Assembly (NCBI GenBank): GCA_044232745.1
Contig: JBIILI010000003.1
Coordinates: forward strand, 92,259-156,258
Reading direction: 5' to 3'
Source of the DNA: Candidatus Planktophila sp.
Lineage (GTDB): Bacteria; Actinomycetota; Actinomycetes; Nanopelagicales; Nanopelagicaceae
DNA length: 64,000 bases
Positions 1 to 64,000 of the stretch are shown here, piece by piece; positions within the stretch are counted from its first letter, which is position 1; each line of letters opens with the position of its first letter. A program made the position numbers and the translations under genes. The notes beneath the pieces were generated by a model. That model ran no database searches and was not told the DNA's origin. It saw only the letters and a list, made by a program, of their open reading frames with translations.

Positions 1-5
1 TTGTA

Positions 6-440
6 ATGGCAGCTGCTGGCTATGCAGTGGGTTGGCGTCCAACATCAGGCATATTGCAAACAACTTTGGCTTTCGTGTTCTTGTTTATGTTTGGGTACGC
101 ACTATCTTGGATTGGCATTTTGGTTGGCCTGTCAGTTAAAGAAGCACGCACAGTTCAAAGCGTTGGATTTTTGGTTACCTTCCCGCTGACATTCCTATCT
201 AACGCCTTTGCACCAACTACCGGAATGCCTCGCGCGTTGCAGTACTTTGCCGAATGGAACCCTGTTTCAACAATGGTTGCGGCCTGTCGTCAATTGTTTG
301 GCTTAAAAAATGAATTCGGTGCGACAGCGGATTCATGGCCAAGCCAGTACCCACTTGAAACCTCATTGCTGTACATGGTCCTTTTGATGGTGATCTTTAT
401 TCCGCTAAGTATTAGAAAGTATAAAAACTTTTCTAGTTAA
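6..440 (+). CDS. ABC-2 type exporter permease (DrrB/NodJ family), 5'-truncated by the window edge
   Basis: Hydrophobic helices, FLSNAFAPTTGMP..L..FAEWNPVS motif typical of ABC-2 membrane subunits. Confidence 0.85.
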   Translation: MAAAGYAVGWRPTSGILQTTLAFVFLFMFGYALSWIGILVGLSVKEARTVQSVGFLVTFPLTFLSNAFAPTTGMPRALQYFAEWNPVSTMVAACRQLFGLKNEFGATADSWPSQYPLETSLLYMVLLMVIFIPLSIRKYKNFSS

Positions 441-451
441 GCGCCTCAAAA

Positions 452-811
452 TTACTGAGTTTTACCAAGGAAATGGTGATGAAATTTGGAGTCCCAGTTA
501 TTCCTAATTTCTGCAATTGCTTCGCCATCCTGACTCATAGGAAAGACGCTGCCTTCAATCTTTCCTCCTAAAAGAGTCAATAGAGCAATCAAATCCCCAT
601 TTCTCTTTACATGTTCAAAAACTCCTTCCGGTGTTTCGAACTCTTCCAAAACGGTGCAGCGAGTCTTTTCTGGATTAAAGAACATGTCATATCGAAGAGT
701 AGATTCTTGTTGCTGTATTGCTTTCATCAATTCAGTGGCGACCAAGCAGAATTGCTCTAAATCGCCAGGTGCTATGTGAGGGAAAATCGCCACTGCACGG
801 AAGGTATTCAT
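452..811 (-). CDS. Antibiotic-biosynthesis-monooxygenase-like (dimeric alpha+beta barrel) protein
   Basis: About 119 aa; pattern F..VA.EL...IQQQE.TLRYDMF....CTVLEEFE resembles ABM proteins; start moved to ATG 811, preceded by RBS AGGAG. Confidence 0.55.
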   Translation of the reverse strand: MNTFRAVAIFPHIAPGDLEQFCLVATELMKAIQQQESTLRYDMFFNPEKTRCTVLEEFETPEGVFEHVKRNGDLIALLTLLGGKIEGSVFPMSQDGEAIAEIRNNWDSKFHHHFLGKTQ

Positions 812-854
812 GGCTCTCCTTGTAAATTGATGCAAAGGTATTTACCCTTTACTA

Positions 855-1907
855 GTGTCAGATTTCTACCCTAAAGCAAGTAAAACTATAGTCGGGCACA
901 AAGCTGTTCGTGAAGCACTTCGAGATACACAAACTTATTCATCAGACTTGCAGGGTGATTCCGATGTTCGCGATTACCGCCAATTGCCGCTTGAAGTTGA
1001 TCCACCGAGGCACCACCTATATCGAGTTGCCTTAGCGCCATACTTTGTTAAACCATCAATCGAATTATTGATTCCACAATTTCGTGCCCACACTGAACAA
1101 CTGATCGCTAATTTCTTTAAACATGGGGATCTTGAAGTCGGCCAACATTTATCGCTTCCCTTGGTTATGAATAATTTAGGTGTTATCTATAGCCGCCCTC
1201 AAGACGTCGATGAATGGATTTCGTGGGGACCAGATGTCTGGACTGCAGAGTCTGAAGTACGCGACGGCAAGGTTTTGCATCGTTACCTGGATGCAATTTA
1301 TGAAGAGGCGTTACACAAGGATAAAGCTGACATCTGGAACCAGATTGCACACCTTGAAATCGAAGGACAACAAATTTCTGCTGCTGAATTTAGAGGCATT
1401 GCCGGCGTGATGTTGGCGGGCGGCCGAGATACAGTTGTAAAACTCTTTACCGGAATCATGTGGCACTTTGGTAATAAACCTCAAGACCTTGAACTATTGC
1501 GCTCACATCCAGAGTTAATAAGCCCTGCTATTCAAGAGTTCTTACGATTCTTCACTCCGCTACCTGTCATGAACAGAACGGTTGTGCCAGAAAGTACTAC
1601 AGCTGATCTTCCCGATGATAGGTATGTCGGAATCAGTTTTATTTCGGGCAACTTTGATGAAACAGTTTTCACTAATCCTTTTGAGATCGATTTTAATCGT
1701 GGCCGAAATCCCCATTTAAGCTTTGGCTTTGGCCCTCACACCTGTTTAGGAAACCATATTGCAGAAATCGAAGCCAAGGTCTTTCTAGAGGCTTTGTTAA
1801 GTTCGGGCAAAAACTGGAGAGTTTCTTCTGAAGATATTCGCTATCACCAAGCACCGTATACAAAAATTCCCGATCACCTTAGCGCTGTCAAGATTGTCCA
1901 AATTTAG
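855..1907 (+). CDS. Cytochrome P450
   Basis: DPPRH, I-helix AGGRDT, K-helix EFLR (ExxR), heme motif FGFGPHTCLG; GTG start 7 nt after TACCCT. Confidence 0.93.
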   Translation: MSDFYPKASKTIVGHKAVREALRDTQTYSSDLQGDSDVRDYRQLPLEVDPPRHHLYRVALAPYFVKPSIELLIPQFRAHTEQLIANFFKHGDLEVGQHLSLPLVMNNLGVIYSRPQDVDEWISWGPDVWTAESEVRDGKVLHRYLDAIYEEALHKDKADIWNQIAHLEIEGQQISAAEFRGIAGVMLAGGRDTVVKLFTGIMWHFGNKPQDLELLRSHPELISPAIQEFLRFFTPLPVMNRTVVPESTTADLPDDRYVGISFISGNFDETVFTNPFEIDFNRGRNPHLSFGFGPHTCLGNHIAEIEAKVFLEALLSSGKNWRVSSEDIRYHQAPYTKIPDHLSAVKIVQI

Positions 1908-3125
1908 CTATTTTGATTGGTAGTTAACACTATTCAAAACCAGTTGTACATAAGTCATGTCTGCCCACGAAAACCATGATCTCGTAAAATCTTTATCGTT
2001 ACTAACATTAAAGGACTCATGCATGTTTCCGGTCCCAGCATCAGTATGTTCTAGTAAATCTAAGGCTTCTAACTTTTTGCTGATCGATGAATCGGTTAAG
2101 GCTTGAACAGCAAGTGCAATTGGCCAAACAAATCCAGTCGGTGTGTGCTGTGAGCCAATTCCTGCGGCTTTTGTACCTGAAAAGTAATAGGGATTTTTAC
2201 CGGAAAGAATGAACTCTCTAGTTGCTTTATAGGATTCATCCTCAGCTGAGATACACCCTAAAAGCGGAAGGCTCAGCAAGGATGGAATATTTGCATCATC
2301 AATGAACAATGCATTTCCAAGCCCATCGACTTCATATGCAAAGCGTCCATGATTGATTGCAAACTCTTGTATACCTTTTCGAATGTCGGTACTTAAATCA
2401 TTAGATTCTGGTGACTTGAGATTTTCTGGCAATAGCTCTAATTCATTCAGAAAAAAGAGATTTGAAGGAACAAGATAGCCGTACACACAGGCATCATCAC
2501 TTGGACGGAAGGCGGAATAGACCATACCCGTGTATGCCGTTGGTGCTCCACGACCATTATGCGATAACGAATCATGAGGTACTTCATTGTTACGTTTAAA
2601 TATGTACGACTCTGGATCATGGTGTTGTTCGCGCTTAGCAAGTTCTAACATGACTCTGAGTGCTTCCTTGAAGGAGGCATTGATATGGTCAGTACGACCA
2701 TATTTTTCAATAATCATTCGTGCCAGATATAAAACTGAAGCCCATGAATCTAGCTCGAACTTTCGCTCGAACACCCAAGGAGATTGATTAGGAAAGTCTT
2801 TATGCCAGCACTCGCCATTAGGGGCAGGATTAAATGCATTTGCGTATGGATCAAGCAGGAAGAGCTCTACCTGCGTCTTGCTTAATTCAATAAGTAATTG
2901 AATTACCTCTGAATGGTTAGAATTCAACAGTGGTGCAACTTGCCAAGTTGAATCGCGTAACCACATTGCCGGAATATCACCGGTGATGATGAATGGACTC
3001 CCGTTTTCACGCCTGGTTAAACTCTTGTTGAATAATGAATCTATTGCGATCGAAACACGCTTAAATCGCGAATCTGGTACTTGAGAATCTAAGCCGGGAA
3101 ATACTTCTCTGGCTGTTAAGTTCAT
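1908..3125 (-). CDS. Glycoside hydrolase family 125 (exo-alpha-1,6-mannosidase-like)
   Basis: TGDIPAMWLRDS, ERKFELDS, DDANIPSLL, MHESF, FTRSWFSWA motifs. Confidence 0.9.
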   Translation of the reverse strand: MNLTAREVFPGLDSQVPDSRFKRVSIAIDSLFNKSLTRRENGSPFIITGDIPAMWLRDSTWQVAPLLNSNHSEVIQLLIELSKTQVELFLLDPYANAFNPAPNGECWHKDFPNQSPWVFERKFELDSWASVLYLARMIIEKYGRTDHINASFKEALRVMLELAKREQHHDPESYIFKRNNEVPHDSLSHNGRGAPTAYTGMVYSAFRPSDDACVYGYLVPSNLFFLNELELLPENLKSPESNDLSTDIRKGIQEFAINHGRFAYEVDGLGNALFIDDANIPSLLSLPLLGCISAEDESYKATREFILSGKNPYYFSGTKAAGIGSQHTPTGFVWPIALAVQALTDSSISKKLEALDLLEHTDAGTGNMHESFNVSNDKDFTRSWFSWADMTYVQLVLNSVNYQSK

Positions 3126-3143
3126 GAACCTTAGAACTTTAGG

Positions 3144-3617
3144 TTAGGCGTAAAACTCGGCGGCCACAATTTCAACCGAGATCTCGCGACCATTAGGTGC
3201 TGTGTAAGAAACCTTTGCGCCAATTTCTTGATTCAGCACCGCTGAACCAAGTGGCGACTTTTCGCTGTACACATCTAGATCTCCGGATGAAATTTCACGG
3301 GATCCAATTAAAAACTTCATTTCATCTCCGGCGATAATGGCTGTAACAACCATTCCTGCGCCAACTTTTCCATCGGCGCTGGCTGGTGGAGTTCCGATGT
3401 GTGCGTTTTCCAACATCTGCTTTAGCTGACGAATACGCGCCTCCATTTTGCCTTGCTCATCACGTGCTGCGTGGTATCCGCCATTTTCTTTCAAGTCACC
3501 TTCGGCACGTGCTGCTTCAATCTTGGCAGTTACTTCTTTTCGGCCAGGACCTTCTAGCTGCGTCAGCTCGGATTGCAAGCGATCAGCAGCTTCTTGGGTC
3601 AGCCAGGTCTGTGTCAT
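3144..3617 (-). CDS. greA: Transcription elongation factor GreA
   Basis: WLTQEA..RLQSEL, ARAEGDLKENGGYHAAR, SPLG; start moved to ATG 3617. Confidence 0.96.
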   Translation of the reverse strand: MTQTWLTQEAADRLQSELTQLEGPGRKEVTAKIEAARAEGDLKENGGYHAARDEQGKMEARIRQLKQMLENAHIGTPPASADGKVGAGMVVTAIIAGDEMKFLIGSREISSGDLDVYSEKSPLGSAVLNQEIGAKVSYTAPNGREISVEIVAAEFYA

Positions 3618-3640
3618 AAGGGGTAAAAGGTACTGGTTAC

Positions 3641-4030
3641 TTACTTGACGCGACAAGTTGAAACATCAGCATTTACTGCCTGACTACGCGTAGGAACCAC
3701 GCTGACCAGTTCAACTTTTTCTTTTCCTGCCGGAACTTCTACATCAATTTGTCCAACGATGTCTTTATAGAAATCACGTGCAATTACAGTGCAGATGCTT
3801 GCTGTATCCGCACTATTTCGATCAACGAAATATCGAACACTGACCGCTCGATCACTATCGACGGTAAATGAAATCAACTGAACACGAATCTGTGGGTTTG
3901 AGTGATACAACCCAGCCCATGTAACCCAGCCAACTCCAACTATTGCTGTGATTAGGGCAATGGCAATCCAGCTACGCGGCTTTTTCACGCCATAGCGGTC
4001 GTTGTAGTCAAACGGCTCTTGGGATTGCAT
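3641..4030 (-). CDS. DUF4307-family membrane-anchored protein
   Basis: RYG motif then one TM helix and a beta-rich domain with two Cys; conserved neighbour of greA in actinobacteria. Confidence 0.8.
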   Translation of the reverse strand: MQSQEPFDYNDRYGVKKPRSWIAIALITAIVGVGWVTWAGLYHSNPQIRVQLISFTVDSDRAVSVRYFVDRNSADTASICTVIARDFYKDIVGQIDVEVPAGKEKVELVSVVPTRSQAVNADVSTCRVK

Positions 4031-4044
4031 GCCATGATTATGTC

Positions 4045-4179
4045 ATGACTAAAGACATTGATATGGGTGCGGCCGGCTCACTAACCGTAGCCTTGCTAGT
4101 CCTGGCTTTTGCATTCTTGATGCGAAGTTTCTATAAGCGCTTCATGGGTGTAGATCGAAGCGATGACTCCAGCAAGTAA
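4045..4179 (+). CDS. Small single-pass membrane protein, 44 aa (not in ORF track)
   Basis: Hand translation MTKDIDMGAAGSLTVALLVLAFAFLMRSFYKRFMGVDRSDDSSK; CATGAT 6 nt upstream of ATG; 3' end overlaps the SURF1 start. Confidence 0.75.
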   Translation: MTKDIDMGAAGSLTVALLVLAFAFLMRSFYKRFMGVDRSDDSSK

Positions 4180-4873
4180 ATTCCTTACCAAAGCATTACA
4201 AGCAGTTGCGGTTTTATTGCTAGCCGCAATTTTTGTTGGGCTTGGTATTTGGCAGCTACAACGTGCTGCTGAATTAAAAGAAAGTCTGAAAGTTGCAACA
4301 ACAATTGATACAAGAATTGTCCCTTTAGAATCTGTTGCTACGCCTCGAGTATCTTTACCCCCATCCGCACTTAATAAAACAGTTTTTGTCACGGGGCAGT
4401 ACATACAAAACTTTAGAGCTCCCAATCAGATCGATGGCGATGGAAAGCAATCTGATTGGGAAGTTGCTTTGCTACAGGTCGGTACAGATTCTGCAATATT
4501 GGTTGTTCGTGGATTGTGGGCTGAGCGTTTAAAGAATCCTGACATTCAGCAGTCGATGAAAATCGAAATTGAAGGATTGCTCGTTGCCAGCCAATATGGT
4601 GATCGTTCAGAAAATACACCGGGCGTAATCTCCCGTCTTGATAGCGCAGTTGTTACATCACTAACAGAACTAGATTTATATGATGGTTATATATTGGCCA
4701 GCAGCGAAGCGACCAGAATTGGATCACTAGATCGAACCCGAGTCACACCAGAAAAGCTGACCTCGCGAATCCCAGGTTTCTATTGGCAGCATCTTTCATA
4801 TGTGGTCATTTGGTGGCTAATGGCCGCTGTTGTGCTGTTCCTGCCCTTCTATCGTCGTAGAGTTACCCCATGA
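4163..4873 (+). CDS. SURF1 family protein
   Basis: N-terminal TM with LGIWQLQRA, VVRG, C-terminal HLSYVVIWW TM. Confidence 0.88.
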   Translation: MTPASKFLTKALQAVAVLLLAAIFVGLGIWQLQRAAELKESLKVATTIDTRIVPLESVATPRVSLPPSALNKTVFVTGQYIQNFRAPNQIDGDGKQSDWEVALLQVGTDSAILVVRGLWAERLKNPDIQQSMKIEIEGLLVASQYGDRSENTPGVISRLDSAVVTSLTELDLYDGYILASSEATRIGSLDRTRVTPEKLTSRIPGFYWQHLSYVVIWWLMAAVVLFLPFYRRRVTP

Positions 4874-5169
4874 GCGGTGCGGTCAAGAGATTTAGAGTTA
4901 TGGCGCTGGTCGCCGGCGTTATGTCCTTATTACTGTGGTTTGTCGATCTTCCTGTGGCATACCTATTTAACAATGATGATTGGAAATCCAAGGTCGAATG
5001 GATTCCATTTGTCCATGGCTGGATCTATGCGGTGTACGTGTTAACCGCAATTCAATTTGGAACAAAAGCACGCTGGCCACTCACAAAGATTTTGTGGCTA
5101 ATACTTGCCGGCACTTTGCCAATTGCATCTTTCGCTGCGGAGCGCAGAGTTGTTCGCCAGTATCCGTAA
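4870..5169 (+). CDS. DUF3817-family membrane protein
   Basis: FRVMALVAG, HGWIYAVY, LAGTLPIASF.AER. Confidence 0.85.
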   Translation: MSGAVKRFRVMALVAGVMSLLLWFVDLPVAYLFNNDDWKSKVEWIPFVHGWIYAVYVLTAIQFGTKARWPLTKILWLILAGTLPIASFAAERRVVRQYP

Positions 5170-5926
5170 ACTCATTAAGTCGCTAATTTACCCACTGTAC
5201 GAGTGGCGCTTAGTTCGCTCCTTGGACTTTTCAAAGACCCCGCATCATGTGGGTGTGATTCTTGATGGAAATCGTCGTTGGGCTAAATCAAATCCAACGG
5301 TCAACGATCCACATGGCCACAAAGCCGGTGCCAGCAAGATCATTGATTTCTTGGGCTGGTGTGATGAAGCCGAAGTCAAAGTCGTTACTTTGTGGTTGCT
5401 GTCGACAGATAATTTCAAGCGCTCACAAGAAGAGATTGAAGATCTGCTAAAAGTTATTGGAAATACCGTTGACGAACTAGCGGCCACAGGTCGTTGGAAC
5501 ATTAAAGCCGTTGGTGCACTAGACCTGCTGCCTTCATGGCTGGCCGACAAATTGATCGCTCTCAAGCCAATTCGAAATGATGGCGTCGAAGTAAATGTGG
5601 CGATTAGCTACGGAGGTCGCCGCGAAATTGTTGATGCGGTAAAGAGCTACATGGGCGAAGAGGTAGCTGCCGGCCATTCATTAACCGATGCTGCCGCCAA
5701 GCTAACAGCCGAAGATATTTCAAAGTATTTATATACCGCCGGCCAGCCAGATCCCGAACTTTTGATCCGCACATCTGGCGAGCAACGACTTGGCGGCTTC
5801 TTGTTGTGGCAAAGCGCTTTGTCTGAGTTCTATTTTTGTGAAGCCTACTGGCCTGATTTTCGTCGGGTAGATTTTTTACGTGCCTTACGATCTTATTCCG
5901 TGAGACAACGTCGCTTCGGGTCATAA
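5150..5926 (+). CDS. uppS: cis-isoprenyl diphosphate synthase (UppS family, Rv1086-like short-chain type)
   Basis: HVGVILDGNRRWA, LSTDNFKR, YGGRREI, PELLIRTSGEQRLGGFLLWQ; start uncertain, TTG 5150 chosen. Confidence 0.92.
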   Translation: MFASIRKLIKSLIYPLYEWRLVRSLDFSKTPHHVGVILDGNRRWAKSNPTVNDPHGHKAGASKIIDFLGWCDEAEVKVVTLWLLSTDNFKRSQEEIEDLLKVIGNTVDELAATGRWNIKAVGALDLLPSWLADKLIALKPIRNDGVEVNVAISYGGRREIVDAVKSYMGEEVAAGHSLTDAAAKLTAEDISKYLYTAGQPDPELLIRTSGEQRLGGFLLWQSALSEFYFCEAYWPDFRRVDFLRALRSYSVRQRRFGS

Positions 5927-6046
5927 ATCAAACCCTAAATTTAACTTTTGCTCATCGCGTGTCTGCGCAAAAAACCTACCCTTCAGTTCTACCTTTTATT
6001 TGTCCGAAGCACATCCGACGATCACAATTAAATCTAGGAGCAAGCA

Positions 6047-7363
6047 TTGGCTGCAAAAGGTCAAAAAGCTAAGAAAACCTTTGTTTTAGATACCAGTGTT
6101 TTGCTCGCAGATCCCGGGGCGTTGTACAGATTTGCCGAACATGAAGTCATAATTCCAATAGCAGTTATCGGTGAGTTAGAAACCAAACGAGACCATCCAG
6201 AACTCGGCTACTTTGCTCGCGCGGCACTTCGAGCCCTTGATGATTTACGAATTACCCATGGCCGGTTGGATAAAGCGCTAACAATTACACCTGAAGGTGG
6301 CACTTTATCGGTCGAACTCAACCACACCGATCTTTCAACTTTGCCTCATGGTTTCTTGCGAGATGGCACCAATGATTCTCGCATCCTGGCCATTGCTAAA
6401 AATCTGATGTCAGATGGCAAGGATGTAGTCCTTGTTACAAAGGATCTGCCACTTCGTGTTAAAGCTTCATCCGTTGGAGTCGAAGCCCAGGAGTATTTGG
6501 CCGAACTAGTTTCCAATAGCGGCTGGACCGGCATCGAAGAGATCAATGTCAGCCATAGTGTTATTGATGATTTGTATGCCAGCGATTTTGCAGATCATGA
6601 ATCCGCCCACCAACTTCCGGTGCACACCGGAATAGTTCTGCACTCTGAAAAGGGCAGCGCTCTTGCCCGAGTCACCGCCGACAAGCGATTGAAGTTGGTT
6701 CGTGGCGATCGCCAAGCTTTTGGTTTGCATGGCAGAAGCGCCGAACAACGAATCGCACTTGACCTACTTCTGGATGAGTCCATTGGAATCGTTTCCTTAG
6801 GTGGTCGTGCCGGAACCGGAAAGTCGGCCCTTGCTTTGTGCGCCGGACTCGAAGCGGTAATGGAAAAGCGCGTTCATAAGAAGGTAGTTATCTTCCGCCC
6901 TTTGTATCCAGTAGGTGGTCAAGAGCTTGGGTACTTGCCAGGATCTGAAGGCGAAAAAATGTCGCCTTGGGCCCAAGCAGTTTTCGATACTTTAGGTGCG
7001 CTGGTAAGCCAGCCGGTGATCGATGAAATCATCGACCGCGGGCTGATCGAAGTCCTGCCGCTGACCCATATCCGCGGCCGATCCCTGCACGACTCATTTG
7101 TGATTGTTGATGAAGCCCAATCTCTAGAACGAGGAGTCTTGCTGACGGTTCTGTCGAGAATTGGCCAGGCTTCCAGGGTCATCTTGACCCACGATGTTGC
7201 CCAGCGAGACAACCTTCGGGTTGGCCGCCATGATGGCGTGGTCGCAGTAGTTGAAACCTTGAAGGGCCACGAGCTCTTTGCCCATGTCACCTTGACCCGA
7301 AGCGAGCGCTCGCCGATCGCGGCCTTGGTTACTGAATTGCTGGAAGGCCCTGTCGGCACCTAA
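6047..7363 (+). CDS. phoH: PhoH2 family protein (PIN domain plus PhoH ATPase)
   Basis: [11 protein letters not shown] motif, [16 protein letters not shown]; [19 protein letters not shown]; TTG start with RBS AGGAG. Confidence 0.93.
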
Positions 7364-7685
7364 CAAAGAAGCACATATCCGGGTTTGCATATGTGAGATT
7401 GCGCAAGCACATCGGGCCACAAAAACTCACTAAAACAATGTCACAGTCACATTTGGGGCATTTCGGACATTCCCCTATCTGACCTGCGGTTTTACCTATC
7501 CACAGGCTAATGAAATTCTGAGAGTTTGCGACTCTAGCGGGCTTTGATTTGCCGATGCGCCTCAACTACCGCACCATAAAGGCATTCCCCTTAAGTATCG
7601 AAGCCTCTTGTGAGGCTTAATGCCTATGGAATGAAACCGCGGGTGAGTGTCCGAGGGCTAGAGATGAATGAAAGGAGAACAGAAC

Positions 7686-8282
7686 GTGAAGACAGCATTG
7701 TTGAATAGATCAAAAAAGTCAGTAGCGGTCTGGGGGGTAGCAACCTCCTTGCTACTAGTGGCAACCATCCTTCCTGCAGCTAGCGCTTTAGAGCTCACAA
7801 TTCCTACATCTCTTGAGTCAGAGGGAAACAGAAGCGTGGGGATCATCGAGACATCCGAATCAGCGGTGGCCTTATTGGCCGAGGATGATCTAGCAGCAAT
7901 CGCCTCAGGTGCCATCTTCTCCTCCGAACTTGCCTTAGTCTCTGCCGTTAGCCGCCAGGTAGAACTGGCTCGAACTCCATACGGTGCCAAAAAGGTCGCA
8001 AAATCAATTTTGCTCGACGAGTACGGCTTTAGCGAAAAACAATACAAATGTTTGAACTCGCTCTGGACGAAGGAAAGTAACTGGAATTACAAGGCTAGAA
8101 ACAAGAAATCTGGTGCCCACGGAATTCCACAGGCGCTGCCAGCAAGCAAGATGAGTGTGATCTCAACAGACTGGCGCACAAACCCCGTTACACAAATTCG
8201 CTGGGGCCTTCGCTACATCAGTATTCGATATGAGACACCGTGCAAGGCTTTAGCCAAGCACAAGCGCAGTAACTATTACTAA
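7686..8282 (+). CDS. Secreted lytic transglycosylase (SLT/Rpf-like C-terminal domain)
   Basis: Signal peptide; CLNSLWTKESNWN, SGAHGIPQALP, NPVTQIRWGLRYI..RY; GTG 7686 after RBS AAGGAG. Confidence 0.88.
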   Translation: MKTALLNRSKKSVAVWGVATSLLLVATILPAASALELTIPTSLESEGNRSVGIIETSESAVALLAEDDLAAIASGAIFSSELALVSAVSRQVELARTPYGAKKVAKSILLDEYGFSEKQYKCLNSLWTKESNWNYKARNKKSGAHGIPQALPASKMSVISTDWRTNPVTQIRWGLRYISIRYETPCKALAKHKRSNYY

Positions 8283-8289
8283 CCCCGGA

Positions 8290-9945
8290 TCAAACTTCGG
8301 GCTTTACGCCAATTGTTAGTGGCTTGCTAGTTGAGGCAAAGAAATCATTGCCTTTATCATCGACAACAATAAATGCTGGAAAATCCACAACATCGATCTT
8401 CCAGACAGCTTCCATGCCCAACTCTTCAAAATCTAAAACCTCAACTTTTTTGATGCAATCTTGGGCAAGGCGCGCAGCTGGTCCACCGATTGATCCCAAA
8501 TAAAAACCACCATGTGATGCGCAGGCATCGGTTACGGCCTTTGACCTATTTCCTTTTGCAAGCATCACCATTGATCCGCCGTGTGCCTGGAAGTGCTCAA
8601 CATATGAATCCATGCGACCTGCAGTTGTTGGCCCGAAAGATCCTGATGCATAGCCATCTGGAGTCTTTGCTGGCCCTGCGTAATAGACGGCGTAACTCTT
8701 TAAGTATTCAGGCATTGGCTTGCCGGCATCCATATCAGCCTTGATACGGGCATGTGCCAGGTCTCGAGCAACAACTAATGTGCCGGTCAGCGACAGACGT
8801 GTCTTAACTGGATGCTTGGAAAGTTCAGCCAACACCGAAGCCATTGGCTGATTAAGATCGATCGCAACCACATCATCATGTAGATGCTCATCAGTTGTTT
8901 CAGGCAAGAAATGTGCGGGATCTCGTTCTAACTCTTCTAAGAAAATACCATCTTTGGTGATCTTGGCCTTTGCCTGACGATCTGCAGAACAAGAAACCGC
9001 AATTGCAATCGGCAGTGATGCTCCGTGTCGTGGCAACCTAACCACGCGCACATCGTGACAGAAATACTTGCCACCAAATTGCGCCCCGATTCCTAAGGTT
9101 CTGGTGAGCTCTAAAACCTTTTGCTCTAATTCGATATCTCTAAAGCCATGGCCAGTTGCCGCATCTCCTGATGTTGGCAGTGAATCCAAGTACTTAGTGC
9201 TGGCAAGCTTTGCAGTTTTAACCGTTGCTTCAGCGCTAGTTCCGCCGATGACAATTGCTAAGTGATACGGGGGACAAGCTGCTGTTCCAATTGATCGCAG
9301 TTTTTCATCCAGCCAATTCATAAACGATGTTGGATTTAAAACAGCCTTTGTTTCTTGATATAAAAATGACTTGTTAGCACTGCCGCCACCTTTGGCGATA
9401 AACATAAAGTTGTATTCGTCCTGGTGGTCGCTATCTGCATAGATTTCGATCTGGGCAGGCAGGTTGTTGCCGGTGTTTTTCTCTTCCCACGTTGTTACCG
9501 GTGCCATCTGGGAATACCGCAAATTTAACTGGGTATAGGCGTCATAGATTCCTTGAGAAATTGCGACTTCGTCTTTGCCAGTTGTTAAAACGTACTGTCC
9601 TTTTTTACCCATAACCAGCGCCGTACCGGTGTCTTGGCACATCGGCAGAATTCCACCAGCTGCAATATTGGCGTTTTTCAAAAGGTCGATCGCAACAAAG
9701 CGATCATTTGGTGAGGCCTCTGGATCCTTAACAATATTTGTTAACTGCTGCAGGTGCTCTGCCCGCAGGTAATGATTGATGTCATGGATAGCTTCATGAG
9801 TTAACTTTTCAAGTGCTGCTGGTTCTATCTGTAAAAACTCTTTATCACCATGCTTCACAACGCTGACGCCATCCTTGCTGACAAGGCGGTACTTAGTTGT
9901 GTCCGCCCCTAGTGGCAATAAATCAGAGTATGAAAAATTTGGCAT
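8290..9945 (-). CDS. fumA: Fumarate hydratase class I (Fe-S)
   Basis: [41 protein letters not shown]. Confidence 0.95.
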
Positions 9946-9957
9946 CGCTTTTTTTCT

Positions 9958-10161
9958 CTACGACTCGCTACTCGGCTTTACAGCGTCAAGTTTTTTCTTA
10001 GCCCCGTCCAACCATTCCTGGCAGATCTTGGCTAACTCTTCGCCGCGCTCCCACAACTTCAATGATTCTTCTAGGGTTGCACTGCCCTCTTCAAGGGATT
10101 CGACAACGTCAGCTAGCTCATCTCTGGCTGCTTCATACGAGATCTTTTTGGAATCGCTCAT
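9958..10161 (-). CDS. xseB: Exodeoxyribonuclease VII small subunit
   Basis: SYEAARDEL..VV..LE.G...LEESL.LWERG. Confidence 0.95.
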   Translation of the reverse strand: MSDSKKISYEAARDELADVVESLEEGSATLEESLKLWERGEELAKICQEWLDGAKKKLDAVKPSSES

Positions 10162-10181
10162 GTGCTAAATCTACTCTCTCT

Positions 10182-11384
10182 TTACTGTCCGGTGGCTGTG
10201 GCTTGTGTCTCGCCCTTAGCAAGACGAAGGCGCAATAGATCGCCCTGCTTTAACTTCTTTGGATCGGTGACGATTTGGCCATCGGCTAACTGAACAACTG
10301 AATAGCCGCGATCCAATGTTGCTTGTGGCGACAAAGCCCGCACACGTGCTTTTATTTGCTTCAGCTCTTCTTTGGCCAATTTCAATTGATGGGCAAAGGA
10401 ACGATTTGATCGATCCCGCAGCCCCGCAATTATGTCAGCCCTTGTGGTGATTAAGACATGTGGGTCCTTCATGACGGGGCGATTTCTAAAGTTAGCAATC
10501 TGGTTTGTTTCTAGGCTAATGCGATTTACCAATGTCCGGCGGGCGCGATCTCGCAGCGCTGCGATCATTGCGATCTCTTCGGCAATATCTGGAACAACGC
10601 GCTTAGCCGCATCAGTTGGAGTCGATGCTCGGTAATCAGCAACTAAATCCAAAAGTGGTGCATCTTTTTCATGGCCAATAGCCGAAACAATTGGCGTTGT
10701 ACAAGATGCTGCTAAACGCACCAAACCTTCATCACTAAATGGCAGTAAATCCTCAAAGGAGCCACCGCCGCGGGTAATGATGATGACCTCTACATCCTTA
10801 TTCGCTTCTAATTCGCGCAGCGCATCAGATACTTCACTAACTGCAGCAGCTCCCTGAACAGTTACTTCTCGGATTTCAAATTGAACACTTGGCCAGCGAC
10901 GCTTTGCATTTTCAACAACATCTTTTTCAGCATCGGTGTTTCGACCACAGATCAAACCAATAACTTTTGGAAGCAATGGAAGTGCGACCTTACGATCTGA
11001 ATCAAAGAGCCCTTCACCAGCCAGCAAATTTTTAAGCGCTTCAAGTCGTGCTAATAATTCACCCACACCGACTTGGCGAATTTCACGAGCAGAAAAAGAG
11101 AGCGAACCATTTTTGGTATAGAACGAAGGCTTTGCATATAAAACTACCCGTGCGTTATCGGGCAAAGGCTTGACGGTAGCGATCACCGATTTGTGACACA
11201 TCACCGAAATAGACATGTCCACGGATGTGTCGCGCAGGCGCATAAATGCCATCATCCCGCTGCGTTCATTTAACTCGCTGATTTCGCCTTCGATCCAAAT
11301 AGGACCTAGCCGATCGACATAATCCTTGATCGCTTCAGAGACGACCCGAACCGGGGCGGGGGATTCACTTGAAGTTTCGAACAT
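10182..11384 (-). CDS. xseA: Exodeoxyribonuclease VII large subunit
   Basis: WIEGEIS OB fold, VQG, RGGGS.EDL..F, SAIGHE.D, TPTDAA, LDRGY. Confidence 0.96.
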   Translation of the reverse strand: MFETSSESPAPVRVVSEAIKDYVDRLGPIWIEGEISELNERSGMMAFMRLRDTSVDMSISVMCHKSVIATVKPLPDNARVVLYAKPSFYTKNGSLSFSAREIRQVGVGELLARLEALKNLLAGEGLFDSDRKVALPLLPKVIGLICGRNTDAEKDVVENAKRRWPSVQFEIREVTVQGAAAVSEVSDALRELEANKDVEVIIITRGGGSFEDLLPFSDEGLVRLAASCTTPIVSAIGHEKDAPLLDLVADYRASTPTDAAKRVVPDIAEEIAMIAALRDRARRTLVNRISLETNQIANFRNRPVMKDPHVLITTRADIIAGLRDRSNRSFAHQLKLAKEELKQIKARVRALSPQATLDRGYSVVQLADGQIVTDPKKLKQGDLLRLRLAKGETQATATGQ

Positions 11385-11409
11385 GACATCAGCCTAATAG
11401 ACTGACCCC

Positions 11410-12366
11410 ATGGCTAAGAGAGTTCTACTGGCAGCGCCTCGCGGATATTGCGCAGGGGTGGATCGCGCAGTGATCACTGTTGAAAAAGCTTTGGCCCTCT
11501 ATGGCGCACCGGTGTATGTGCGAAAGCAGATCGTTCACAACGTCCATGTTGTTGCTTCCCTTGAAGCAAAAGGTGCCATCTTTGTCGAAGAAACAGATGA
11601 AGTTCCAGAGGGCAAGACAGTTGTATTTTCCGCCCACGGAGTTTCGCCACTAGTTCACGAACAAGCTGCAGCTCGTAATCTAAAAACTATTGATGCAACC
11701 TGCCCCTTGGTAACCAAGGTGCACCACGAAGTGCGTCGTTTTGCCACAGAGGATTCAGAAATTTTGCTTATCGGTCACCATGGCCACGAAGAGGTCGAAG
11801 GCACCGCCGGTGAAGCCCCAGATCGTGTTCGCATTGTCGATGGCTTAGATGGCGCTCGCACAATTCAACCAACACCTGGCAAGAACTTAGTCTGGTTATC
11901 TCAAACGACTTTATCTGTTGATGAAACTATGGAAGCTGTTGCAATCCTGAAAGAACGCTTTCCAGATATTCAGGCACCGCCAAGTGATGACATTTGTTAT
12001 GCAACACAAAATCGTCAAGAAGCTATCAAGGAAATTGCTCCGCAAGCAGATTTAGTAATTGTTGTGGGCTCCCGTAATTCTAGTAACTCGGTGCGGCTGG
12101 TAGAAGTTGCACTTGAATACGGCGCAAAGGCATCACATCTAGTTGATTATGCCGAAGAAATTCAGGATGAATGGTTTACGGGTGTTGAAACAATTGGCGT
12201 AACAAGTGGAGCATCTGTTCCAGAAATCTTGGTCAAGGATGTTTTAGCAACTTTGCATGAACATGGCTTTAAGGATGTTCAAGAAATCACCGCTGCCGAA
12301 GAATCACTTCTCTTTGCTTTGCCGCCAGAGCTTCGTAAAGATATGAAAGCAGCGGGCCAGGCTTAA
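11410..12366 (+). CDS. ispH: 4-hydroxy-3-methylbut-2-enyl diphosphate reductase
   Basis: [42 protein letters not shown]. Confidence 0.97.
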
Positions 12367-12785
12367 TCCTGCTGTGCAACAGCCTTAGGACGTGAGGGCT
12401 TTGCTTTTGCTTTTTGATTTAAGTACACAAACCAGCCATACACCGCGGCAATAATCAAAAACGGTGCTTCGGATGCAAGAGCGGCAATGAAATCAATGCC
12501 AACCCGTGATGGTCTAAAACCATCCAGCACCATTGTTAGTGCAAGTACGGATCCCGCAAAAGCCAAAGGGGGAGTTACCACGGAAACGTAGGTTGTTCCG
12601 GGGCGACCAAAGCGAAGCGAGCCATATAGAGCCACACAGATTGCGATTCCAGTGAGAACTCCAACACCGGTGCGAATTGTCATTTCAATGAATACAAAGA
12701 AAGCGATGAAGATGGTCTGCAGAATAACGACTCCAGGCTTTTTTAAACCAGGACCTTGAATCTGCATCTTTTGTATTGTGCTCAC
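12363..12785 (-). CDS. DUF6542-like membrane protein
   Basis: Four hydrophobic segments with VVTPPL; usual actinobacterial neighbour of ispH/ychF. Confidence 0.65.
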
Positions 12786-13930
12786 TATTCATCTACCTCT
12801 TCTGCATCAATGTAATCATCGCTGCCATCTAGTTCGGCGTTCTTAAGGTCCCGCACAGCGCCAGGTGCCTCAGGATACTCAATTGCTAACTTATCTTTAT
12901 CGCCAGTCACACCCAAGTTATGGATTCTTTTCGCAGGTGCCAAAACTGTCTTTTCAGCAGTTGGCACTAGATCTTCATACGCCTTAGATGTTTGTGAAAT
13001 CGCTTTCCCGACCGCAACAATCTTGGTGTGCAACAGTGTGATGTTCTTTAGGAAAGTACTGGCAACCTTTTGAATCTCATCGGCATTTTCCGCTAACTTG
13101 TTGCGGGTAAAGATGTATCCGATTGTACGAAGTAGCGCCATCATGGAAGTTGGAGTAGCAATAGTTACGCCTACCTTGAAGGACTTTTCAAGCAGCATCG
13201 GATCTAGTCGCAAAGCTTCAGACAATAAAGTTTCAAAGGGAACAAAGAGAACTACAAAATCAGGTGATCCTTGTGATGTGTGATATCCGCGCTTTGCAAG
13301 TGCTTCGACATGCTTGAGTAAATCTTTGGTGTGCTGTTGCAAAAAATGATCGCGCTCTTTTTGATCATCAGTTCCAAAGGCTTCTAGGAAACGCTCAAAG
13401 GGAAATTTTGAGTCAATAAACAATTGCGAACCACCAGGCATATTGACAGTCACATCTGGAATACCTGACGAGTCGGCATCTGTTGTAGAACGTTGCGCGG
13501 TGTACTCATGTCCTTCGCGCAAACCTGCGCCTTGGAGCAACAGCTCTAACTGAGCCTCGCCAAACTTTCCGCGGGTCTGCGAATTTGAAAGCGCTCCTGC
13601 AATTTTCTTAGTTTCATCAAAGATGGATTCGGATGCACGGCGCATTTCTAAAATCGTTGTGTTCAACTTTGCTTCAGCCTCGGTACGAATTCGGTTAGCC
13701 TCATTAGATTGCGTTGTTAACAGTGAAACCGATTCCTTGACCGCCAATAGTTCTGCATTTAACTTAATGGCAGATTCCGTCTTGCCGCGTTCGGCGTCCA
13801 GTTGAACTTTGTAATCTTCAAGGAGCGCCTGATTACCGGCCGAATCCTTGGATTTGAGGGAGGAAAAGAGGTATCCGATCGCAGCTCCTGCGATCAGTCC
13901 TATTAATAAGGTCACTACGTATGCGGGCAT
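12785..13930 (-). CDS. rmuC: DNA recombination protein RmuC
   Basis: N-terminal TM, coiled coil, RGKFGEAQLE, IDSKFP, FVVLFVP.E, IATPT; ATG 13930 lies 6 nt after CACGAT. Confidence 0.93.
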   Translation of the reverse strand: MPAYVVTLLIGLIAGAAIGYLFSSLKSKDSAGNQALLEDYKVQLDAERGKTESAIKLNAELLAVKESVSLLTTQSNEANRIRTEAEAKLNTTILEMRRASESIFDETKKIAGALSNSQTRGKFGEAQLELLLQGAGLREGHEYTAQRSTTDADSSGIPDVTVNMPGGSQLFIDSKFPFERFLEAFGTDDQKERDHFLQQHTKDLLKHVEALAKRGYHTSQGSPDFVVLFVPFETLLSEALRLDPMLLEKSFKVGVTIATPTSMMALLRTIGYIFTRNKLAENADEIQKVASTFLKNITLLHTKIVAVGKAISQTSKAYEDLVPTAEKTVLAPAKRIHNLGVTGDKDKLAIEYPEAPGAVRDLKNAELDGSDDYIDAEEVDE

Positions 13931-13979
13931 GGGCCTATCGTGGCAGGGAGCACTGACAATCCCGCGTAGGCTAAGCCCA

Positions 13980-15053
13980 GTGAGCCTCTCAATCGGAATC
14001 GTCGGACTGCCAAACGTCGGAAAGTCGACCCTGTTTAATGCCTTAACCAAGAACAACGTATTGGCCGCTAACTACCCTTTCGCCACCATCGAGCCCAATG
14101 TGGGAATGGTGGGAGTGCCAGATGATCGTCTAGCCAAACTTGCGAAAGTCTTTGGTTCAGAAAAATTGCTGCCAGCCGTTGTTTCCTTCGTAGATATCGC
14201 CGGAATTGTAAAAGGCGCATCAGAAGGTGCGGGCCTTGGCAACAAGTTCCTGACAAATATCCGTGACACCGATGCGATCTGCCAAGTAATCCGTGTTTTT
14301 AGCGATGGCGATGTTGTTCACGTAGACGGTCGTATTGATCCAGCATCTGACATGGAAACAATAAACACAGAATTAGCGCTCGCCGATTTGCAGACAATCG
14401 AAAAAGCGATTCCTCGTCTTGAAAAAGAGGCACGTGTAGCAAAAGAGAAGGCACCTATTTTAGAAGCGGTGAAGGCTGCTAATGATTGGTTGCAATCTGG
14501 AAAGCCGTTGTCACAAAGTTCAATTGATCGCGAACTCTTGGCCGAACTTCACTTGCTAACTGCAAAACCATTCTTGTATGTATTTAACGTTGATGCTGCC
14601 GAAATTAATGATGTAGATCTAAAGGCCAAGCTGCAGGCACTTGTTGCACCGGCTGAAGCAATTTTCTTGGATGCAAAGACCGAAGCAGAACTTGCAGAAC
14701 TTAGTGATGAAGATGCATTGGAATTATTACAATCAATTGGTCTGACAGAACCAGGTCTTGCAACCTTGGCTCGTGTTGGTTTTGATACTTTGGGCTTGCA
14801 AACATATTTAACAGCCGGCCCAAAAGAAACTCGCGCCTGGACAATTCATAAAGGTGATACCGCGCCTATGGCTGCCGGTGTAATTCACACAGATTTCCAA
14901 AAGGGTTTTATAAAGGCTGAAATTGTTAGCTTTGATGACTTAATGGTTGCAGGCACAATGGTTGAAGCCAAAGCAAAGGGCAAGGTACGAATGGAAGGTA
15001 AGGATTACATCATGCAAGACGGTGATGTAGTCGAATTCCGTTTCAACGTCTAA
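13980..15053 (+). CDS. ychF: Ribosome-binding ATPase YchF
   Basis: GIVGLPNVGKST, ANYPFATIEPN, DIAG, TGS domain; GTG 13980 lies 7 nt after TAGGCT. Confidence 0.97.
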   Translation: MSLSIGIVGLPNVGKSTLFNALTKNNVLAANYPFATIEPNVGMVGVPDDRLAKLAKVFGSEKLLPAVVSFVDIAGIVKGASEGAGLGNKFLTNIRDTDAICQVIRVFSDGDVVHVDGRIDPASDMETINTELALADLQTIEKAIPRLEKEARVAKEKAPILEAVKAANDWLQSGKPLSQSSIDRELLAELHLLTAKPFLYVFNVDAAEINDVDLKAKLQALVAPAEAIFLDAKTEAELAELSDEDALELLQSIGLTEPGLATLARVGFDTLGLQTYLTAGPKETRAWTIHKGDTAPMAAGVIHTDFQKGFIKAEIVSFDDLMVAGTMVEAKAKGKVRMEGKDYIMQDGDVVEFRFNV

Positions 15054-16402
15054 GCGCCGCTGTAGTACTTTCCGATTTCAGCTAAAGATTTATCCAGAAT
15101 TTCCAGACCCAATTTCGCATCTTCTACAGAGATATTGCACGGTGGGCACAAATGAATTCTGTTGAAGTTATTAAATGGCATTAATCCATTTTTCTTACAA
15201 GCAGCAACTAACTCATTCATGGCAGGACTTGATCCACCATACGCAGCAAGTGGTTCGTGTGTTGCACGATCACTGACCAAATCAACGCCCCAGAACACTC
15301 CAGCGCCTCGAATATCGCCAATAACCTTGTGCTTCTTTGCTAATTCAGCAAGGCCAGGACCCAAAATCGTTTCACCAATCATGGTGGCGTTTTCAAGCAT
15401 TTTTTCTTCCTTCATGACATCAATTGTTGCAACCGCAGTTGCACATGCCATTGGGTGACCCATATAGGTGAGCCCACCAGCAAATACTTTGTCATCAAAG
15501 GTATGAGAAATTACATCACTGATTACGACGCCACCTAGTTGGATGTAACCAGAGGTAACTCCCTTTGCAAAGGTGATTAGATCAGGAACAACTGTTGAAT
15601 GTTGGTAGGCAAACCATTTACCGGTGCGACCAAAACCAGACATAACTTCATCAGCGATCCACATAATCTTGTATTTATCGCACAATGCTCGAATACCTTC
15701 CAGATATCCCTTTGGTGGCATCAACACACCCGCGGTCCCCGGAACTGACTCGATTAAGATTGCAGCAATTGTGTTTGGACCTTCAAAGATAATTGTTTGC
15801 TCAAGATGTTCAAGTGCGCGCTTGCACTCTTCTGCTTCATCCTTTGCCCAAAAAGCGGTGCGATACAAATATGGTCCCCAGAAATGCACATGACCAAAGG
15901 CAAACTCATTAGGAAATCTGCGGGGATCGCCAGTTGCATTAATTGCCGCACCTGTATTGCCATGATACGAGCGATACGTTGAAAGAATTTTGTGCTTATG
16001 TGTGTGCATACGGGCCAAGCGAATCGCATTTTCAATCGCATCTGCGCCGCCGTTTGTGAAAAATACCTTTGCGAAATTATCGCCAGCTAATTCAACAATT
16101 CTTTGGGCAGCATCATTTCGAGCCTCATTGGCATGTTGTGGCGCAATTGTTGTTAGAACTTCTGCTTGTGCCTGTATGGCTTTAATAACTGTGGGGTGTT
16201 GATGACCAATATTTGTAAAAACTAACTGCGATGAAAAATCTAAGTAAGTCTTGCCCTCAAAATCCCAGAAGCGCGATCCTGATCCACTTGCAATAGGCAT
16301 TGGCGAAATTGCACCTTGGGCAGACCACGAGTGAAAAACGTATTCGTGGTCTGCAGCGCTAACTGCCGCCTGCTTTGCTGGATCATTAATTGGTGCGCTC
16401 AT
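15050..16402 (-). CDS. Class III PLP aminotransferase (beta-alanine/4-aminobutyrate/taurine:pyruvate type)
   Basis: FFTNGGADAIE, YRSYHG, IADEVMSGFGRTG, TFAKG, GLTY.GHP; start moved to ATG 16402. Confidence 0.9.
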   Translation of the reverse strand: MSAPINDPAKQAAVSAADHEYVFHSWSAQGAISPMPIASGSGSRFWDFEGKTYLDFSSQLVFTNIGHQHPTVIKAIQAQAEVLTTIAPQHANEARNDAAQRIVELAGDNFAKVFFTNGGADAIENAIRLARMHTHKHKILSTYRSYHGNTGAAINATGDPRRFPNEFAFGHVHFWGPYLYRTAFWAKDEAEECKRALEHLEQTIIFEGPNTIAAILIESVPGTAGVLMPPKGYLEGIRALCDKYKIMWIADEVMSGFGRTGKWFAYQHSTVVPDLITFAKGVTSGYIQLGGVVISDVISHTFDDKVFAGGLTYMGHPMACATAVATIDVMKEEKMLENATMIGETILGPGLAELAKKHKVIGDIRGAGVFWGVDLVSDRATHEPLAAYGGSSPAMNELVAACKKNGLMPFNNFNRIHLCPPCNISVEDAKLGLEILDKSLAEIGKYYSGA

Positions 16403-16465
16403 CTGTGTCCTCGAACCCTTGGTAGTTAGTAGCGCCATCATAAACCTCTGAAGTAGATTGCACCT

Positions 16466-17950
16466 ATGACCCAGATAACGCATTGGATTAATGGCGCTCT
16501 TGATACCCACACATCACAGCGCAGTGGCGAAGTTTTTAACCCAGCTACTGGAAAGGTCACCAAAACCGTTGCCTTTGCTGATGCAGCAACAGTGGATCGT
16601 GCTGTAAATGTTGCGACAGAAGCTTTTGCAACATGGCGCCACAGCTCATTAACAAAGCGAACTCAAGTTCTTTTCGCCTTTCGTGAACTAGTGCAGCAGA
16701 ACAAGGAAAAAATGGCTGCACTGATTACTGATGAACACGGAAAAGTATTAAGCGATGCTGCCGGTGAAGTTACGCGTGGCCTTGAAGTTGTTGAGTTTGC
16801 CTGCGGAATCCCACACCTATTAAAGGGTGGATTTTCAGAAGAGGTTTCAACTGGCGTTGATGTGTATTCAATCCGCCAAGCATTAGGACCTGTTGCCATT
16901 ATTTCTCCATTTAACTTTCCAGCGATGGTTCCGATGTGGTTCTTTCCGGTTGCGATTGCCTGCGGAAACACAGTTGTTGTAAAGCCATCTGAAAAAGATC
17001 CATCTGCTGCGATGTTTATGGCGCAGTTATGGAAAGAAGCGGGATTGCCAGATGGCGTATTCAATGTTGTTCACGGCGATAAAGAAGCGGTCGATGCTTT
17101 ACTGACTCACCCAGGGATCAAATCAATTTCATTTGTTGGATCAACACCGATTGCTCGTTATGTCTATGAAACCGGAACTAAATCCGGAAAGCGTGTGCAG
17201 GCGCTAGGTGGAGCAAAAAACCACATGATTGTTTTGCCTGATGCTGACTTAGAACTTGCAGCCGACGCCGCTATTAATGCTGGCTTTGGCTCGGCAGGTG
17301 AGCGCTGTATGGCGATCTCTGCAATCGTTGCAGTTGAACCAATTGCCAGCGCTCTCGTTGCACGAATTAAATCTCGCATGGCAAACATTGTTACTGGCGA
17401 TGGCACCCAAGGTTCTGACATGGGCCCGCTGGTTACAAAAGTTCACCGCGACAAAGTGGCTTCATACATCGATGCTGGAAGCAAAGAAGGTGCAACAGTT
17501 GTAGTCGATGGCCGCACCTTAGAAATTGCCGGAGATGGCTTCTGGCTTGGCCCCACTTTGTTTGACAATGTGACTCCAGAAATGTCTATTTATAAGGATG
17601 AAATCTTTGGTCCAGTCTTAAGCATTATTCGCGTTAACACATATGACGAAGCGCTCAATCTTGTTAACTCACATCAATATGGAAATGGCACTGCAATCTT
17701 TACTAACGATGGCGGCGCAGCTCGTAGATTCCAGAATGAAGTAGAGGTCGGAATGGTGGGCATCAATGTTCCGATTCCCGTTCCAATGGCGTATTACTCA
17801 TTTGGTGGTTGGAAAAACTCATTATTTGGTGATTCTCATGCGCATGGCACCGAAGGTATTCACTTCTTTACGCGCGGCAAAGTTGTTACAAGTCGCTGGT
17901 TAGATCCAAGCCACGGTGGAATCAACTTAGGATTCCCACAAAACGATTAA
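16466..17950 (+). CDS. mmsA: CoA-acylating (methyl)malonate-semialdehyde dehydrogenase
   Basis: PFNFPAMVP, KPSEKDP, FVGST, GGAKNH, GSAGERCMA, EIFGPV. Confidence 0.94.
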   Translation: MTQITHWINGALDTHTSQRSGEVFNPATGKVTKTVAFADAATVDRAVNVATEAFATWRHSSLTKRTQVLFAFRELVQQNKEKMAALITDEHGKVLSDAAGEVTRGLEVVEFACGIPHLLKGGFSEEVSTGVDVYSIRQALGPVAIISPFNFPAMVPMWFFPVAIACGNTVVVKPSEKDPSAAMFMAQLWKEAGLPDGVFNVVHGDKEAVDALLTHPGIKSISFVGSTPIARYVYETGTKSGKRVQALGGAKNHMIVLPDADLELAADAAINAGFGSAGERCMAISAIVAVEPIASALVARIKSRMANIVTGDGTQGSDMGPLVTKVHRDKVASYIDAGSKEGATVVVDGRTLEIAGDGFWLGPTLFDNVTPEMSIYKDEIFGPVLSIIRVNTYDEALNLVNSHQYGNGTAIFTNDGGAARRFQNEVEVGMVGINVPIPVPMAYYSFGGWKNSLFGDSHAHGTEGIHFFTRGKVVTSRWLDPSHGGINLGFPQND

Positions 17951-18010
17951 TTAAGCCTGCGTTAAGGGGCTGATTAGTCCTTATCAAGGGCTAAAAGGTA
18001 AGATTGAGCC

Positions 18011-18052
18011 ATGATGGTCGGTAACTTGGCCTCAGCAATACCAAATCGTTGA
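18011..18052 (+). CDS. Putative leaderless uORF upstream of typA (MMVGNLASAIPNR)
   Basis: TAAGAT (17999-18004) then 6 nt then ATG, the same geometry as many leaderless genes here. Confidence 0.45.
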   Translation: MMVGNLASAIPNR

Positions 18053-18101
18053 TAGAGGCAAGGCCTTATAGAGGGCTGGCTTCCTAAGGAAAGTAGTTTT
18101 C

Positions 18102-20006
18102 GTGGCCAAGATTCAAGAGCATCTCAAAGACCTGCCAGTAAAAAAGCGCGACAACCTACGTAACGTTGCGATCATCGCTCACGTTGACCACGGTAAAACA
18201 ACATTGGTTGATGCGATGTTGTGGCAGTCCGGTGCATTTGCAGCGCACAAGGTTCAGGGCGAAGGCCAAGACCGCATGATGGATTCAATGGATCTAGAAC
18301 GCGAAAAGGGAATTACGATTCTTGCCAAGAACACCGCTGTTAAGCGCGGCGACACAATCGTTAACATTATTGATACACCAGGCCACGCAGACTTCGGTGG
18401 CGAAGTAGAGCGCGGACTCGAAATGGTTGATGGCGTTATTTTGTTAGTTGATGCTTCAGAAGGTCCACTGCCACAAACACGTTTCGTTTTGCGTAAAGCG
18501 CTAGAAAAGAATTTGCCAGTAATTTTGTTGATCAACAAGGTTGACCGTCCCGATTCACGCATCGCCGAAGTTGTTGACGAGGCTTACGAATTGTTCCTTG
18601 ATCTTGGAGCAAATGAAGAGCAGATCGAATTCCCTGTGGTCTATGCATCAGCAAAAGCTGGTCGTGCATCTTTGACTCGTCCATCAGATGGTGGAATGCC
18701 AGAAGAAACAAATCTTGATGTTTTGTTCGACACAATCTTTAGTGCAATTCCGGCTCCTGAGTATCACGAAGGCGCACCATTGCAAGCACACGTTACAAAC
18801 CTTGACTCATCTCCATTCTTGGGTCGTCTTGCACTATGTCGCGTACGCGAAGGTGTTATTAAAAAGGGTCAGAATGTCACGTGGATAAAGACTGATGGCA
18901 CAACAGAGCGCGTAAAGATTTCAGAGCTTTTGATTACTGAAGCACTAGAACGCGTACCAACCCTGGAAGCCCATCCTGGCGACATCATCGCCGTGGCAGG
19001 TATCGACACCATTACATTGGGCGAGACACTAGCTGATAATGAAAATCCACATGCGCTTCCATTAATCATCGTTGATGAACCTTCTATTTCGATGACAATC
19101 GGTATTAATACATCTCCACTTGCGGGCAAGAGCGGCAAACTGCTTACTGCGCGCCAAGTTAAGGGCCGTCTTGATGCCGAACTAGTTGGTAACGTTTCAT
19201 TGCGTGTTCTCAACACTGATCGCCCAGATACATGGGAGGTTCAAGGTCGCGGAGAGCTACAGCTAGCTGTGCTTGTTGAAATCATGAAGCGCGAAGGTTT
19301 CGAACTAACTGTTGGTAAGCCACAGGTAGTTATTAAGAAGATTGATGGCAAGATTCACGAACCGATGGAGCGTTTAACAATTGATGCACCAGAAGAATAT
19401 CTTGGTGTTTTGACTCAGTTGATGGCACTTCGTAAGGGTCGCATGGAGCAAATGGTTAATCACGGAACCGGTTGGATCCGTCTTGATTACAAGGTTCCAT
19501 CACGTGGACTTATTGGTTTCCGTACCGAGTTCTTAACTGAAACTCGCGGTACAGGTTTACTCCACCACGTATTTGATGGTTACGAGCCTTGGTTCGGAGA
19601 CATTCGTACTCGTGCAACTGGATCACTTGTTTCAGACCGCATGGGAACAGTTACTTCATATGCACTTTATGGAACACAAGATCGCGGAACTATTTTCGTA
19701 GAACCAGGCGATGAAGTGTACGAAGGTATGGTTATTGGCGAGAACTCTCGTAACGATGACATGGACGTTAACTGTGTTCGCGAAAAGAAACTTACAAACA
19801 TGCGTGCTTCAGGTACAGATGAATCAGAGCGTTTGATTCCGCCTAAGAAGCTAAACATGGAAGGTGCTCTCGAATTCTGTCGCGAAGATGAGTGCGTCGA
19901 AGTAACACCTGCTGTTGTTCGTATCCGCAAGGTTGTCCTTAATGGCGACGAGCGCGCACGTGCGACTTCACGTCAAAAGAAGGCGAATCTAAACGCCAAT
20001 TCATAA
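18102..20006 (+). CDS. typA: Translational GTPase TypA/BipA
   Basis: AHVDHGKTTL, EREKGITI, DTPGHADFGGEVER, NKVD, GRGELQL. Confidence 0.97.
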   Translation: MAKIQEHLKDLPVKKRDNLRNVAIIAHVDHGKTTLVDAMLWQSGAFAAHKVQGEGQDRMMDSMDLEREKGITILAKNTAVKRGDTIVNIIDTPGHADFGGEVERGLEMVDGVILLVDASEGPLPQTRFVLRKALEKNLPVILLINKVDRPDSRIAEVVDEAYELFLDLGANEEQIEFPVVYASAKAGRASLTRPSDGGMPEETNLDVLFDTIFSAIPAPEYHEGAPLQAHVTNLDSSPFLGRLALCRVREGVIKKGQNVTWIKTDGTTERVKISELLITEALERVPTLEAHPGDIIAVAGIDTITLGETLADNENPHALPLIIVDEPSISMTIGINTSPLAGKSGKLLTARQVKGRLDAELVGNVSLRVLNTDRPDTWEVQGRGELQLAVLVEIMKREGFELTVGKPQVVIKKIDGKIHEPMERLTIDAPEEYLGVLTQLMALRKGRMEQMVNHGTGWIRLDYKVPSRGLIGFRTEFLTETRGTGLLHHVFDGYEPWFGDIRTRATGSLVSDRMGTVTSYALYGTQDRGTIFVEPGDEVYEGMVIGENSRNDDMDVNCVREKKLTNMRASGTDESERLIPPKKLNMEGALEFCREDECVEVTPAVVRIRKVVLNGDERARATSRQKKANLNANS

Positions 20007-20016
20007 CCCTTCAACT

Positions 20017-20056
20017 AAAAAGGCTCGCGTTAATCACTTAACGTGGGCCTTTTTTG
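20017..20056 (+). terminator. Intrinsic terminator after typA
   Basis: AAAAAGGCTCGCGTTAA-TCAC-TTAACGTGGGCC-TTTTTT. Confidence 0.85.
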
Positions 20057-20111
20057 TGCTCCAGCAGTCGCATCCCTAAATTTGTCGGACTCTTCAGGCA
20101 AGATGCTCACT

Positions 20112-23100
20112 GTGAGTAAGCAGCCTTTCAGCCTTGTACGACAGGTACTTCAGGTTGCCCCTGCTGCTCTAGATATTGAACAGCAGGCCGTTGTTGCACA
20201 TCGTGGTTCACCGATTGTTGTTCAGGGTGGACCGGGTACGGGTAAGACAACTGTTTTAGTTGAAGCAGCCCTTGCTCGTATTCAAGAAGGTCAAAATCCA
20301 GATTCCATTTTGTTGCTGACTTATGGTCGCGAGCGAGCATCTGAATTGCGTGATGCGATTGCGTTGCGCACGACTAAGACGATGTTCGAACCATTGGCAC
20401 GCACATTCCATTCCCTAGCTTTTTCGATTTTAAAGATGAAAGCTAAGGAAGATCCTGATCCAATTCTGCTGAGCGGTCCAGAACAAGAAAGTTATATCCG
20501 CGAATTACTGCAAGGCGATATCGAGGATGGCTTTAAAGAATGGCCCGAAGATTTGCGTAAGGCCCTGATAACCAATGGCTTTGCTCGAGAACTTCGAGAT
20601 TTAATTTTGCGTGCATCAGAACGTGGAATCGATGCGGTTGAGTTAGCGAAATTAGGCACACAAGAGGGCGAGAAGTATTGGGAGCCAGCGGCGGCATTCT
20701 GGACCAGATATACAAACTCCATGATTATGCGCGAGTTCAGTGCCCAAGATGCAAAGCTTCGTATTGACCCATCTGAACTTGTTTCTCGCGCATCGATTCA
20801 CTTGCATAACAATCCAGATTTGTTGGATCAACTACGCAATCGATTCACAACGATCATGGTTGATGAGTTTCAGGAAAGCGATCCAGCACAGCGCGAACTA
20901 TTGGCACTTCTTGCAGGTAACGACGTAATCATCTGCGCAGATGCAGATAGTGCAGTGGGTAGATTCCGCGGCGCAGATCCTGATGGATTAGCTACAGCGC
21001 TAGATCCATACCGGGCAAAAGAAGTTGTCCTTACTCATGTGTATCGAAATGCCAAGGCAATCTTTGATGTTGGGCATGAATATGTGCAGGGATTCCGTGG
21101 ATCGCCAGTAACCCGCAAGCGCTATGAAGCCAATGAAAATCAAGGTTTTGTTGGAGTTCATCGCTTTCGAAGCGGAGCAGAAGAAGCAGCTTTTATCGCC
21201 CACCAATTCCGCAGTGCGCATCTGCGCCTAGGAATTTCCTACAGCGATATGGCAGTTGTTTTACGTTCACCCGGTGTGCAAGCGTCAGCGCTGCGTCGCG
21301 CATTCTCACAGGTAGGCATTCCAGTTGCATCTGAACTTCAAGCGCTAGCTGGAAATCCTGCGGTTACTCCATTTATGTTATTAGCTCGCGTTGCAATAGG
21401 TGCTCAACCTCTTAATTTGGATACTGCTGAACGCTTACTACTGTCAGAGTTTGGTGGAGCGGATTCAATCTCGTTGCGCCGTATACGTCGAGCAATGATC
21501 ACTTCGCGTCCAGAAGGCGATGAACGTTCTGGAACCCAGATGTTGCTGGATGCTATTAATGATGGCGAATTGTTTATCGAAGGTGCTGACAGTGTTCTTC
21601 GGGTTCATTCACTTTTAAAGGGCGCAAAAGCGATTGCCCGGAACAAGACAGCTTTAGCCGATGACCTATTGTGGTTTATTTGGGACAACGCCTTAACAAG
21701 TGATGGACAGAAATTGGCAATTAGTTGGCGTAATCAAGCATTGCGTCCCGGAATCCGCGGTGCCGCAGCAGATCGCGACTTAGATGCAATGATGCAGTTG
21801 TTTGAATCCGCTGCGCGTTACTCAGAACGTTTTCCATTATCTGGCCCTGCTGCCTTTATCAATGAAGTTGCACAAGAGGATATTGCTGGGGATGTTATTA
21901 CCGCTAAAGGCGTGAGGCCAGATTTTGTTGAAATCCTGACCGTGCACAGTGCAAAAGGTCGACAGTGGGATTTAGTTGCAATTGCAGGTTTGCAAGAAGG
22001 AACTTGGCCCAACTTAAAGCAGCGTTCATCATTACTAGGCGCCGAACGATTAGTAGAGCGCATGCGCAACCCGGATATTCCAAGGGATCAGTTAGATGTC
22101 ATAGCAGCCAATGGACTAATGCAGGATGAACAACGCTTGTTCCATGTCGCTTTAACCCGCGCCAAACAATCACTTTTTGTCACTGCGGTGCAACGTGAAG
22201 ATGAAGAACCATCACAATTTTTTGAGGCAATCGAAGTCATGGTCAATAAAACCGATGACGATGAGCATGTAATAACCGATGTTCCTCGTCCAATTACTGC
22301 ACCCGCATTAGTGGCGGAGTTACGTTCGCAGTTAGACGGCGCAAAGGCCAAAGAAGCGGCTGCGTTATTGAAGGCAATGAGTGCTGAAGGTATTTATCTA
22401 GCAAATCCTGATAGCTGGATCGGTTCTGTTTCACTAAGTACTGATGCACCAGTAATTGATGCCGACAAAGAGGTAATCGTTTCTCCATCAGGTGCAGAAT
22501 CATTTGAGGAATGTGGTGTGAAATGGTTCTTACAAAACAATGGTGGATCTGATGGCGATAGCACGGCGCAAGTTTTGGGTTCTGCCATTCACGCCTTTGC
22601 AGCAAAAATGGTGCAAGAGCCAGGCACCAGCCAAGAGCAATTAATTGAATCCTTGCGAAGTTCTTGGAAGTTGATTGATCCAGCCAGTGGATGGGTGAGT
22701 GCAACTCATTTGGAATCTGCGGTCACAATGTTGAAAAAGTTTACGAAGTATCACTCCACAACAACAAGAGAGATTAAAGATGTTGAATTGCGATTTGATG
22801 TCAAGCTAGGAAGAGCCAGAATCATCGGAACAGTGGATCGACTCGAAGTAGAAGCCGATGGCTCTTTTTACATTATTGATTTTAAAACCAGCAAATCCCC
22901 TATCTCTGAAAAAGAAGCAGAAAAGAACTTACAGCTTGCTAGTTATCAATTAGCAGCGTCCGAAGGTGGATTTGAAGGTGGCAGCAAGAGCGCAGGCGCT
23001 GAATTGGTATACCTGGGTGATAAAGCACAAAAGGCGACGGCAAAACATCAATATGAAATTAACATTGAAGAAGTTAAGGCAAAGATCGAAACAATTGGCG

Positions 23101-23213
23101 AAGGTATGGGTGCTGCAACCTTCTTTGCCACGGTCAATAAGCGCTGCAAAGGCTGCCCAGTAAGGAAATCCTGCCCTGTTCAAAGTGATGGACGGGCGGT
23201 GATCGAGCCATGA
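20112..23213 (+). CDS. adnA: AdnA helicase-nuclease subunit
   Basis: GGPGTGKT, VDEFQE, HSAKG, RLFHVALTRA; C-terminal RecB-like nuclease (IIDFKT) with Fe-S Cys set (ECG...CKGCP...CP); GTG 20112 after CAAGAT. Confidence 0.92.
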   Translation: MSKQPFSLVRQVLQVAPAALDIEQQAVVAHRGSPIVVQGGPGTGKTTVLVEAALARIQEGQNPDSILLLTYGRERASELRDAIALRTTKTMFEPLARTFHSLAFSILKMKAKEDPDPILLSGPEQESYIRELLQGDIEDGFKEWPEDLRKALITNGFARELRDLILRASERGIDAVELAKLGTQEGEKYWEPAAAFWTRYTNSMIMREFSAQDAKLRIDPSELVSRASIHLHNNPDLLDQLRNRFTTIMVDEFQESDPAQRELLALLAGNDVIICADADSAVGRFRGADPDGLATALDPYRAKEVVLTHVYRNAKAIFDVGHEYVQGFRGSPVTRKRYEANENQGFVGVHRFRSGAEEAAFIAHQFRSAHLRLGISYSDMAVVLRSPGVQASALRRAFSQVGIPVASELQALAGNPAVTPFMLLARVAIGAQPLNLDTAERLLLSEFGGADSISLRRIRRAMITSRPEGDERSGTQMLLDAINDGELFIEGADSVLRVHSLLKGAKAIARNKTALADDLLWFIWDNALTSDGQKLAISWRNQALRPGIRGAAADRDLDAMMQLFESAARYSERFPLSGPAAFINEVAQEDIAGDVITAKGVRPDFVEILTVHSAKGRQWDLVAIAGLQEGTWPNLKQRSSLLGAERLVERMRNPDIPRDQLDVIAANGLMQDEQRLFHVALTRAKQSLFVTAVQREDEEPSQFFEAIEVMVNKTDDDEHVITDVPRPITAPALVAELRSQLDGAKAKEAAALLKAMSAEGIYLANPDSWIGSVSLSTDAPVIDADKEVIVSPSGAESFEECGVKWFLQNNGGSDGDSTAQVLGSAIHAFAAKMVQEPGTSQEQLIESLRSSWKLIDPASGWVSATHLESAVTMLKKFTKYHSTTTREIKDVELRFDVKLGRARIIGTVDRLEVEADGSFYIIDFKTSKSPISEKEAEKNLQLASYQLAASEGGFEGGSKSAGAELVYLGDKAQKATAKHQYEINIEEVKAKIETIGEGMGAATFFATVNKRCKGCPVRKSCPVQSDGRAVIEP

Positions 23214-26200
23214 GTAATGAAGCAATCAGCGCCAAGTACACACCCGAACAAATCATTGCATTGCTTCAGGCGCATCCAAAGTTTGGTTCACAGATCAAGC
23301 CGATCACTAAGCATCAATCAGCGATCATCAGCAGTGGGCTAGAACCCGCTGTTGTAATCGCTGGTGCTGGATCGGGTAAGACCGAAACGATGAGCAACCG
23401 TGTGTTGTATTTAGTCGCTAATGGTTTTGCGACACCGGATCAAATACTAGGTCTTACCTTTACCCGCAAAGCTGCTGGTGAATTATCTGTTCGAATCCGT
23501 AAGCGTCTGCGCCAACTATCGCAGCTACCCGAATTCAAACACATTACTTCTAATAGCACCGCTGTTACTACTTATCATTCCTACGCTGGCAAGTTACTAA
23601 GCGAACATGCAATCAGGTACGGGATCGACGCAGACGCTGAACCATTAGGCGAAGCTGCAATTTGGCAGATCGCTTCCGATGTTGTGCGCAATTGGTCTGA
23701 TGATTCTTATCGAAATGACAGCGCTGTCAGCACTGTGATTAAAGATTTATTGGGACTTTCTAAACTTATGTTAGAGCATCAAGTGAAACGTCAAGATATT
23801 GAAGCCATTGGCAATGAGATGCTGGAAAAACTTGCCCTGTTGGGCGGTAGTACCAATGAAGATACTCGCGCAGTAGCGCGCGCGATGCAGCAAAGAAATT
23901 CATTGCTACCAATGGTTGATGCATTTATGCAACGCCGAAAGGCGGCAGGGGAGTTATCATTTGATGATCAGATGTCGCTAGCTGCAGATATTGCACAAAA
24001 CTTTGAAGATGTTGGCACTCTAGAGCGCGGCAAGTACACCGTTGTTTTACTCGATGAATACCAGGACACATCGCAATCACAGGTACGCATGTTGTCTTCG
24101 CTGTATGGCAATTCGGTAAAGGAAACCGGCCACCCCGTAATGGCGGTTGGAGACCCATCACAGGCTATTTACACTTGGCGTGGAGCCTCTGCCGGCACTA
24201 TGGCCTCATTTCATAAGTACTTTCCAAAGGCTTCTGAGCAAACTGGAACACAGCAATTCTCGCTTCCGACAACATTCCGCAACGACACAATTATCTTGGC
24301 AGCAGCAAATGCAATTAGCGCACAAATCAAAGCCGATGGCGGGCAGCAAGTTGTAGAACTTGAAGCACGAAATGGCGCAGGTGCGGGTGAACTTGCTTAT
24401 GGAATTTATGAAACTGTTGAAACAGAATCACAGGCGATCGCTGAATACTTTAAAGAGTTATGGAATCCAGCTGCTGGAAAGTCATTTGCAGTCTTAGTGC
24501 GAAAGCGCAGCCAGATTACTTCGATTGAAAACGCCTTGCGTGAGCAGGGATTACCTGTAGAAGTTATCGGTATTGGTGGGCTGATCCATATTCCAGAGGT
24601 CGCTGATGTTGTTACCTTAATGAAGTTGATTACCGACCCTGATGCTGGATCATCGCTGATGCGCCATCTGACGGGACCACGAATCAATCTGGGTCCACGC
24701 GATATTGCTGCGCTCGGTGCCTTTAGTAGAGAACGCGCAAAGTCAATGCACGCTGATTCCAAAAGCTTTATTAAAAAGATTGCTGCCGGAAACCCTGATC
24801 AATTAGAAGCAGATGATCAATTTGCTGGTTCAATTATCGACGCCATAGATGAAATTGCATCGGCAAAGAAGCATGGCTTCAGCGATCGTGGATATCAACG
24901 TCTTGTGACTTTTGCCCAAGAGCTGCGTCGTTTGCGTTCTCGCGCAGGTGGCCAGATCACAGATTTGATTACAGAAATCGAAAACTATTTAACGTTGGAA
25001 TCAGAGATAACTTTGCGCGAAGGTTCGCAAACTGGGCGTCGACACCTAGATAGATTCTTAGATGAGGCAGCAAAGTTTGAACGCAGCGGTGGATCTATTT
25101 CAGCCTTTTTAGATTGGCTAGATGTCGCATCTGATGAAGAAGGTGGATTAAAGGTTGGAGCCCCTGAAGTACGCACAGATGTGGTTCAAATCCTTACTGT
25201 TCACATGGCTAAAGGTGCCGAATGGGATGTTGTGGCAGTGCCTGGATTATCTGAAGGCACATTTCCGGGTGTTAACAAGAGCGATCCAGATAACTGGTTA
25301 AAGAATGAAAAGCATGTGCCATTTGCTTTGCGCGGTGATGCACAAGAACTTCCACCTTTTACATTGGATGGAATCACTAAAAATAGTGAAGCAAAACAGG
25401 CAATCAATGATTTTGGTGCTGCATGTGTTGATCAAATCAAGATGCGTGAAGAGATGCGTCTTGCCTACGTTGCCGTGACACGAGCCCGCACACATTTGAT
25501 ATGCACAACTTCATGGTGGCGGACCGGTTCTCGATCTGTTGTACCTTCAAAGATCTTTACCTTAATTGCAGGTGCGGCAAGTGCACATGGCGGCCGCTTA
25601 ATATCTGATGTCGCAGCTCCAGAAGTCGGAGTTGCAAACCCCACGCTTGAAAACCCTGTCACTTCTGTCTGGCCTCGTGATTACCTAGGGGATAAGCGCG
25701 CACAATTTGATGCAGCTATGGCATTAGTTAATTCCTCCAAAGTTCATCCCTTAATTGATTCATCCGATAGCGAAGTGAATTCTTGGATCATGGATGCACA
25801 TAGTTTGATCACCGAACAACGTAATCGTGCTTTAGAAACACTTCAAGTTGCTTTACCGTCTCGCATGTCCACTTCGACACTAGTTGCTTTGCATGAAAAC
25901 CCACAAGAACTGGCGCTCAACATTCGACGACCTATGCCACGTGGACAAGATCAGTATTCACGGCGCGGAACAGCTTTCCACTTGTGGGTTGAACGTCAAT
26001 TTACTGATGCGGCCACTTTGTTTGGAGATGAATACTTGGATTACTTAGATCCACTAGATGATGATTCAAAGTTAGAGGATCTAAAAGCGGCTTGGCTTAA
26101 GAGCCGCTTTGCCAATCGCACACCTGCGCGGGTGGAAGTTCCCTTTGAAACCACTATCGCTGGGGTTTTGATCAGAGGCCGAATTGATGCGGTTTATAGC

Positions 26201-26443
26201 GATGGAGATGGCTTTCAGGTAGTGGATTGGAAGACCGGATCTAAACAGCTGGGTAAATCAGCACAAGTTCAGTTGGCGATGTATCGCTTAGCGTGGGCAA
26301 AACTTTCTGGCTGCGATATTTCAAAGATTTCCGCAGCCTTTCATTATGTGCCAACAGGTATAACTGATCAGCCTGCAGATTTGTTAGATGAGGCGGCATT
26401 GATCGCCCTGATTACTTCTGTAGATTCATCAACGCCTGAATAA
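23210..26443 (+). CDS. adnB: AdnB helicase-nuclease subunit
   Basis: AGAGSGKT, LTFTRKAA, LLDEYQD, VGDPSQAIY.WRGA, TVHMAKGAEW, YVAVTRAR; nuclease RGRIDAV..VVDWKTG. Confidence 0.93.
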   Translation: MSNEAISAKYTPEQIIALLQAHPKFGSQIKPITKHQSAIISSGLEPAVVIAGAGSGKTETMSNRVLYLVANGFATPDQILGLTFTRKAAGELSVRIRKRLRQLSQLPEFKHITSNSTAVTTYHSYAGKLLSEHAIRYGIDADAEPLGEAAIWQIASDVVRNWSDDSYRNDSAVSTVIKDLLGLSKLMLEHQVKRQDIEAIGNEMLEKLALLGGSTNEDTRAVARAMQQRNSLLPMVDAFMQRRKAAGELSFDDQMSLAADIAQNFEDVGTLERGKYTVVLLDEYQDTSQSQVRMLSSLYGNSVKETGHPVMAVGDPSQAIYTWRGASAGTMASFHKYFPKASEQTGTQQFSLPTTFRNDTIILAAANAISAQIKADGGQQVVELEARNGAGAGELAYGIYETVETESQAIAEYFKELWNPAAGKSFAVLVRKRSQITSIENALREQGLPVEVIGIGGLIHIPEVADVVTLMKLITDPDAGSSLMRHLTGPRINLGPRDIAALGAFSRERAKSMHADSKSFIKKIAAGNPDQLEADDQFAGSIIDAIDEIASAKKHGFSDRGYQRLVTFAQELRRLRSRAGGQITDLITEIENYLTLESEITLREGSQTGRRHLDRFLDEAAKFERSGGSISAFLDWLDVASDEEGGLKVGAPEVRTDVVQILTVHMAKGAEWDVVAVPGLSEGTFPGVNKSDPDNWLKNEKHVPFALRGDAQELPPFTLDGITKNSEAKQAINDFGAACVDQIKMREEMRLAYVAVTRARTHLICTTSWWRTGSRSVVPSKIFTLIAGAASAHGGRLISDVAAPEVGVANPTLENPVTSVWPRDYLGDKRAQFDAAMALVNSSKVHPLIDSSDSEVNSWIMDAHSLITEQRNRALETLQVALPSRMSTSTLVALHENPQELALNIRRPMPRGQDQYSRRGTAFHLWVERQFTDAATLFGDEYLDYLDPLDDDSKLEDLKAAWLKSRFANRTPARVEVPFETTIAGVLIRGRIDAVYSDGDGFQVVDWKTGSKQLGKSAQVQLAMYRLAWAKLSGCDISKISAAFHYVPTGITDQPADLLDEAALIALITSVDSSTPE

Positions 26444-26486
26444 CACTCAATTTCCCGACACATCATTTGGTGTGTGGTCGCGGTAA

Positions 26487-27296
26487 TTAGTTGGTCTTTA
26501 CCTCAAGCTGGATGGCTAAATGGTCACTCATACCCGCGTGCTCATGAAGCGAAGTTTGTACATCACCACTAGTTAACGTTTGCGACAAGAAATAATCAAT
26601 TTGTACCTTTGGTTGCCAACTTGGAAAAGTCTTTCCACTTGCTAATGAGTTCCACTTCAATCCTGTTACAAGTTTTAGAAAAGGAATATTGAAATCCCCC
26701 ATCAGCACAATCTTACTTTTGTCGGATACACCCAATCTGTTTCCCCAACGCTTAATTTTTATCAACTGATAGAAATTAAAAAATGGTACAAAAGAAAGAT
26801 GAGTATTAATGATTAACCAACCATTGTCTAAATGTGCGGCCAGTGCACTGCGTGGATGATCACGAACATAAAAACGTTTCATTTTCCCGTCGACTGGAAA
26901 CACCATGAATACTCCAACTGGCGAACCCTTTAGATCTAAACGGTGCCACTGAGTAACAGGAATTGTTGAAACCATCCCAATTCCATATGCTGGTGAAGAT
27001 TCCGGATCTTTGTTGGTAACAATTTTGGCATCATCAGAACCTGGCTTATGCCAATCATCTTCTGGCGAACCCATGAGTGAAGGCGCAAACGCCCAATCTG
27101 TTGCATTCATCATCGTTGCAATATTGCCAACCTGATTGTGATTGTTAGAACGTCCCAAGAAATAATCGACTTCCTGCAATCCAATAATGTCGCTCTTTAG
27201 CTCCTTGATCTCTGCCTGCAGCAGTGCTTCCGCATCAACTGTGGCATCAGGGGGCATGGCCATTCCGTGCAGTAAATTCCATGAGGTTACGCGCAT
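26487..27296 (-). CDS. Endonuclease/exonuclease/phosphatase family protein
   Basis: TSWN, GLQEVD, NTHL, MGDFN, IDY, SDH. Confidence 0.9.
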   Translation of the reverse strand: MRVTSWNLLHGMAMPPDATVDAEALLQAEIKELKSDIIGLQEVDYFLGRSNNHNQVGNIATMMNATDWAFAPSLMGSPEDDWHKPGSDDAKIVTNKDPESSPAYGIGMVSTIPVTQWHRLDLKGSPVGVFMVFPVDGKMKRFYVRDHPRSALAAHLDNGWLIINTHLSFVPFFNFYQLIKIKRWGNRLGVSDKSKIVLMGDFNIPFLKLVTGLKWNSLASGKTFPSWQPKVQIDYFLSQTLTSGDVQTSLHEHAGMSDHLAIQLEVKTN

Positions 27297-27323
27297 TGGC
27301 CAAGGCTAGTAGCGTTCACCCCT

Positions 27324-28307
27324 ATGAGCGCGCAGACACCTGATTCCAACACGGCCTCGCTCTCGCCCATTAATCGCGAAAGCGAATTGAGAGCCGATGC
27401 CGCAGAGCTAGCCGCACTGTGGAAATCAGCACAGATTATTCATTTGGTAGATGCACGCTTAAGTGCCGGGGGTGATTCACTAACTTTTATTGATGCCGCT
27501 GCAGTTACCGCAGCCCAAGAAATTTTTGTTGCTGGCGATCGCTTCTTCTTGGGAATCGGTCGTGATGACAATCAGGCTTACTTTGCGTGGCACACAACCT
27601 GGATTAATCCACCTGAAGATGATGGAACCGAAGAGTTTGAGAAGCGTAAGTACGAAGGATTCAAATCGTTGCGCGAACTCGGCGGTCAATTAGATGCTGA
27701 TGAGTTAGCACTTGCCATGCACGCAGTTGGTTTAGCTAACTGGCATGCAACTCATACACATTGCGCCAGGTGTGGAGCGCCGACTGTTAGCGATCTAGGT
27801 GGCAGTGTTCGAGTGTGTCCTCAAGACGCAACACAACATCACCCACGCACCGACCCGGCTGTCATCGTTTTAGTAAAAGATAAAGATGATCGCATCCTGT
27901 TGGGGCATCAACCAACCTGGCCTGATAAACGTTTTTCTACTTTTGCTGGTTTTGTCGAAACAGGTGAATCATTTGAAGAGTGTGTATCGCGCGAAGTATT
28001 CGAAGAAGCTGGTGTTTATGCAGCTGACATCAATTACTTAACTTCACAGGCTTGGCCATTTCCGGCATCGATCATGATTGCATTCGAAGCAATTACGCAT
28101 CGCCCAGAAGAAGCTCGCCCTGATGGCACTGAAATTACTGAAGTACGCTGGTTTTCACGTGATGACATGAAAGCCGCTGTTGCAGCACAAGATCTTTTAT
28201 TGCCGCCAAAAATTTCAGTTGCACGTCGCATGATTGAGTCTTGGTACACGCGGGTTGATGGCTATACCCGCGAACAATTGCGTGGTGGTGAATCGTGGAG
28301 GCCGTAG
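27324..28307 (+). CDS. nudC: NAD(H) diphosphatase / NAD-decapping enzyme NudC
   Basis: Zn ribbon CARCG...CP, HHPRTDPAVI, AGFVETGESFEECVSREVFEE, SQAWPFP. Confidence 0.95.
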   Translation: MSAQTPDSNTASLSPINRESELRADAAELAALWKSAQIIHLVDARLSAGGDSLTFIDAAAVTAAQEIFVAGDRFFLGIGRDDNQAYFAWHTTWINPPEDDGTEEFEKRKYEGFKSLRELGGQLDADELALAMHAVGLANWHATHTHCARCGAPTVSDLGGSVRVCPQDATQHHPRTDPAVIVLVKDKDDRILLGHQPTWPDKRFSTFAGFVETGESFEECVSREVFEEAGVYAADINYLTSQAWPFPASIMIAFEAITHRPEEARPDGTEITEVRWFSRDDMKAAVAAQDLLLPPKISVARRMIESWYTRVDGYTREQLRGGESWRP

Positions 28308-29974
28308 GAAACCTACGCGCAGAAGAGATTCTTGAGGCGCTAGATAACGAACAACGCGCTGTCGCACTTGCTACACGCGGACCTGTTTGCGTCATTGCTG
28401 GTGCCGGAACAGGTAAGACCCGGGCAATCACACACCGAATTGCATATGCCGCAGCTATTGGCACCATGGATCCGCACAAAGTTTTAGCTCTTACCTTTAC
28501 CGCGCGCGCAGCTGGCGAAATGCGCACACGATTGCGTTCGCTAGGTGTTCCGGCAGTTGCTGCCCGCACCATCCATGCCGCAGCTCTAAAGCAATTGACC
28601 TTCTTTTGGCCACAGGTATTTGGTGGCCGCACGCCTGATTTACTGACTACCAAGTCCGGATTTTTAACAGAAGCGATAAAGCGTGCTCAATTACAAGGCG
28701 AGCTATCAATTACATCCCGTGATTTACTGCGCGATATCGCAACAGAGATTGAATGGGCCAAGGTTTCACAAGTTGCCCCATCTGATTACTTAAGCGAATC
28801 GCTTAAGCGCACAGTTAAGCCTCGGATTAATCCCGAACAACTAGCCAAGGTTTACACAGCCTATGAAAGTGTGAAGCACCAAGAGCGCGCAATTGATTTT
28901 GAAGATGTCCTACTGCTGACAACTGCAATGATTGAAGAAGAGCGCGAAGTTCGTGAACGCGTGCAGGATCAATACCGATTCTTTACAGTTGATGAGTATC
29001 AGGATATTTCCCCGCTGCAGCAACGATTAATCAATGCCTGGTTGGGTTCTCGTCAGGAATTATGCGTTGTGGGAGACCCTGCGCAAACTATTTACTCATT
29101 TGCTGGGGCAACACCGGTGTTCCTCAATTCATTTACCCAACGTTTCCCAGAAGCCGAAGTTGTGCGCCTAACAACTGGATACCGATCAACCCCCGAAATC
29201 ATCTTCACCGCCAACAGCATTTTGCGAAAAGGTGCAATGGGTAACGAACTAGTTGCAATCAATGATCATGGCAGCAAGCCAACGATTACGGCTTATAGTG
29301 ATGAAGCTGCAGAAATTGCCGGAATCGTTCGAGCAATCACTCAGTTGATCTCTGAAGGAACACCTGCTCAAGAGATTGCAGTTCTAGCCCGCACTAACAA
29401 CCAATTAAATGGTTTAGAAAAAGCGATGAACACAGCCAACTTGCCATACCAAGTTCGCAATACTGAACGCTTTTTTGAACGCAAGGAAGTCCGTGATTTC
29501 TTGAAGCAGGTTCGTACCGCATCTGTTATTCCAACCGAAGGTGTGTCATGGCTTGATGAACTGCGCACTCTTGCTCAACCATTTTTAACTGGGGGAGCGA
29601 TCGATGGAATCGCAGCGTTGTTACACCTTGCACGCGAACTAGATGGTGACAGCGGATTTACTCCTAAGAATCTGCGCGCGTACCTGCGCGAAGTCGAAGA
29701 TCGTGTTCAGCAAAATAATCCACCAACCATGCCTGTGACAACTCTTGCAACGTTGCATGCAGCAAAAGGTTTGGAATGGGAAAGAGTATTTTTAATTGGC
29801 GTTAGCGATGGAATCTTGCCTCTTGAAAACAACAGTACGACAGGTGATCAAGCATCAATTGATGAAGAACGAAGATTGTTTTATGTTGGAATCACCCGCG
29901 CTAAATCAGATCTGCGCCTTAGCTATCGAGGCAAACCATCACGATTCTTGGCTGAAGCGGGCTTGTCTAACTAG
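28295..29974 (+). CDS. uvrD2: UvrD2-type ATP-dependent DNA helicase (no C-terminal HRDC domain)
   Basis: AGAGTGKT, TFTARAA, VDEYQD, VGDPAQTIYSFAGA, TLHAAKGLEW, EERRLFYVGITRA; located between nudC and whiB7. Confidence 0.9.
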   Translation: MEAVGNLRAEEILEALDNEQRAVALATRGPVCVIAGAGTGKTRAITHRIAYAAAIGTMDPHKVLALTFTARAAGEMRTRLRSLGVPAVAARTIHAAALKQLTFFWPQVFGGRTPDLLTTKSGFLTEAIKRAQLQGELSITSRDLLRDIATEIEWAKVSQVAPSDYLSESLKRTVKPRINPEQLAKVYTAYESVKHQERAIDFEDVLLLTTAMIEEEREVRERVQDQYRFFTVDEYQDISPLQQRLINAWLGSRQELCVVGDPAQTIYSFAGATPVFLNSFTQRFPEAEVVRLTTGYRSTPEIIFTANSILRKGAMGNELVAINDHGSKPTITAYSDEAAEIAGIVRAITQLISEGTPAQEIAVLARTNNQLNGLEKAMNTANLPYQVRNTERFFERKEVRDFLKQVRTASVIPTEGVSWLDELRTLAQPFLTGGAIDGIAALLHLARELDGDSGFTPKNLRAYLREVEDRVQQNNPPTMPVTTLATLHAAKGLEWERVFLIGVSDGILPLENNSTTGDQASIDEERRLFYVGITRAKSDLRLSYRGKPSRFLAEAGLSN

Positions 29975-30019
29975 CTCTATGCCTTCATAAAGACCCTATG
30001 TACGCTCATTTATGCGGGG

Positions 30020-30060
30020 AATTAATTACCTTGCCAGTACCTCAACCCATGGTTTATCCT
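30020..30060 (+). promoter_or_regulatory. whiB7 leader promoter with AT-rich WhiB7-type site
   Basis: AATTAATTA (30020-28), then TTGCCA (30031-36), 18 nt spacer, TATCCT (30055-60). Confidence 0.75.
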
Positions 30061-30109
30061 TATGACTTCATTCCCATGGCGGGAGTAAACATGATGGAAG
30101 GGAACGAAT

Positions 30110-30268
30110 ATGTCTAACGCATCATTCGTATCAGCAAACGCATTGCGTTCTGCTGTGATTCCTTCTGCTCATACGACCAATAAGCCTTCTACTTGGCATG
30201 CTTCAAAGCCAGCGTTTTACGCAGCTTTTTATGCCGGATACGAGGCCAATGGTGGTTCAATCGAATAA
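30110..30268 (+). CDS. whiB7 upstream leader peptide (uORF), 52 aa (not in ORF track)
   Basis: Hand translation MSNASFVSANALRSAVIPSAHTTNKPSTWHASKPAFYAAFYAGYEANGGSIE; purine-rich RBS GGAAGGG upstream. Confidence 0.8.
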   Translation: MSNASFVSANALRSAVIPSAHTTNKPSTWHASKPAFYAAFYAGYEANGGSIE

Positions 30269-30290
30269 TTCGATTTAGAACTAAAAGCCA

Positions 30291-30331
30291 AGGGCCTCGA
30301 ATCCACAAGGATTCGGAGCCCTTTTTGTTTT
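30291..30331 (+). terminator. whiB7 attenuator terminator
   Basis: AGGGC-C-TCGAATCC-ACAA-GGATTCGG-A-GCCCT followed by TTTTGTTTT. Confidence 0.88.
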
Positions 30332-30413
30332 ATATAAACAAACTTCACTCCAGAAAACCAACGACAACCAAAAGAGACCGAAGCAATACCTAACAGAAAG
30401 AAGAGGTGAGAAC

Positions 30414-30812
30414 ATGAGCGTTCTCTTCAGTGAACTACTAGTACCAGGCTGGGCAGATGAAAAGATCGGTTTGGATGCCGTAACAGGCACATACACAGAC
30501 GGGTCATCATTTAATTTGCCATGCCACACAGCAGATCCTGAGCTCTACTTTTCTGAGGATGAGATGCAGGTGCGAGAGGCCAAGTCACTCTGTGGCGGAT
30601 GTCCCGTGCGTGCTCAGTGCTTAGAAGGTGCGTTATCGCGCCAAGAGCCAGCAGGTGTGTGGGGTGGAGAATTATTTGAAGAAGGTCGCATCATTGCAAA
30701 GAAGCGCAAAGCTGGACGACCAACTTTGAAAGAGATCGCTGCACGCAATGCAGAAGGCGAACTCATTGAACTCAACGTTAAGGGCGACGAGCGCGAGGAG
30801 AGTGCTGCTTAA
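30414..30812 (+). CDS. whiB7: WhiB7/WblC transcription factor
   Basis: Four Cys (C...C-GG-C...C), GVWGG turn, AT-hook-like KKRKAGRP; lies downstream of uvrD2 as in mycobacteria. Confidence 0.92.
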   Translation: MSVLFSELLVPGWADEKIGLDAVTGTYTDGSSFNLPCHTADPELYFSEDEMQVREAKSLCGGCPVRAQCLEGALSRQEPAGVWGGELFEEGRIIAKKRKAGRPTLKEIAARNAEGELIELNVKGDEREESAA

Positions 30813-30841
30813 CGAGAGAGTTTTGAGTTAATCTCACTCCC

Positions 30842-31225
30842 ATGAAGCAAGATCCTGCAAAGGCCCGCGCACTAGTGGCATCCCTACTCTTTGTTGAGGC
30901 AGGCGTTGTATTTGCCCTCGCAGCATGGCTGTTGGTGCTCACAGTTACTTCAGGTTCCTTCGAATTACTTCCACTTTTAGGAGTCCTGCTTTTCGCTCTC
31001 CTAGGTGGAGGCGGACTTCTTACCTGTGGTCTCTTCTATAAGAGTGGCGCTTACTATGGGCGCGCTCCTGCAGTATTAGCTAACTTAATTGCATTGGGCG
31101 TAGTTTCTTATCAAGTAGAAGCTCACCTATGGTTTGTTGCAATTCCATTGGCTGCTTTAGCTGGAACAACTTTAATTGCGGTGTTGCGCGCCATTCCAAC
31201 TGATTCGACTGGCACAACTATTTAA
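30842..31225 (+). CDS. Four-TM membrane protein of unknown function
   Basis: Four hydrophobic helices, GRAPAVLANLI motif. Confidence 0.75.
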   Translation: MKQDPAKARALVASLLFVEAGVVFALAAWLLVLTVTSGSFELLPLLGVLLFALLGGGGLLTCGLFYKSGAYYGRAPAVLANLIALGVVSYQVEAHLWFVAIPLAALAGTTLIAVLRAIPTDSTGTTI

Positions 31226-31233
31226 AAAAAGAT

Positions 31234-31953
31234 TTACCACTCGACGATCTGATTGTCTTCCCACAAAACTCCTGTTGTATCTCCAGCATTAAATTCTCTA
31301 GTGGCCAACCACAACGCACACGCAGCACCTTCCTCGGCACTTCGTGGTGCATCGGCACCACCCATGTCGGTGCGTGAATGATTCGGACACACTGCATCAA
31401 CCAAGACACCGCGTGCACCTAATCCTGTTTCATGTGCAAGGTTTCGAACTAGTGCATTAACTCCAGCTTTACTGATTCGGTATGGAGCAAGGCCACCTGC
31501 ATTGCCAGGTCCTGACATTCTTCCTAAGCAAGCAGAGTAAATAATGACGCGACCACTTCGAGCTTCAACCATTGTGGGTGCTAAGCCATTAACAAGTGTG
31601 AATACAGAATCTAAATTGATCGCCATGACTCGACGCCATTCAGCATCAGTCGTTTTCAAAGTCTTTGACATTTTGTCGCTCATCACACCGTGGGCCAGAA
31701 TTAGTAGGTCAGGTGCAGCATGCTGTTGCGAAATCATCGCAACTACGTTGCGAGTTGCTTGCATGTCCTCAAGATCAACTGAATATGTGGTGAACTGTTG
31801 ATTCGGGTGATTTAGTTGTAATGATTCCTGAGTCTGCGATAGGCGGCCCGAATCCTTGGCAATCATCACGATGTCATAGCCCAGCGCAGCTAGAGACTTG
31901 GCGTTTTCAAAACCCAGACCTCTGCTTGCGCCGGTGACCACTGCTAAAACCAT
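31234..31953 (-). CDS. Short-chain dehydrogenase/reductase
   Basis: VTGASRGLG, YRISK (YxxxK), VCP..SRTDMGG; ATG 31953 lies 6 nt after CAGGCT. Confidence 0.9.
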   Translation of the reverse strand: MVLAVVTGASRGLGFENAKSLAALGYDIVMIAKDSGRLSQTQESLQLNHPNQQFTTYSVDLEDMQATRNVVAMISQQHAAPDLLILAHGVMSDKMSKTLKTTDAEWRRVMAINLDSVFTLVNGLAPTMVEARSGRVIIYSACLGRMSGPGNAGGLAPYRISKAGVNALVRNLAHETGLGARGVLVDAVCPNHSRTDMGGADAPRSAEEGAACALWLATREFNAGDTTGVLWEDNQIVEW

Positions 31954-32091
31954 TGGCAAAGCCTGCCTCAGATATCTGGAAAATGGAGCCTGAAATTAAT
32001 GTGGCCAATCTCGCCTTATGAGCGCCAATCCATGTTTATCAGGGCCAGTCACTGCCGATAGGCTTAGACCTGTAATCAATGCAGAAGGAGC

Positions 32092-35000
32092 TTGCCAGTG
32101 TCGGCACAGGATTTTGGCGCAAATGATTGGCTCGTTGATGAAATGTACGAGCAGTATTTAGCGAATCCTTCTTCCGTAGACCCAGCATGGATTGAGTATT
32201 TCAAAACCAATAAACCCGGAGCACCAGCAACTTCAGCAAGTACTGGTTCAACATCGGTTGCACCAAGTAAAGGTGTTCCACCCGTTCCAAAGGCACAACA
32301 AAAAGCGGCACAACCTGCACCTGTTGTTGCGCCAACACCTGCACCAGTAGTTGCCGCACCTGTTGTGGCTGCAGCACCTGTTGCACCAACACCTCAGCAA
32401 CCAGTGCTTCGCGAGACTGCAGCAATACAACCAACACCGGCAGATCCAATTGTTAAGCCTGTTCCAGTTTTGATTACGCCATCAGCATCTTCACTTGAAC
32501 CAATTCGCGGAGTTTCAGCTCGCGTAGTTCAAGCAATGGAAGGATCGCTAACAGTTCCGACAGCAACATCTGTTCGCGCAATTCCTGCCAAGTTAATGAT
32601 TGATAATCGCATCGTGATTAACAATCACTTGAAGCGCAGTCGTGGTGGAAAAGTTTCCTTTACTCACATCATCGCTTTTGCAATGATCAAGGCAGTTCGT
32701 GCAATGCCAGAGATGAATGCCTTCTTTGGTGACATAGATGGCAAGCCCGCAATTGGAAAGCCAGAACACATCAACTTAGGCGTTGCCATCGATTTAGCTA
32801 AGGAAGATGGATCACGTCAATTATTGGTTCCATCAATTAAGGGTTGCGAAGAATTAGATTTTGGACAGTTCTGGAACGCCTACGAAGCTGTAATTAAAAA
32901 GGCTCGTGGTGGATCTTTAACTGTTGAAGATTTTGCAGGCACGACGATGTCCATTACTAATCCAGGAACTATCGGAACAGTTCACTCTGTTCCACGTTTA
33001 GTTCAAGGCCAAGGCCTGATTCTTGGCGTTGGAGCGATGGATTATCCAGCTGAATTCCAGGGCGCAAGTGAGCAAACCCTTATTGAGATGGCTGTTAGCA
33101 AGGTAATTACTCTTACAAGCACGTATGACCACCGCATTATTCAGGGCGCACAATCTGGTGATTTCTTGCGCCGCATGCACGAATACTTGCTAGGTGCAGA
33201 AGGTTTCTACGATGACATCTTTAGTGCACTTCGTATTCCTTACGAACCAATTCGTTGGGCAACTGATTTTGCTTTCTCTCGCGATGAAGAAATCAGCAAG
33301 ACGGCTCGAGTTCAACAGTTAATTCAGTCATACCGAACATTCGGTCACTTGATGGCTGATGTTGATCCCCTTGAATACGTTCAGCGTTCACACCCTGATC
33401 TAGATGTTGTTACACATGGTTTAACGCTCTGGGATCTTGATCGCGAATTTGCTACTGGCGGTTTTGGTGGTGAACGCTTCATGACCCTTCGCAAGATTCT
33501 TGGAATATTGCGCGATGCGTATTGCCGTTCAGTTGGCGTTGAATATATGTACATCCAAAATCGCGAAGAGCGCGAGTGGATTCAGAATCGTGTTGAAGTT
33601 GGGTATGCCAAATTACCTCGCGATGAACAACTACACGTTTTACGTAAGCTCAACAGTGCTGAATCTTTTGAGTCGTTCCTGCACACAAAGTTTGTTGGAC
33701 AAAAGCGATTCTCGCTAGAAGGCGGAGAATCAGTTATTCCACTACTTGATGCTGTTATTTCCGCAGCCGCAGATGATGGACTTGATGAAGTCTGTATTGG
33801 CATGCCGCACCGTGGTCGACTGAATATTCTTGCAAATGTTGCTGGCAAATCTGCAGGTCAAATCTTTCAAGAGTTCCAGGGTCACTACACAGAAAATCAG
33901 GTCCAAGGATCTGGCGATGTGAAGTATCACTTGGGAACCTCAGGGGTCTTTACATCCAATAGCGGTGCAACTACAAATGTTTATCTTGCGGCAAACCCAT
34001 CTCACCTAGAGGCTGTAAACCCAGTACTAGAGGGCATTGTTCGCGCAAAGCAAGACCGCATGAATGTGAAGAACGCTTACTCCGTAATGCCAATTCTTTT
34101 GCATGGAGATGCCTCATTTGCAGGCCAAGGTGTTAACGCTGAAGTTCTGCAGCTAGCTGGCCTTCCTGGGTACCGCACCGGTGGAACAATTCACATTGTT
34201 ATTAACAATCAAGTTGGATTTACAACATCCCCAATTTCCTCACGTACTTCTGTGTACTCAACTGACTTTGCAAAGATCACTCAAGCACCGGTGTTCCATG
34301 TAAATGGCGATGATCCAGAAGCATGTGTTCGCGTTGCTCGTTTGGCATTTGAATATCGTCAAGAATTTAACAAGGATGTTGTTGTCGACATGGTTTGTTA
34401 CCGTCGTCGTGGACACAACGAAGGTGACGAGCCAAGTTTCACTCAACCATTGATGTACAAGATGATTGATGCAAAGCGCTCAACTCGTAATTTGTATACC
34501 GAAGCACTTGTTGGCCGTGGAGATTTAACTCCTGAACAAGTAGATGAAATTGCTCGTGATTACCAAGAACAGCTTGAATCAATTTTCGCATCAGTTAACA
34601 ACATCGAACCAGAACATGATGAAAACTTTAAGGTTCCAGTTGCGCCAGAACCAGAGGCAATTAGCACGGCGATCTCGGAAAATCTTGCACAAGAAATTGC
34701 TGCAACGCAGTTAGCGGTTCCAGAAGGATTTAGCGTTCATCCTAAGTTAACTCCGCAACTTGCAAAGCGCGTCGAGTCGCTTAACGATGGAACGATCGAC
34801 TGGTCAACAGGTGAAATGCTTGCATTCGGTTCACTTCTTAAAGAAGGCCACCCAATTCGACTTGCTGGACAAGATGCTCGACGTGGAACTTTCTCAAACC
34901 GTCATGCTGTAATCATTGATAAAGAAAATGGCAATGAGTGGACACCGCTTCGTGGACTTATTGGCGACGAAAATCAATTCTTTGTAATTGATTCTTTGCT

Positions 35001-35823
35001 CAGCGAATACGCTGCCATGGGCTTTGAATATGGCTACAGCCTAGAACGTGAAGAAGCATTGGTTCTTTGGGAAGGCCAGTTTGGCGATTTCGCCAATGGC
35101 GCGCAAACAATTATTGATGAGTTTGTTTCCTCTGCACTGCAAAAGTGGGGCGAGCGTTCTTCCGTTGTACTTCTTCTTCCACATGGTTACGAAGGACAAG
35201 GGCCAGATCATTCCTCAGCACGCATCGAGCGTTACCTGCAGCTATGCGCTGAACAAAACATGACCGTTGCGCAGCCTGCAAGCCCAGCAAATTACTTCCA
35301 CTTGCTGCGTTGGCATGCAAAGAACCCTGCACGTCGTCCGCTGGTTGTTTTCACACCTAAATCAATGCTTCGCCTAAAGGCAGCGGCTTCAAAACTAACT
35401 GACTTCACAACTGGTTACTTCCAAGAAGTTATCGGTGATGACTCAGTTCAAAACGCTTCTCGCGTTATTTTCTGTTCAGGAAAGATTTATCACGATCTAG
35501 TCGCAGAACGCGCAAAGCTTGGCGAAACCGGAACTGCAATTATGCGAGTTGAACTTTTGTATCCACTGCCTGTTGATGAAATGGTTGCAGAGGCTAACAA
35601 GCATCCAAATGCAAACTTGTTGTGGGTTCAAGATGAACCTGCAAACCAAGGTCCGTGGTCACATATTGCATTACGTACATCTGAGGCACACGGTGGACAT
35701 GGCTTTGGAAATCGCACATTGCGTCGCATTTCTCGTCGCGCAACGGCGTCTCCTGCAACTGGAAGTCATCACTTGCATGAAGATGAGCAAAAAGCATTAT
35801 TGCTCGAAGCCTTCACTCGCTAA
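32092..35823 (+). CDS. kgd: Multifunctional 2-oxoglutarate decarboxylase/dehydrogenase E1 with fused E2 domain (Kgd/OdhA)
   Basis: FGANDWLVDEMY, Pro/Ala linker, acyltransferase TYDHRIIQG, GMPHRGRLN, HGDASFAGQG, LLPHGYEGQGPDHSS. Confidence 0.96.
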   Translation: MPVSAQDFGANDWLVDEMYEQYLANPSSVDPAWIEYFKTNKPGAPATSASTGSTSVAPSKGVPPVPKAQQKAAQPAPVVAPTPAPVVAAPVVAAAPVAPTPQQPVLRETAAIQPTPADPIVKPVPVLITPSASSLEPIRGVSARVVQAMEGSLTVPTATSVRAIPAKLMIDNRIVINNHLKRSRGGKVSFTHIIAFAMIKAVRAMPEMNAFFGDIDGKPAIGKPEHINLGVAIDLAKEDGSRQLLVPSIKGCEELDFGQFWNAYEAVIKKARGGSLTVEDFAGTTMSITNPGTIGTVHSVPRLVQGQGLILGVGAMDYPAEFQGASEQTLIEMAVSKVITLTSTYDHRIIQGAQSGDFLRRMHEYLLGAEGFYDDIFSALRIPYEPIRWATDFAFSRDEEISKTARVQQLIQSYRTFGHLMADVDPLEYVQRSHPDLDVVTHGLTLWDLDREFATGGFGGERFMTLRKILGILRDAYCRSVGVEYMYIQNREEREWIQNRVEVGYAKLPRDEQLHVLRKLNSAESFESFLHTKFVGQKRFSLEGGESVIPLLDAVISAAADDGLDEVCIGMPHRGRLNILANVAGKSAGQIFQEFQGHYTENQVQGSGDVKYHLGTSGVFTSNSGATTNVYLAANPSHLEAVNPVLEGIVRAKQDRMNVKNAYSVMPILLHGDASFAGQGVNAEVLQLAGLPGYRTGGTIHIVINNQVGFTTSPISSRTSVYSTDFAKITQAPVFHVNGDDPEACVRVARLAFEYRQEFNKDVVVDMVCYRRRGHNEGDEPSFTQPLMYKMIDAKRSTRNLYTEALVGRGDLTPEQVDEIARDYQEQLESIFASVNNIEPEHDENFKVPVAPEPEAISTAISENLAQEIAATQLAVPEGFSVHPKLTPQLAKRVESLNDGTIDWSTGEMLAFGSLLKEGHPIRLAGQDARRGTFSNRHAVIIDKENGNEWTPLRGLIGDENQFFVIDSLLSEYAAMGFEYGYSLEREEALVLWEGQFGDFANGAQTIIDEFVSSALQKWGERSSVVLLLPHGYEGQGPDHSSARIERYLQLCAEQNMTVAQPASPANYFHLLRWHAKNPARRPLVVFTPKSMLRLKAAASKLTDFTTGYFQEVIGDDSVQNASRVIFCSGKIYHDLVAERAKLGETGTAIMRVELLYPLPVDEMVAEANKHPNANLLWVQDEPANQGPWSHIALRTSEAHGGHGFGNRTLRRISRRATASPATGSHHLHEDEQKALLLEAFTR

Positions 35824-35843
35824 TTTGGATTATGGTTTAACTC

Positions 35844-36308
35844 ATGAAGTCCCGCCGCTACCTAGTTTTATTCCCGATACTCCTAGTTCTTCTCGCGATT
35901 ACTGTTCGAGTTGCTAGTAGTGATCAGGCTTGGGTGGCTCTCACCCCAATGCCAATTGAAATGAAAGTTCCGACAGACATCGCTGAGCGAATTACAGTTC
36001 AAGATCAGTCAGTTGATGCAGCAAAGAGTGGTGCTGTTTCTGTTGTGACTCTTTCTTATCAGCCGATTGAAGGCGAGAAGGCTTGGTTTATGACTGCTTA
36101 TTACTTTATTGAAACAGATCTTGATAAAACTATTTTTCCTGATGAGGTGCCACCGTATGGCCTTAAGTTAATTACTAGAGATGGTATGGCTTTAAGTGTT
36201 ATCGGACCACAGGAATCAATCTATGAACCAAATAGTCACGATGGAAAGAACTTCGGGAAGTTGTATGACATTTTGTATGACAAAAATTCTTATCGATTCA
36301 AAGACTAA
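35844..36308 (+). CDS. Hypothetical exported protein
   Basis: Basic N-terminus plus hydrophobic signal or anchor; no family recognised. Confidence 0.65.
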   Translation: MKSRRYLVLFPILLVLLAITVRVASSDQAWVALTPMPIEMKVPTDIAERITVQDQSVDAAKSGAVSVVTLSYQPIEGEKAWFMTAYYFIETDLDKTIFPDEVPPYGLKLITRDGMALSVIGPQESIYEPNSHDGKNFGKLYDILYDKNSYRFKD

Positions 36309-36336
36309 TTAAAGCGTTGGCGTGCGAACCCTTTAG

Positions 36337-36663
36337 TTATTGGGCTTTCCCCCTCTTGTATCGAAACAGAACAACACCGACTACTTCGTTAGCCGGTATC
36401 CATCCCCAGCTGCGTGAATCTGTACTCTCTTCATTCTCGCCCTGCACCCAGTAATTGCCGGCATGAAACTTTTGCACTCGCTTGATCAAGAAAATCCCAG
36501 GTCGTTCTTCGCGCTCAACAACAATCACCTTGCTCACCAGCGAGTTTCCGACCGCCTCTAAACCTGGCGCTGAATCTAGCCAGCTAACAAATAACCAGTC
36601 GCCTTCTCGGTATGTGGGAAGCATGGATTGGCCCGCGACCTTAACTGTGCCAAATTTGCTCAT
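36337..36663 (-). CDS. sodX: Nickel SOD maturation protease (S26 family)
   Basis: VAGQSMLPT (Ser), LIKRV (Lys), WVQGEN...STDSRSWG; divergent from sodN; start moved to ATG 36663. Confidence 0.88.
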   Translation of the reverse strand: MSKFGTVKVAGQSMLPTYREGDWLFVSWLDSAPGLEAVGNSLVSKVIVVEREERPGIFLIKRVQKFHAGNYWVQGENEESTDSRSWGWIPANEVVGVVLFRYKRGKAQ

Positions 36664-36717
36664 GGGCGGTAGTCTCGCACTATTACCAGGCAATTTAGTG
36701 GCAATAGGGGAGAAAAA

Positions 36718-37107
36718 ATGTTTGCACCAAAGACAACTGTCTACGCACACTGCGATCTTCCATGTGGTGTTTACGATCCAGCGCAGGCAAAGATTGAAGC
36801 GCTATCTGTAAAGGCTTGCATGGAAAAGTACGCAGCAAATTCAGATGCAGATTTCCGCTCACGTTCAGTGGCAATCAAGGAAGAGCGTTCACATCAGGTT
36901 AAGGAGCACCTATGGGTGCTGTGGACTGATTACTTCAAGGCTCCACACTTCGAGGCATACCCACAGTTGCACTCATTGTTTAATGAGGCAACAAAGCTTG
37001 CAGGTGCTGCAGGTACAAAGGGAACTCAAGATGTTGCAGTTGCAGATTCATTGATCGCAAAGATCGATGAGATTGCTGAAATTTTCTGGGCCACCAAGAA
37101 AGCGTAG
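36718..37107 (+). CDS. sodN: Nickel superoxide dismutase precursor
   Basis: Nickel-hook HCDLPCGVYDPA after a 10-residue leader; HLWVLWTDYFK. Confidence 0.97.
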   Translation: MFAPKTTVYAHCDLPCGVYDPAQAKIEALSVKACMEKYAANSDADFRSRSVAIKEERSHQVKEHLWVLWTDYFKAPHFEAYPQLHSLFNEATKLAGAAGTKGTQDVAVADSLIAKIDEIAEIFWATKKA

Positions 37108-37137
37108 TTCAATAGAGGTTAAAAGTTATAGAGGATT

Positions 37138-37557
37138 TTAGTTTTTACTGGAATCCTGAACAAGATTAAGAGCAGCGGTGCGGGCGAGGAAAGACACTCG
37201 CTCCACCGTTGATCTTTTTATCAAGGCTGCTGCAATTTGGCGATCATGTTCATAGACTTCACATTCGAAGGTCAATTCTTTTCCTTCAATTTCAATTACG
37301 CGTGATGTTCCACGTAGTTCGGCCCCGATGCTTGCGGGTGAAAGTGAAATGAATTCAACACTGACAGGGATGGTTGTCTCCTCAGGCTCTAAATATAGAT
37401 CCAGAGACAAGATTGCTGCATGCTCCATCAAGTTAATCAATAATGATGGCGCAATGATTGGGAGATCGCCGATTCCGATTGCAAGTGATGTGTCACCTGG
37501 ACGTACGACCATTTCTGTTAACCCAACAGCACCAATAACTTCTTCCGCAGGATGCAT
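37138..37557 (-). CDS. Hotdog-fold thioesterase, FlK-like
   Basis: LINLMEHAA, PVSVEF, A.IGAEL, LTFECEV pattern. Confidence 0.7.
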   Translation of the reverse strand: MHPAEEVIGAVGLTEMVVRPGDTSLAIGIGDLPIIAPSLLINLMEHAAILSLDLYLEPEETTIPVSVEFISLSPASIGAELRGTSRVIEIEGKELTFECEVYEHDRQIAAALIKRSTVERVSFLARTAALNLVQDSSKN

Positions 37558-37559
37558 CG

Positions 37560-38006
37560 CTATCGTCCCCGACTATCTGAATCGGGGCTTTCTGAATCAG
37601 AGCCATCATTTAAAAAGCGAATCTCTTCAGTGTGCTCAATAGTTACCTCACGATGTTCAATCTGACCAAACTCATCAATTTCAATTGAAATCTCAGTCAT
37701 GCTGTACTGAGTAACAATCTCGGTGAATGCACCCGTCATTTGTCCATGAATTTGCCGGTAAATTGCATCATGTAACTCATCTGGTGCCTTTTCATCACAG
37801 CTACGACGTAACACTTCTTGCATCAAGGAATGCACCGCTTGTTCATGTGCAAGTTCTGCTTCACACGCAGGGCAAGTAGAAATATGAACTTCAACCATAT
37901 TTAACTGCGGGGCTTCGATATTACCTTCGATGAGCAATACAAAAGAGTTTAGAACCTCATTGCAACCGATACCCATGGTGTTGAAATTCGAGTTATTCAT
38001 AGTCAT
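37560..38006 (-). CDS. rsrA: Zinc-binding anti-sigma factor RsrA/RshA with a C-terminal extension
   Basis: N-terminal Cys, HISTCPAC (HxxxCxxC), RRSCDEKAP; overlaps sigR by 4 nt. Confidence 0.88.
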
Positions 38007-38608
38007 GACTTTGCCCCCGATTTCTTATCGGTGCTGTATCCAAGTTCTTTCGCGTACTCAGTCAATCGTTCGCGTAATTGCTTTCTTCCGCGGTGCAGAC
38101 GTGACATAACGGTGCCGGTTGGCACCCCCACGATGTCGGCGATCTCTTTGTAAGAAAAACCTTCCACATCAGCCAAGTACACAGCAATGCGAAACTCTTC
38201 TGGAATCTCTTGCAGCGCACGCTTGATATCGCTATCAGGCAAGTTTTCTAGCGCTTCAACTTCGGCAGACTTTCCTTGATCACTCGTGTGCGAAGCAGCA
38301 TCTGCTAACTGCCAATCCTCGATCTCGCCACCACTTAGTTGTGGGCGGCGTTGATCCTTACGATATGAATTGATAAATGTTGTCGTTAGCACCCGATATA
38401 GCCAGGCCCTTAGATTTGTTCCTGGTTCAAATTGATGAAATGAAGCAAATGCTTTTAGGTATGTATCTTGAACTAAATCCTTTGCATCATGCGGATTCTT
38501 TGTGTAACGAAGAGCTGCGCCATATAACTGATCGGTGAAGGCAAGGGCATCTCGCTCGAAGCGGACAGCACGATCCGCCGAGCTCTCTTTCACTAGATCC
38601 GTTGACAT
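38003..38608 (-). CDS. sigR: ECF sigma factor SigR/SigH
   Basis: FERDAL...[48 protein letters not shown]; start ATG 38608. Confidence 0.93.
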
Positions 38609-38625
38609 CGCACAAAACACTATCG

Positions 38626-39369
38626 CTAAAACAGGGTTTCTGGCTCTCCCAAAGGTGTTTCAACGGTTAACTCTTTCCCATTATTTGCCACGCTGTTGAC
38701 TGCATCCGAAACTGGGCGAGCTATCACTATGGATTCTGGGTGCTCAACAACCATTAAGGATTTCAATTCATTCACATCGGTATTGCGTGGGTTCAGCCAG
38801 ATATCCCAACGATTCGGTGGCATAAAGACCGGCATGCGGCTATGAATAGTTTCTAATTCACCTTGGGCTTCTTGAGTGATGATCGATGCAGTTTCAATAA
38901 CTTCACCATTTGGCGCTGTCCAACTACTCCAGATTCCGGCGATAGGAAGTTGTAGGCCATCACGAGCAGAGATGTAAAAAGGTTGCTTAGGTCGATATTG
39001 ACCTAAAGCGGTTGCCCATTCGTAATACCCGGTCGCAGGAATCAAGCAACGTGTGGATCTAAATGCATTTCTAAATGTTGGCTTTTCATGAATCGATTCG
39101 CTACGAGCGTTAATCGCTCTAGATTGCGAAGCACGTGCTTCCTGCATATCTGTTAACCATGGGCCGATTAATCCCCACGAAACTGTTGCTAGTGCTTTTT
39201 CACTCTTTGTATCGTTGCCAGTGCGGTCATTGGCGCGAACTACATAAATCGGATTTGTCGGTGCGATATTCCAATTCAGTGGCAAAGCGCTTTGAGGCGA
39301 TGTTCCCGTGACCTCAAACTGCTCCATGAGTTCGCGCATATCGGCGGTTTGCGCATAACGACCACACAT
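38626..39369 (-). CDS. SOS response-associated peptidase (SRAP/HMCES family)
   Basis: MCGRY N-terminus, [26 protein letters not shown]. Confidence 0.93.
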
Positions 39370-39413
39370 AATTCAAGGGTATCGCAGGTATCGGCACAGG
39401 TTAGAATAAGGCG

Positions 39414-40715
39414 ATGACAAACAACGCTCACTGGCCAGCGATATTTCGCGGTGCAACACCAGTTGATATCAGCGTCGTTATCCCAGGATCTAAATCTGTT
39501 ACTAATCGGGCATTGATTTTGGCTGCGCAAGCAAAGAGCCCTTCTACCTTGCGCCGTCCTCTTGTTTCGCGAGATAGCGAATTGATGGTTGCTGGACTAA
39601 AGGCATTGGGTATTGGAATCGAAGAGGCCACCATTGTTGTAGATGGAAATGAAGAGTTGCAATGGATTGTTACACCAGCACCAATGCACGGTGGCGTACG
39701 TGTGGATGTGGGAAATGCCGGAACTGTGATGCGCTTCTTGCCTCCGTTAGCTGGGCTTGCAACAGGTGAAGTGAATTTTGATGGGGATCCACGATCATAC
39801 GAACGTCCACTAGGGCCTGTAATCAAAGCACTGGAAGAGCTCGGCGTATCAATTGATCACGAGGACAGATATAGCTTGCCACTGAAGTTGCATGGCACTG
39901 GAAAAATCAGTGGCGGAGAAATCACAATCGATGCCAGCGAATCAAGCCAGTTTTTATCAGCGCTACTTTTAGTCGCTCCAAGCTTTACCAATGGCATAAC
40001 CGTTAAACACAAAGGTGGCTCGTTGCCATCGATGCCACATATTGAAATGACAGTTGAGATGTTGCGCCAATTCGGAGCATCGGTAGAAGTGGATCCAGTT
40101 TCACAAACGTGGATCGTTAAGCCAGGTGCTCTACATGGCTTAGATTTAGTAATCGAACCTGATCTTTCAAATGCTTCACCGTTCCTTTCGGTTGCAATGG
40201 TGTGTGGTGGACGAGTAGCAATTGCAGATTGGCCCATGAAAACTACACAGCCAGGTGATCAATTACGAACAATCCTTGCTGACATGGGCGCGCAATTCTC
40301 GTTTGGAGATAACGGCCTGACAATAATTGGCACAGGGAAAATTCATGGCATAGATGTTGATTTGCATGATGTGGGTGAGTTAACTCCTTCGATTGCAGCC
40401 CTTTGCGCGCTTGCTGATTCGCCATCGCATTTACGTGGAATCGGACATTTGCGCAAGCACGAAACTGATCGTTTAGCTGCGTTAACCCGCGAAATAAATG
40501 CGTTAGGCGGCAATGTCGTAGAAGAAGAAACCGCTTTGCATATAACACCAGCACCGCTGCATGCCGGCGTATTCCACACATATGACGATCACCGATTAGC
40601 AACCGCTGGTGCTGTTCTAGGCCTAGTAATTGAAGGAATCGAAGTAGAGAACATCGCCACTACTCGCAAGACTTTGCCAGATTTTCCAGGTTTGTGGAGT
40701 TCGCTCTTACTATGA
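39414..40715 (+). CDS. aroA: 3-phosphoshikimate 1-carboxyvinyltransferase
   Basis: PGSKSVTNR, GNAGTVMRF, SSQFLS, RKHETDR, DDHRLA. Confidence 0.96.
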   Translation: MTNNAHWPAIFRGATPVDISVVIPGSKSVTNRALILAAQAKSPSTLRRPLVSRDSELMVAGLKALGIGIEEATIVVDGNEELQWIVTPAPMHGGVRVDVGNAGTVMRFLPPLAGLATGEVNFDGDPRSYERPLGPVIKALEELGVSIDHEDRYSLPLKLHGTGKISGGEITIDASESSQFLSALLLVAPSFTNGITVKHKGGSLPSMPHIEMTVEMLRQFGASVEVDPVSQTWIVKPGALHGLDLVIEPDLSNASPFLSVAMVCGGRVAIADWPMKTTQPGDQLRTILADMGAQFSFGDNGLTIIGTGKIHGIDVDLHDVGELTPSIAALCALADSPSHLRGIGHLRKHETDRLAALTREINALGGNVVEEETALHITPAPLHAGVFHTYDDHRLATAGAVLGLVIEGIEVENIATTRKTLPDFPGLWSSLLL

Positions 40716-41734
40716 GTCCACGCGAATACGATGAATCAGATGCGCGAATTCGCCCATCACGTAGCACTCGCCCGCGTAGTAAAGATCGCCCATCACACAA
40801 TGATGCGATTTTAGCATTAGTAACAACAGTAGATCGCGGTCGACAAACATGTATCACCGATGACGGAACCATTGTTACGGCAATGCGTGCCCGCGAACTT
40901 GGTCCAAAGTCAGTTGTCACAGGTGACAATGTTTCTATTGTTGGCGATGTAACTGGATCAGAGGGATCACTTGCACGCATCGTTGCGGTTCAAGATCGTC
41001 GTAATTCATTAAGTCGCACAATTGATGATGCAGCACAGGTAGAACGAACTATCGTTGCAAATATCGATCAGTTAGTAATTGTTGTAGCAGCTGCAAACCC
41101 AGAACCTCGTCGTGGACTTATCGATCGTTTTCTTGTCTCTGCTTTTACCGAAGGAATCATTCCAAAAATTGTTGTTACCAAAACAGACATCAGCGAAGTT
41201 CCACCGTTTCTTGCCGAGTATGCGGATTTGGATGTTGAAATCATTCACACCGCGATTAAGAGCGATTCAAGAGCTAAAGATTTAGCAAAGTTACATCAAG
41301 TTCTTGAGGGCAAAATATCTGTTTTAGTTGGTCATTCTGGTGTTGGTAAATCAACCCTGATTAACGCACTTGTTCCAGCAGCAGATCGTGTTACTGGTGA
41401 TGTGAATGAAGCAACAGGTCGCGGCCGACATACTTCTTCGAGTGCAATCGCTTTGCCACTTGTAGATAGCGATGGCTGGATTATTGATACCCCTGGTATT
41501 CGTGCATTTGGACTAAGTCACATAGATAACCAGCGAATAGTTGATGCCTTTAGTGATTTATCTGAAGTTGCCGCAAACTGCCTTTCCAACTGCTCTCACT
41601 CTGAAAGCTCATGCAGCTTAGATGCCTGGGCAAGCCCTGATGGGGTTGCTAATCCCCATCGAATTGCACGCCTGGCAAGCCTTAGATCATTGTTGGCTGT
41701 CAAGGATTCCCCTGCACCAGCAGTCGAGGATTAA
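40712..41734 (+). CDS. rsgA: Ribosome small subunit-dependent GTPase RsgA
   Basis: VTKTD, GHSGVGKSTLIN, GRGRHT, IDTPG, C..NCSH...C; ATGA overlap with aroA. Confidence 0.94.
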   Translation: MSPREYDESDARIRPSRSTRPRSKDRPSHNDAILALVTTVDRGRQTCITDDGTIVTAMRARELGPKSVVTGDNVSIVGDVTGSEGSLARIVAVQDRRNSLSRTIDDAAQVERTIVANIDQLVIVVAAANPEPRRGLIDRFLVSAFTEGIIPKIVVTKTDISEVPPFLAEYADLDVEIIHTAIKSDSRAKDLAKLHQVLEGKISVLVGHSGVGKSTLINALVPAADRVTGDVNEATGRGRHTSSSAIALPLVDSDGWIIDTPGIRAFGLSHIDNQRIVDAFSDLSEVAANCLSNCSHSESSCSLDAWASPDGVANPHRIARLASLRSLLAVKDSPAPAVED

Positions 41735-41832
41735 TCTCACATTTTATTCGGGCTCACCTCCCTTTTAGGCAGGGCAACAACTCGCTTTTTCAGGCAGGGC
41801 TAGCAAGAGCGACGCAATAGACTTGCTTCATT

Positions 41833-42708
41833 ATGAGCGCTGATTTGAATTCATTTGATCTACTTGATGATCTAGCACTCGCTCATGCTTTAGCTGATCT
41901 TGCAGATGCAATTAGCCTCGATCGTTATCAGGCCCAAGATTTAGTTATAACAACTAAACCCGATAACACCCCGGTAACTGATGCCGACCGCGCAGTTGAA
42001 ACAGCAATCCGCGAAGCGTTAGCAACGCATCGCCAAACAGATGGATTGGTCGGGGAAGAGTTTGGCAGCGATAAAGGTACATCTGGTCGCTATTGGGTAA
42101 TTGATCCAATCGATGGAACCAAAAACTTTATGCGCGGAGTTCCAACGTGGGCAACATTGATTGCACTCGTTCAGGTTGATTCAGCAGGTATTGAAGAAGT
42201 TGTTATTGGAATTGCTAGCGCACCGGCACTGGCTCGTCGTTGGTCTGCTGCAAAGGGCCACGGAGCAAGTGTGCGCTTTAGCGGTGGAATTTCAGATTCT
42301 TCCCTAATTGAGTTAGAAGAAGATGATTTTGATGGCTCCGAATATGGGATTAATGAGAAAAAGATTGCAGTATCAAAGGTCGCATCTCTTAGTGATGCCT
42401 CAATTTCATATTCAGATTTTGTTGGTTGGGGAGATCGCCTAGAGCCATTCCAAATAATGCTTGCTAACGCTTGGCGCACACGAGGTATTGGTGACTTTTG
42501 GTCGCACATGTTGGTCGCAGAAGGCGCAGTTGACGTTGCAATAGAACCATCTCTTGCGCTGTGGGATATGGCAGCACTTGACATCATTGTTCGAGAAGCT
42601 GGTGGAACATTTACAAATACTGCAGGCCGGACAGGACCTTTTGGTGGCAGTGGAGTTTCGACAAACGGATTGCTGCACAACGCAGTAATCAACGGGCTTA
42701 ACCCATAA
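41833..42708 (+). CDS. hisN: Histidinol-phosphate phosphatase (IMPase family)
   Basis: KPDNTPVTDAD, GEE, WVIDPIDGTKNF, WDMAA..IIVREAGG. Confidence 0.88.
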   Translation: MSADLNSFDLLDDLALAHALADLADAISLDRYQAQDLVITTKPDNTPVTDADRAVETAIREALATHRQTDGLVGEEFGSDKGTSGRYWVIDPIDGTKNFMRGVPTWATLIALVQVDSAGIEEVVIGIASAPALARRWSAAKGHGASVRFSGGISDSSLIELEEDDFDGSEYGINEKKIAVSKVASLSDASISYSDFVGWGDRLEPFQIMLANAWRTRGIGDFWSHMLVAEGAVDVAIEPSLALWDMAALDIIVREAGGTFTNTAGRTGPFGGSGVSTNGLLHNAVINGLNP

Positions 42709-42743
42709 GAATAAATGAGAGTTACTAGAGAAAAAGGTCGACG

Positions 42744-45020
42744 ATGAGCCAACTACTTGAGCCGGTGACACTTTCGGTGCAGGGTATGACCTGTTCTTCC
42801 TGCGTTAACTCAGTTGAAAAGGCGCTCAACAAGGTTGAAGGGGTAAGTGCGACTATCAACTTTGCAACCGAGACGGCGCACATTTTGGCACCGGCAGATA
42901 TGAGTCCTAAGGATTTAATCAAGATTGTAGAAAAAGCAGGGTATTCAGCAACGCTATTGGTGGATGCTCAATTGGTAACGCTGCACAGTAAGAAATCTGC
43001 TCGCGCATTTTTCTTCGCATTTATCTTTGCCGTACCGGCTGTTGCGATCTCAATGATTATGAGTTGGCATCACCAGGTTGATATGTGGGTTCATCAGATT
43101 TTGGACAACTTTGGGTTGCCTCATCCTCTGTATTCACCAACTGCCTGGGTAGTTATTGCACTCAGTGCCCCCGTTGTGTTGCTCGTTGCATATCCAATTC
43201 ATAAGGCTGCCATTAGAAACATCATGCACCCAACTATGGACAACTTAATTTCAATGGGTTCATTGGCTGCCTTTGGTTGGTCTATTTATGCAAACTCAAC
43301 AGGTGCTGGTGAGGTGTATACAGAAGTTGCTGCTGGCGTTATTTTCTTTGTAATTTTAGGTCGCTACTTAGAAACTCGAGCAAAGGCAAAAGCCAGCAGC
43401 GCATTGACATCTTTATTAGCCCTTGGTAGCAAAGAGGTAACTATTGTCCGCGGGGGATTCCCGCTCATTGTTCCGATCGAACAATTGCAAATTGGCGATG
43501 AATTCGAAGTACGTCCAGGAGACCGCATTGCAACTGATGGAATCGTGGTTAAAGGTGAATCTGCAGTAGATAACTCAATGTTAACTGGTGAAACAAAACC
43601 TGTTGATGTTCGTCCAGGATCTGCAGTAATTGGCGCATCAATAAATCACAATGGTCGTTTGATTGTTCGCGCGACACGAGTTGGCAGCGATACTGAACTT
43701 GCTCGAATCACTGCGATGGTTATCAGTGCTCAAGGAACTAAGGCACCTATTCAGCGCCTCGCCGATCGTATTAGCGCTGTCTTTGTTCCAATTGTTACCG
43801 TACTTGCAATTGGAACCTTCGCCGGCTGGTACTTCACTGGCTCAACACTTACTAAATCTATTTCAATCGCAATAACTGTTTTAGTTATTGCTTGCCCATG
43901 CGCACTTGGATTAGCCACACCAGTTGCCCTACTTGTTGCATCCGGCCGTGGAGCAGCACGGGGCATTGTTTTGCGCGAACCACGAGTATTAGAAGTTGCT
44001 CGCAATGTTGATGTAGTTCTATTTGATAAGACTGGCACATTGACCGAAGGCGTAATGCTTGTTCAGGAAGCAACAATTTCTACAGTTGCAGGTGGAGTTC
44101 TAGGTCGTTCCTTCGCCGAAATCGTGACCCCTGACAACATACTTGCATCAGCTGGTGCTATTGAATCCCAGAATAATCACCCGATTGCACTTTCAATTAC
44201 TAAGTACGCACTTGCACATGCGAACTCAGCTGGGGGAACTTTTGCGGCATCTTCACGCCCAACCTTTGCCGTCTCTGATTTTTCGGTAACTCCAGGATCT
44301 GGTGCAGCTGGTCGTGTTTCAATTGGCAGCCAATCACCAGTTGTTCTTATTGGTTCACCTGCTGCAGTTGCACATAGCTCTACCGAATTCCACGCGGACA
44401 TTAAATCTGCAATTGAACGCGGACAAACTGCCGGATTAACTCTGGCAGTTCTAGCTTGGGATGGTGTGGCAATTGCAGTCTTTGCTATTGGCGATCAACT
44501 TAAAGCAGATGCCGCCGTTACCGTTGCCGCACTTCGCGACATGGGAATTACTCCTTGGCTTGTAACGGGGGACAGCACCGAAGTTGCCGCATCAGTTGCA
44601 ACAACTGTCGGAATTGATGCCGCACATGTCGTTTCACATGCCTTGCCAGAAACAAAACTTGAAATTGTTGAACGCATGAAGAGTGAAGGTCACACAGTGT
44701 TGATGATCGGAGATGGCATCAATGACGCCGCCGCACTTACCGCGGCAGATTTATCAATGGCCATGGGAACCGGAACAGATACTGCGATCAATAGCGCCGA
44801 CATAACTTTGATGAACACAGGACTTGGCAGCGTTATTTCAGCGCTGAAACTCTCCAAGAAGACCTTAAAAATCATCCGCTTAAACATGGGATGGGCCTTT
44901 GTTTACAACGTAATCGGGATACCGATTGCAGCGGCCGGATTGTTATCGCCGTTGTATGCAGCTGCTGCGATGGCGGCCAGCAGCGTCTTAGTTGTTACTA
45001 ATTCACTTCGGATTAAATAA
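42744..45020 (+). CDS. copA: P1B-type heavy-metal (Cu+) translocating ATPase
   Basis: HMA GMTCSSC, TGE, CPC, DKTGT, GDGIND, YN and MAASS signatures of P1B-1 pumps. Confidence 0.9.
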   Translation: MSQLLEPVTLSVQGMTCSSCVNSVEKALNKVEGVSATINFATETAHILAPADMSPKDLIKIVEKAGYSATLLVDAQLVTLHSKKSARAFFFAFIFAVPAVAISMIMSWHHQVDMWVHQILDNFGLPHPLYSPTAWVVIALSAPVVLLVAYPIHKAAIRNIMHPTMDNLISMGSLAAFGWSIYANSTGAGEVYTEVAAGVIFFVILGRYLETRAKAKASSALTSLLALGSKEVTIVRGGFPLIVPIEQLQIGDEFEVRPGDRIATDGIVVKGESAVDNSMLTGETKPVDVRPGSAVIGASINHNGRLIVRATRVGSDTELARITAMVISAQGTKAPIQRLADRISAVFVPIVTVLAIGTFAGWYFTGSTLTKSISIAITVLVIACPCALGLATPVALLVASGRGAARGIVLREPRVLEVARNVDVVLFDKTGTLTEGVMLVQEATISTVAGGVLGRSFAEIVTPDNILASAGAIESQNNHPIALSITKYALAHANSAGGTFAASSRPTFAVSDFSVTPGSGAAGRVSIGSQSPVVLIGSPAAVAHSSTEFHADIKSAIERGQTAGLTLAVLAWDGVAIAVFAIGDQLKADAAVTVAALRDMGITPWLVTGDSTEVAASVATTVGIDAAHVVSHALPETKLEIVERMKSEGHTVLMIGDGINDAAALTAADLSMAMGTGTDTAINSADITLMNTGLGSVISALKLSKKTLKIIRLNMGWAFVYNVIGIPIAAAGLLSPLYAAAAMAASSVLVVTNSLRIK

Positions 45021-45033
45021 GAAGTAAGGAAAG

Positions 45034-45064
45034 CAAAAGGGCCCTCTTTCGAGGACCCTTTTTG
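45034..45064. terminator. Bidirectional intrinsic terminator between copA and tRNA
   Basis: CAAAAGGG-C-CCTC-TTTC-GAGG-A-CCCTTTTTG. Confidence 0.8.
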
Positions 45065-45076
45065 TACTTGTATATC

Positions 45077-45153
<77 letters not shown>

Positions 45154-45204
45154 TCGGTGAAGCAATCTTAGGCGTACTAATAGATAAAGACCAAATCCCC
45201 GTAT

Positions 45205-48057
45205 CTACTTTTTGCTTTGTGCATTGATTGCAGCATCAAGTGCTGACTTCAATCGCTTTTGAGCCTTGTCATATTCAGCAAAGTCTCCCTTTGCTAGTGC
45301 GGCTAATCCATCGGCGTATGCCTTCTTTGCACTTGCAAGTGAGTTAGCAAGAGAAGAATTTGTGGTTGTTCCAGTTGTGCCGTTACTTGTTGTATTGCCG
45401 GCATTAGTTCCAGAGTTACCACCAAATACTTGATCCAAAGCACCCTTTAGAGTGTCGTCATATCCAATTTGATCTCCGAAGGAAACAAGCACCTTTTGAA
45501 GCAACGGGTATGCAGATGTATTTGAAGTTGCCTTTACATACACAGGTTGTACATAGAGCAATCCTCCGCCAACAGGCAGTGTCAACAAATTACCAAGCAC
45601 AACATCAGATCCACCACGACGCAGAAGTGATAACGAGTTAGCGACATCAGGCTTTGCTTCAAAGTTAGATGCAACTTGTGAAGGTCCTGCGATGTTTGTA
45701 TTACGTGGAAGTTGCAGCACAGTGATCTTTCCATAATCCGGACCTGGATCTGAATTGACTACTGCAAAGGCTGAAAGGTTTTCACGTCCTCCACGAGGCA
45801 CGAACGGAGTTGTAAGTGAGAAGGAAGGAGTTTTTGCTCCTGGCATTTGTAATGTTAAATAGTAAGGAGGCTGAGCAGATGCTCCGCCACCAAAGGTTGA
45901 TGGATCACGTGGCACACGCCAGAAATCTTGTCCACCATAGAAGGCCGCTGCAGTCTTGACGTGATAAGAACTTAAAATATCGCGCTGGACTCTAAACATA
46001 TCTTCGGGATAACGGATGTGGTCAAGTAAATCCTTTGAGATTTCACTCTTTGGAGTAATTGCGCCAGGAAATGCCTTAGACCAAGTCTTTAGGACTGGGT
46101 CCTTTTCATCCCACTGGTACAAGGTCACTGTTCCGTTGTATGCATCAACTGTCGCTTTTACAGAGTTACGAATGTAATTAACAGTTCTATTGCTCTGTGC
46201 AGCAATAGATGCAGAATTAGTTGTAAGTGCATCGGCAGTTGCATTTGAAAGTGTTGTTTGACGTGAATATGGATAGCCAGCACTTGTCGTGTAGCCATCG
46301 ACGATCCACAATATCTTGCCATCTACGAGAGCAGGATATGGATCTCCATCCAGGGTGAGCCATGGAGCAACCTTTGCAACGCGAGCACGAGGATTTCGTT
46401 CAAAGAGAATCTTGGAATCCTTGTTGATCAATGAAGACAGAAGAATGCGCTGCTCTTGGTACTTCAGAGCAAAGACAAGCTTGTTGAGCAATGAACCCAC
46501 TGGAACTCCACCCGATCCAGAGTATGTGTAGTTCTTTTGGCCATTTGCTGAAGCATCATCTGGATAATCAAACTCAACTGGATCATCTGTCTTTACTCCA
46601 CCAATAATTGAGTAATCAGGAACATTTTCACCAAAGTAAACACGTGGTTCAAATTTTCCAAGTGTTCCTGTTGGTGGAAGATTTCCGACAGTAAATGATG
46701 GCTTTCCATCAGCATCTCGCTCATTTCCATATGCTGCAACAAAGCCAAAACCATGCGTGTAGACAAGGTGGTCGTTGATCCAGTTTCGAGATGGATTTCC
46801 TTGGATATTTAATTCGCGAACTGCAACAACCACATCGCGCTTAACACCATTGACGGTGTAACGATCCACATCTAGTGATTCAGGGAAGCTGTAGTACGGG
46901 CGAATTTGCTGGAGCTGTCTAAAGGTTGGGGAGAGCACATTTGGATCCATCAAACGAATATTTGCAATTGTTGCTGCATCATTTGCAAGCTGGCCACTAG
47001 AAGTTGAAAGAGTGGCCTGATAATCAGTTACGGTCACATCTTCTAGGCCGTATGCAGCACGAGTAGATTCGATATTGCGTTGAATAAATGGTGCTTCTTT
47101 TGAGGATTCGCTTGGCTTAACTTGAAAGTTCTGAATTGCTGCTGGGTACAGACCTGCAATTAGTACAGATGAGATAACAAGCAGCGCGGTTCCGGCAGCA
47201 GGCAGAACCCACGAACGGCGAAAAATATTTGCAAAGAACAAGAGCGCACAGACAATTGCGATTCCAGCCAGGATTGCTTTGGCTGGCAGCACTGCATTGA
47301 CATCTGTGTATGTCAGACCTGTAATGATCTTGCTTTCCTTCAGCGCTAAAGCGTAACGATCAAACCAGTAGGCAACCGCCTTGAGTAGAACTACGGCACC
47401 CAATAAAATCGAAAGCTGCAGACGTGCAGCAACTGTTGTTCGATCTTCTTGAACCTGCAGGCGAATTCCGCCATATAAATAGTGGACTGCGACCGAGGCA
47501 ATTGTTGCCAAGACCAAAGTTGAAATTCCCCAACCAATGAGGGTTTGCCAGAATGGAAGACGGAAGGCAAAAAAGGAAATATCCATATTGAACTGTGGAT
47601 CTTTCACGCCAAAATCTGTTGAGTTCTTAAAGAGCAACCATGAGCTCCATAATGTTGATCCCGATGTTCCTGCAAAATAAAATAGCGCTACAAATCCACC
47701 AATAAACAAACTACGACGAATTGGCTCAACTTGTGAGCGATAACGTTCAAGATTATCTGCTTCGACTGTCATTGGTACATAAAGCGGGCGGCGCTTGTAT
47801 GCGATCCACACATTTGCTACAACAATTGATGAGGTCAATAAACCTGTCACAAAAAATAGCAAGATCTTTGTACCAAGAATGGTTGACCATGTGCTTGTGA
47901 AATCTACGGACTTAAACCACAACCAGTCTGCATAGAAACCACTGAGTGCAGTAAAGAGCGCTCCGATGATTACAAGAATTCCGATAGTCAGAGCCAATGG
48001 GCTCTTTCGTCCACGGATTTTAAAAGCTGGGCGTTGGAACTGGGGGTTATTGGTCAT
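45205..48057 (-). CDS. UPF0182 family membrane protein
   Basis: YADWLWF, DPQFNMDISFF, HLVYTHG.G, P.VYFGE, PWLTLDGDPYP, NYIRNSVKA.VDAY.G. Confidence 0.94.
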   Translation of the reverse strand: MTNNPQFQRPAFKIRGRKSPLALTIGILVIIGALFTALSGFYADWLWFKSVDFTSTWSTILGTKILLFFVTGLLTSSIVVANVWIAYKRRPLYVPMTVEADNLERYRSQVEPIRRSLFIGGFVALFYFAGTSGSTLWSSWLLFKNSTDFGVKDPQFNMDISFFAFRLPFWQTLIGWGISTLVLATIASVAVHYLYGGIRLQVQEDRTTVAARLQLSILLGAVVLLKAVAYWFDRYALALKESKIITGLTYTDVNAVLPAKAILAGIAIVCALLFFANIFRRSWVLPAAGTALLVISSVLIAGLYPAAIQNFQVKPSESSKEAPFIQRNIESTRAAYGLEDVTVTDYQATLSTSSGQLANDAATIANIRLMDPNVLSPTFRQLQQIRPYYSFPESLDVDRYTVNGVKRDVVVAVRELNIQGNPSRNWINDHLVYTHGFGFVAAYGNERDADGKPSFTVGNLPPTGTLGKFEPRVYFGENVPDYSIIGGVKTDDPVEFDYPDDASANGQKNYTYSGSGGVPVGSLLNKLVFALKYQEQRILLSSLINKDSKILFERNPRARVAKVAPWLTLDGDPYPALVDGKILWIVDGYTTSAGYPYSRQTTLSNATADALTTNSASIAAQSNRTVNYIRNSVKATVDAYNGTVTLYQWDEKDPVLKTWSKAFPGAITPKSEISKDLLDHIRYPEDMFRVQRDILSSYHVKTAAAFYGGQDFWRVPRDPSTFGGGASAQPPYYLTLQMPGAKTPSFSLTTPFVPRGGRENLSAFAVVNSDPGPDYGKITVLQLPRNTNIAGPSQVASNFEAKPDVANSLSLLRRGGSDVVLGNLLTLPVGGGLLYVQPVYVKATSNTSAYPLLQKVLVSFGDQIGYDDTLKGALDQVFGGNSGTNAGNTTSNGTTGTTTNSSLANSLASAKKAYADGLAALAKGDFAEYDKAQKRLKSALDAAINAQSKK

Positions 48058-48101
48058 GGGGCAAAACTATCGCAAGGGGAATAGGGCTACCAATTCAATT
48101 G

Positions 48102-48232
48102 TCACGATTTGAATCTAGGCGCTGTCTGACTAGTTATCTCTTGCCTGTTATCGCTTGCCTGGATAGCCAATTGCGCCTGCCAGAGCTGTTGAATACCTCT
48201 AGACAGGGCTGATTGATTCTCAGAAATCGTGA
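48102..48232. ncRNA. Candidate rod-like structured RNA (131 nt)
   Basis: Nested inverted repeats TCACGATTT/AAATCGTGA, GAATC/GATTC, GGC-CTGTCT/AGACAG-GCT, CTCT/AGAG around an unpaired bubble. Confidence 0.5.
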
Positions 48233-48263
48233 AGGTTTGTTGCAGCGCCTTGATACTTGCGAA

Positions 48264-49073
48264 TTATTTGCGTGTGCGTTCGAGGTAAGAAATTGCCTGG
48301 GCCAAGGTTGCAACAGTTATGACCCTAATCCCTTTGGGAGTATTGGCAATCTCCTCAGCGTTTCCAACTGGAGCAAAGAAGATAGATGCTCCAACCTTTT
48401 TAGCCGAAAGAATCTTCTCGTTGATACCACCAATCGGTCCAACGACACCGCGACTATCGATAGTTCCAGTTCCTGCAATATGGCGTCCCTGCATCAAATC
48501 TTTCTCGGTCAATAATTCAACAAGACCAATAGAAAACACAAGGCCACCGCTAGGTCCACCTGTTTGAGACACTTTAAATGTAATTTTCTTTCCATCGAGT
48601 GCATCTGCTCGGCGTTGTGCAATGACTGAAGCAGGAGCAACCAAAGTTTTTGTCTCGGTATTTACAGGAGCCATGACTTCGGGATGCGATTGCAAGTAAT
48701 TAATCGCTGCTGATATCGCCTTATCTTGAGAGCCAACCATGTCGGCCTTTGCTTGCTTATTTTCCTCTTGTGTACTTGTGCCTGGGGGATAGATTGCAGA
48801 CTTTGGATAAACAGCTCGTTCTGAACTGATCCATGAGTAAATGAGTTCAGGCCCAAATATCCACGTATCTGGATTTGTAACGCGGATAGACATCAAATCT
48901 ATTCGCCCAGTCGCTGGGTAATTTTCCAGACCTTTGATTGTGATTACACCCTTAAATATATTTTGTGCTTGCCCGGGCAACACAATTGCAAAAGGCAAAG
49001 GAGCAATAGTTGCTAGTACAAAAAATAAACCTAGAGTCGCAGTAACGACTTTAGGAAGGGGTGAAAATCGCAC
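48264..49073 (-). CDS. YlbL-like Lon (S16) protease domain protein, PDZ domain apparently absent
   Basis: N-terminal TM, GRIDLMSIRV, TGGPSGGL (Ser), AGTGTID, GPIGGINEK (Lys). Confidence 0.87.
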   Translation of the reverse strand: MRFSPLPKVVTATLGLFFVLATIAPLPFAIVLPGQAQNIFKGVITIKGLENYPATGRIDLMSIRVTNPDTWIFGPELIYSWISSERAVYPKSAIYPPGTSTQEENKQAKADMVGSQDKAISAAINYLQSHPEVMAPVNTETKTLVAPASVIAQRRADALDGKKITFKVSQTGGPSGGLVFSIGLVELLTEKDLMQGRHIAGTGTIDSRGVVGPIGGINEKILSAKKVGASIFFAPVGNAEEIANTPKGIRVITVATLAQAISYLERTRK

Positions 49074-49086
49074 AGCAACTCTGAAA

Positions 49087-49392
49087 CTAGTTTGCGTCCG
49101 GACGGATCACTGAAATACGTGAAGGCTTTTGTGAAGAGGGCGCTGGGTTGTCAGTATTTTCTGCTGCATCATTTAGCATCTCTTCATCCCCAACAACTAA
49201 ATCTCCAGCTACATCGCGGGCTTGTGAATCACGAAGAGAATCCTGAAAACGCTGAAACTGCCCAACAGAGCGTTGAGTCTCTTGCTGAAACTTTCCTTGA
49301 AACTTCGAGACCCACGTGACATAGCCAAGTGCACCAATTAATCCCATAGCGGGCACAACCCACCAGATGAGAGCTGAGAATGCGTTGGACAT
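49087..49392 (-). CDS. Small membrane-anchored hypothetical protein
   Basis: N-terminal TM (WWVVP) then polar tail; TACAGT 6 nt before ATG. Confidence 0.7.
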   Translation of the reverse strand: MSNAFSALIWWVVPAMGLIGALGYVTWVSKFQGKFQQETQRSVGQFQRFQDSLRDSQARDVAGDLVVGDEEMLNDAAENTDNPAPSSQKPSRISVIRPDAN

Positions 49393-49473
49393 GTCCCTAC
49401 TGTACTAGTTTGCGAAGGTCGCGGCACAGTGAGCATGGCCTACTCACCATGTGCAAAAAACTCTGATTAAAGT

Positions 49474-49499
49474 GGAATTAAACGACCTGCGAAATTGTT
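49474..49499 (+). promoter_or_regulatory. SigR/SigH-type promoter of the DUF2342 gene
   Basis: GGAAT-N18-GTT exact match; the predicted start site lies just before RBS GGGAGG. Confidence 0.7.
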
Positions 49500-49521
49500 C
49501 CAATGCTGGGAGGATTCAACT

Positions 49522-50829
49522 ATGACGCCATTTGGTTTCAATCCAGGAGATTCAGAGGACTCTAACGAGCCAGTTGATTTTGCTGCCATGATGGAACAGA
49601 TGCAACGACAGATTCAAGAACAATTTTCAAAGCTTGGAATAAATGGTCCTGGGTTTACTGGATCATCTGAGCCACTACCTAAAAACATTGTTAGGGACAC
49701 CGCAAAGAAATTCACAACTGCGCAAGGCTCTTCTCCAGTTAGCGCCAATGATGTTTCAGAGATTGAACAAGCATTGTCGATTGCAGAGCTCTGGCTTGAT
49801 GAAGCAACTTTTTTCCCGAAGTCTCCAAACACCGGAAATGTTGCCCTAGCACGCACCGACTGGGTTGATACGACTTTGCCGGGATGGCAAACATCGGTTG
49901 AACCATTGGCGCTGGGTTTGTCGTCAGCGATTGGTGAATTATTAAACCAAGCTTCAATTGGCGAAGGCGAAGGCTCTGAAACTCCTGCAGATGAACAATC
50001 TGAGATGCAGATTCCGGTGGGGATGATTTCAGCGCTTCTAAACTCATTTATAGGTTCTCTTGTTGCAACTCAGTTGGGACAAGCGATTGGCTTGCTATCA
50101 GGAAAGGTCACTGGTGCTCATGATGTGGGCCTTCCGCTTGTTGATTCTGCATATCCAACACTGGTTCCACAAAACATTAGGGAATGGGCTATAGATTTAG
50201 ATATTCCAATGGATGAGGTTCGAATCTTCCATGCATTACGAGAAGCTGCAGTTGCACGTTTATTTGCACACAATCCGTGGCTCGTGTCATATATCCGAAC
50301 CGCAATTACTGAATACGGTAAGGGAATCAATATTGATTTGGATGCTATTCAAGATCAAGCGCAACGAGCATTTGAATCTGGCAACGGATTTGATCCTTCA
50401 AACCCAGAAAGCTTCAGTATCGCTCTCAATGAAGGAATCTTTACTCCTCAAGAATCACCGGCACAGCGCGCTGCCTTAACTAAATTGGAAACGGTGTTGG
50501 CACTAATTGACGGTTGGAGTGAAGAGGTCGTTGCAATGGCTGCAGGGGATCGATTGCCAAACATCGCTGCACTTCAAGAAACTCTGCGCCGACGTCGTGC
50601 AACTTCTGCACCAGCACAACAGTTATTTTCTTCAATGCTTGGATTACAAGTTTCTCCGCGACTTGCCCGGGAAGCAACTGTGTTTTGGAGAAAAGTTTGT
50701 GAACTTAAAGATGTTGAATCACGCGATCGAATCTGGAGTGGAATTCTTCCCACCGCCGAAGATTTGTTGACACCTGAGAGTTTTGTGAAGAGCTTAGAGA
50801 TTCCTGATGACTTGTCGGGATTGATCTAA
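49522..50829 (+). CDS. Zinc-dependent metalloprotease-like protein (DUF2342 family)
   Basis: R.DWVDTTL, ALREAA..RLF.H.PWL, LETVLALIDGW, RRRRAT, LGLQVSP; start ATG 49522. Confidence 0.88.
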   Translation: MTPFGFNPGDSEDSNEPVDFAAMMEQMQRQIQEQFSKLGINGPGFTGSSEPLPKNIVRDTAKKFTTAQGSSPVSANDVSEIEQALSIAELWLDEATFFPKSPNTGNVALARTDWVDTTLPGWQTSVEPLALGLSSAIGELLNQASIGEGEGSETPADEQSEMQIPVGMISALLNSFIGSLVATQLGQAIGLLSGKVTGAHDVGLPLVDSAYPTLVPQNIREWAIDLDIPMDEVRIFHALREAAVARLFAHNPWLVSYIRTAITEYGKGINIDLDAIQDQAQRAFESGNGFDPSNPESFSIALNEGIFTPQESPAQRAALTKLETVLALIDGWSEEVVAMAAGDRLPNIAALQETLRRRRATSAPAQQLFSSMLGLQVSPRLAREATVFWRKVCELKDVESRDRIWSGILPTAEDLLTPESFVKSLEIPDDLSGLI

Positions 50830-50849
50830 TTCATCCAACTTTAACTTGG

Positions 50850-50932
50850 AAATAGAAAAGCGAACTCCCCGGTCACTTGCTCTAAATCAGCCTTCCCCTT
50901 GCTGATGTAGAACTGTTATCCGAGGAGTTCGT
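50850..50932 (-). ncRNA. Candidate small RNA, a single long hairpin with U-tail
   Basis: -35 TTGATA, 17 nt, -10 TACTTT, predicted +1 at the first stem base; stem ends in TTTTCTATTT. Confidence 0.7.
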
Positions 50933-50938
50933 AGTCGT

Positions 50939-50967
50939 AAAGTAAGTCTTTGACATGGGTTTATCAA
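50939..50967 (-). promoter_or_regulatory. Housekeeping-sigma promoter for the candidate sRNA
   Basis: TTGATA (50967-62), N17, TACTTT (50944-39). Confidence 0.6.
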
Positions 50968-51068
50968 CTCGGCACCGCGTTGACAAAGGATAATTTCTTG
51001 AGGTAGTGCATCTTCATGTGCTGGCCCTTTTCATTGAAATCGACAAGACTCGCACCCGCATATGGTGA

Positions 51069-51093
51069 ATCTCTCAAGGTTTAGTTGAGAGAT
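51069..51093. promoter_or_regulatory. Perfect inverted repeat over the M48 gene promoter
   Basis: ATCTCTCAA-N7-TTGAGAGAT, 4 nt upstream of -10 TAACAT (51098-103), which lies 6 nt before ATG. Confidence 0.5.
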
Positions 51094-51109
51094 GACATAA
51101 CATTTCAGA

Positions 51110-51736
51110 ATGAGCCAGTCTGAACAGACCAACGGATTCCTAGAGCCATCCTTAGTTGAGTCAACCCTTGAGGAGCACACCCTTCCTGGAATCTCGGAGG
51201 GCGAAATTATTGTCATCAGATCTACGCGCCGAAAGAAAAACATTTCCGCATATCGTCAGGGCGGTCGAATAGTTGTCTCGATTCCAGCCAGAATGAGCAA
51301 GGCTGATGAGCGTGCGATGGTGCCTGAAATGGTTGCCAAAATCCGTGCTCAAGAGGCAGCGGCGACGATGAGCGAGGCGAGCCTTTCCAATCGCGTGGGC
51401 GAACTATTGAGCGAGCTCGCCCCAGAAATCACGATCCGCCCGTCGGCCGTGAATTGGCGGGCTATGCGCGAGCGCTGGGGTTCATGCACGGGCGCAGATC
51501 GCTCGATACGGATTTCTGACCGCTTGAAGGGTGCCCCCGAGCACGTGCTTGATTACGTCCTGTTCCATGAGGCGATCCACCTGCAGTTCTTCGACCATGG
51601 GCCTGAATTCAAGGAGCTTCTCGCCCGTTTCCCGCGTGAAGAGGCGGCTGAGGCGTATTTGAGCGGGTATGAGGCTGCTGAAAACGCGCTCACCGCCCCA
51701 GAAGCGCTAAAAAAACTCCTAAATAAAGGTGCCTAG
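51110..51736 (+). CDS. M48/YgjP (DUF45)-family metallopeptidase domain protein
   Basis: RSTRRKK, RWGSCT, IRISDRL, DYVLFHEAIHL..DHG..F. Confidence 0.88.
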   Translation: MSQSEQTNGFLEPSLVESTLEEHTLPGISEGEIIVIRSTRRKKNISAYRQGGRIVVSIPARMSKADERAMVPEMVAKIRAQEAAATMSEASLSNRVGELLSELAPEITIRPSAVNWRAMRERWGSCTGADRSIRISDRLKGAPEHVLDYVLFHEAIHLQFFDHGPEFKELLARFPREEAAEAYLSGYEAAENALTAPEALKKLLNKGA

Positions 51737-51839
51737 ATACGCTTGTTTAAGCGTGTTCAGGGGTAGCCTCATACACGAACGCCTGCCCCACACGGGGAGC
51801 AATCCCGAAGGGATCGCAAGCGTCGATAGGAGGAAAAGA

Positions 51840-52004
51840 ATGACTGCAGAGACATACAAAGGTGACGCTTACTGCGTTAAGTGCAAAGAGAAGCGTGATT
51901 TCGAAGGAACTGTAAAGGTTTCTGACTCTGGTCGTCGCATGGCACAAGGCATCTGCCCAGTGTGTGGCACCAAGGTCAATCGTATTCTTGGCAAAGCCCA
52001 GTAA
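51840..52004 (+). CDS. DUF5679-like small zinc-ribbon protein, 54 aa
   Basis: AYCVKCKEKR...GRRMAQGICPVCGTKVNRILGK; strong RBS AGGAGG. Confidence 0.88.
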   Translation: MTAETYKGDAYCVKCKEKRDFEGTVKVSDSGRRMAQGICPVCGTKVNRILGKAQ

Positions 52005-52061
52005 TTAAATTTCGTTTTGCGTTGGTGAGATCTGGTTCACCTGCGAACGACTAGCGTTATG

Positions 52062-52100
52062 AAAGACCCTCGCACTTAACGGTGTGGGGGTCTTTTGTTT
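52062..52100 (+). terminator. Intrinsic terminator after the zinc-ribbon gene
   Basis: AAAGACCCTCGCAC-TTAACG-GTGTGGGGGTCTTT-TGTTT. Confidence 0.85.
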
Positions 52101-52118
52101 GCCAAGTATCCTTCCAAC

Positions 52119-53213
52119 ATGGCCGCGCGCGAATATCACTTAGAGATTGATGCGGTTGATGCGACCCTGGTTTCTATTGAAAAGGTCTTGGATCTGCCAA
52201 AACTTCGCAAGCAAGCAGATGAACTAGAAGTAGAAGCAGGGGTTCCTAATCTGTGGGACGACCCTGAGGCAGCGCAAAAGATCACAAGCCGTTTATCGCG
52301 CGTTCAATCTGTAATTGCCAAGTTGTCGGGGTTGCGTCAACGTGTTGAAGATCTATCTATCCTCTTTGAATTAGCTGCCGGAGAACCAGGTGGAATGCAG
52401 GATGCCGAAAATGAACTCGATGCCGTTAAGAAATCGGTCAGCGAGTTAGAAGTTCAGACTCTATTAAATGGAGAGTACGACGATCGCGATGCTTTGATCA
52501 CTATTCGCTCAGAAGCAGGTGGCGTAGAGGCTGCCGACTGGGCAGAGATGATTATGCGCATGTACCTGCGTTACTGCGAGCGTCACAACTTCACAGTTAA
52601 TGTCCTTGAAACATCATATGCAGAAGAAGCGGGAATCAAGTCAACAACCTTTAAGGTTTCGGCCCCTTATGCCTACGGAACTTTATCTGTGGAACAAGGC
52701 ACTCACCGCTTAGTGCGCATTTCACCTTTTGATAGCCAAAGCCGCCGTCACACATCATTTGCAGGAGTTGAAGTTGTGCCTGTTGTAGAACAAAGTGATC
52801 ACATTGAAATTGATGAAAAAGACATTCGCGTTGATGTGTATCGCTCATCAGGTCCTGGCGGGCAAGGTGTTAACACCACAGACTCTGCTGTTCGTTTAAC
52901 GCACATCGCAACCGGAATTGTTGTCTCATGTCAGAACGAGCGTTCCCAGATTCAAAACAAAGCAACAGCAATGGCTGTGTTGCAATCCAAGTTGTTAGAG
53001 CGCCGCCGCCAAGAAGAGCAGGCAAAGATCAATGCTCTCAAGGGCGACAATTCAGGGTCATGGGGCAATCAGATGCGCTCATATGTTTTAGCGCCATATC
53101 AAATGGTTAAAGATCTGCGCACAGATTATGAAACTGGAAATACTTCAGCTGTATTAAATGGCGAAATCGATGAGTTCATCGAAGCCGGAATTCGCTGGCG
53201 CCGCAGTTCTTAA
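52119..53213 (+). CDS. prfB: Peptide chain release factor 2 (no programmed frameshift)
   Basis: SPF motif, [16 protein letters not shown]; ATG 52119 lies 6 nt after TATCCT. Confidence 0.96.
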
Positions 53214-53366
53214 TTCCTGAGAATGCGTGGATTCCGCACAATCTCACACAATCTTTAGGCTCAAACTCGCGTTAGAACCGAGGATTTCCGCCTGCCTTCC
53301 TTAAACTAAGCGCAGGTCGAAGGTGGTTCCCCGAAATTCCACCCCGCAGATGCAATGGGAGATTTA

Positions 53367-54056
53367 ATGATTCGCTTTGAAAATGTCACCAAGATTTACT
53401 CGGGTCAAGAGCGCCCAGCCCTTGATTCTGTAAATCTTGAGATTGTAAAAGGCGAGTTCGTATTCCTGGTTGGTCTTTCAGGCTCTGGTAAATCTACATT
53501 CCTACGTTTAGTACTTCGTGAAGAACGCCCAACATCAGGATCAATCCATGTAGCCGGTAAAGATTTAGGTAAGTTGGCAAATCACAAAGTTCCAGAGCTT
53601 CGCCGTTCTGTTGGAACTGTTTTTCAAGATTTTCGCTTACTTCCAAACAAGACAATTACAGAAAACGTTGCCTTCACATTGCATGTCCTCGGATATTCAC
53701 AAAAGGAAATCAACCGCGAGGTTCCAGAGGTACTAGAGCTAGTTGGTTTAGAAGATAAGGGCGACCGTTTGCCGTCAGAGATTTCCGGTGGCGAACAACA
53801 GCGCGTAGCGATTGCTCGTGCATACGTTAGCCGCCCGCCAATCTTGATTGCTGATGAGCCAACTGGAAACCTAGATCCAGCAACTTCTGTCGGCATTATG
53901 AAGTTGCTTGATCGCATTAACCGCGAGGGCACAACTGTTTTGATGGCAACACATGATGCTGGCATTGTGGATCAAATGCGTAAGCGCGTTATTGAGTTAG
54001 ATGCAGGACATGTAATCCGCGACCAAGTTCGTGGCGTTTATGGGTACACGGGCTAA
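53367..54056 (+). CDS. ftsE: Cell division ATP-binding protein FtsE
   Basis: [38 protein letters not shown]. Confidence 0.96.
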
Positions 54057-54071
54057 GGACGGGATAAACAA

Positions 54072-54974
54072 ATGCGCGCACGGTTTCTTCTTAGTGAAGT
54101 TCGAATTGGACTTCGTCGTAACTTAACCATGACCTTTGCAGTTGTTGTCACAACTGCTATCTCCTTGTCGTTACTCGGTATAGGTCTTCTTTCAAACGCC
54201 CAAGTAGGTGCTATGAAGGATTATTGGTATGACAAAATCGAAGTCTCAGTTTTCCTGTGCGGAAATCTTTCGGATTCACCATCTTGCGCAAATGGAATCA
54301 TTACCCCGCCTCAACGTTTAACTATCCAGCAAGATCTTCAAGAGATGAGCGTTGTTGAAAGCGTGTTCTACGAATCACAATCACAGGCTTACTCTCGTTT
54401 TCAAGAGCGCTTTAAGGATTCAGCGATTGCACAAAATGTGACTGCAGATCAGCTGCCGGAATCATTCCGCGTTAAGTTAAAGGATCCAACACAGTTTTCA
54501 GTAATTGTCAGCGCTTTTAGCGGCCGACCAGGAGTTGATGTTGTTCAAGATCAACGAACAATTCTTGAGAAGTTCTTCAAACTATTGGGTGTCCTTCGAA
54601 ATGGTGCACTAGTAGTTGGTCTTGCATCGGTGTTAACTGCGGCGTTGTTGATTTCAAATACTTTACGCATTGCAGCATTTAATCGTCGCCGTGAAACCGG
54701 CGTCATGAAGCTAGTAGGTGCATCGTCGTGGTCCATTCAGCTTCCATTCTTATTGGAAGGTGTCATCTCAGCGATTATTGGTTGGGGGCTGGCGACAGGA
54801 TTGCTTGCTGGTTTAAAGACGGTCATTGATACCAATGTTGCTCCACTTCTTACCTTTACCAAGTTCTTTGGTTGGGGAGAGGTCTGGGTAGCTTCGGCCT
54901 ATCTACTAGCAACAGGCTTGGTTGTTTCGATTCTGGCTTCTGTGATCACCCTTCGCCGTTATCTGAAGGTCTAA
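54072..54974 (+). CDS. ftsX: Cell division permease FtsX
   Basis: GLRRN.TMT, WYDKIEVSVFLC, NTLRIAAFNRRRETGVMKLVGA. Confidence 0.95.
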   Translation: MRARFLLSEVRIGLRRNLTMTFAVVVTTAISLSLLGIGLLSNAQVGAMKDYWYDKIEVSVFLCGNLSDSPSCANGIITPPQRLTIQQDLQEMSVVESVFYESQSQAYSRFQERFKDSAIAQNVTADQLPESFRVKLKDPTQFSVIVSAFSGRPGVDVVQDQRTILEKFFKLLGVLRNGALVVGLASVLTAALLISNTLRIAAFNRRRETGVMKLVGASSWSIQLPFLLEGVISAIIGWGLATGLLAGLKTVIDTNVAPLLTFTKFFGWGEVWVASAYLLATGLVVSILASVITLRRYLKV

Positions 54975-54978
54975 CTTC

Positions 54979-55017
54979 TTCGTAAGCGGCATTTGGTTCG
55001 TAAGCGGCATTTGGTTC
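54979..55017. repeat. 18-bp tandem repeat (two copies plus partial)
   Basis: TTCGTAAGCGGCATTTGG at 54979 and 54997, then TTC. Confidence 0.85.
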
Positions 55018-55180
55018 ATAGGCTGCACTGACTTCTTACGCACCGCTTACTTCTTACTCGCCTCTGTAACTACCGCCTTCTTGGTCTCATAAATACTCGC
55101 TAAGTGAGAGAATTGGAACCTGCACTCCAATCGTTGGATGCACGGTAATAAATATCAGAACTTGAGGGTGGTGATGCGGC

Positions 55181-55684
55181 ATGGTTAAAGAGGTAGGCCG
55201 CAAGGTCATTGCCCAAAACAAGAAGGCACGTCACGATTATTCAATCGCTGATGTACTTGAATGCGGTTTGGTGCTTACTGGCACAGAAGTTAAATCACTT
55301 CGTGCTGGCCGCGCATCGTTAATTGATGGCTTTGCCATGGTCAATAACGGTGAATTGTGGCTGATGGGTGTTCACATTCCGGAATACACAGAAGGCACCT
55401 GGACTAATCACACTCCGCGTCGTGATCGCAAACTTTTAGTTCACAAAAATGAACTCAACAAACTTATTGCGAAGTTAAAGGATTCAAGCACGACTCTTAT
55501 TCCCCTGCAGTTGTACTTCAAGGATGGTAAAGCCAAGGTCGAGATCGCAGTGGCTAAGGGCAAGAAGGCCCATGACAAGCGCGAGGCGATTAAGGAACGT
55601 GAGGCCGATCGTGAAGTCTCACGCGTTGTCTCGCGTACTTTGAGTGGAAAAGCTAGTCGCGCCGCTTCAAAATACGAGGATTAA
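55181..55684 (+). CDS. smpB: SsrA-binding protein
   Basis: [39 protein letters not shown]. Confidence 0.97.
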
Positions 55685-55877
55685 CACCTTCTCGCTTTCC
55701 TGATTTACACTTAGAACACCGCCGCTTCGATACCTCAATTTTTGAGGCAACGCAGCGACGGCGCAGAAAGTAGGAATTAGTAGTTCTTACTTTCTGGAAG
55801 TAATTGACAATTAAATAGGGGATAAGAAATACGTTTCTTTTTCTCCAAGTTGTAAGTGTGAAAGCACTTTAAATCTT

Positions 55878-56249
55878 GGGGGTGAACGGTCTCGACTTTG
55901 GATGTTGAGGCAGGGGAAGCGGGCCGAGGAAGCCGGAATGATCTCGTAAACCAATAATCCGTGCAAAAAATAACTGCAGACCTTAAAAAGTCTGAATTCT
56001 CACTAGCTGCATAAGCTACTGTGATTCCGTTAGCCCAGGTGCCGCTCTCGACCTGGAATCTAGCGTCGACTAGGGGGCTTTTCACTTCATTGGTGTTGCA
56101 GACGATGAAGGAGAACATTTTTGCAACTGAGTTCGTCGAAGATATGTGTGTAAAAACTTCGGGACTGAGAAAGCGTTAATCACACTACGCCCGTAGAAGC
56201 CCTGTTTGAATACCGAAGGACCCGGGTTCGATTCCCGGCACCTCCACCA
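55878..56249 (+). ncRNA. ssrA: tmRNA
   Basis: 5' GGGGGTGAACGG; 3' GGTTCGATTCCCGGCACCTCCACCA with G3:U; tag frame 55976-56014 (A)ADLKKSEFSLAA*. Confidence 0.97.
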
Positions 56250-56276
56250 ATATTTGAGCTTCTGTATGCTTTTCCT

Positions 56277-56363
56277 ATGGAAGGCATTCTCGTTGCACTG
56301 GCAATTTTGGCCATTTTCTTTTTCGCTAAAGATGGCTCCAGCAAAAGAGATAAAAAAGATTAA
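56277..56363 (+). CDS. Putative 28-aa membrane micropeptide (not in ORF track)
   Basis: MEGILVALAILAIFFFAKDGSSKRDKKD; TATGCT 6 nt before ATG. Confidence 0.55.
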   Translation: MEGILVALAILAIFFFAKDGSSKRDKKD

Positions 56364-56383
56364 ATAGAGTTTCTTAATGTGTT

Positions 56384-56827
56384 TTAGTGTTGCCCGCCAG
56401 GCCCATGTCCATCTTTTCCGGATGAACGGCCATTCTTTTTCCACTTAAGAGTTGGCCCGTGATCACCTGGTGCAGCTTTTCTTATTCCTAATTTACTTGA
56501 AATATTTGCGAGCAAGTAAAATTCGGGGAAGTACTCACGTCGCAGAGCAATATATGAAGTCACAATTGAAAAGACTCCAAGCAGTTTTGCTGGCAGTTCG
56601 GCGATATTTACAAACCAAGAACCGAGGAAAACCCCCATTGTTATTAAGAATCCATGTAGTAACCGTCTGAAAACGGTAAGCACCATGGACACGCTTCTTG
56701 ATTGAGAAGAAATAGCGTTGACCAACTTAGGCAATGTGAGAGTAATCGCTATTGGTCCTGCCAAGATATCAATCAGGAAAAGAATTAATACAAGCACAGC
56801 AAGTGATTCCATATCTAAGCACTCCAA
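56384..56827 (-). CDS. Hypothetical three-TM membrane protein
   Basis: Hydrophobic segments and a basic tail; AT-richer sequence directly downstream of ssrA. Confidence 0.65.
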   Translation of the reverse strand: MECLDMESLAVLVLILFLIDILAGPIAITLTLPKLVNAISSQSRSVSMVLTVFRRLLHGFLITMGVFLGSWFVNIAELPAKLLGVFSIVTSYIALRREYFPEFYLLANISSKLGIRKAAPGDHGPTLKWKKNGRSSGKDGHGPGGQH

Positions 56828-57372
56828 TCACTTCTGATAGCTGCGAACATGACCATGTTCTCACGAGTTCCATCTCCACAACAGGATTTGTCTCGCAACA
56901 CACCCTCTTGCACATACCCAGCATTTGCTAGAACCTTCAATGAAGGTTTATTCGATTCAACGACTAGCGCCTCTATACGGTGAAATCCAATGCTTTCAAA
57001 GCCATACTCAGTTAATAGCTTCGTTGCTTGTGTTGCAATTCCTTTGCCACGAATATCTGCGGTTAACCAGTAACCAATTTCAGCCTTTCCCTCTTCAAGT
57101 ACAAGGGTGTGAAAAGAGAGAGCACCAGCAAATTGTCCATCGTATTCAAGGACAAGCTGAAGTTCTGTGCGCATAGCGAAGCCATTCGGAGAACGCTCGT
57201 GCACATAATGTTCTGCATTAGCCATCTGATAATTAGCAGGTATGCGGGTGAACTTCGGAATCAGCGGATCTTGCACACCCTCAAATAAAGGAACTATGTC
57301 CCGTTCTTCGGGCTTACGAAGAGTGATCAACCCATACTGCAAGGTTGGAACTTCTGTTGGCCACCAGATCAT
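56815..57372 (-). CDS. GNAT N-acetyltransferase (RimJ/RimL type)
   Basis: AEIGYWL...RGKGIATQA, N.PS.KVL..AGY..EG. Confidence 0.9.
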   Translation of the reverse strand: MIWWPTEVPTLQYGLITLRKPEERDIVPLFEGVQDPLIPKFTRIPANYQMANAEHYVHERSPNGFAMRTELQLVLEYDGQFAGALSFHTLVLEEGKAEIGYWLTADIRGKGIATQATKLLTEYGFESIGFHRIEALVVESNKPSLKVLANAGYVQEGVLRDKSCCGDGTRENMVMFAAIRSDWSA

Positions 57373-57393
57373 TTAGCTAGTATCGCAGGTTAA

Positions 57394-58452
57394 TTAACCC
57401 TCTTGTAAATCAGTAGGCGCACCATGCACATCAAGCACATCTGCGCCCAACTTCGACCCTTCACCGCTGCGATTAAGTGGCGTCTTGGGCTTGGCATCAT
57501 CCTTGTAAATAGCAGGAATTGAACCGAGTAATCCCTTTTGGAAATCTTCAAAGGCCTGCAGCACTTCGCGCTTTGTATTCATAACAAAGGGGCCCATCCA
57601 TGCAACAGGTTCCTTAATTGGCGCACCACCCAGAATGAATAGTTCCAGTTCTGGAGAACGCGCTTCTTGCTGATTAGCAGCGCGAACAACAATTGTGTCT
57701 CCCTCGCCAAAAACAGTTAGCTGACCCATCTGTACGGGGCGTGCTTCATCACCAACAAAACCATGACCTGCCATTGTGTACACAAGTGCGTTGTAATCCT
57801 TGCGCCATGGCAAACGTAATTCTGCCCCAGCTGCAATAGTTGCATGTAACAAAGTAATTGGCGTCTGTGTTGAACCCGGTCCAAAGTGTCCATCAACTTC
57901 ACCGGCAATTACTCGCAACAATGAACCGCCATCTGCCGATGACAACAATGCAACATCTTTTGCACGAACATCTTGATAGGCAGGAGGTGACCACTTCTTT
58001 GCCGCCGGCAAATTAACCCACAACTGGAATCCGTGAAACAAACCACCAGACATAACCAAACTTTCTGGGGGAGTTTCAATGTGCAAAATGCCAGCACCTG
58101 CCGTCATCCATTGCGTATCGCCATTTGAAATCGTGCCACCACCACCATTGTTATCTTGGTGATCAAAGATTCCATCAATAATGTAAGTAACAGTTTCAAA
58201 TCCGCGATGTGGGTGCCAAGGAGTTCCCTTTGGTTCACCTGGTGCATATTCAACTTCGCCCATTTGATCCAAGTGAATAAACGGGTCAAGCTCGGCCATA
58301 TCAACACCGGCAAATGCGCGACGAACCGGAAAGCCTTCACCTTCAAAACCCTGCGGCGCAGTAGTAATGCTCTTCACCTTGCGCGCACGTGCACCAGTAA
58401 CCTCGTTAACACGAGGCAAAACGGTGATGTCGCTGACGGTTACTGCAGGCAT
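57394..58452 (-). CDS. Pirin family protein
   Basis: DPFIHLDQMG, HPHRGFETVTY, QWMTAGAGILHIE, FQLWVNLP, GPFVMNT. Confidence 0.94.
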   Translation of the reverse strand: MPAVTVSDITVLPRVNEVTGARARKVKSITTAPQGFEGEGFPVRRAFAGVDMAELDPFIHLDQMGEVEYAPGEPKGTPWHPHRGFETVTYIIDGIFDHQDNNGGGGTISNGDTQWMTAGAGILHIETPPESLVMSGGLFHGFQLWVNLPAAKKWSPPAYQDVRAKDVALLSSADGGSLLRVIAGEVDGHFGPGSTQTPITLLHATIAAGAELRLPWRKDYNALVYTMAGHGFVGDEARPVQMGQLTVFGEGDTIVVRAANQQEARSPELELFILGGAPIKEPVAWMGPFVMNTKREVLQAFEDFQKGLLGSIPAIYKDDAKPKTPLNRSGEGSKLGADVLDVHGAPTDLQEG

Positions 58453-58481
58453 TGGACTCTCCTTAGTTCAGGCTCCAAGGT

Positions 58482-58499
58482 TAGTTGAACATTCAACTA
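58482..58499. promoter_or_regulatory. Palindromic operator in the pirin promoter spacer
   Basis: TAGTTGAA-CA-TTCAACTA between minus-strand TTGCAG (-35) and TAACCT (-10), 17 nt apart. Confidence 0.75.
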
Positions 58500-58637
58500 C
58501 CTGCAACTGATGGAAAGTTTTCGAAGTTAAGAGTTCGTTGAAATCGTATCTTTGTCTCAATTGACCCAATGCGCGAGCGTGAACTGATTACAAAAAGGCC
58601 CTGGATTTCATAGAACTGCTTAACTAGAAAACTGTTC

Positions 58638-60029
58638 TTATAGAGCTTTAAGTGCTGAAACAACCTTGGTTAGCGAAGCCTTGGCATCGCCGAACAAAAG
58701 CATTGTCTTTGGATCGTATAGAAGTTCGTTTTCGATGCCAGCAAATCCTGGGCGCATGGAACGCTTCAAGAAGATGATGTTGGCAGCGTGATTAACTTCC
58801 AAGATTGGCATTCCATAGATTGGGCACCCTGGCGTGGTTTGTGCAGCAGGGTTAACAACATCGTTTGCGCCAATAACTATTGCGACATCTGTTTGACCAA
58901 ATGTTGGATTAACTTCATCCATTTCTTGCAATTGATCATAAGGAACATTTGCTTCTGCAAGCAAAACGTTCATGTGCCCTGGCATACGACCTGCAACTGG
59001 ATGAATACCGTATGCAACATCAATGCCCTTCGAAATCATTAAGTCTGCTAATTCGCGAACTGTGTGTTGAGCTTGTGCAACAGCAAGTCCAAAGCCCGGA
59101 ACAATTACAACGCGACGAGCATAGTTAAGCAAGATTGCAACATCATCAGGTGAACCTGAACGAACTGGGCGTTCTTCACCGGCTGCTGCAACATCTTGTG
59201 GCTTTGCGGTGAAAGCGCCAAACAATGTTCCAAATAGTGAACGTCCCATGGCCTCTGCCATCAAACGAGTCAGAATAGTTCCTGATGCACCAACAAGTGT
59301 TCCAGCGATAATCAACAGAGTTGAATCCAGTACATAACCACTTGCAGCTACGGTCAAGCCAGTAAATGCATTAAGTAGTGAGATAACAATTGGAACATCC
59401 GCGCCACCGACTGGAAGCACGAACAAGATTCCAAATAGCAGTGACAGGCCAGCCAAAATCAGTAGCGGTGTTGTGCCAAGTGCGGAAACAACCCAGCCAC
59501 CAACGCCAAGAACCGAAACCAAAGTCGCGGCGATAATGAAGCGGCCCGCTGGAAAAATCACTGGGCGAGTGGTCATCAACTCTTGCAACTTCATAAAGGT
59601 GATGATCGATCCACTAAATGAAACGCAACCAACGATTACCGTAAAGACTGTGAATACAACCTCGGCTGTTGTTGCTTGATCGCCAAGATTTAAGTATTCA
59701 ACGATTGCTACCAATGCAGCTGCGCCACCACCCACACCATTAAAAAGTGCAACAAGTTGTGGCATCTGAGTCATTTGGACTTTACGGGCAGCAGGAACAC
59801 CGACGACTAGCCCAATCGCAATTGCCCCAAGGATCCACCCAAGATTATTAAGCGGAAGTGATGAATTTTCATTGGAATAGAAGAAGACAACCAAAGTCGC
59901 CAATCCAGCACCAAATGCACCAATCAAGTTACCGCGTCGAGCAGTCTTTGGGTGAGATAAACCTTTAAGCGCAAGGATGAAAGCAATACCTGCAGCCAGG
60001 CCAATGAGGTCATATACGACGCGGCTCAT
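58638..60029 (-). CDS. pntB: NAD(P) transhydrogenase beta subunit
   Basis: QMPQLVALFNGVGG, IGGAD-like VGGADVP, GIHPVAGRMPGHMN, GANDVVNP, KRSM. Confidence 0.96.
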   Translation of the reverse strand: MSRVVYDLIGLAAGIAFILALKGLSHPKTARRGNLIGAFGAGLATLVVFFYSNENSSLPLNNLGWILGAIAIGLVVGVPAARKVQMTQMPQLVALFNGVGGGAAALVAIVEYLNLGDQATTAEVVFTVFTVIVGCVSFSGSIITFMKLQELMTTRPVIFPAGRFIIAATLVSVLGVGGWVVSALGTTPLLILAGLSLLFGILFVLPVGGADVPIVISLLNAFTGLTVAASGYVLDSTLLIIAGTLVGASGTILTRLMAEAMGRSLFGTLFGAFTAKPQDVAAAGEERPVRSGSPDDVAILLNYARRVVIVPGFGLAVAQAQHTVRELADLMISKGIDVAYGIHPVAGRMPGHMNVLLAEANVPYDQLQEMDEVNPTFGQTDVAIVIGANDVVNPAAQTTPGCPIYGMPILEVNHAANIIFLKRSMRPGFAGIENELLYDPKTMLLFGDAKASLTKVVSALKAL

Positions 60030-60307
60030 TTCTTATTTCCTTTGAACATTTCAAGCATTCGGTCGGTAACGACAAACCCGCCGACCATGTTGATAGTTGC
60101 CAAAATAATTGCAGCAACTGATAGACCGAGCTCTAAGTTAGTTTTGCTGTGATCGGCAACGATGATTGCGCCAACCAAAATAACTCCGTGAATTGCATTG
60201 GCACCAGACATTAATGGTGTGTGCAATGTTGAGGACACTTTCGAAACAACCTCAAAGCCAACAAAGACAGAAAGCACGAAAATAGACAGGATTGCCATCG
60301 GTTCCAT
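60026..60307 (-). CDS. pntAB: NAD(P) transhydrogenase alpha subunit, membrane part
   Basis: LHTPLMSGANAIHG, NMVGGFVVTDRML.MF. Confidence 0.95.
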   Translation of the reverse strand: MEPMAILSIFVLSVFVGFEVVSKVSSTLHTPLMSGANAIHGVILVGAIIVADHSKTNLELGLSVAAIILATINMVGGFVVTDRMLEMFKGNKK

Positions 60308-61428
60308 TACTGAGCTCCTCTTCGTGATCCACCATGTGTTACCGCGGCACCATTGATGATTTCATCATCGAAATCTAGATTAAATGCAACCTTCTGATCA
60401 TCCTTTGCGGCAATAGTAAACAGAGACAACAGGTTTACAACGTTTCTTGAGTACAAGAAAGATGCGTGGAATGGAAGTTGGCTAGGTACATCTTTTCCGC
60501 CCCAGATACGAACTCCACCGGCTGTTTCAACAATTTCACCAGGTTTTGATCCTTCAACATTTCCACCAGTTTCGGCAGCTAAGTCAACGATGATTGTGCC
60601 TGGAGCCATTGCATCCACCATTGCTTGTGTCATCAATCGAGGTGCTTGGCGACCAGGGACAGCAGCGGTTGTAATAACAACATGAGATTTCGCGATGTAT
60701 GGAGTCAAAAGTTCACGTTGCTTTGCGGCACGATCCTCTGTCATTTCGCGCGCATATCCGCCAGCACCTTCTAGCGCTTCAAGTTCTAATTGAATAAACG
60801 TTGCACCCATTGAACGAACTTCATCAGCAGATGCTGGACGAACATCGTATGCCGAAACAACTGCACCTAAACGACGCGAAGTTGCAATTGCTTGCAACCC
60901 TGCAACACCTGCACCCAGAACTAAGACTTGTGCTGGCGTAACTGTTCCAGCCGCTGTCATCAACATTGGAAAGAATCGTGGTGAAAGTTCTGCACCAACA
61001 ACGGCGGCGCGATATCCGGCGCACAATGCTTGTGAAGTTAAGGCATCCATTGACTGCGCACGTGAAATACGTGGAACTAATTCAAGTGAAAACGCCGTAA
61101 CACCAGCTGTTACCGCCGCTTCAATTGAATCAATTGCAGTAACTGGGGATAAAAATGAAATTGTGATTGCACCTTTTTTCAGGGTTGCCATTTGCTGGGC
61201 GGTTAATGGCTGAACAGAAAGAACTACATCTGCATCTGCTAGGACATCACCTTGTTTGACAGTGGCACCAGCTGTTGTGAAGTCAGCATCAGTTGTTTGC
61301 GAATGTGCACCCGCACCAGCTTCGATTACAACATCGAGTCCTAGTCGAGTTAACTTATTGATGATGTCTGGAACAAGCGCTACACGCTTCTCTCCAGCTT
61401 TGATTTCCTTCGGAACGGCTACGCGCAT
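60307..61428 (-). CDS. pntAA: NAD(P) transhydrogenase alpha subunit, NAD-binding part
   Basis: VPKE...GEKRVA, RISRAQSMDAL, GAGVAGLQA, GGYA, DLAAETGGN. Confidence 0.95.
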   Translation of the reverse strand: MRVAVPKEIKAGEKRVALVPDIINKLTRLGLDVVIEAGAGAHSQTTDADFTTAGATVKQGDVLADADVVLSVQPLTAQQMATLKKGAITISFLSPVTAIDSIEAAVTAGVTAFSLELVPRISRAQSMDALTSQALCAGYRAAVVGAELSPRFFPMLMTAAGTVTPAQVLVLGAGVAGLQAIATSRRLGAVVSAYDVRPASADEVRSMGATFIQLELEALEGAGGYAREMTEDRAAKQRELLTPYIAKSHVVITTAAVPGRQAPRLMTQAMVDAMAPGTIIVDLAAETGGNVEGSKPGEIVETAGGVRIWGGKDVPSQLPFHASFLYSRNVVNLLSLFTIAAKDDQKVAFNLDFDDEIINGAAVTHGGSRRGAQ

Positions 61429-61438
61429 AGCCCAAAGA

Positions 61439-62383
61439 TTACTGGGTGGAGCCCTTCAAGTCACCCCGAATTAGGTGATAAAGAATCGATTGAATAGTTG
61501 TACGGCGGTGACACGCCTCTCTCCATACGACAGAACGCGGACCATCAATGACAGATGCTTCCACTTCTTCACCGCGGTGAGCAGGTAAACAATGCATGAA
61601 CACTGAGTCCTTGCTCGTCAGTTTCATGAGATTTTCAGTAACAGCAAATGGCGAGAGTGCTGGCACCTTTTCGGCGCGGTCTGCTTCTGAATCACCCATG
61701 GACATCCAGACATCTGTATACAAAACAGATGCATCTTTTGCGGCAGCTTCTGGATCATGAGTGACTTCAACTTTTCCACCATTGTGCGAAGCAATGTTTT
61801 TTGCAACAGCTACAACAACAGGATCTGGCGCCCATTTACCACTAGGTGTAGCTGCAACAACGTGCGCACCCATGATTGCACCCATAAGCAACCAGGCATG
61901 AGACATATTGTTTCCATCACCAAGGTAGACAAATTTACGACCCGAAATATCTGCTCCGAATTTTTCACGAATTGTTAACCAGTCTGCAAGCAACTGAGTT
62001 GGATGATCATCATCTGTTAATGCATTGATAACTGGAATTGATGCATTAGCACCAAGTTCGTCAACATCTGCTTGTGCAAATGTACGAATGATCAATGCAC
62101 TGCAATATCCACTGATAATTTTTGCAGTGTCTGAAATTGTTTCACCACGACCCAATTGCAACTCATCGCCACGGATAAAGATTGGAGTTCCGCCAAGGTG
62201 GGCTACAGCTGTCTCAGATGACAGCCGGGTACGAGTCGAAGGCTTTGTCATATAAATAGCAACGGACTTATGTGCCAACGCGGTACTAGAGCGCAGTGGA
62301 TTCTCAGCAAATTCAGCGGCGGTCGATAGCAAGAGTTCAACATCTGCGCGACTCAAGTGCTCGGTTCGTAGTAAGTCCTTCAT
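61439..62383 (-). CDS. argF: Ornithine carbamoyltransferase
   Basis: KPSTRTR, HPTQ, GDGNN, YTDVWMSMG, MHCLPAHRGEE. Confidence 0.9.
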   Translation of the reverse strand: MKDLLRTEHLSRADVELLLSTAAEFAENPLRSSTALAHKSVAIYMTKPSTRTRLSSETAVAHLGGTPIFIRGDELQLGRGETISDTAKIISGYCSALIIRTFAQADVDELGANASIPVINALTDDDHPTQLLADWLTIREKFGADISGRKFVYLGDGNNMSHAWLLMGAIMGAHVVAATPSGKWAPDPVVVAVAKNIASHNGGKVEVTHDPEAAAKDASVLYTDVWMSMGDSEADRAEKVPALSPFAVTENLMKLTSKDSVFMHCLPAHRGEEVEASVIDGPRSVVWREACHRRTTIQSILYHLIRGDLKGSTQ

Positions 62384-62436
62384 TTGTGAATTCTACCCGT
62401 ATTTTTCAGGCGCTCGAAGGTATTCTTATGCACCTC

Positions 62437-62724
62437 ATGGGCCTCTTTAAGAAAATCGGAACAGACGGTGACACCGATCTGCTGACCCGACCATCCGAAG
62501 AGCTGCTCGAAGATGATGGTGGGCATGATCGCTTCGCTCATTATGTTAAGAAAGAAAAGATCACCGAATCTGCGGTCACAGGCAAATCAGTAAAAGCGCT
62601 GTGTGGGAAGAAATGGATCCCATCTCGTGATCCTGAAAAGTACCCAATTTGTCCAACCTGCAAGGAAATATATGCAGGATTGAAATCAGCACCCGAAGAT
62701 AAAGCTACATCCGAAGATAAATGA
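62437..62724 (+). CDS. DUF3039 family protein
   Basis: GGHDRFAHYV.K, ALCGKKW.P, CPTCKEIY; start is 62428 or 62437. Confidence 0.9.
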   Translation: MGLFKKIGTDGDTDLLTRPSEELLEDDGGHDRFAHYVKKEKITESAVTGKSVKALCGKKWIPSRDPEKYPICPTCKEIYAGLKSAPEDKATSEDK

Positions 62725-64000
62725 GAATGAAGTGCAGGATTGGCTTCACACTTTCTTTACTTTTACTCGTCACATTAGTTTCACAACCATTGCAAGCGGC
62801 CGATAAAGAACCACGAAAGATTTTGTCAGGCTGGATTCCATATTATTCAGTCAAAACAGTATTGCCATTAGTGCGAAAACTTCCTTCAGCTATCCCAAAT
62901 GTTGCAGGCCAGCCATCAATCTGCGATGCATCTCAATATGGACCAGCAGAAAATCAAGCAATCGAAAGTTCATACCTTTTTACCAATAAAGATTTGATGA
63001 AAGAGGTCATGCCATTTTGGTACAGTCTGAAAAGTCCAACTGTGATTCGAGATGATTATGTAAGCGGGAATCCTTCGTGGCCAATTGCCGACACTGTTTG
63101 CTTGATGCGTCGTGCTGGCTTACAAGTTATTCCAACGATGACAGATGGCACCGACAAACTAGTTCTGTCTGGCTATCTTTCTAATCCAACAACTCGTACG
63201 ACAATCGTGAACACAATTGTTGATCTAGTGATGAAGAATAACTTTGATGGCATTGATCTCGATTACGAAGGTTTTGCTTTTGTCGATGGAAACAACACCT
63301 GGACCAAAACTGCTCCTCGTTGGGTTGCTTTAGTAAAAGAATTAAGCGTGGCATTACACGCAAGAAATAAACTGTTGTCTGTCTCAACTCCATATTTGTA
63401 TGACCCACAAGATAAGCAAAAAGGCTATTTTGTGTATGCATGGGCAGATATTGCCAGCAGTATCGATCGCTTAAGAATCATGACATATGACTATTCTGTT
63501 GCGAAACCAGGACCAATGGGTCCATTGGCATGGACTGAAAAAACCATTCAATATGCAATAAGTGTGATGTCGCCATCGAAGGTATATGTGGGTTTACCTG
63601 GGTATGGCCGTGACTGGATTACTTCGGTAAAAGGAAAATGTCCGACATCAGCGCCACCGGGCTTAATTGCTGGAGCAAAAGCGGCAACATTTAAAATGAA
63701 TTATGCAGCAGCTAAAGCTGCAATAGATGGTGCAATACCAACATTTAATGAGCAATACAGCGAGGCCACATACAGCTATACCCAAAGTTATAACGGTTTG
63801 TCTTCTACCGGTGCCGCAACCGCCTGTACCGTAAATCGAACTGTTTGGTTTCAAAATGCTCGCAGCTTCGCTGATCGAATGGCGCTAGTTGCAAAGTATC
63901 GTCTTGGCGGTGCTGCGATGTGGACATTAGGTATGGAAGAAATGGCAGCTACAAATGAGATTCGCACTGCAGCCCTTGCTATTGCACCAGATCCCGTAGT
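62721..64000 (+). CDS. Secreted glycoside hydrolase family 18 (chitinase-like), runs off the window end (not in ORF track)
   Basis: Hand translation: signal peptide MRMKCRIGFTLSLLLLVTLVSQPLQA, FDGIDLDYE (DxxDxDxE), IMTYDY, GLPGYGRDW, GAAMWTLG; ATGA overlap with DUF3039. Confidence 0.9.
   Translation, partial: MRMKCRIGFTLSLLLLVTLVSQPLQAADKEPRKILSGWIPYYSVKTVLPLVRKLPSAIPNVAGQPSICDASQYGPAENQAIESSYLFTNKDLMKEVMPFWYSLKSPTVIRDDYVSGNPSWPIADTVCLMRRAGLQVIPTMTDGTDKLVLSGYLSNPTTRTTIVNTIVDLVMKNNFDGIDLDYEGFAFVDGNNTWTKTAPRWVALVKELSVALHARNKLLSVSTPYLYDPQDKQKGYFVYAWADIASSIDRLRIMTYDYSVAKPGPMGPLAWTEKTIQYAISVMSPSKVYVGLPGYGRDWITSVKGKCPTSAPPGLIAGAKAATFKMNYAAAKAAIDGAIPTFNEQYSEATYSYTQSYNGLSSTGAATACTVNRTVWFQNARSFADRMALVAKYRLGGAAMWTLGMEEMAATNEIRTAALAIAPDPV

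What the first reader, a model, noticed from the sequence alone, without database searches (positions are those of the whole stretch)
30020..30812. Complete whiB7 translation-stress attenuator (uORF, antiterminator, terminator, WhiB7-type promoter) in a streamlined freshwater actinobacterium
Seen in sequence: an AT-rich run ends just before -35 TTGCCA; a 52-codon uORF spans 30110-30268; a terminator spans 30291-30331. The mutually exclusive antiterminator pairs GGAT-A-CGAGGCC-AA-TGGT (30236-53, last uORF codons) with GCCA-AG-GGCCTCG-A-ATCC (30287-304, the terminator 5' arm). Established: mycobacterial whiB7 and Streptomyces wblC use uORF-coupled attenuation and an AT-hook-bound promoter to induce intrinsic resistance to ribosome-targeting antibiotics. 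Inference: a ribosome that reaches the stop masks the antiterminator and transcription terminates; a stalled ribosome allows read-through. Keeping this circuit in a minimal oligotroph suggests it senses amino-acid starvation or natural antibiotics. The uORF has an aromatic-rich tail (FYAAFYAGY) just before the antiterminator, a possible stalling sensor.
Basis: partly seen in the sequence, partly recalled or inferred. Interest (0 to 1): 0.7.

Follow-up and report, generated by a model that had tools for sequence, protein, structure and literature searches.

The report
whiB7 leader attenuator in freshwater Planktophila
Upstream of the whiB7 stress-regulator gene of an abundant freshwater actinobacterium lies a short translated leader and an on/off RNA switch, the same kind of control known from mycobacteria and Streptomyces. 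It had not been described for this group, and here the leader peptide carries an unusually conserved aromatic patch.

Summary
There is a 52-codon uORF (30110-30268), a terminator hairpin with U-tract (30290-31), and a competing antiterminator (30236-53 with 30287-304; -33 vs -22 kcal/mol). The promoter has an AT-rich run abutting TTGCCA.

The gene is a WhiB7 orthologue: its best solved relative is M. tuberculosis WhiB7, and it keeps the helicase-whiB7 synteny. The genome is Ca. Planktophila.

More than 100 related loci keep the promoter, uORF, stop-codon hairpin and terminator. The uORF 3' end stays complementary to the terminator 5' arm even where its sequence differs. Within Planktophila that helix is invariant, so it shows no column-wise covariation.

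New here:
- an anti-antiterminator, giving a trpL-like 1:2/2:3/3:4 layout;
- a covarying 5' hairpin;
- codons 34-42 (PAFYAAFYA) under peptide-level selection, sitting where control codons are expected;
- very high leader and whiB7 signal in lake metatranscriptomes.

Induction, the 3' end and the TSS remain untested.

Verdict: a well-supported new member of the known whiB7/wblC uORF attenuator class, with lineage-specific variants. Interest is moderate.

The parts
28295..29974 (+). UvrD/PcrA-type helicase gene, the conserved upstream neighbour of whiB7
   Evidence: Pfam UvrD-helicase E 6.9e-55. The NUDIX-UvrD-whiB7 order is kept in distant relatives.
30020..30028 (+). AT-rich run AATTAATTA, 2 bp upstream of the -35; candidate WhiB7 AT-hook site
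   Evidence: Nearly invariant TTAAT in 66 leaders. Present next to TTGC in 14 diverse lineages. Only exact motif match in the window. Binding is inferred.
30031..30036 (+). -35 hexamer TTGCCA
   Evidence: Promoter scan. TTGC nearly invariant.
30055..30060 (+). -10 hexamer TATCCT (TAnnnT), 18-nt spacer; the TSS is predicted at about 30066-30069
   Evidence: T, A and final T invariant in 66 leaders. Same 18-nt spacing in 14 lineages. In 3 of 4 metatranscriptomes coverage starts at about 30101-30122, but one contig reaches 30014, so the TSS is not fixed.
30070..30086 (+). 5'-terminal hairpin AUUCCC-AUGGC-GGGAGU (up to 9-11 bp in relatives) with conserved (A/U)UGGC loop
   Evidence: Present in 60 distinct sequences with 37 distinct stems. 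21-22 double compensatory changes per pair in RNAalifold. Function unknown; a role in 5'-end stability is a guess.
30096..30102 (+). Shine-Dalgarno of the uORF (GGAAGGG)
   Evidence: Sequence. A purine-rich AAGG/GGAG is conserved at this place.
30110..30268 (+). uORF / leader peptide, 52 codons: MSNASFVSANALRSAVIPSAHTTNKPSTWHASKPAFYAAFYAGYEANGGSIE
   Evidence: ORF list. Conserved as a 51-52-codon ORF in 66 distinct leaders. Ala 21% vs 10.8% background, P = 0.02. Annotated in databases only as a hypothetical protein.
30184..30200 (+). Segment 1: pairs with 30229-30246 (anti-antiterminator) in untranslated RNA
   Evidence: MFE of the leader. The antiterminator arm is 29-69% sequestered by upstream RNA in 11 lineages. 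Inferred role.
30209..30235 (+). Codons 34-42, PAFYAAFYA: invariant peptide patch, candidate control codons or nascent-peptide sensor
   Evidence: All 9 third positions vary and none of the 18 first and second positions do (P = 2e-7). Synonymous entropy ranges from the whiB7 baseline at codons 34, 35 and 39 to low at codons 41-42. An aromatic-rich tail is seen in 12 group representatives.
30236..30253 (+). Antiterminator 5' arm GGAUACGAGGCCAAUGGU (last uORF codons)
   Evidence: Pairs checked. Synonymous sites nearly frozen in codons 41-49. Forms in all 60 haplotype folds printed, of 83. Complementarity kept with other sequences in other lineages.
30254..30281 (+). Hairpin with the uORF stop codon (30266-68) in its apical loop; caps the antiterminator
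   Evidence: MFE. 8 of 11 pairs show double compensatory changes, and the sequence is wholly different in L175/L176.
30287..30304 (+). Shared strand: antiterminator 3' arm and terminator 5' arm (GCCAAGGGCCUCGAAUCC)
   Evidence: The core GGCCNCGAAUCC is conserved across the order.
30290..30331 (+). Intrinsic terminator: 14-bp hairpin 30290-30323, then U-tract UUUUUGUUUU
   Evidence: Scan. -21.8 kcal/mol. G-C to A-U compensatory change in 9 sequences and A-U to G-C in 2. The covariance model hits once per locus in 79 of 87 sources.
30332..30413 (+). Variable A-rich spacer with the whiB7 SD GAGGUGA (30403-09)
   Evidence: Length and sequence vary between strains. RNA contigs run through it into the ORF.
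30414..30812 (+). whiB7 orthologue, 132 aa: Cys37/60/63/69, GVWGG 81-85, KKRKAGRPT AT-hook-like motif, acidic C-terminal tail
   Evidence: Pfam Whib E 1.6e-17. Best PDB match is M. tuberculosis WhiB7, 84 bits, vs 48 or less for other Wbl proteins.

Best explanation
This is the 5' leader of the whiB7 orthologue of a Ca. Planktophila (Nanopelagicaceae) genome. It works as a ribosome-position-dependent transcription attenuator.

Transcription starts at a promoter whose -35 abuts an AT-rich run. That run is the likely docking site for WhiB7's own AT-hook, which would give positive autoregulation (inferred).

The roughly 347-nt leader encodes a translated 52-codon peptide. Four RNA strands compete:
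- strand 1, 30184-30200;
- strand 2, 30229-30253, the last uORF codons;
- strand 3, 30287-30304;
- strand 4, 30309-30323, followed by the U-tract.

Three outcomes follow (all inferred).
1. No ribosome, or a ribosome far behind: 1:2 forms, then 3:4, the terminator, and RNA polymerase stops at about 30326-31.
2. A ribosome translating at normal speed covers strand 2 and the stop-codon hairpin while strand 3 emerges. 3:4 again forms and transcription ends.
3. A ribosome held at about codons 24-38 covers strand 1 and leaves strand 2 free. Slow translation, antibiotics or uncharged tRNA could cause this. Strand 2 then pairs with strand 3 (-33 kcal/mol, stacked on the stop-codon hairpin), the terminator cannot form, and whiB7 is transcribed.

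The invariant Pro-Ala-Phe-Tyr-Ala-Ala-Phe-Tyr-Ala codons lie 1-27 nt upstream of strand 2 (Phe36-Ala39 at 10-21 nt), which resembles the placement of control codons in trpL-type attenuators (from memory). They are the most likely place where stalling is read, so the switch would be tuned to Ala, Phe and Tyr supply as well as to general translation stress.

Shown: the anatomy, its conservation, and co-transcription of leader and gene. Inferred: termination, its relief by stalling, and autoregulation.
For: Gene identity:
- Whib domain.
- Best solved relative is Mtb WhiB7, E 6.6e-23.
- Helicase-whiB7 synteny holds in all relatives with enough flank.

Anatomy.

Translation of the uORF is supported by strict 3-nt periodicity of variation in codons 34-42.

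RNA-level constraint on the antiterminator arm: synonymous entropy about 0-0.1 bits in codons 41-49, against 0.6-1.0 in whiB7.

Structure conservation:
- The same antiterminator and terminator fold in all 60 haplotype folds printed, of 83.
- The terminator and stop-codon hairpin covary: score 0.096 vs 0.043 in shuffles, 0 of 500 shuffles as high.

Cross-lineage support for the antiterminator:
- Arms GGAUACGAGGCC.., GGAUGAGGCC.., GGAUUCGGCACCUGG and GGCCACUUGG all pair with the terminator 5' arm.
- UUGG:CCAA is replaced by CUGG:CCAG in some lineages.
- The best partner sits at the same place, -56 to -65 from the core (-43 and -47 in two weaker lineages).
- It falls in the tail of the control distribution (fraction 0.05 or less) in 18 of 22 loci tested.

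Ribosome-masking models give P(terminator) 0.96 with no ribosome and with the P site at codon 41 or later. They favour the antiterminator (0.6-0.97) for P sites in about codons 23-34 and 38.

The promoter architecture is conserved in 14 divergent lineages.

Lake metatranscriptome contigs cover leader and ORF at depth 170-1170, against about 0 for both flanking genes. Single contigs span leader, terminator and ORF. The leader-to-downstream depth ratio runs from about 1.5 to about 10 between samples.

The architecture matches published whiB7/wblC attenuators:
- about 350-nt leader, SD-led uORF and an intrinsic terminator (RIT) at the uORF end (PMC4128351);
- stalling leads to the antiterminator (PMC10274678, PMC11550727);
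- Ala-rich uORF, with its last Ala codon inside the antiterminator (bioRxiv 10.1101/2025.10.10.681568).
Against: - There is no direct 3'-end, TSS or induction data. Only assembled contigs of metatranscriptomes were available. Their depth is flat per contig and inflated in the leader by k-mers shared between strains, so the depth drop across the terminator cannot be trusted.
- In two of four samples depth barely drops past the terminator.
- One RNA contig begins at 30014, upstream of the predicted -35.
- Within the alignment the antiterminator helix is invariant: 0 covarying pairs, no better than shuffles.
- In two lineages (L173/L178 and group C) its complementarity is not above chance, with 0.10-0.19 of control blocks as good.
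- The ribosome models are equilibrium approximations.
- The protein has EPA instead of EPW and AGRPT instead of RGRPR.
- One MAG (L012) lacks the terminator 3' arm.
Confidence: 0.8

Rival explanations
1. Same attenuator, but the conserved PAFYAAFYA patch acts as a nascent-peptide arrest or pause element inside the ribosomal tunnel. It could depend on a drug or a metabolite, in the manner of Erm leader peptides or TnaC, rather than working as hungry control codons.
For: Peptide-level selection on nine consecutive residues. An aromatic-rich stretch 6-25 residues before the stop recurs in all 12 group representatives despite different sequences. Mycobacterial uORFs are reported as variable in sequence (PMC10274678), so strong peptide conservation is unusual for this class.
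Against: Selection for amino-acid identity is equally expected for control codons. There is no resemblance to a known arrest motif (recalled from memory, not tested by a search). A ribosome arrested with the patch in the tunnel would sit at codons 44-52 or at the stop, and there it masks the antiterminator arm and would favour termination. The codon-level test is underpowered outside Planktophila.
Confidence: 0.2
2. The leader is chiefly an independent gene: a 52-aa small protein and/or an abundant terminated small RNA of about 260 nt with its own function. Read-through into whiB7 would be incidental.
For: The leader is very abundant in metatranscriptomes. It has a stabilising-looking 5' hairpin and its own terminator. 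Part of the peptide is under purifying selection. Gene callers annotate it as a hypothetical protein.
Against: It is always found immediately upstream of whiB7, in the same orientation, in more than 100 genomes. The uORF 3' end is kept complementary to the terminator arm across lineages, which a free-standing gene does not need. The N-terminal half evolves freely at the amino-acid level while its synonymous sites are frozen. No conserved promoter lies between the terminator and whiB7. The homologous system is experimentally an attenuator (PMC10274678).
Confidence: 0.07
3. The hairpins control mRNA stability or whiB7 translation rather than transcription termination. The hairpin-plus-U-tract would be a processing or stability element, not a terminator.
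For: RNA contigs cross the terminator at similar depth in some samples. A conserved hairpin encloses the whiB7 start codon, and the first 15 whiB7 codons have frozen synonymous sites.
Against: The element is a 14-bp GC-rich stem followed directly by U5GU4, which is a canonical intrinsic terminator. The mutually exclusive antiterminator is conserved. The whiB7 start hairpin shows almost no covariation and is absent in L177. It could simply be an additional layer of control.
Confidence: 0.05

Closest known systems
Mycobacterial whiB7 5' leader (uORF, Rho-independent terminator and antiterminator; Burian 2012, Dinan 2014 PMC4128351, Lee/Lee/Roe 2022, Poulton 2024 PMC10274678)
   Same: - Orthologous gene, with the best PDB hit to Mtb WhiB7.
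- Helicase gene upstream.
- About 350-nt leader and an SD-led uORF of tens of codons.
- Ala enrichment.
- Terminator right after the uORF stop.
- Antiterminator that includes the last uORF codons.
- AT-rich element abutting the -35.
- The leader is more abundant than the ORF in some RNA samples.
   Different: - No detectable leader homology: a covariance model of the Planktophila element finds nothing significant in 80 Mycobacteriales-type whiB7 loci, and there is no Rfam family.
- The peptide is 52 aa with an invariant aromatic patch, whereas mycobacterial uORFs are 47-97 aa, very Ala-rich (23-37%) and variable.
- It adds a covarying 5' hairpin and a stop-codon hairpin.
- The protein has EPA rather than EPW, a degenerate AT-hook and an acidic tail.
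Streptomyces wblC leader (Lee, Lee & Roe 2022, as summarised in PMC11550727)
   Same: Same logic. uORF translation promotes terminator formation, and antibiotic or starvation stalling promotes the antiterminator.
   Different: It was not compared at sequence level here, because the primary paper is not in the library and no wblC locus was fetched. The Streptomyces hits to the terminator-core pattern are unrelated palindromes with no U-tract and no WhiB7-like gene nearby.
Classical amino-acid attenuators (E. coli trpL, pheL, hisL)
   Same: Four-strand 1:2 / 2:3 / 3:4 topology. Termination both with no translation and with full translation. Read-through only when the ribosome sits on control codons a short distance upstream of strand 2. 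The conserved Phe, Tyr and Ala codons occupy that position. The trpL/pheL/hisL geometry itself is recalled from memory.
   Different: It regulates a transcription factor, not a biosynthetic operon. The peptide is longer, with mixed residues rather than a run of a single one. By homology it is expected to respond to general translation inhibition too.
Drug- or metabolite-dependent arrest leader peptides (ErmCL/ErmBL, TnaC)
   Same: A short leader peptide whose amino-acid sequence is itself under selection.
   Different: Those act on translation initiation of the downstream gene or on Rho access. No shared motif is known to me (memory, not tested). The geometry here argues against arrest at the stop codon as the ON signal.

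Membership tests
WhiB7/WblC subfamily of WhiB-like proteins | Four-Cys Fe-S motif C-X(n)-C-X2-C-X5-C and the G[VI]WGG turn | tested here: met
   Cys37, Cys60, Cys63, Cys69 and GVWGG 81-85 in the translation. Pfam Whib E 1.6e-17.
WhiB7/WblC subfamily of WhiB-like proteins | Closer to WhiB7 than to the other Wbl classes | tested here: met
   PDB search: Mtb WhiB7 scores 84.5 bits, against WhiB 48.5, WhiB1 41, WhiB4 30 and WhiB3 27.
WhiB7/WblC subfamily of WhiB-like proteins | C-terminal AT-hook (RGRP core in a basic stretch) | tested here: inconclusive
   KKRKAGRPTLK aligns with Mtb HKRPRGRPRKD. The GRP core and basic flank are kept, but the first and last Arg of RGRPR are A and T. Relatives have VGRPRL, PGRPRL or AGRPRI. 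DNA binding was not tested.
WhiB7/WblC subfamily of WhiB-like proteins | EPW triplet before GVWGG, reported as needed for SigA binding (own knowledge of Burian 2013) | tested here: not met
   The window has EPA. Relatives have EPC, EPV or EPI. Only the L298/L307/L338 lineage has EPW.
WhiB7/WblC subfamily of WhiB-like proteins | Synteny with a uvrD2-type helicase upstream on the same strand | tested here: met
   A UvrD helicase gene ends 440 nt upstream. The same order is seen in L173-L178. The comparison with Mtb Rv3198c-Rv3197A is from memory.
whiB7/wblC uORF-dependent transcription attenuator | Long 5' leader containing an SD-led, translated uORF | tested here: met
   uORF 30110-30268 with its SD. 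It is conserved as an ORF in 66 leaders, and its codon-periodic variation implies translation. There is no ribosome profiling.
whiB7/wblC uORF-dependent transcription attenuator | Rho-independent terminator between the uORF and whiB7 | tested here: met
   Termination activity itself cannot be tested with these tools.
whiB7/wblC uORF-dependent transcription attenuator | Antiterminator that overlaps the uORF 3' end and excludes the terminator | tested here: met
   Column-wise covariation is nil within Planktophila. Support comes from frozen synonymous sites and from cross-lineage complementarity.
whiB7/wblC uORF-dependent transcription attenuator | Alanine-enriched uORF | tested here: met
   11 of 52 residues (21%), against 10.8% in long ORFs of the window, P = 0.02. 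Other lineages have 9-22%, so the enrichment is weaker and less uniform than in mycobacteria (23-37%).
whiB7/wblC uORF-dependent transcription attenuator | Induction by ribosome-targeting antibiotics or amino-acid starvation | not testable with these tools
   Only assembled metatranscriptome contigs were available.
whiB7/wblC uORF-dependent transcription attenuator | Sequence or structure homology of the leader RNA to characterised leaders | tested here: not met
   Model R1 gives no significant hit in 80 Mycobacterium, Rhodococcus, Pseudonocardia and other whiB7 loci. No Rfam hit. The relation is analogy of architecture plus orthology of the gene.
WhiB7-activated promoter | AT-rich element immediately upstream of the -35 hexamer | tested here: met
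   AATTAATTA-CC-TTGCCA. Conserved in 66 leaders and 14 divergent lineages. WhiB7 binding and autoregulation were not tested.
trpL-type four-strand attenuator | An upstream strand (1) that sequesters the antiterminator strand (2) when the leader is not translated | tested here: inconclusive
   It is present in the window MFE. The arm is 29-69% paired with upstream RNA in 11 lineages. No covariation test was done and the sequences differ widely.

The most novel reading that the evidence does not exclude
In the most abundant freshwater bacterioplankton lineage, the whiB7 switch would be primarily a nutrient sensor rather than an antibiotic sensor. The invariant Pro-Ala-Phe-Tyr-Ala-Ala-Phe-Tyr-Ala stretch would read the supply of aromatic amino acids and alanine, or act as a nascent-chain pause element. 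The aromatic-rich equivalents in other Nanopelagicales would do the same. The switch would sit largely in the ON state in lakes, making WhiB7 a constitutive starvation regulator of streamlined oligotrophs.
Probability: 0.25. Interest if true: 0.6.

Novelty: new member of a known kind. Interest (0 to 1): 0.42.

Why it matters
WhiB7 is studied almost only as the master switch of intrinsic antibiotic resistance in mycobacteria and Streptomyces. Why it persists in lineages far from antibiotic-rich soil is an open question.

The full promoter, uORF, antiterminator and terminator circuit is conserved throughout Nanopelagicales. These are tiny genomes that keep few regulators, and the transcript is among the most abundant in the four lake samples examined. 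This argues that the circuit's core job is sensing translation or amino-acid status.

The conserved aromatic and alanine codons give a concrete, testable handle on which signal is read. Planktophila strains have recently been isolated in numbers (PMC12817590). No paper in the searchable library links whiB7 to this order.

The element also provides a clean covariance model for annotating these leaders, which are currently annotated at most as a 'hypothetical protein' gene.

Tried and rejected
- Rfam at permissive thresholds gave only two sub-threshold hits, both on the minus strand (DUF805b E 0.096, a plant miRNA E 7.7). Both were judged to be chance.
- NCBIfam has no model that names the protein.
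- I searched the window for further WhiB7-type promoters to define a regulon. One-mismatch matches are at chance level, 8 against 4.75 +/- 2.2.
- The column-wise covariation test of the antiterminator is uninformative, because both arms are invariant. I replaced it with a duplex-energy test against genomic control windows.
- The covariance-model alignment still mis-registers the terminator 3' arm of the window's clade by one base, so '84.7% paired' is an underestimate.
- I tried to read the TSS and termination efficiency from metatranscriptomes. Only Logan contigs exist and there are no raw-read runs. Depth is per contig and inflated by cross-strain k-mers, so neither question is settled.
- The first ribosome-masking model allowed pairing across the ribosome. 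I repeated it with downstream-only folding.
- An exact motif scan for AFYAAFYAG found it essentially only in Planktophila-type genomes. The few hits elsewhere were not checked and are assumed to be chance.
- The terminator-core scan also hit Streptomyces, Arthrobacter and Nocardia palindromes. These have no U-tract and no WhiB7-like gene (one Streptomyces hit, L267, has only a chance GIWGG match) and were rejected as unrelated.
- The codon-level selection test in the other peptide groups is underpowered.
- An upstream mini-ORF starting at the AUG in the 5' hairpin loop is not conserved in frame, so I rejected it as a gene.
- The primary Lee/Lee/Roe 2022 paper is not in the library.
Full report
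**What is there**

The window is low-GC (46.5%). The locus matches Ca. Planktophila / Nanopelagicaceae genomes at 94-99% protein identity.

ORF 30414-30812 encodes a 132-aa WhiB-like protein (Pfam Whib E 1.6e-17). Its best solved relative is M. tuberculosis WhiB7 at 84 bits, against 48 bits or less for WhiB, WhiB1, WhiB3, WhiB4 and WhiB6. It has the four Cys, the GVWGG turn, and a basic GRP-containing stretch that aligns with the Mtb AT-hook. It has EPA where Mtb has EPW, AGRPT where Mtb has RGRPR, and an extra acidic tail.

A UvrD-type helicase gene ends at 29974. The order NUDIX, helicase, whiB7 recurs in relatives whose WhiB7 is only 59-68% identical.

**Check of the observation**

- The 52-codon uORF runs 30110-30268 behind an SD.
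- The hairpin 30290-30323 plus UUUUUGUUUU is found by the terminator scan, is part of the MFE of the leader (z = -7.3), and is worth -21.8 kcal/mol.
- The 15 antiterminator pairs between 30236-53 and 30287-304 are all standard pairs. RNA 30236-30304 folds into that helix, capped by a hairpin with the stop codon in its loop, at -33.3 kcal/mol.
- Only 1 of 575 control blocks from the window pairs as well with the terminator 5' arm.
- The promoter reads AATTAATTA-CC-TTGCCA-18 nt-TATCCT.

**Conservation in Planktophila**

66 distinct leaders from related genomes keep the AT-rich/TTGC/TAnnnT promoter, the SD, a 51-52-codon uORF, the stop-codon hairpin and the terminator.

Two layers of constraint can be separated.
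- Codons 34-42 (PAFYAAFYA) are invariant as peptide. All nine third positions vary and none of the 18 first and second positions do (P = 2e-7).
- In those codons synonymous entropy is at the whiB7 baseline for codons 34, 35 and 39, and declines to about 0.1 bits by codons 41-42. This is selection on amino-acid or codon identity, and it implies that the uORF is translated.
- Codons 41-49 and much of the N-terminal half have almost no synonymous change (0-0.1 bits, against 0.6-1.0 in whiB7), even where the amino acid changes. That is RNA-level constraint. Codons 41-49 are the antiterminator 5' arm.

**Conservation across the order**

A covariance model of the stop-codon hairpin plus terminator hits exactly once per locus in 79 of 87 Nanopelagicaceae sources, and only once in the window. 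It finds nothing significant in 80 whiB7 loci of Mycobacterium, Rhodococcus, Pseudonocardia and others. Rfam has no matching family.

On that alignment the terminator and stop-codon hairpin covary: 10 pairs have double changes, and the score is 0.096 against 0.043 in shuffles, with 0 of 500 shuffles as high.

The antiterminator helix is invariant column by column, so it has no covariation signal there.

A scan for the terminator core brought in about 35 more divergent loci, each with a U-tract and a WhiB7-like gene 300-600 nt downstream. Their uORF peptides fall into at least five sequence groups. In every printed group except the L298/L307 lineage, the RNA truncated after the terminator 5' arm folds into an antiterminator made from the last uORF codons. 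In L298 a helix formed by the same strand blocks only the first bases of the terminator stem, but the duplex test still supports the complementarity.

The arm sequences differ:
- GGAUACGAGGCC..,
- GGAUGAGGCC..,
- GGAUUCGGCACCUGG,
- GGCCACUUGG.

UUGG:CCAA is replaced by CUGG:CCAG in some lineages. The best partner of the terminator arm always lies at the same distance. It falls in the tail of the control distribution (fraction 0.05 or less) in 18 of 22 loci tested. Two lineages are weak, with 0.10-0.19 of control blocks as good. The stop-codon hairpin is kept with a completely different sequence in L175/L176.

The promoter architecture, an AT-rich run abutting TTGC, an 18-nt spacer and TAYNCT, is found once upstream of each of 14 divergent leaders.

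1. In untranslated RNA, 30184-30200 pairs with 30229-46 and sequesters the antiterminator arm. The default fold therefore contains the terminator (P = 0.96). Comparable sequestration of 29-69% appears in 11 lineages.
2. A 5'-terminal hairpin (30070-86) with a conserved (A/U)UGGC loop has 37 different stems in 60 sequences.
3. The uORF SD and AUG are themselves paired in the MFE.

**How it most likely works**

I masked a ribosome footprint at each codon. With no ribosome, or with the P site at codon 41 or later including the last sense codon (52), the terminator dominates (0.94-0.96). With the P site at about codons 23-34 and 38, the antiterminator is favoured (0.6-0.97).

This is the trpL-type band-pass logic. 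The invariant Pro, Ala, Phe and Tyr codons lie 1-27 nt upstream of the antiterminator arm (Phe36-Ala39 at 10-21 nt), which is about where control codons sit in trpL as I recall it. These are equilibrium models, so the step is inferred.

By homology with mycobacteria and Streptomyces, stalling would come from ribosome-targeting drugs or from uncharged tRNA, with sensitivity set by the uORF's amino-acid content (PMC10274678, PMC11550727, bioRxiv 10.1101/2025.10.10.681568). The uORF is modestly Ala-rich: 21% against 10.8%, P = 0.02.

**RNA evidence**

Dozens of public freshwater metatranscriptomes hold the leader. In the six runs laid on the region across two calls:
- In the four runs laid on the 9-kb stretch, contigs cover leader and whiB7 at word depth 170-1170. 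The helicase gene and the two downstream genes are at about 0, and the neighbouring 2-oxoglutarate dehydrogenase gene is at 0-150.
- Single contigs run from the leader through the terminator into the ORF, so read-through transcripts exist.
- Leader versus post-terminator contig depth is about 803-954 vs 97 in one run, 150-210 vs 46 in another, and nearly flat in two.

This fits conditional attenuation. But the leader is conserved between strains while the spacer is not, so shared k-mers inflate leader depth and I do not rely on these ratios.

In most of the six runs coverage starts at about 30101-30122, but one contig reaches 30014. The TSS is therefore not fixed.

**Comparison with what is known**

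The architecture matches published whiB7 leaders: a leader of about 350 nt, an SD-led uORF, an intrinsic terminator (RIT) at the uORF end, an antiterminator that includes the last uORF codons, and an AT-rich promoter element (PMC4128351 and the papers above).

Mycobacterial uORFs retrieved here are 47-97 aa, 23-37% Ala, and lack the aromatic patch.

The differences are:
- no detectable leader sequence homology;
- peptide-level conservation;
- the 5' hairpin;
- probably leaderless uORFs in some Nanopelagicales lineages;
- the EPA and AGRPT changes in the protein.

No paper in the library links whiB7 to Nanopelagicales. Papers that mention both WhiB and Planktophila appear, from their titles and abstracts, to be mostly phage and genome surveys rather than studies of this leader. 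The uORF is annotated only as a hypothetical protein.

**Verdict**

This is a new, well-documented member of a known regulatory class, with lineage-specific variants. It is not a new kind of system.

Direct proof of termination, of induction and of the sensed signal needs experiments. Planktophila strains have recently been isolated in numbers (PMC12817590).

Noticed in passing
window 30070-30086 (extended stem 30067-30089): 5'-terminal hairpin of the leader with a conserved (A/U)UGGC pentaloop. There are 37 different stem sequences in 60 distinct leaders, so it covaries strongly. Its function is unknown (5'-end protection, or a factor binding site). In other lineages a hairpin is present but the loop differs.
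   Followed up: partly
window 30096-30131 and about 30160-30167: In the MFE, the uORF's own SD (GGAAGGGA) pairs with an internal UUCCUUCU (codons 17-19), and the AUG sits in an ACGAAUAUG...CAUUCGU hairpin. This may limit re-initiation on the leader. The helix columns are nearly invariant.
   Followed up: partly
window 30408-30458: The first 15 whiB7 codons have almost zero synonymous variation across 63 genomes. A GAGAAC-AUGAGC-GUUCUC hairpin encloses the start codon. There is little covariation, and the hairpin is absent in L177. This stretch also gives the highest cross-strain depth in metatranscriptomes.
   Followed up: partly
L012:361-454: One MAG has the whole leader but lacks the terminator 3' arm and U-tract, either by deletion or by mis-assembly. 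If real, it would be a naturally constitutive variant.
   Followed up: no
L012, L013, L020, L028 (alignment A1 columns 101-139): An insertion of about 35 nt, carrying a palindrome (TTAGATCTTAAAAGATCTAA), lies between the 5' hairpin and the SD in a subset of strains.
   Followed up: no
L175, L272, L306, L321 (promoter to uORF): In these lineages the uORF AUG lies only 7-12 nt after the -10 hexamer, with no SD and no 5' hairpin. The leader peptide is probably translated from a leaderless or near-leaderless mRNA.
   Followed up: partly
L298, L307, L338: This lineage has a canonical EPWGVWGG WhiB7 with a short C-terminus (GRPRTAA*). It shares the same terminator core but has a different uORF peptide (..SYSYATSNPKHFGFSGTLEFIG) and a longer spacer (490-600 nt).
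   Followed up: partly
L197, L198, L211, L254, L257 vs window 30110-30142: Mycobacterial whiB7 uORFs start MINDAFGV / MINANAFGV / MLNFQNFGV, which loosely resembles Planktophila MSNASFVSA. This may be a remnant of common ancestry of the leader peptides, or coincidence.
   Followed up: no
window 27000-36000: In four lake metatranscriptomes, leader plus whiB7 is 100-1000 times deeper than the flanking helicase, membrane-protein and short-chain dehydrogenase genes. It is several-fold or more above the 2-oxoglutarate dehydrogenase E1 gene (32092-35823).
   Followed up: partly
L260, L262, L276, L279 and others (Streptomyces, Arthrobacter, Nocardia): Perfect palindromes GGCCCCGAATCC-loop-GGATTCGGGGCC recur in these genera with no U-tract and no nearby WhiB7-like gene. 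They are an unrelated family of intergenic hairpins picked up by the pattern scan.
   Followed up: partly
window 30881-30918 (- strand): Sub-threshold Rfam match to the DUF805b RNA motif (17.4 bits against a gathering score of 35.6, E 0.096), inside the downstream membrane-protein ORF. Probably chance.
   Followed up: no
window 30842-31225: The gene just downstream of whiB7 encodes a 127-aa hydrophobic protein with no Pfam or NCBIfam match. The neighbour downstream of whiB7 differs between lineages: an ABC1/UbiB-like kinase in L175, and T2SS-F-like genes in L177.
   Followed up: no

Follow-up and report, generated by a model that had tools for sequence, protein, structure and literature searches.

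A predicted small RNA with an invariant purine loop, encoded divergently from a YgjP-like gene in Actinomycetota

Described small RNAs and the locus in Candidatus Planktophila

To our knowledge, few small RNAs (sRNAs) are conserved across Actinomycetota, and we know of no Hfq, ProQ or CsrA in this phylum. The classic conserved actinobacterial sRNA is 6C (RF01066; B11 in mycobacteria), for which years passed before targets were linked. The RNA described here was predicted in 64,000 nucleotides of Candidatus Planktophila sp. (the window, meaning the whole stretch of DNA that was analyzed). Like 6C, it is a small stand-alone RNA found across Actinobacteria, with its own promoter (here predicted), and in both RNAs the conserved and, in the new RNA, putatively functional part is a hairpin loop suited to G/C-rich pairing that depends on neither Hfq nor ProQ (PMC6486639). 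For mycobacteria, chaperone-independent pairing between C-rich loops of sRNAs and G-rich loops that are unpaired has been described (PMC6486639). 6C differs in that its two or three hairpins present C-rich loops to G-rich mRNA sites, whereas one long hairpin with a loop of the opposite polarity (G-rich) is found here, in another genomic context and without an Rfam match.

The small SRP RNA (4.5S or scRNA, RF00169) is likewise a molecule of ~80-110 nt with strong sequence conservation, whose one extended imperfect hairpin contains internal loops and a conserved apex. In contrast to it, the new hairpin lacks a GNRA tetraloop as well as conserved loop motifs, whether symmetric or asymmetric, gives no covariance-model match and is not abundant in metatranscriptomes. 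Its length of ~83 nt, its single-hairpin form resembling 4.5S/scRNA and its very high sequence conservation could nevertheless indicate a divergent SRP 4.5S RNA, 6S/Ms1, 6C or Y RNA that is overlooked by the Rfam models. This is extremely improbable in view of the searches: no family matched the whole window in Rfam 15 at the gathering threshold, no match (SRP clan included) was obtained at E <= 10 over 50700-51150 (451 nt), and the high-GC homologues had no match either at E <= 1. The initial annotation of the window, which had named a search for known Rfam families as a check and had described the SRP motif and the 6C signatures as absent, is confirmed for low-GC and high-GC versions alike: the loop comprises 9 nt and is not a GNRA tetraloop, and a single hairpin with one G-rich loop stands against the two C-rich loops of 6C. 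The AGCA segment of the window ('AGAGCAAG') is not conserved and reads AGAAUGAG or GAAUGUGC in the aligned relatives, and in the metatranscriptomes tmRNA and tRNA are far more abundant than the RNA. Nocardioides, which also carries the family, presumably has a canonical SRP RNA. A literature search on sRNAs of Nanopelagicales and Planktophila, on an Rv3196 sRNA and on the loop sequence yielded nothing relevant. As judged by comparative sequence analysis, the element is a predicted sRNA family that was not previously described, is spread across Actinomycetota and is missing from Rfam.

Two further systems share single features with the locus. The decoy RNAs CsrB and RsmZ have purine-rich, GGA-containing hairpin loops resembling a Shine-Dalgarno sequence, and a decoy function had been proposed initially because the GGA loop shows this resemblance. 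Sponges of this type carry many GGA loops and depend on CsrA/RsmA, whereas a single loop and one copy per locus are found here; CsrA is, as far as we know, not known in Actinobacteria. GadY-type cis-encoded RNAs are, like the new element, short RNA genes on the opposite strand between two co-oriented genes. In the present case, the upstream neighbor is not conserved and the loop is invariant, which is no requirement of cis-antisense pairing.

Predicted promoter, hairpin and 3′ end

On the minus strand, a -35 hexamer TTGATA (50962..50967) is separated by a 17-nt spacer from a -10 hexamer TACTTT of the TANNNT type (50939..50944), which is followed by 6 nt and A50932, the predicted +1. The RNA is predicted to comprise ~83 nt (50850..50932, minus strand), from A50932 through the U-tail, with both ends being predictions. 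The extended hairpin (50861..50931, minus strand; 71 nt) begins 6 nt 3′ of the -10 hexamer and consists of a 12-bp basal helix, a 5x5 internal loop and the middle and apical helices. Directly 3′ of the basal helix, the U-rich tail CUUUUCUAUUU (50850..50860, minus strand) resembles the 3′ end of an intrinsic terminator. Thus, the promoter-like hexamers, the hairpin and the U-tail reported in the initial annotation are all present where it had placed them.

The promoter could be followed through the relatives. TTGNNN-N17/18-TANNNT was found in 137/137 distinct upstream sequences, and the distance from the -10 end to the loop-closing pair amounts to 36-38 nt in 130 of these 137; in shuffled controls, a match to the promoter motif anywhere in 100 nt occurred in only 12%. 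The hexamers keep their position while the spacer sequence is variable, and the -35 reads TTGATT or TTGATA in 106/137 sequences and TTGACC or TTGACG in the high-GC members. A simple promoter/terminator scanner listed neither a promoter nor a terminator site here, because its rules do not accept TACTTT as a -10 and are limited to loops of <= 8 nt. The minus-strand promoter is a prediction supported by comparative data and not by the scanner.

A second conserved element faces this promoter. The plus-strand block GTTGACAAAGG (50979..50989) lies back to back with the -35 of the RNA and is conserved in 19/19 aligned Nanopelagicales loci, its TTGACA being only 12 bp away from that -35. This block might serve as the -35 of the promoter of the adjacent YgjP-like gene, as a regulator site, or as both. 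High-GC relatives have 3-5 TGTGGA[CT]AA boxes at the corresponding position, and we infer that they may be homologous to the block.

The computed minimum free energy (MFE) of the hairpin is -36.9 kcal/mol (z = -6.73), and none of 200 shuffles was as stable. In this fold, a basal helix of 12 bp with one G-U pair is followed by an internal loop, 6 bp, a mismatch, 6 bp and a 9-nt apical loop AAGGGGAAG (50892-50900, minus strand), which agrees with the fold described initially. The internal loop is formed by AUAAC on the 5′ strand (50915..50919, minus strand) and AGUGA on the 3′ strand (50873..50877, minus strand). According to the alignments A1 and A3, A15, A17, A18 and C19 of the former are invariant in low-GC lineages, and G58 and G60 of the latter are conserved. 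A related form of the internal loop (GGGACAAC / GAGAAAAC) is present in the loci L172 and L180 and absent from L175-L179, so that the AUAAC feature is lineage-restricted. The U-tail shows a mixed distribution: T75-T78 are invariant in alignment A1, and a tail is found in most low-GC members as well as in L176 and L179, but L172, L175, L178 and L180 have a weak tail or none.

The strand can be told from several features. The plus-strand fold is weaker (-30.8 kcal/mol vs -36.9 kcal/mol), and the covariance model R1 reached 105 bits (minus strand) compared to 32 bits (plus strand) in the window, and 88-105 bits compared to 15-35 bits across the loci. G-U pairs are frequent (e.g., in 49/59 sequences at one basal pair) and fit the minus strand only, because the plus strand would have A-C mismatches at these sites. 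With R1, one copy was detected in the 64-kb window; the hairpin occurs once per locus and no copy was found in the viral contigs searched, by which an origin from a repeat or mobile element was ruled out.

Conservation and genomic neighborhood

The element was found at the same position in 43 Nanopelagicales genome loci with 22 distinct sequences and in 72/80 metagenome loci. It was also present in 9/11 distinct loci that were reached solely via YgjP-like homologues. The 43 genome loci were selected through the Zincin_2 protein and carry the element once per locus; a first protein search with the Zincin_2 protein of the window had returned near-identical proteins only and did not widen the sampling. 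The loci reached via YgjP include metagenome-assembled genomes whose RNA has a GC content of 69-72%, and also Nocardioides sp. GCA_044226305.1. Hence, the restriction to a streamlined lineage that had been assumed initially does not hold, and the family extends to high-GC Actinomycetota including this Nocardioides assembly.

The stem conservation in relatives that the initial annotation had named as a check was found together with compensatory changes. In the alignment, 94.4% of cells are paired compared to ~38% with slid partners. RNAalifold detected compensatory changes in 9/19 pairs for 59 low-GC sequences and in 15/18 pairs for the phylum-wide set, i.e., the stems are rewritten across the range. 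The only invariant columns of the phylum-wide alignment A4 are GCAAGGGGAAGGC, the 13 nt GC-AAGGGGAAG-GC at 50890..50902 (minus strand), which comprise the 9-nt apical loop and the two G-C pairs that close it. The same loop is shared by 43/43 protein-chosen genome loci and by 9/9 RNA-bearing loci reached via YgjP; in the 72 metagenome loci, an invariant loop was imposed by the search pattern and does not count as independent evidence. This conservation suggests that the invariant loop is the functional surface of the RNA. The promoter in 137/137 sequences, the compensatory changes, the minus-strand-only G-U pairs and the missing Rfam match together support the initially proposed minus-strand gene for a stand-alone structured RNA; by their conservation, its own promoter and its own 3′ end likewise indicate a stand-alone sRNA.

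In the window, the hairpin is flanked by a Zincin_2 gene (PF10103; 49495-50829, plus strand) and by a gene for a YgjP-like/SprT-like metallopeptidase (PF01863 at 6.5e-23; 51110..51736, plus strand), which is divergent from the RNA. A 70-aa minus-strand ORF (51031-51243) was treated as spurious, having no Pfam match and overlapping the conserved leader and start of the YgjP-like gene. Wherever that side was present among the 72 metagenome loci, the YgjP-like gene is adjacent and divergent, and the pair of RNA and YgjP-like gene is kept in three gene orders of the high-GC loci, including an inversion as a unit. Judging from this synteny, the constant neighbor of the RNA is the YgjP-like gene and not Zincin_2. 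On the RNA strand, the downstream gene varies by lineage (Zincin_2, NUDIX, an enoyl-CoA hydratase gene or DUF5679), and a same-strand downstream gene is absent in the window and in 115 other loci. From the initial statement that the RNA is antisense to both neighbors, only the orientation is retained: the RNA need not overlap with either gene, and the neighbor that is conserved is the divergent YgjP-like gene. With a variable gap to Zincin_2 and the replacement of Zincin_2 as neighbor in other lineages, the locus also does not have the arrangement of a cis-antisense RNA.

The hairpin starts ~30 nt past the Zincin_2 stop codon in the window and abuts or overlaps the stop in some metagenome loci, by which it might be taken merely for a transcription terminator of Zincin_2, possibly a bidirectional one, or for a chance hairpin. 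This explanation is very improbable and as a Zincin_2 terminator the element was rejected, since strand, missing plus-strand U-tract and synteny contradict it. The plus strand has no U-tract after the hairpin and folds more weakly, and the G-U pairs are restricted to the minus strand, where the U-tract is located, no gene lies upstream and a promoter precedes the helix by 6 nt. Furthermore, the loci differ in their distance to the Zincin_2 stop (-3 to ~560 nt), the element of the high-GC relatives is not located beside Zincin_2 and moves with YgjP, the promoter distance is fixed and the loop shows no variation.

A function in cis is less easily dismissed, but still unlikely. Firing of the RNA promoter could modulate the back-to-back YgjP-like promoter via RNA polymerase competition or supercoiling, or a conditional terminator could allow read-through that yields antisense RNA into the downstream minus-strand gene; in both versions, the loop would be the site where a factor tunes termination. 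The back-to-back arrangement of the RNA -35 and the plus-strand TTGACA at 12 bp, the survival of the RNA-YgjP pair through rearrangements, the terminator-like hairpin with its U-tract and the regulator-like boxes flanking the promoter speak for such an element, of which a low steady-state abundance would be expected. However, promoter competition needs neither an invariant 13-nt loop nor a covarying 30-bp helix, and the differing downstream genes imply that an antisense target is not conserved. There is also no room for an antiterminator 5′ of the hairpin, because the helix starts 1-2 nt after the +1; together with the mostly missing same-strand downstream gene, this argues against a riboswitch or leader attenuator as well.

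Transcript signal and possible function of the loop

In eight lake metatranscriptomes, the RNA block had depths of 3-170, which is about the level of its flanks, and no peak was observed. This signal stems from assembled contigs that carry no strand information; no discrete contig for the hairpin was found among them, and the contigs extend beyond both predicted ends. The ~83-nt transcript proposed initially is not reflected in these data as a peak or discrete contig, although its sequence is carried by the contigs. A 74-nt tRNA was captured by the same libraries, one tRNA is present as discrete 78-nt contigs (depths 26 and 460), and the tRNA depth summed over all contigs was 200-4400; tmRNA reached 2e4-3e5. 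A similar, approximately five-fold depth rise over the hairpin block in DNA metagenomes is attributed to the collapse of many strains onto the conserved sequence. A nearby small gene of 54 aa is strongly expressed, with depths of 2000-4800.

The reading we consider best, with a probability of about 40%, is that of an independently transcribed, trans-acting small non-coding RNA of ~80-85 nt whose loop pairs with C/U-rich partners. A housekeeping-type promoter TTGNNN-N17-TANNNT would start the RNA 6-7 nt before the single long imperfect hairpin, and the basal helix with the U-tract would end the transcript in most members. As nearly all of the molecule is helical, the only constant accessible surface would be the 9-nt purine loop AAGGGGAAG on its two fixed G-C pairs. 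It may pair in trans with C/U-rich single-stranded partners, ideally 5′-CUUCCCCUU-3′ or its core. Possible partners are the C-rich loops of actinobacterial sRNAs like 6C, leader segments rich in C or the anti-Shine-Dalgarno sequence of the 16S rRNA, and the RNA would be active as a regulator or a decoy/sponge. Accumulation of the transcript, its end positions, its action in trans and its binding partner are accordingly all given here as predictions.

The partner searches, made in the window and in the DUF5679 leaders, yielded no partner. Pairing with a C-run accounts for the GGGG of the loop and not for the invariant flanking A residues, and pairing with the anti-Shine-Dalgarno sequence amounts to only 6 bp, one of them G-U. 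Sites complementary to the loop are present in the window at chance level (17 vs 10.8 +/- 3.3 expected), and the duplex of the loop and the DUF5679 leader (-8.1 kcal/mol) is barely more stable than that with shuffled leaders (-7.2). An RNAduplex target prediction against all start regions of the window was discarded, as it yielded meaningless full-length duplexes when accessibility was disregarded. In several lineages, a CU(U/G)CCCC motif is located near -60 of the DUF5679 leaders, which is a weak lead.

Recognition by a protein fits the invariance of the loop, the closing pairs and the internal loop equally well. The RNA might be an RNP subunit or a protein decoy, with the loop and closing pairs, and in some lineages the internal loop, as recognition site; we regard this as somewhat unlikely. 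Candidate proteins are encoded next door, namely the YgjP-like/SprT-like metallopeptidase or DUF5679, a small, basic, zinc-ribbon protein (CxxC...CxxC, rich in K and R) that is highly expressed. The 13 phylum-wide invariant nucleotides include two base pairs, and the helix sequence by the internal loop is also conserved in the low-GC lineages, a pattern that is typical of shape recognition. DUF5679 was found within the available sequence in 122/161 RNA-bearing loci, most of the other 39 being too short on that side, and it is absent along with the RNA from the YgjP loci L174 and L177, a co-absence that comprises two loci only. An exception is L121, where 4.4 kb past the RNA on the YgjP side contain no DUF5679. 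Only in L170 and L180 does DUF5679 lie directly downstream on the RNA strand, with the RNA ~110-190 nt upstream, and there the RNA could be an autoregulatory leader. Such a role is not general, since DUF5679 is located behind YgjP on the other strand in the window and in most loci. The apparently low abundance of the RNA compared to the very high DUF5679 mRNA also speaks against a protein-binding role.

TGTGGACAA boxes stand in a row beside the RNA promoter in high-GC relatives, and due to this adjoining row and the conserved divergent arrangement, the RNA and the YgjP-like gene are probably co-regulated. In a combined scenario, which is distinctly unlikely, the RNA would be a phylum-wide riboregulator whose G-rich loop is the counterpart of the C-rich loops of 6C-type sRNAs and serves as their sponge or antagonist, or else the RNA of a DUF5679 particle, with its promoter under the control of the DnaA-box-like TGTGGACAA sites. 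If this were true, post-transcriptional control would be linked to the replication or DNA-damage status, as would the divergent repair-type genes, which are YgjP/SprT-like and in some lineages also PolX-like.

At minimum, a family has been overlooked by genome annotation and by Rfam. Should its ligand be a C-rich loop of an sRNA or a small conserved protein, post-transcriptional control in the phylum would gain a further layer. The 13-nt invariant apical element is open to direct mutation, and the conserved promoter and the fixed YgjP-like partner gene add to the tractability of the system. The carriers comprise uncultured, ecologically dominant freshwater Nanopelagicales as well as lineages with cultured members (Nocardioides), which makes an experimental study feasible.

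Hairpin and fold of the predicted minus-strand RNA

The initial annotation had placed promoter-like hexamers, a hairpin and a U-rich tail on the minus strand between two plus-strand genes, and all of these were found. The flanking genes encode Zincin_2 (49495-50829) and a YgjP-like/SprT-like metallopeptidase (51110-51736). The -35 hexamer TTGATA (50967-50962) is separated by a 17-nt spacer from the -10 hexamer TACTTT (50944-50939), the predicted +1, A50932, lies six nt further on, and the hairpin (50931-50861) is followed by CUUUUCUAUUU. The sequence is not repeated elsewhere in the window. The computed fold of the 83-nt RNA (-36.9 kcal/mol, z = -6.73, equaled or beaten by 0 of 200 shuffles) matches the earlier description exactly: a basal helix of 12 bp that includes one G-U pair, then an internal loop, two helices of 6 bp split by a mismatch and a 9-nt apical loop, AAGGGGAAG. 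On the plus strand the fold is weaker (-30.8 kcal/mol). As the helix begins 1-2 nt past the predicted +1 and extends to the 3′ tail, the apical loop is the only constant accessible surface.

Searching the whole window with Rfam 15 revealed the tmRNA (55878-56249) and one tRNA, and nothing else. In a permissive scan of 50700-51150 (E ≤ 10), no match to the hairpin was obtained on the minus strand, the RNA's own; all five matches were far under the gathering scores, and the single one overlapping the hairpin, on the plus strand, is to a fragment of a human lncRNA. The high-GC versions described below had no Rfam match either, so that the candidate stands outside the Rfam families in its low-GC and high-GC forms alike, and by the membership tests applied it could be assigned to no known family. 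Within the finite coverage of the literature and Rfam, the predicted transcript would thus represent a new bacterial sRNA family.

Conservation, spread and gene order

By searching with the Zincin_2 protein alone, 47 genome loci were fetched, of which 46 carry real Zincin_2 relatives (59-98% identical); the remaining locus, in a Treponema MAG, is a spurious partial match of 44%. The hairpin is present on the minus strand in 43 of the 43 loci with enough downstream sequence, 14-196 nt past the Zincin_2 stop codon. At one MAG locus (L001:5333-5415), a tandem repeat of ~20-nt units (GGATTGTTGGATGAACAAGA-like) follows this stop codon, and the contig stops at that point, hiding the RNA locus. The 22 distinct RNA sequences contain a single 1-nt indel, and 94.4% of cells pair in the specified structure, versus 36-44% after shifting the partners by 1-3 columns. 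Two-sided changes occur at four pairs and G-U pairs at several positions. With a covariance model trained on these sequences, each locus yields one copy and no more, with minus-strand scores of 88-105 bits and plus-strand scores of 15-35 bits.

Metagenome contigs were scanned with a pattern, giving 80 loci, 72 of them with covariance-model matches of 60-96 bits (52 distinct sequences). The loop and some of the internal loop were specified in that pattern and so are invariant here by design; stems and promoter could vary. Without reference to the specified structure, RNAalifold predicted basal and apical helices from 59 distinct low-GC sequences; 9 of 19 pairs carry compensatory changes.

Two more protein searches were started from YgjP-like homologues and the encoding contigs looked up, without using RNA information in the sampling. 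The RNA was found in 9 of 11 distinct loci, namely the low-GC loci L168 and L181, the high-GC MAGs L170, L172, L176, L178, L179 and L180, and Nocardioides sp. GCA_044226305.1 (L175); Actinomadura namibiensis (L174) and locus L177 have none within ~3 kb of YgjP. In the high-GC members the stem sequence is wholly different, yet each has a long hairpin with the identical loop. In the phylum-wide alignment (15 sequences), invariance is confined to 13 nt, GCAAGGGGAAGGC, and 15 of 18 predicted pairs show compensatory changes. Both alignments bear out the stem conservation on which the initial annotation had made its candidate depend; its tie to a streamlined lineage has to be given up, as the RNA family extends across Actinomycetota.

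Wherever flanks are present, the metagenome loci show the order Lon-like(-)/Zincin_2(+)/RNA(-)/YgjP-like(+) without exception, even with Zincin_2 just 32-45% identical to the window copy. The region belongs to a conserved actinobacterial block, UPF0182/Lon-PDZ/Zincin_2/YgjP/DUF5679/ABC1/WhiB/UvrD. L172 has a NUDIX gene between Zincin_2 and the RNA. L170 and L180 have the RNA-YgjP pair flipped as a unit, with the RNA pointing to the DUF5679 gene. In L175-L179, the RNA diverges from a PolX-like(PHP)-YgjP operon and has an enoyl-CoA hydratase gene on its downstream side. In every gene order among the RNA-bearing YgjP-sampled loci, the RNA adjoins and diverges from the YgjP-like transcription unit, and the YgjP-like gene is its constant partner. 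A Zincin_2 terminator, a known RNA family and chance were set aside on the basis of fold, strand, Rfam, conservation and synteny.

Two observations concern the neighbouring genes. In the Nocardioides-type loci (L175:1945-2991, L176, L178, L179), the PolX-like gene with HHH_8 and PHP domains lies upstream of YgjP-like, and the gap of just 10 nt suggests an operon of DNA-repair flavour, divergent from the RNA. The window Zincin_2 ORF, called from TTG, has 444 aa and most close homologues have 435 aa; its first 9 codons (49495-49521) probably precede the actual start.

Promoter and adjacent boxes

TTGNNN-N17/18-TANNNT is present in all 137 distinct upstream sequences, and in 130 of these the -10 hexamer ends 36-38 nt ahead of the loop-closing pair; 12% of shuffled controls match anywhere in 100 nt. 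In the high-GC members, TTGAC[CG]-N17/18-TAnnnT precedes each hairpin. The hexamers are fixed in place while the spacer sequence varies, which is the strongest argument for a predicted minus-strand transcription from a fixed start. On the combined evidence of structure, strand, promoter and synteny, this is a functional RNA gene on the minus strand, with a predicted transcript.

Immediately upstream of the -35 hexamer, the high-GC loci carry 3-5 TGTGGA[CT]AA boxes in one orientation, three or four of them at 11-12 bp spacing (RNA-YgjP/PHP intergenic regions L172:3805-3950, L175:1755-1890, L176, L178, L179, L180 and L170). These are 3-5 of the 5-8 such hexamers per 5-8.7-kb locus, and an extra box with a conserved GAAGAAA tail lies close to the start of the divergent gene. 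Their reverse complement, TTGTCCACA/TTATCCACA, we take to be the DnaA-box consensus; tandem sites 11 bp apart would also fit a regulator of the OmpR family. A related element, GTTGACAAAGG (50979-50989, plus strand), occupies the same relative position in the window and is conserved throughout the aligned Nanopelagicales loci; it lies 12 bp from the -35 hexamer and faces the opposite way. About 18 nt downstream of it lies a TA(N)(N)G(C/G/A) element without the T that normally ends a -10 hexamer.

A conserved palindrome or hairpin, TCTCTCAA-N7-TTGAGAGA (51071-51093, plus strand), preceded by a conserved AAGA[CA]TCGC, lies 17 nt ahead of the YgjP-like start codon, upstream of which no Shine-Dalgarno sequence is visible in the window. 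It is kept across Planktophila-type loci, with CTCAAC...GTTGAG in more distant loci, and could be a leader structure or operator.

Expression and possible function

The RNA sequence is present in many lake metatranscriptomes, available as strandless assembled contigs with depth averaged per contig. In eight RNA runs, block depth was 3-170, similar to the flanks, and the contigs extended beyond both predicted ends; they include the sequence of the ~83-nt candidate in the initial annotation, with neither a peak over it nor a discrete contig of its own. A similar rise at the block, about five-fold, is seen in DNA-type runs and comes from the collapse of strains onto the conserved sequence. Among the controls from these RNA libraries, a 74-nt tRNA yielded discrete contigs of 78 nt in two runs (depths 26 and 460) and a summed depth reaching 200-4400, the tmRNA reached 2e4-3e5, and the DUF5679 gene, 900 nt away, was by far the top-expressed locus feature in 2 of 4 runs (2000-4800 vs 20-60 for its flanks). 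Measured against these controls, the RNA does not qualify as an abundant, stable species in the samples; the data are compatible with an sRNA of low copy number or conditional expression.

DUF5679 (51840-52004, plus strand) is a 54-aa CxxC...CxxC zinc ribbon (PF18930 in relatives), strongly conserved from low-GC through high-GC Actinomycetota. It starts at ATG 51840 behind GGAGGA, not with the listed longer GTG ORF (51729-52004), and, to judge by where contigs begin, transcription may start near 51767-51777.

To our knowledge, Actinobacteria are without Hfq and ProQ. C-rich sRNA loops, of 6C and others, pair there with unpaired G-rich sequences without a chaperone (PMC6486639). With its invariant unpaired G-rich loop, the RNA is the mirror image of these, and we prefer, with a probability of about 0.4, a model in which the loop would pair in trans with C/U-rich partners, acting as regulator or decoy. 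6C is the closest analogue in kind, being likewise a stand-alone RNA with phylum-wide conservation and functional loops, but loop polarity, architecture and genomic context all differ. Nearly as likely as trans pairing is recognition of the loop by a protein, for which DUF5679 is a candidate because it is usually near the RNA and is missing from both YgjP loci without it; locus L121, however, has the RNA and no DUF5679 nearby. If the RNA acted purely in cis at the back-to-back promoters, the synteny would be accounted for, but the invariant loop and the covarying helix would be left unexplained. Near the 5′ end of the tmRNA (55911-55919, plus strand), CAGGGGAAG matches the RNA loop at 8 of 9 positions, which is probably a coincidence.
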